DNA from: Candidatus Thorarchaeota archaeon
GTDB lineage: Archaea > Asgardarchaeota > Thorarchaeia > Thorarchaeales > Thorarchaeaceae
NCBI GenBank assembly: GCA_003345595.1
Contig: PRDI01000106.1
Location: forward strand, 1 to 14,785
Length of the DNA stretch: 14,785 nt
Reading direction: 5' to 3'
In this document: positions 1 through 14,785 of the stretch, piece by piece
Layout: every line of letters starts with the position of its first letter
Position numbering within the stretch: the stretch's first letter is position 1
The notes under the pieces: generated by a model
Database searches by the model: none
What the model was told of the DNA's origin: nothing
The model's input: the letters and a program-made list of their open reading frames with translations, nothing else
Made by a program: the position numbers and the translations under genes

Positions 1-10
1 CCCTGTACGA

Positions 11-277
11 GTGGGAATAGCATGGCAGGATTCTGCTATGATGCAGGTAGGCAAGTCCGGGATTACTGATGGAATTGTCGGCGAAACGAAACGACTACTG
101 AAGAAACACCGATACATGAAGGTGAGACTCCTGCATAGCTCCGTTGGAGAAGAGGACTCCAAGCGGGGCGTATTTGAGATGCTATGTGAGCGTACTGGTG
201 CTCGACTCGTTGGGATCAGGGGTAACACGGCGGTCATTTTCAAACCCCGTTCAAAGGCGAAGAGCAAGAGCGATTGA
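11..277 (+). CDS. YhbY/CRM-domain RNA-binding protein (probably 5'-truncated by the window edge; frame is open back to base 2)
   Basis: QVGKSGITDGIVGE..RLLKKHRYMKVRLL and LVGIRGNTAVIFK match the YhbY pattern; this gene typically precedes rps19e in archaea. Confidence 0.85.
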   Translation: MGIAWQDSAMMQVGKSGITDGIVGETKRLLKKHRYMKVRLLHSSVGEEDSKRGVFEMLCERTGARLVGIRGNTAVIFKPRSKAKSKSD

Positions 278-334
278 TGTGGACTGTGTGCGTGTACTAC
301 GGCGAGCAGAGGCCCGTAAGATGTGGGTTTATGG

Positions 335-348
335 TAATGCTTTTATGG
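335..348 (+). promoter_or_regulatory. Putative BRE/TATA promoter for the rps19e operon
   Basis: AT-rich TTTTATGG at 341-348 in the yhbY-rps19e spacer. Confidence 0.45.
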
Positions 349-441
349 GGTCACTAAGTTGGGGTCCCAGCCTTCTGAGGTAGGCAATCCGCCTAGTCCG
401 GGTGCGGTAGCCGTTTCCCAGATTGATGTGGTGACAGACTC

Positions 442-894
442 ATGCCCACTGTGTACGATATACCCGCGAACATCCTGATCCGTCGTCTTGCACAGGAACT
501 CAGGTCTCGAAAGGACATCCAACCCCCTGATTGGGCCCCATTTGTGAAGACGGGGGTACACAAGGACAGGGCACCTGATGATCCAGACTGGTGGTATGTC
601 AGATGCGCAAGTGTCCTCAGGAAGATCTACATGAAAGGGCCGATTGGAACTGAGAGACTGAGAATCGACTATGGTGGAAGAATAGGACGCGGTGACAAGC
701 CCCCCAGGGAGAGAAGAGGAGGAGGAGCGATAGTCAGACTCTCACTTCAGCAGCTCGAGCGGGCAGGTTTCATCAGGAAACGCGGCAACAAGGGCAGAGA
801 AATGACAGACATCGGCAGGTCGTACATGGATAAGCTCTCAGGTTCTCTGAAGGGTGAACTGACAAAAGCGATTCCAGGTCTTGAGAAGTACTAG
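442..894 (+). CDS. rps19e: 30S ribosomal protein S19e
   Basis: MPTVYDIP, PPDWAPFVKTGVHKDRAPDDPDWWYVRCASVLRKIY, LQQLERAG motifs; SD-like GGTGA upstream. Confidence 0.98.
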   Translation: MPTVYDIPANILIRRLAQELRSRKDIQPPDWAPFVKTGVHKDRAPDDPDWWYVRCASVLRKIYMKGPIGTERLRIDYGGRIGRGDKPPRERRGGGAIVRLSLQQLERAGFIRKRGNKGREMTDIGRSYMDKLSGSLKGELTKAIPGLEKY

Positions 895-910
895 TCAAGG
901 ACTGATATCG

Positions 911-1243
911 ATGAGTGATGATGAGGAACTCGATGCAATCCGCCAGAAGAAACTCGCCGCTATGAGAGATCAGGCGGTCCAAGAGCGGATTCAAGAGCAG
1001 CAGATGGAAGAGGCTGAGGCCAGAAAGGAAGCCATCCTGCGCCAGATTCTCACTCCGGAGGCTCGATCACGACTGGCCAATATCAAGATGGTCAAGCCCC
1101 AGTTCGCGCAACAGATTGAGATGCAGCTGATTCAGCTTGCAGGTTCTGGAAAACTCAAAGGACAGGTGACAGATGAACAGCTCAGGATGCTGCTTCAGCA
1201 GATTCAAGGGCGTGAAAGAGAGAGAAAGGTCACGTTCAGGTAG
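911..1243 (+). CDS. PDCD5-family DNA-binding protein
   Basis: [43 protein letters not shown]; conserved position after rps19e; ATG 911 preferred over TTG 881. Confidence 0.95.
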
Positions 1244-1266
1244 AACTGCTGCATGAGGTGAAATGC

Positions 1267-1422
1267 ATGGCAAGAAACAAGCCACTCGGAAAGAAACTCA
1301 GGCTGGCAAAGGAATTGAGTAGCAACAGCAGTGTGCCAACTTGGGTAGTGATGAAAACAGGCGGGAAGGTCAGAAGGACACCAGCGCAGCGACACTGGCG
1401 TGATGCAAAGATCAAGGCCTAG
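1267..1422 (+). CDS. rpl39e: 50S ribosomal protein L39e (51 aa, not in the ORF track)
   Basis: Manual translation [51 protein letters not shown]; SD GAGGTGA upstream. Confidence 0.97.
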
Positions 1423-1436
1423 TCAGGTGAGTATTG

Positions 1437-1820
1437 ATGACTGAACAAGAGAAGACAGAGCAGAAAGCCTCAGAGGAAGTCGTGGAGGCCAAGACGGGCG
1501 AAGCGGCTCCATCCGTTGAGAAGGAAGCCGCAGCACCGGCTGAGGCAGCGCCCGAGGAGGAGATTGTTGATGAGAGGATCTATACCGTTCCGCTTCGAAG
1601 AGTCTTCTGGACTGGCAACCGCCGCAAGAGAGCAAACAGAGCTGTCAGAACTCTCAGGGAATTCGTAAGCAGACACATGAAGCCAGAGCAGCTGCTGATA
1701 CAGCCCGAGGTCAATGAACGCCTATGGGCCCATGGCATTCAGAACCCCCCAAGGAAGCTGAGGATCAGGGCGACGAAGAACTCTGAGAATCTAGTGCGAG
1801 TGTATCTTGCGGAGGGATAG
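1437..1820 (+). CDS. rpl31e: 50S ribosomal protein L31e with acidic N-terminal extension
   Basis: ERIYTVPLR, RANRAVRTLREFVSRHMK, VNERLWAHGIQNPPRKLRIR; SD AGGTGA. Confidence 0.97.
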   Translation: MTEQEKTEQKASEEVVEAKTGEAAPSVEKEAAAPAEAAPEEEIVDERIYTVPLRRVFWTGNRRKRANRAVRTLREFVSRHMKPEQLLIQPEVNERLWAHGIQNPPRKLRIRATKNSENLVRVYLAEG

Positions 1821-1826
1821 CCCTCT

Positions 1827-2492
1827 GTGATCGCCCGTACAGACTTTGAGGGCGATTCGAACGTCGGGGCCTTTGGAATCGCCACTGACAGGTTCGTGTT
1901 CGTTTCCATGAACATGTCAGAGAAGTCACTTCAGACAATCGAACGCACATTCGATTTGCCGTTGGTACAGTCGACGGTGGCAACACTTGATGCTGTGGGA
2001 ATAATGTCGATTGCAAACTCAAATGGACTCTTAGTACCATACACCGTGAATGATGATGAGCTACTCCGACTCAAACGGTTCGAGGATATCAGAGTTGACT
2101 GGGTTGATAGCAAGATGACCGCCTTGGGCAACATAGTCATCGCAAACGACAGCGGGGCGATCTGTCATCCGGACTTTGATGCTAAGGCGCGGCAGAAGAT
2201 ATCTGACACCTTGGGAGTGGAGGTCGTACCGGGAACGGTTGCACGACTACCTATCGTTGGAGCAAATACGGTTGCCACCAGCAGAGGCGCCGTCGTCCAT
2301 CCTCTGTCTACGAGTGAGGAAATCCAGCAGATAGCGCAGCTGTTAAAAGTGGAAGTGGAAGTCGGCACTGTCAACAGAGGAAGCCCATATACTAGACTCG
2401 GAGTATTGGCCAACCGAAACGGGATGATAGCTGGAACTGACACCACGGGTGTCGAACTGGCGCACATCAGCCAGGTACTTGGATTTGTGTAG
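1827..2492 (+). CDS. eif6: Translation initiation factor 6 (aIF6)
   Basis: DSNVGAFG, ANSNGLLVP, TALGNIVIAND, GTVNRGSPY, TTGVEL; GTG start. Confidence 0.97.
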   Translation: MIARTDFEGDSNVGAFGIATDRFVFVSMNMSEKSLQTIERTFDLPLVQSTVATLDAVGIMSIANSNGLLVPYTVNDDELLRLKRFEDIRVDWVDSKMTALGNIVIANDSGAICHPDFDAKARQKISDTLGVEVVPGTVARLPIVGANTVATSRGAVVHPLSTSEEIQQIAQLLKVEVEVGTVNRGSPYTRLGVLANRNGMIAGTDTTGVELAHISQVLGFV

Positions 2493-2506
2493 TGAGGTGT
2501 TCGTTG

Positions 2507-2749
2507 ATGGACACAAAGGTCTGGTTAGTCACTGGAGTGTACAAGAAGAATAGACGACTATTCAGCTTCCACAAGGAGCTGATAGCTCTGAAGGAGTCCC
2601 ATGTTAGGGAGAGGATCTTGTCGGACCTCGGAAGTCGGCATAATCTCAAGAGAAGAGACATACAGATATCTGAAATCAAGGAGATCAGACCCAACGAGGT
2701 TGTGAGTCTAGACCTGAGAAGACGCCTTGGTGTGGAGAGCGGTCAGTGA
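2507..2749 (+). CDS. rplX: 50S ribosomal protein L18a/LX (eL20)
   Basis: FHKELIALKESHVRERILSDLGSRHNLKRRDIQISEIKEI; SD GAGGTG before ATG 2507; conserved position. Confidence 0.95.
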   Translation: MDTKVWLVTGVYKKNRRLFSFHKELIALKESHVRERILSDLGSRHNLKRRDIQISEIKEIRPNEVVSLDLRRRLGVESGQ

Positions 2750-3174
2750 TGACTGAGGACCAGCAGAAACTCTTGCAGAAACTGTATGCCCAACAGAAAG
2801 CCACCGAGTCTGGCATAGAGATCGTTCAGGAACGCATGGAACTGGTCCAAGCGAGCCTGAACAGCCATAGGAGAGGTCTGGGAGTCCTCCAGGAATTTGA
2901 GGGAAAGAAGGAGGGCGAAAAGATGCTGATTAATGTGGGCGGAAATCTATTCATTGATGTACAGCTCGCAAGCCCAGACAGAGTCACGAGAGACATCGGC
3001 AGTGGCGTGAGAGTAATACAGAAGCTTGAAGACGCCAAGAAGAGCGTCGAGGAAACCATTGCATCCCTCGAACAACACTATGCACAGCTCGCTCAGCAGA
3101 ACGAAACCATATCCAATCAGGCGGCAGATATTGGCAGGCGCCTCAACGATCTAGTGAAGCAGATGCAGGGTTAG
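2749..3174 (+). CDS. pfdA: Prefoldin alpha subunit
   Basis: Coiled coils flanking MLINVGGNLFI / VTRDIGSGV hairpins; TGATG overlap with rplX; conserved position before ftsY. Confidence 0.93.
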   Translation: MTEDQQKLLQKLYAQQKATESGIEIVQERMELVQASLNSHRRGLGVLQEFEGKKEGEKMLINVGGNLFIDVQLASPDRVTRDIGSGVRVIQKLEDAKKSVEETIASLEQHYAQLAQQNETISNQAADIGRRLNDLVKQMQG

Positions 3175-3187
3175 GGGGAGCAGACGA

Positions 3188-4099
3188 TTGTTTGAGAGGC
3201 TCCGTGGGGCCCTAGATGCTGCATTGACCAAGACAGTGACAAAGGAGTTGAGTGAGAAAAACCTCTCTGAAGCGGTATGGCAACTCCAGCTTGTACTGAT
3301 TCAAAATGATGTCGCAGTAGAGGCGGCTGAACACATCTGCGAGCTCACCAAGAAGAGACTGATTGGAACAAGAGCTGGTCGCCTCGAGAGCGTTAGCAAA
3401 CGATTCAGGAATGCTATCTACGAGTCAATCCTTGAGATTCTCACTCCAGAACACCCATTGGATCCTCTTCAGTTCGCCTCAGAGAGAAGGAGTAAGGGCG
3501 AACTGACGACAATCATGTTTGTCGGAGTGAACGGAACAGGAAAGACTACGACGCTGGCAAAGGTGGCACACCTCTTCAAGAAGAACGGGTTCTCCATTGT
3601 GATAGCTGCCAGCGACACATTTCGTGCAGGCAGTATAGAACAGATAGAGCTGCACGCACAAAAACTTGGTGTGAAAATCATTAAACAGGATTATGGTGCT
3701 GATGCTGCGGCCATCGCGTTTGATGCAGTAGCCCACGCGAAGGCCAAGCACATTGATATTGTACTTGTAGACACAGCTGGGAGGATGCAGAGCAACAAGA
3801 ACTTGCTCGCAGAGATGGCCAAGATTGCTAGGGTCGCAGAGCCAGACCTCAAGCTGTTTGTCGGCGATGCTCTTGCAGGCAATGATGCCCTATCACAGGC
3901 CAGAGAGTTCAATGACGCCATCGGAATTGATGGAGCGATACTCACCAAAATCGATGCCGATCCATCAGGTGGAGCAGCCCTGTCCATTGCATACGTGACG
4001 GGCCGACCAGTGGTCTACGTGGGCACAGGACAAGGCTATGACGACCTGCAACGATTCGACCCCCAGTGGTTTGCCCGAAGGCTTTTGGGAGAATCGTGA
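3188..4099 (+). CDS. ftsY: Signal recognition particle receptor FtsY (NG domain only)
   Basis: GVNGTGKTTT, DTFRAG, DTAGRM, TKID, GTGQGYDDL; TTG start after GGGGAG. Confidence 0.98.
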   Translation: MFERLRGALDAALTKTVTKELSEKNLSEAVWQLQLVLIQNDVAVEAAEHICELTKKRLIGTRAGRLESVSKRFRNAIYESILEILTPEHPLDPLQFASERRSKGELTTIMFVGVNGTGKTTTLAKVAHLFKKNGFSIVIAASDTFRAGSIEQIELHAQKLGVKIIKQDYGADAAAIAFDAVAHAKAKHIDIVLVDTAGRMQSNKNLLAEMAKIARVAEPDLKLFVGDALAGNDALSQAREFNDAIGIDGAILTKIDADPSGGAALSIAYVTGRPVVYVGTGQGYDDLQRFDPQWFARRLLGES

Positions 4100-4104
4100 C
4101 CAGT

Positions 4105-4118
4105 GGACAGTTTTATTA
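4105..4118 (+). promoter_or_regulatory. Possible TATA box for argF
   Basis: TTTTATTA at 4111-4118, ~50 nt before the argF start. Confidence 0.35.
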
Positions 4119-4167
4119 CATGGTGCCTACGAAGCCGCCCTTGACATCTTTCTCAAAGGTGATGAGG

Positions 4168-5091
4168 ATGAGTCTGAAAGGCCGGGACTTCATTGACCTT
4201 GCTGATTTCGAGAGGCAGGAACTCAGGACAATACTGGATACGGCGTATGATCTCAAGCGGAAGCAGAAACGTGGAGAGCCACATGAGTTGCTCAAGGGAA
4301 AATCGCTTGCTATGATATTCATGAAGTCATCCACACGCACGAGAGTCTCCTTCGAGGTGGGAATGACACAACTGGGGGGTCATGCACTCTACCTCGAACA
4401 GACCGGAATGCAACTCGCCCGTGGAGAAACGATTGCTGATACAGCGAAAGTTCTGTGCAGATACTGTGATGTAATCATGGCGCGGGTGTTCGCACACAGC
4501 GACCTCACTGACTTGGCAAAGTACTCCTCAGTGCCTGTGGTCAACGGTCTCTCCGACACATCGCATCCCTGTCAAATCATGGCTGACATGATGACTATCG
4601 AAGAGCACAAGGGAGAGCTCAAGGGACTCAAGATAGCCTACGTCGGCGACTCGAACAACGTGAGCAACTCCATCATGGATGGGTGCACCATAATGGGAAT
4701 GGATGTCACCATTGGCTCGCCGAAAGGATACATTCCGACTGCAGAGGTCTTGAAGAGGACATCTGAGCTGAGCCAGAGGTATGGAACGACAATTGAGGTC
4801 AAGAACAACCCCCTCAAAGCGGTTGAAGGGGCCGATGTGATATACACTGACACTTTCTTTAGCATGGGACAGGAGAGAACGAAGGAGAAAGAAGCCGCTC
4901 TCATGCCCTTTCAGGTGAACAAGACACTTGTCGATGCAGCCAAACGCGATGTGATTGTCATGCACTGCTTGCCAGCACATCGCGACGAGGAGATTGTCAG
5001 CGAAATCATGGACGGGCCACATTCAGTGGTGTATGACCAAGCTGAGAACCGTCTACACGCACAGAAGGCCATACTTGCTCTCATAGTCTGA
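4168..5091 (+). CDS. argF: Ornithine carbamoyltransferase
   Basis: SSTRTRVSFE, HPCQ, SMG, HCLP, DQAENRLHAQKA; SD AGGTGA supports ATG 4168. Confidence 0.97.
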   Translation: MSLKGRDFIDLADFERQELRTILDTAYDLKRKQKRGEPHELLKGKSLAMIFMKSSTRTRVSFEVGMTQLGGHALYLEQTGMQLARGETIADTAKVLCRYCDVIMARVFAHSDLTDLAKYSSVPVVNGLSDTSHPCQIMADMMTIEEHKGELKGLKIAYVGDSNNVSNSIMDGCTIMGMDVTIGSPKGYIPTAEVLKRTSELSQRYGTTIEVKNNPLKAVEGADVIYTDTFFSMGQERTKEKEAALMPFQVNKTLVDAAKRDVIVMHCLPAHRDEEIVSEIMDGPHSVVYDQAENRLHAQKAILALIV

Positions 5092-5103
5092 GAGGCGTGG
5101 AAA

Positions 5104-6075
5104 TTGTCCCTCGAGGTAGTTGCCATAGGTGGCGCCAATATCGATCTGATACTCAGGGTGGATAAGATCCCAGCTCAGGGCGAACACGTCATCTGTCAGC
5201 ATGGCCATCTGTCGTTTGGAGGCTCTGCTGCGAACTTTGCCACGCAGTCGGCACGGCTAGGGGTCAAGACAGGTCTGATTAGCTGCATAGGCAATGACAT
5301 TCACGGTCAGACATACCTGAGAGAGCTCTCTCGAGTTGGGGTCGATACTCATTCGGTAGCTGTCCTTGAGAACCAACCAACAGGCATCTTTGTTATCGTG
5401 ACAGATTCTCAAGACCAAAGAATTGTCATGGTGGAGCCGGGTGCGAACAGGTTCTTGGAGAAACACTTGCTTGATGAAGAATATGTCAGTCGAGCTAGGA
5501 CAGTGCATGTGGCTGGCGGCTTTCCGATGGCTACGGATAGAGCCATAGAGATAGCCACTACCGAGGGAATGATACTCTCCATAGACCCCGGTAAGGCAGC
5601 CGACTCGCTCAACTATCCTGCAATCCTGCGTTCTGTCGACTTGCTGTTTGTGAATGAACAAGAACTTCAGCACTACTTCAGAGTGGAGCCCTCAGAGAGT
5701 GCCCTGAAAGGGTTTGCAAAGTCGATACCTGGCATCATCATTGTGAAGAGAGGAAAGGAAGGGGCTGTCGCCACGGACGGGTTCGAGTTCTGTTCGTCAC
5801 AGTCTTTTGATGTCCCTGTTGTGGACACAACTGGCGCAGGCGACGCATTTGCAGCAGGTTTTGTGACAGCATGGACTAGATCTGAGAAGATAGAGCAGGC
5901 GCTTCACATGGCCAATGCGACAGCAGCGCTGAAAATCACGAAACAGGGAGCGCAGAGTGGGCAGCCGACCCTCGATGAGGCGTTTAGGCTGCTCAACAAG
6001 ACTGGGATATCCATTGACCCCGTGCTTAGGACCTTCAGGACGGACAGGCAGAAAACAGGCAGACAGAAGCGGTAG
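5104..6075 (+). CDS. PfkB/ribokinase-family carbohydrate or nucleoside kinase
   Basis: GGSAANFA..ARLG, NEQE, DTTGAGDAFAAG signature motifs. Confidence 0.95.
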   Translation: MSLEVVAIGGANIDLILRVDKIPAQGEHVICQHGHLSFGGSAANFATQSARLGVKTGLISCIGNDIHGQTYLRELSRVGVDTHSVAVLENQPTGIFVIVTDSQDQRIVMVEPGANRFLEKHLLDEEYVSRARTVHVAGGFPMATDRAIEIATTEGMILSIDPGKAADSLNYPAILRSVDLLFVNEQELQHYFRVEPSESALKGFAKSIPGIIIVKRGKEGAVATDGFEFCSSQSFDVPVVDTTGAGDAFAAGFVTAWTRSEKIEQALHMANATAALKITKQGAQSGQPTLDEAFRLLNKTGISIDPVLRTFRTDRQKTGRQKR

Positions 6076-6084
6076 CACCCGAGT

Positions 6085-6114
6085 AATACCGGGGGAGTAT
6101 TCCACTTTTTGTTT
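6085..6114 (+). terminator. Possible terminator (small hairpin plus T-tract) after pfkB
   Basis: AATAC...GTATT inverted repeat followed by CTTTTTGTTT. Confidence 0.35.
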
Positions 6115-6158
6115 ACACGATATCTGCGTATGAGCAGAAGACAGAAGGTGTTTGAGAG

Positions 6159-7289
6159 TTGCATCCATTGCTAGAGGAAGCACTAAGCGGAACTACTTCA
6201 AGACGCGAAGCACAGCCGAAGACATCCAAGCGGGTCACAAAGGGGGCCATTACAGATGATGAATTGGCCGCCATTCTAGAGTCTGTAACGGCTAAGATAC
6301 TCGTTGTGGGCATTGGGGGAGCAGGCAACAATGCTGTTACACGCCTAATGGAAGTCGGCGTCGAAGGGGCAGAAACCCTCGCCATCAACACAGATGCCCA
6401 AGACCTGTACTACTGCAATTCACATCACAAGCTATTGCTTGGCAGAGAAACGTGTGGAGGCCTTGGGGCAGGGAATAATCCGGATATTGGTGAGAAGGCA
6501 GCTCTCGAAACCTATGACCAGATCAAGGATTCTGTCAAAGCGGACCTCGTGTTCATAGCAGCCGGCATGGGTGGTGGAACCGGCACCGGTGCCGCCGCCC
6601 ATGTTGCGAGAGCCGCTAAAGAGAACGGAGCACTGACGGTTGCGATAGTCTGCCTGCCCTTCGAAGTGGAGGGAGCGACCAGAAAGAAGAACGCCATGAG
6701 GGGCCTCAGGGCGCTGATGGAGCATGTGGACACTCTGATAGCGATTCCAAATGAAAAGCTTCTAGAGATTGCACCAGACCTCTCTCTACCTGAAGCCTTC
6801 ATGGTCGCTGACGAAGTGCTAGTACGTGCGGTCAAAGGCATTGCGGAACTCATATCGCGGCCGGGTCTCGTCAACTTAGACTTCGCCGATGTACGTACCA
6901 CCATGAAGAACGGTGGTGTGTCGATTATCGCCTTGGGCGAGGGCCAAGGCGAGAACAGAGCAGAAGAAGCTGTCAACAACGCGCTTCGAAACCCGCTCAT
7001 CGACATCTCAATAGAGAATGCACACAACCTGCTCATCAACGTAAGCGGGAGCACTGATCTCCAGCTTAGAGAGGCAAAGCGCGTTGTGGAGCTCGTGACT
7101 GAACAGGTAAACCCCGGCGCCGAGATCATCTATGGAGCAATTATCATGCCAGAGCTTGAAGACCGACTCCGGGTGACAATAATCGCCTCGGGCGTAAACT
7201 CGCCGTACATATTCGACTCCGACTCAGCCCGAGGCACGTCCCTCGCGGATGACCTGAAGAGAGACCTCGGACTCTCGCGACTTGGCTAG
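6159..7289 (+). CDS. ftsZ: Cell division protein FtsZ (FtsZ1-type by synteny with secE-spt5)
   Basis: GIGGAGNNAV, GLGAGNNP, GMGGGTGTGAA tubulin signature, PFEVEG, NLDFADV T7 loop; TTG start after AAGGTG. Confidence 0.98.
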   Translation: MHPLLEEALSGTTSRREAQPKTSKRVTKGAITDDELAAILESVTAKILVVGIGGAGNNAVTRLMEVGVEGAETLAINTDAQDLYYCNSHHKLLLGRETCGGLGAGNNPDIGEKAALETYDQIKDSVKADLVFIAAGMGGGTGTGAAAHVARAAKENGALTVAIVCLPFEVEGATRKKNAMRGLRALMEHVDTLIAIPNEKLLEIAPDLSLPEAFMVADEVLVRAVKGIAELISRPGLVNLDFADVRTTMKNGGVSIIALGEGQGENRAEEAVNNALRNPLIDISIENAHNLLINVSGSTDLQLREAKRVVELVTEQVNPGAEIIYGAIIMPELEDRLRVTIIASGVNSPYIFDSDSARGTSLADDLKRDLGLSRLG

Positions 7290-7308
7290 TGTGTGGTTGG
7301 GCACTCAG

Positions 7309-7321
7309 CAAGGGTTAAAAG
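7309..7321 (+). promoter_or_regulatory. Putative BRE/TATA promoter for secE-spt5
   Basis: CAAGGGTTAAAA: purine-rich BRE followed by TTAAAA. Confidence 0.5.
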
Positions 7322-7384
7322 ACCACCGCCCGTGAGTCCCACTGTTTCCGGTGAACACTGAACACCCCAGGATGTGTGACAGGA

Positions 7385-7567
7385 ATGGGTGTCGGAGAAT
7401 TCCTCAGAGAGAGCAAGCGTATCTTGAAACTTGCCACAAAACCAACACGAGGCGAGATGTGGTCAAGCACAAAGATCAGTCTGCTCGCAATGGTACTTGT
7501 CGGACTGCTCAGCTTCATAATTCAGGTCCTGATGGTAGCCCTGACAGCAGGATGGACTGGAACTTAA
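7385..7567 (+). CDS. secE: Protein translocase subunit SecE/Sec61-gamma
   Basis: EFLRESKRILKLATKPTRGEMW followed by one TM helix (VGLLSFIIQ); located between ftsZ and spt5; start 7385 or 7376. Confidence 0.95.
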   Translation: MGVGEFLRESKRILKLATKPTRGEMWSSTKISLLAMVLVGLLSFIIQVLMVALTAGWTGT

Positions 7568-7606
7568 AGGGCCGTCCCTGCCAAGACCAGCAAAGGAGGG
7601 TTCCAC

Positions 7607-8278
7607 TTGCAGGCGAAGACCAGCATCTATGCCATAAGAACAACAATAAGTCAAGAGAGGTCAGTTGCAGACCTGATTACGACTGCAGTTACGGGAGAAA
7701 CTGATCTGTGGGAATGCCCTTTCTGCGGCGAGCAGTTCTCATCCCAAGAGAGCACGATCAAGCACATGAGAGATTGCCAGAAGGCGGGTAAGAAGAAGGG
7801 CGAGCCCAAGCTGGTATCTAAGAACCAACTTCTGGGTCGGGTCATGGCAATACTCGTTCCAGAAACACTCCGAGGTTATGTGTTTCTCGAAACCACTGAA
7901 TTCAGGGATGTCGAGATTGCGATTTCTGGTGTGCCACATGTGCGGGGCCGTGTTAGCGGAAAAGTGAGCCTAGAAGAAATCGACAAATTCCTTGCTCCAC
8001 CCCCTGCGGCCGAAGGTATATCGACAGGTGATGTTGTCGAGATCATATCGGGTCCATTCAAGGGCGAGAGAGCCAGAGTGTCAAGAGTGGACACTTCCAA
8101 AGAGGAACTCATACTCGAACTGCTCGACAGCCCGCACACCATCCCCTTGCGAGTACATGCCGATTTTGCCAAGATTGTTGAGAAAGGGAAGGCAGCCGAG
8201 AAGAAAGAAGAAGAGAAGAGAGAAGAGGCTGAAAGTCAGGGTCCCGAGGAGGAAGAGGACTCATTCTGGTCTCATTGA
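7607..8278 (+). CDS. spt5: Transcription elongation factor Spt5/NusG with inserted zinc finger and acidic tail
   Basis: NGN: IYAIRTTISQERSVA...ILVPETLRGYVFLE; KOW: GDVVEIISGPFKGERARV; SD GGAGG, TTG start. Confidence 0.96.
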   Translation: MQAKTSIYAIRTTISQERSVADLITTAVTGETDLWECPFCGEQFSSQESTIKHMRDCQKAGKKKGEPKLVSKNQLLGRVMAILVPETLRGYVFLETTEFRDVEIAISGVPHVRGRVSGKVSLEEIDKFLAPPPAAEGISTGDVVEIISGPFKGERARVSRVDTSKEELILELLDSPHTIPLRVHADFAKIVEKGKAAEKKEEEKREEAESQGPEEEEDSFWSH

Positions 8279-8340
8279 ACGCCCCGCTATCATCGACTAC
8301 TAATCCGTTCACTTGGCTACTTTGACTTGCGGCTTGGTCG

Positions 8341-8353
8341 CAAGCCTTAAAAA
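8341..8353 (+). promoter_or_regulatory. Putative promoter for rpl11-rpl1-rpl10-rpl12
   Basis: CAAGCCTTAAAAA, resembling the CAAGGGTTAAAA element before secE. Confidence 0.5.
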
Positions 8354-8364
8354 CGGACTATCAG

Positions 8365-8533
8365 GTCGGGAGCCTTACTCCTTAATCGGACACAGGCGCA
8401 TTGACGTCGTGTCAGGGGTGATAACAGATGGCTAAGAATGCAGTAGACCTTGCTGGATATCCTTCTTCTTGTGTCTGGCGGGTCGACCTTGCTGACGCGT
8501 CGTTGACGCATCAGTTGCACTGCATCAGGAGTT
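8365..8533 (+). promoter_or_regulatory. Candidate structured leader of the rpl11 operon
   Basis: Several complementary arms read by eye (ATGCAGT/ACTGCAT, GCGTC/GACGC, GCCT/AGGC). Confidence 0.4.
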
Positions 8534-8550
8534 GTGATTCATTTGAGTGA
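8428..8550 (+). CDS. Putative 40-aa leader uORF overlapping the rpl11 start
   Basis: Strong SD GGGGTGA then ATG; MAKNAVDLAGYPSSCVWRVDLADASLTHQLHCIRSCDSFE*; no recognised homology. Confidence 0.3.
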   Translation: MAKNAVDLAGYPSSCVWRVDLADASLTHQLHCIRSCDSFE

Positions 8551-9046
8551 ACAGAAGACCAAAGTGTCCACCATGGTCGAGGGCGGCAAGGCCTCGGGAG
8601 GACCACCAATCGGACCAGCCCTAGGACCGACCGGTGTGAACGTGTTTCAGGTAGTACAGAAGATCAATGAAGTCACACAGCCCTTTGCAGGACTGAAGGT
8701 TCCTGTGACAATAATCGTTGACACAGTCACCAAATCATTTGAGGTGCAGGTGGGTGTCCCACCAACTAGCGCACTGATCCTCAAGGAAATAGGCGCCCCA
8801 AAGGGGTCTGCGACACCGAAGACTCAGATTGTGGGCAATCTTTCGATTGACCAGATCAAGTCCATTGCCAAGGCAAAGGCCGCAGACTTGACTGCGTTGA
8901 CAATGAAGTCGGCTGCAATGATAATCACGGGCACGTGCGTATCGATGGGTGTGACCATCGAGGGCAAACCCGCCAAGGAGTTCCAACAAGAAATCAGAGA
9001 TGGCAAGTGGGACAACCAGCTCAACGTCCCCTTCAGGGAGGCGTGA
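8534..9046 (+). CDS. rpl11: 50S ribosomal protein L11 (uL11); start GTG 8534 or TTG 8543
   Basis: VEGGKASGGPPIGPALGPTGVN, VGVPPTSALI, GTCVSMGV. Confidence 0.98.
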   Translation: MIHLSEQKTKVSTMVEGGKASGGPPIGPALGPTGVNVFQVVQKINEVTQPFAGLKVPVTIIVDTVTKSFEVQVGVPPTSALILKEIGAPKGSATPKTQIVGNLSIDQIKSIAKAKAADLTALTMKSAAMIITGTCVSMGVTIEGKPAKEFQQEIRDGKWDNQLNVPFREA

Positions 9047-9049
9047 GAG

Positions 9050-9706
9050 ATGCCATTCAGCACTGAAAGAATCGAAGCAGCCGTAGCTGAGGCTAGAGCT
9101 AAGGGCATGGAGAAGGGTGTCAAGTTCGAGCAAAGCTTTGACATTGCAGTGAACTTCAGGAGAAAGGAGATGGACACCTCAAAGCCCGAGAACAGGTTGA
9201 ATCAGGAGGTAACGATACCTTATGCTCTGTATCCCCCTGCCAAGGTCTGTGCATTTGGCGATGGCGAGTTTGCAGAAAAGGCCAACGCTGCAGGTGCCGA
9301 GCGAGTAGTCCCAAAGGATGAAATCCCAAAGATGGGTGAGGCAAAGGCCACTAAGAGATCCTTGGCCAAGACATATGATTTCTTCATCGCATCGACTGAC
9401 ACGATGCCGCTAGTGGGCCGCTATCTCGGTCAAGCCTTGGGTACAAGGGGTAAGATGCCGAAACCATACCCTCCTCAGGCAGACCTCAAGGCGGTAGTCG
9501 GCCAGTATCGTCGGACTGTGCGAGTGAGGATGAAGAACACCCCCACCTTCCACGTGAAGGTCGGTCACGTCAAGATGGGTGATAAAGAGATAGCAGAAAA
9601 CATAGCCGCTGTGCTCCGCTTCGTCGAGAGCAAAGGGCATGCGGGCAAGGTGAGCAGCGTGATTGTCAAAACAACAATGGGCCCACCCGTCCAGATAGGC
9701 GAGTAA
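9050..9706 (+). CDS. rpl1: 50S ribosomal protein L1 (uL1)
   Basis: FEQSFDIAVNF, MPLVGRYLGQALGTRGKMP, VKTTMGPP. Confidence 0.98.
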   Translation: MPFSTERIEAAVAEARAKGMEKGVKFEQSFDIAVNFRRKEMDTSKPENRLNQEVTIPYALYPPAKVCAFGDGEFAEKANAAGAERVVPKDEIPKMGEAKATKRSLAKTYDFFIASTDTMPLVGRYLGQALGTRGKMPKPYPPQADLKAVVGQYRRTVRVRMKNTPTFHVKVGHVKMGDKEIAENIAAVLRFVESKGHAGKVSSVIVKTTMGPPVQIGE

Positions 9707-9719
9707 GGAGTTGAAGCCG

Positions 9720-10736
9720 ATGGCAGCATCCGAGCATGTCGTACCGCAATGGAAGAGGGACGAGGTTGATCATCTGATTTCGATGATCAAGAAGAGCAAG
9801 ATGGTAGGTCTTGTTGACGTAGGTGGTGTTGGAGCCAAGCAGTTACAAGGTATCAGGGACAGCCTGCGAGGCTCTGCCGTCTTGCGGATGGCTCGCAACA
9901 CTCTTATGATCAGGGCAATAGAGAACTCAAAGGTCAAGGGCATTGATGATCTTTCAGGACATGTCATTGGACCTGTTGCGCTGATTTTCAGCGACCAGGA
10001 CCCATTCTCACTCAGCAAGTTCCTACGCGAGAACAAGACAAAGGCCCCGGCCAAGGGAGGGCAGGTGGCACCAAATGACATCGTAGTTCCCGCAATGAAT
10101 ACTGGCGTGGCACCGGGACCCTTCATCAGCGAGCTAGCGGCATTGAAGATCCCTGCCCGTGTGAAGACAGGTGTTATACACATTACGGATGACACGGTCG
10201 TAGCTAAGACAGGAGAGGTCATATCAAATGCATTAGCGCAGATGCTTGGGAGACTTGGTATTGAGCCAATGGAACTCCAGCTGAAGCTCGTGGCGGTATA
10301 CACGGACGGCGCAGTGTTCACTTCCGACGCGTTTGAGGTCGACTTGAAGGGACTGCTTGAGGAAGTCGTCCTAGGGCATCAGCTCGCCGTGAACCTGTCA
10401 GTCAATATCTGCTATCCGACAGCAGACACGATTGCGATGATAATCACGAGGGCGGACCTGGACGCCAAGACCTTGGCCATCAATGTCGGGTTTTTTGTGC
10501 CAGAGATGGTGAGACAGTTCTTGGTAAAGGCAGACTCAGAGGCTCTTGCTCTGGCTGCTGTGCTCTCAGGAAGGAACCCGGAAGCGGTGTCACCAGAGAT
10601 TCTGGCTAGATTCCGGACTCCTGTGGCAGTTGCAGCGACCGCACCTGCTGTCAGCGCCTCCAAGAAGAAGAAACCTGAGAAGGAGGAGGAGAAGAAGGAG
10701 GAAGGAGCACCGAGCATTGGAAGTCTGTTTGGATGA
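9720..10736 (+). CDS. rpl10: 50S ribosomal protein L10/P0 (uL10)
   Basis: PQWKRDEV, QLQGIRDSLRG, RNTL, APAKGGQVAPNDIVVPAMNTG..PGP, C-terminal GSLFG; SD TAAGGAG favours ATG 9720. Confidence 0.97.
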   Translation: MAASEHVVPQWKRDEVDHLISMIKKSKMVGLVDVGGVGAKQLQGIRDSLRGSAVLRMARNTLMIRAIENSKVKGIDDLSGHVIGPVALIFSDQDPFSLSKFLRENKTKAPAKGGQVAPNDIVVPAMNTGVAPGPFISELAALKIPARVKTGVIHITDDTVVAKTGEVISNALAQMLGRLGIEPMELQLKLVAVYTDGAVFTSDAFEVDLKGLLEEVVLGHQLAVNLSVNICYPTADTIAMIITRADLDAKTLAINVGFFVPEMVRQFLVKADSEALALAAVLSGRNPEAVSPEILARFRTPVAVAATAPAVSASKKKKPEKEEEKKEEGAPSIGSLFG

Positions 10737-10759
10737 GTGAAAAACCGAGGTAATGAAAC

Positions 10760-11071
10760 ATGGAATATGTATACTCTGCACTACTGCTCCACAAAGCAGG
10801 CCAAGCAATCAATGAGAAAAACATGGATGCTGTTCTCACCGCCGCAGGTGTGAAGGCCGACAAGAACAGAGTCAAGGCTCTGCTTGCAGCTCTTGAGGGT
10901 GTGAACATTGATGAGGCTCTGAAGAGCGTCGCCATGCCTGTGGCAGCCGCAAGTGCCGCTGCACCAGCAGCCGCTGCGGGAGCTCCTGCTGCTGCGGAGA
11001 AGAAGGAAGAGAAGAAAGAAGAGAAGAAAGAGGAAGAGTTCACTGCAGGCCTGGGGAGTCTCTTTGGCTAA
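10760..11071 (+). CDS. rpl12: 50S ribosomal stalk protein L12/P1 (aP1)
   Basis: [11 protein letters not shown], Ala-rich hinge, [15 protein letters not shown]; SD GAGGT. Confidence 0.98.
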
Positions 11072-11112
11072 GAGTGATCTCCGTATCCTCGCATTCCCTC
11101 TAGTGTCATCTG

Positions 11113-11160
11113 GGACAGGCAGGTCGCGAGCCTGTCTGTCCAAGTCTGTCTTTTACGTTT
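11113..11160 (+). terminator. Putative terminator after the ribosomal operon
   Basis: GACAGGC/GCCTGTC stem (11114-11136) followed by TCTTTTACGTTT. Confidence 0.45.
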
Positions 11161-11269
11161 CTCACATTGGTGTGTTCAGACACAAACGACCGTCAGGGCT
11201 GAGCATCTCACGCACCATGAAGACTACCTAGACGCATAGGTTCCAGATGTATTCAGGAGATGGCAATCC

Positions 11270-12052
11270 ATGAAGATAGTGTTCCATCCTCGCATGAGAG
11301 AGTCTTACGATAGTACGCCTGCTGGAGCACCTGGACGACTCAACACGGCAATCGCGTCATTCCAGAACAACCCTGACTACCAACTGATTATGCCAGACTA
11401 TGCGCCTGAGGAGGATCTCCTTCGTGCACATGAACAATGCGTATTGGAGAGAGCGAAGGCGGAGGATTCCTCATCGACCACCAAACACGTCTACGAGATG
11501 GCTGCACTAGCGGTGGGAGGCGCCATTCTCACGGCCAAACTCGCTGCAATGGGGGAACCGGCGTTTGGGTTGATTCGACCGCCAGGACACCATGCCTCTG
11601 CCAGAAGCTACTGGGGATTCTGCTATTTCAATAACATGGCTGTAGCCCTTCTGCATCTCCGCTCGAAACACCTCATCAAGTCCGCATTCATACTGGACTT
11701 CGACCTACATGTGGGAGATGGCACCATCGATATACTTGGTCGCGATAAGGACTTCCATATCTACAATCCACATGCACATGGAGATAGTAGCTACTTAGCA
11801 GACGTCAAGAATGCACTGGACGGCTGCCCCAGTGTGGACATGATAGCCGCATCGGCGGGATTCGACGAGTACGAACATTGTTGGGGACATAACCTCTCCA
11901 CGGAGGCATTCCGAAAGATAGGCCAGCTGATGAACGATTTCGCACAGAGTCAGTGTGATGGACGACGTTTCGGACTGCTTGAAGGAGGATACAACCATCA
12001 GGACCTAGGAAAGAATGTGTTGGCTTTCTGTGAGGGGCTACAGGGCAGGTAG
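11270..12052 (+). CDS. Histone deacetylase-family (Zn-dependent lysine/polyamine deacetylase-like) protein
   Basis: RPPGHHA, GFCYFNN, DFDLHVGDGT, AGFD, EGGY; SD AGGAG. Confidence 0.93.
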   Translation: MKIVFHPRMRESYDSTPAGAPGRLNTAIASFQNNPDYQLIMPDYAPEEDLLRAHEQCVLERAKAEDSSSTTKHVYEMAALAVGGAILTAKLAAMGEPAFGLIRPPGHHASARSYWGFCYFNNMAVALLHLRSKHLIKSAFILDFDLHVGDGTIDILGRDKDFHIYNPHAHGDSSYLADVKNALDGCPSVDMIAASAGFDEYEHCWGHNLSTEAFRKIGQLMNDFAQSQCDGRRFGLLEGGYNHQDLGKNVLAFCEGLQGR

Positions 12053-12113
12053 GCGGCGATTCGCCATTCAGGAGTTTATATTGAATGCAGACGACAGGCT
12101 GCTGGGATGACCG

Positions 12114-12365
12114 ATGCGATTCCTCCAGATTCTTAGTCCACTGACCAACTTCATACAGATGATTGCAGTCTATCTTGCTGAGATCTGGGATTTCCTGATC
12201 TTCATCGGCACAGCCTCGTCTGCGATTGTCGTGCTCGCAGGGGCGATACTCTGGCACACTGATGTGAATCAGACCAAAGGGAAGGCTCTCGTGCTCAGCG
12301 GCATAGTCCTCGCAGTCGTCATAGAGTACTTTGTCATCTTCCCACCGGACTTTGTTCTGAGCTAG
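12114..12365 (+). CDS. Small hydrophobic membrane protein, function unknown
   Basis: 83 aa with two hydrophobic helices joined by TDVNQTKGK; TATA-like TTTATATT at 12075-12082 upstream. Confidence 0.75.
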   Translation: MRFLQILSPLTNFIQMIAVYLAEIWDFLIFIGTASSAIVVLAGAILWHTDVNQTKGKALVLSGIVLAVVIEYFVIFPPDFVLS

Positions 12366-12485
12366 GTGCTCGGCCGAATCAGTCCAAGTGAGAGACTCCT
12401 TTGTTTCCCGCTTTGCACCGAAGTGTCTATAAGACGAGCCTCTCGCGAGTGTTTTTGCACCCTTCTTGTAAGAGGGGTCATGAGT

Positions 12486-12593
12486 GGGCCCGTTGCCCAG
12501 CCAGGACAGGGCGCTAGCCCTCTAGAGGTCATGCCAAATCGCAGGCCTGATAAAAGCTAGATGTCGCGCGTTCAAATCGCGCCGGGCCCGCCA
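12486..12593 (+). tRNA. tRNA-Arg(UCU) with 30-nt intron at 37/38 (12525-12554) and encoded CCA
   Basis: Acceptor GGGCCCG/CGGGCCC, discriminator G73, CCA; D arm GCCC/GGGC with A20; anticodon stem CTAGC/GCTAG; T arm GCGCG-TTCAAAT-CGCGC; intron helix AGGTC/GGCCT. Confidence 0.88.
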
Positions 12594-12660
12594 AAGCCTT
12601 CTCAATGCTCCATTTGCCGTTCGCTGCCCCAAGAATTGACTGATGTCGAAAGAAACGGTC

Positions 12661-14379
12661 CTATTCGAAAGACACGCATCTCTTGAGCCAGTCTGGCAGC
12701 ACCATAGAGAGACGTTCCTCGACTTGGCTCGTATTGTTCCATGGACCTGCACTCTTCATCCTTGCGGCTCTCTTGGCCCCAATTCCTGGAATGACTCTCC
12801 ACTGCGATAGGCTGGCGTGGTTGGCCAAGAATGGAAAAGGAAGAACGGTCAGTGATCTTGGGCCGTGATCCACAACGAACACGTTGCACGGAGATGGAAT
12901 GTTCTGACCCATAGGCATATGGCAAAGCAGAGGGTATGTACCGAGTTGACGCATCAGGTACAGGTTTCCTTCGCGCCCCTCGACGTATGTTGAACGGACC
13001 ACCGTTCCGTATGGGGCTACCCTCTTGATCATCACTTGGTCGATCTGTTGCCTGATTTCTTCCTTGTGTTGGATGAACTCGTTATGTTTCAGTCTGCCTT
13101 TTTCATCCGTGACTATCCGGGTATCCGGGAACCTGATGACCTGTCTTATGTTGATTCGCCTGACAATCAGTCCTTGGTCCAGCACTTCCTTCAGGAAGTC
13201 CATGTTGTACTGCATGGTCCTTTGGCTTTCGCCCGGCAGGCCATACAGAAGATTGATTCCCGGGAGCAGGTGTGGCAACTCCCATGGCGGCCTCTGACCT
13301 CCCACTTCGTTTAGGATTCTTATTGCTATCATGGCCTCTTCCGCGGTCACCTTGAGGTTGTTGCGTTTCTTTACCTCGGGATCTAGTGACTCTAGTCCAA
13401 ATGCGGCCACATCGCCCAGAGTGTGGTGCTTCATGATTGCACGGGTGACATCTTTGCTCTCTTCTGGATGCCTTGCAATTGTGCCCGGGTTGACATTGTC
13501 TATGTGAAGAACCTCAAGGTCTGGCGCAGCCATACGTATCTTGGAGAAGAGTAACTCGATGACATGTGGGGCAGGTGTGGGAAACTCGGTTTCCCCCATC
13601 TCCTTTGATCCATAAGTGAATAAGTCGGCCTGTCGTCCAATGCGGAAGGCCCTGACTCCGTGCTCATAGAGCGCCCCGACTTCTTTCGCTATGCCATCGG
13701 GCTCCCGTTGTGCAGGAGGACCATAGAGGGGTTCAACACAGAAGGAACAACCACCAGTGACGTATCGAGGACAGCCTCGATAGGTTTCGATTTCACATAT
13801 CATGTGCTTTTCTGAATGACCAGGATGCTGATTGACTATGGCACTCCCTCTGAGCGCATACTCTTCGACTTCCTGAGGCCCTGTCCTGACCTGATTGAGA
13901 TCAACGGACGAGAAGTCCCAGCCGTCTTGGGCGAGACCTGCAATCACTACTTCTGCATCCCCCCGAACGATGTAGTCGAAAGGTGGGGAGAGAACGTCCG
14001 AACTCAGTGCAAGCCTGCCCCCCGCAAGCCCACATCCGAAACGTGCCCATGGACCGACTAGGAGCTTTGGTGTGTCAACAAGAGCTTTGGTCGAGAAGAA
14101 CTGCTTGGCCTCCCTAACAGAGATTGGGGTGCCGCCCAGATACTTACCTGGCACGATCATGCCCGCAATGAGGATCAGTACCTGCGCACGCATCCAGACA
14201 GACCGGAGAGCTTCAACGTCGGCTCTGACTTGGTCGATAGTTTCGTAGATTACATCGGCGTGAGAATCGTGTGTCCAAATGGCTCCAGCGATGTATCGAG
14301 GATATGGGCTGACATAAGGCGGGACCCCGAGGCAAGTCGGTTCATCGACATATCCATCTACAATGACAACGCGAGTCAG
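12661..14379 (-). CDS. Archaeal radical SAM protein with C-terminal helix-hairpin-helix (COG1031-like); true start extended to CTG 14379
   Basis: Family N-terminus IVDGYVDEPTCLGVPPYVSPYPRYIAGA lies upstream of the track's ATG; IETYRGCPRYVTGGCSFC, LHIDNVNPG, GINLLYGLPGE, RRINIRQV, IPGIGAKRA HhH. Confidence 0.9.
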   Translation of the reverse strand: MTRVVIVDGYVDEPTCLGVPPYVSPYPRYIAGAIWTHDSHADVIYETIDQVRADVEALRSVWMRAQVLILIAGMIVPGKYLGGTPISVREAKQFFSTKALVDTPKLLVGPWARFGCGLAGGRLALSSDVLSPPFDYIVRGDAEVVIAGLAQDGWDFSSVDLNQVRTGPQEVEEYALRGSAIVNQHPGHSEKHMICEIETYRGCPRYVTGGCSFCVEPLYGPPAQREPDGIAKEVGALYEHGVRAFRIGRQADLFTYGSKEMGETEFPTPAPHVIELLFSKIRMAAPDLEVLHIDNVNPGTIARHPEESKDVTRAIMKHHTLGDVAAFGLESLDPEVKKRNNLKVTAEEAMIAIRILNEVGGQRPPWELPHLLPGINLLYGLPGESQRTMQYNMDFLKEVLDQGLIVRRINIRQVIRFPDTRIVTDEKGRLKHNEFIQHKEEIRQQIDQVMIKRVAPYGTVVRSTYVEGREGNLYLMRQLGTYPLLCHMPMGQNIPSPCNVFVVDHGPRSLTVLPFPFLANHASLSQWRVIPGIGAKRAARMKSAGPWNNTSQVEERLSMVLPDWLKRCVSFE

Positions 14380-14785
14380 CTAACTCCACTCCCTGAAGTC
14401 ATCATAGCCTACAGGGGGTATGACGACAGGTCCCTCAGGACTCTCCCACAGGACGCCATTGCCATCATGTGTGTGGCCAATGGGAATCAGCTCGGCATGG
14501 TTCTGTCGGGCTATTGACATGGCTTTGTCCCACTTATCTGCAGGAACTGTGAGAACGAGCGAGAACTCCTCACCTCCTTTCGCCACGACATCGAGGAGAT
14601 TGAAACCGTGTGATTCTGCAAACTCGGCAACACCTTCTGCCACAGGAAGATTGTCAATAATGAATGCGAGATTGCTCAGCGACGCTATCGTGTTAAGTGT
14701 GATTGCCAGACCATCGCTACTGTCCATGGTTGCTGTGACAGCCTTTGCCTGAGCGAGCGCTGGAACAAGGCGCAGGTTGATCTCC
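14380..14785 (-). CDS. thiL: Thiamine-monophosphate kinase, C-terminal part (5'-truncated by the window edge)
   Basis: MDSSDGL, GGEEFSLVLTV, terminal GYDDF motifs; frame open to the window end. Confidence 0.9.
   Translation of the reverse strand, partial: EINLRLVPALAQAKAVTATMDSSDGLAITLNTIASLSNLAFIIDNLPVAEGVAEFAESHGFNLLDVVAKGGEEFSLVLTVPADKWDKAMSIARQNHAELIPIGHTHDGNGVLWESPEGPVVIPPVGYDDFREWS

Follow-up and report, generated by a model that had tools for sequence, protein, structure and literature searches.

The window, i.e. the whole stretch of 14,785 nucleotides analysed here from a Candidatus Thorarchaeota contig, carries spt5 within the gene order ftsZ-secE-spt5-L11-L1-L10/P0-P1. Genes for S19e, L31e, eIF6, prefoldin, FtsY and a PfkB kinase are found further upstream. 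The order secE-spt5-L11-L1-L10 agrees with the Thorarchaeota arrangement described previously (PMC10833476). When the 223-aa product of positions 7607-8278 was compared with Pfam, the Spt5-NGN family (PF03439) scored 62.1 bits (cut-off 22.4) in two separate stretches, and it was followed by a KOW match (PF00467) of 31 bits (cut-off 22.3). The full structural model matched a solved archaeal Spt5 in Foldseek (E = 2e-15), and the NGN domain alone was aligned to 3lpe_A with a TM score of 0.89 and an rmsd of 1.9 Å. The closest database proteins (72-95 % identity, 220-241 aa) are, where named, mostly Thorarchaeota Spt5. Thus, given both domains above their cut-offs, the Foldseek matches and the gene context, the product is the Spt5 of a Thorarchaeote. 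The coordinates of the features are listed in Table 1.

Table 1 Features of the spt5 locus (positions in the window; residue numbers refer to Spt5)
Feature	Position	Strand	Basis or remark
secE, upstream neighbour of spt5	7376-7567	+	Pfam SecE, E = 8.8e-9
Shine-Dalgarno-like GGAGG, 7 nt ahead of the TTG start of spt5	7595-7599	+	Read from the sequence
spt5 ORF, 223 aa, start codon TTG	7607-8278	+	One uninterrupted reading frame
NGN N-terminal piece, residues 1-33: strand 1 and helix 1 (QERSVADLITTAV)	7607-7705	+	AlphaFold2 strand 6-12 and helix 17-30; split Pfam NGN match
Finger core, residues 34-57, with predicted zinc ligands C37, C40, H53 and C57	7706-7777	+	AlphaFold2, conservation, PDB profile match
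Variable linker QKAGKKKGE, residues 58-66, after the last ligand	7778-7804	+	Lys-rich in most genera
Conserved return segment PKLVSKNQLLG, residues 67-77	7805-7837	+	AlphaFold2 short strand 68-71 leading into NGN strand 2
NGN C-terminal piece, residues 78-130: strand 2 (79-86), LRGY turn, invariant E95	7838-7996	+	Pfam best stretch 71-129; Foldseek
KOW domain, residues about 138-192	8018-8182	+	Pfam 141-168; AlphaFold2 strands between 143 and 192
Acidic C-terminal tail ending D-S-F-W-S-H (F220, W221), and stop codon	8183-8278	+	Low pLDDT (43-56)
L11 gene, downstream of spt5	8534-9046	+	Translation and cluster order of PMC10833476
L1 gene	9050-9706	+	Translation and cluster order of PMC10833476
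L10/P0 gene, then P1-like ORF	downstream of L1		L10 by Pfam; P1 an ORF call

The first-pass annotation of this DNA had proposed an insert of about 40-45 aa after NGN helix 1 (7694-7834, i.e. residues 30-76), with a C-x2-C-x12-H-x3-C motif at nt 7715-7777. Both proposals were confirmed, the second codon by codon: C37 is encoded at 7715-7717 (tgc), C40 at 7724-7726 (tgc), H53 at 7763-7765 (cac) and C57 at 7775-7777 (tgc). The motif C37-x2-C40-x12-H53-x3-C57 can be written more fully as C-x2-C-x3-F-x8-H-x3-C, and it is followed by QKAGKKKGEPK and then by the resumption of the NGN domain at RVMAILVPETLRGY. Within the NGN domain, the insert sits in the loop that joins helix 1 to strand 2, with bounds at roughly L34 and L75. 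Its size was measured as the distance in residues between two landmarks, the conserved QE in helix 1 and GY in strand 3. This distance is 71 residues in the Spt5 of the window and 69-72 in other sequences of the same Asgard family (f1), 27 in f2, its sister family within the order (159-aa Spt5), and 25-28 in 15 further Asgard Spt5 sampled from 10 further families. Since the distance is 71 here and 27 in an Spt5 without the insert, the insertion amounts to 44 residues.

The 223-aa protein contains no cysteine besides C37, C40 and C57, and Spt5 proteins that lack the insert mostly contain none at all. The motif was kept in all database homologues except one (120/121), in which Tyr replaces His. 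Because its cysteines are the sole ones of the protein, and are retained in nearly all homologues and in all genera, the motif is not a chance occurrence.

AlphaFold2, run on a 126-sequence alignment (mean pLDDT 82.6 for the whole protein), predicted a strand at residues 34-36, a strand at 43-44, a helix at 47-56 and an extra short strand at 68-71 of the insert. The pLDDT was 86-90 across residues 31-70 (means of 10-residue blocks), and the same elements were obtained when the insert was folded alone (mean pLDDT 78). A profile of the insert compared with the PDB matched INSM1 (E = 4e-6), ZBTB17 (3.7e-5) and the archaeal-virus protein B-129 (3.9e-5). When the isolated insert was searched by structure, nearly all top rows were C2H2 fingers, both in Foldseek (rmsd 1.1-2.0 Å over 27-30 residues; not significant, E >= 0.39) and in VIA (not significant, Z <= 3.6). 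Such weak statistics are usual for a domain of about 30 residues. In Pfam, zf-C2H2 gave 18-22 bits on the insert, below the gathering cut-off of 25.2, and zf-C2H2_4 matched 55 of 60 members, every one under threshold. The single-sequence matches to zf-C2H2, zf-C2H2_4, zf-C2HC_2 and zf-MYST were likewise all below their gathering scores. A feature search of the ESM Atlas with residues 30-77 gave no usable match, and the Atlas holds no model of this Spt5.

In classical fingers the hydrophobic core combines an aromatic residue placed two positions ahead of the first Cys, a Phe with three residues between it and the second Cys, and Leu at helix position 4. The insert has the first two (W35 in 59/60 sequences, F44 in 60/60), but its helix position 4 is Thr (57/60). 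A CCHC zinc knuckle was considered and rejected, as it needs C-x2-C-x4-H-x4-C. In agreement with the first-pass annotation, the motif spacing, the predicted strand-strand-helix and the profile match to INSM1 point to a C2HC variant of the classical beta-beta-alpha finger, with Cys as the fourth ligand; the sequence support for this assignment is moderate. The four ligands would bind one zinc ion.

To describe conservation within the insert, 60 sequences were aligned, including the most divergent genera, where identity falls to 40 %. C37, C40, C57, F44, N73, L75 and G77-R78-V79 are invariant (60/60), and H53 is kept in 59 of the 60. P38, E42, S46, T50 and M54 are each conserved in at least 90 %, as are P67, L69 and S71 of the return segment, which is the most conserved portion of the insert. 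Among the near-invariant residues, D33, W35, E42, S46, T50 and M54 lie on the surface and are not needed for the fold.

When 400 Asgard genomes were searched with the insert profile, scores of 82-118 bits were found in 83 of the 85 genomes of family f1, representing all 16 of its genera, and at most 24 bits were reached outside this family, whose proteins are labelled Thorarchaeota in their sources. One of the two missing genomes has no Spt5 match of any kind, and in the other the gene is broken at a contig end. In a library of 1.8 billion proteins, two Thorarchaeal clusters alone carry the finger among the best 150 of 537 representatives. A search of the genome of the window with the same profile returned spt5 alone at E-values up to 1, so that neither a paralogue of the insert nor a donor gene was found there. 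The finger insert is real, strongly conserved and family-specific, and the early description of it as a lineage-specific accessory module holds. An artefact (assembly chimera, frameshift, or a mobile element such as an intein) has practically no chance of being the explanation, as the insert lies in frame in one uninterrupted ORF, has no paralogue in its own genome, and recurs at an identical site in 83 genomes from independent assemblies as well as in hundreds of metagenomic proteins. The insert is a derived character of one Asgard family, most simply explained by one gain with retention ever since. Its presence in all 16 genera, with its absence from f2 and elsewhere in the phylum, fits an acquisition that happened once and was then maintained by purifying selection.

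The genome retains a normal spt4, as the first-pass annotation had asked to be checked. The gene encodes an intact CxxC...CxxC set, lies on another contig and adjoins an rpoE-like gene. A complex of Spt5(1-135), Spt4 and two zinc ions was modelled together with three controls. The Spt5-Spt4 complex scored 0.79 and the best control 0.09, with at least 91 % of contacts agreeing between runs and a partner pLDDT of at least 85. This mark is reached by 58 of 80 solved complexes and by 2 of 110 mismatched pairs; as Spt4/5 is a textbook pair with solved relatives, this result may reflect memory of those structures. Confident contacts to Spt4 were made by helix 1 (18-29), residues 76-77, strand 2 (79-86), which is the Spt4-pairing strand, E95 and residues 122-129. 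The share of the insert in these contacts is limited to its base (residues 28-29 and 76-77), and residues 34-60 are absent from the list, where an unlisted residue is to be taken as uncertain and not as excluded. The modelled interface is the canonical one, and an altered Spt4 binding, which had also been suggested for the insert, is not indicated.

On the elongation complex, Spt4 faces away from RNAP, and the upstream DNA and the non-template strand follow a positively charged Spt4/5 surface (PMC3094117). In Pol II complexes, a clamp on the upstream DNA is made by NGN together with KOW1 (PMC10482750). In the Thorarchaeal protein the insert probably exits at one end of the Spt4-binding edge formed by helix 1 and strand 2. 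Because Spt4 points away from the polymerase and the insert sits at this edge, the finger would be solvent-exposed on the outward face of the elongation complex, where Spt4 lies.

The most likely mechanism, to which we give a probability of roughly 40 %, is that the finger provides a contact to nucleic-acid backbone that is not sequence-specific. The finger, with the basic linker in most genera, would supply the elongation complex with one extra contact to upstream DNA or emerging RNA, acting loosely like the DNA clamp that eukaryotic Spt5 forms with KOW1. The first-pass annotation had pointed to a basic KAGKKKGEPK loop and to nucleic acid or chromatin as a target. The loop is present in the Spt5 of the window, but it is not universal: in most genera the linker has a net charge between +3 and +7, but several others have only 0 to +2, and in one genus (g15) it is acidic, with -3. 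A nucleic-acid or chromatin contact is therefore weakened by the lack of a conserved basic loop in all genera, although it is still plausible.

Other observations also speak against a nucleic-acid contact. In classical fingers, DNA bases are read by helix positions -1, 2, 3 and 6, and a lone classical finger is usually a weak nucleic-acid binder. In the insert these positions hold Ser (-1), Glu/Lys (2), Ala/Ser (3) and Glu/Gln/Lys (6), and the acidic residues among them do not favour DNA. Sequence-specific reading of DNA is unlikely, because only a single finger is present and because of the residues at these four positions. In addition, the sub-threshold zf-C2H2 scores and the non-significant structure searches count against this mechanism.

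Many single C2H2 or C2HC fingers bind protein and not DNA. The exposed finger could recruit a Thorarchaeota-specific partner or contact a polymerase subunit, maybe together with the acidic tail, and we regard this as possible, though somewhat less likely than the backbone contact. It would account for the near-invariant surface residues named above, which stay constant while the charge of the linker varies, and for a helix face of mixed charge that is not basic. The distribution of the tail is also in keeping with it. An FW motif stands at or near the C-terminus of Spt5 in 60/60 family sequences, with a family-wide end pattern of D/E-S/G-F-W, and it is lacking from f2 and from the Spt5 of other Asgard archaea, so that finger and FW tail are distributed together in f1 and not in f2. 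However, AlphaFold2 did not dock the FW tail on the finger (the pLDDT of the tail being as low as given in Table 1), and the confident Spt4 contacts do not include finger residues, with the same reservation about unlisted residues as above. The tail was also considered as a mimic of the ribosomal P-stalk, and this was rejected since P0 and P1 end with SLFG and Spt5 with DSFWSH.

A purely structural role is unlikely; here the insert, as a loop stapled by zinc at a site that tolerates insertions, would stiffen the helix 1/strand 2 junction and the Spt4-binding edge without a ligand of its own. The loop in question is a preferred site of unrelated insertions among other archaeal Spt5, the base of the insert contacts Spt4 in the model, and the return segment is its best-conserved portion, all of which would suit such a role. 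It would not explain why many exposed residues of the finger are near-invariant across 16 genera while the flanking linker drifts. A broader proposal is that the finger and the acidic FW tail had a joint origin at the root of the Thorarchaeal family and form a recruitment platform on the elongation complex. Through a partner, this platform would link transcription either to chromatin (histones) or to RNA processing, and it would be an independently evolved match, in archaea, to the additional regions of Spt5 in eukaryotes. We consider this quite improbable as a whole.

The first-pass annotation had also suggested the binding of ubiquitin-like tags. In favour of a UBZ-type finger that would read such tags on chromatin or polymerase, the insert has the C2HC ligand set of UBZ4 fingers, its profile weakly matched SLX4 (E = 0.05) and FAAP20 (E = 0.24), and the UBZ fingers of Rad18 and NDP52 came up with low structural scores (Z = 2.2). 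These matches are far weaker than those to ordinary C2H2 fingers. What disfavours ubiquitin reading is the distribution of the E2 family PF00179, which had matches in none of the 85 family genomes, many of them >90 % complete, but in 296 genomes of other Asgard families; it was also missing from the one genome of each of two neighbouring families. The ubiquitin family PF00240 had no match in the genome of the window (83 % complete), and the control genomes gave none either, so this result is uninformative alone. Ubiquitin reading is thus very improbable.

The zinc ligands are conserved and the insert is predicted to be ordered, and no description of a zinc finger in the NGN domain of an archaeal Spt5 was found in the full-text literature, most subscription journals being outside the search. 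A survey of elongation-factor domains in 218 Asgard proteomes did not report a finger in Spt5 (PMC13289920), and a review describes the NGN and KOW topologies as much alike throughout life, with the KOW1 insertion as the exception (PMC7819879). Across an entire Asgard family, a eukaryote-style C2H2-type finger has become fixed in the NGN domain, beside the Spt4 interface. This shows that accessory modules were also gained by the core elongation factor in archaea closely related to eukaryotes, and that these gains were independent of those made in eukaryotes. The insert can serve as a clear-cut sequence marker for the family, and either deletion of the finger or the short loop of the sister family would offer an experimental handle on elongation, pausing and factor recruitment.

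When compared with canonical archaeal Spt5 (Methanocaldococcus jannaschii and Pyrococcus furiosus; 3lpe, 3p8b, 4zn3), the Thorarchaeal protein has in common the NGN and KOW domains, the predicted Spt4 interface (strand 2, helix 1 and a conserved Glu, here E95) and the secE-spt5-L11 gene context. It differs by the additional 44 residues with the C2HC finger between helix 1 and strand 2 and by an acidic tail of roughly 30 residues ending in FW, and its length is 223 aa as compared with about 147-159 aa. The helix 1/strand 2 loop also carries inserts in other archaeal Spt5, which are KOW-like (P0138), helical (P0124, P0147, P0222 and P0210) or about 150 aa long (P0156). Their sequences are unrelated to the Thorarchaeal finger, and none was found in Thorarchaeota. 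The Cys4 clusters (C-x2-C ... C-x2-C) of P0208 and P0263, also in the NGN region, are located after NGN strand 4 and not in this loop; they are not C2HC, and they too were not found in Thorarchaeota.

Classical C2H2 fingers, including the C2HC variants of INSM1, archaeal-virus B-129 and AFV1p06, share with the insert the aromatic-x-C-x2-C-x3-F-x8-H-x3-C spacing and the predicted strand-strand-helix. In contrast to them, the insert has Cys as the fourth ligand and Thr instead of Leu at helix position 4, and it stands as a lone finger within a different domain, unlike the fingers of tandem C2H2 arrays. Domain II of bacterial NusG (Aquifex aeolicus 1m1g and Thermotoga maritima 2xhc) is an earlier example of a lineage-specific domain placed inside the NGN fold, and both structures were among the Foldseek matches of the Thorarchaeal Spt5. 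Domain II is much larger, is not a zinc finger, belongs to bacterial proteins that have no Spt4 partner, and presumably sits at a different NGN loop. In eukaryotic Spt5 (DSIF), the additional module is inserted in KOW1 and not in NGN, and it has no sequence or fold relation to the Thorarchaeal finger. The clamp formed there by NGN, the KOW1 insertion and Spt4 (PMC10482750, PMC3094117) may nevertheless be a functional analogue of the finger.

An acidic C-terminal tail carrying a conserved [DE]-[SG]-F-W-[AS] motif closes every Spt5 protein of the Thorarchaeal family (60 of the 60 sequences inspected have an FW motif at or near the C-terminus; the tail is seen in the Spt5 of the window and also in L048-L059 and P0002-P0121). 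The FW motif was not found in Spt5 of the sister family or in the other Asgard Spt5 proteins inspected, and the tail and the zinc finger of Thorarchaeal Spt5 have an identical distribution. The FW motif resembles a short linear binding motif. Mimicry of the ribosomal P-stalk tails was also considered and rejected, as these end in SLFG and bear no resemblance to DSFWSH.

Features of the window and of two further Spt5 representatives
Feature	Location	Strand	Description
Aspartate/ornithine carbamoyltransferase gene	window 4066-5091	+	
PfkB sugar kinase gene	window 5104-6075	+	
Spt5 acidic C-terminal tail	window 8183-8275	+	residues 193-223, ends DSFWSH
Histone-deacetylase-family gene	window 11270-12052	+	260 aa, Pfam E = 1e-36
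Radical-SAM protein gene	window 12661-14193	-	510 aa
Cys4 cluster C-x2-C-x10-C-x2-C	P0208 residues 108-125		inserted after NGN strand 4
Cys4 cluster C-x2-C-x10-C-x2-C	P0263 residues 118-135		inserted after NGN strand 4

The carbamoyltransferase and PfkB kinase genes lie between ftsY and ftsZ in an otherwise translation-related gene run. Provided that it starts at the GTG at 4066, the carbamoyltransferase reading frame overlaps the end of ftsY by approximately 30 nt. The L11-L1-L10-P1 genes are followed directly by the histone-deacetylase-family gene and, on the opposite strand, the radical-SAM gene.

When Asgard genomes G001-G399 were searched for the E2 ubiquitin-conjugating family (PF00179), it was found in none of the 85 Thorarchaeal-family genomes, nor in the sister family (f2) and family f3 (one genome each); it was found in nearly all of the remaining Asgard families sampled.

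The loop between helix 1 and strand 2, which holds the finger in Thorarchaeal Spt5, carries unrelated inserts of 50-150 residues in other archaeal Spt5 proteins (P0138, P0156, P0124, P0147, P0222 and P0210); the insert of P0138 resembles a second KOW motif. Across archaeal NGN domains, the loop appears to be a general hot spot for insertions. The Cys4 clusters of P0208 and P0263 are zinc-ribbon-like and would mean that the NGN domain gained a putative zinc module a second time, independently.
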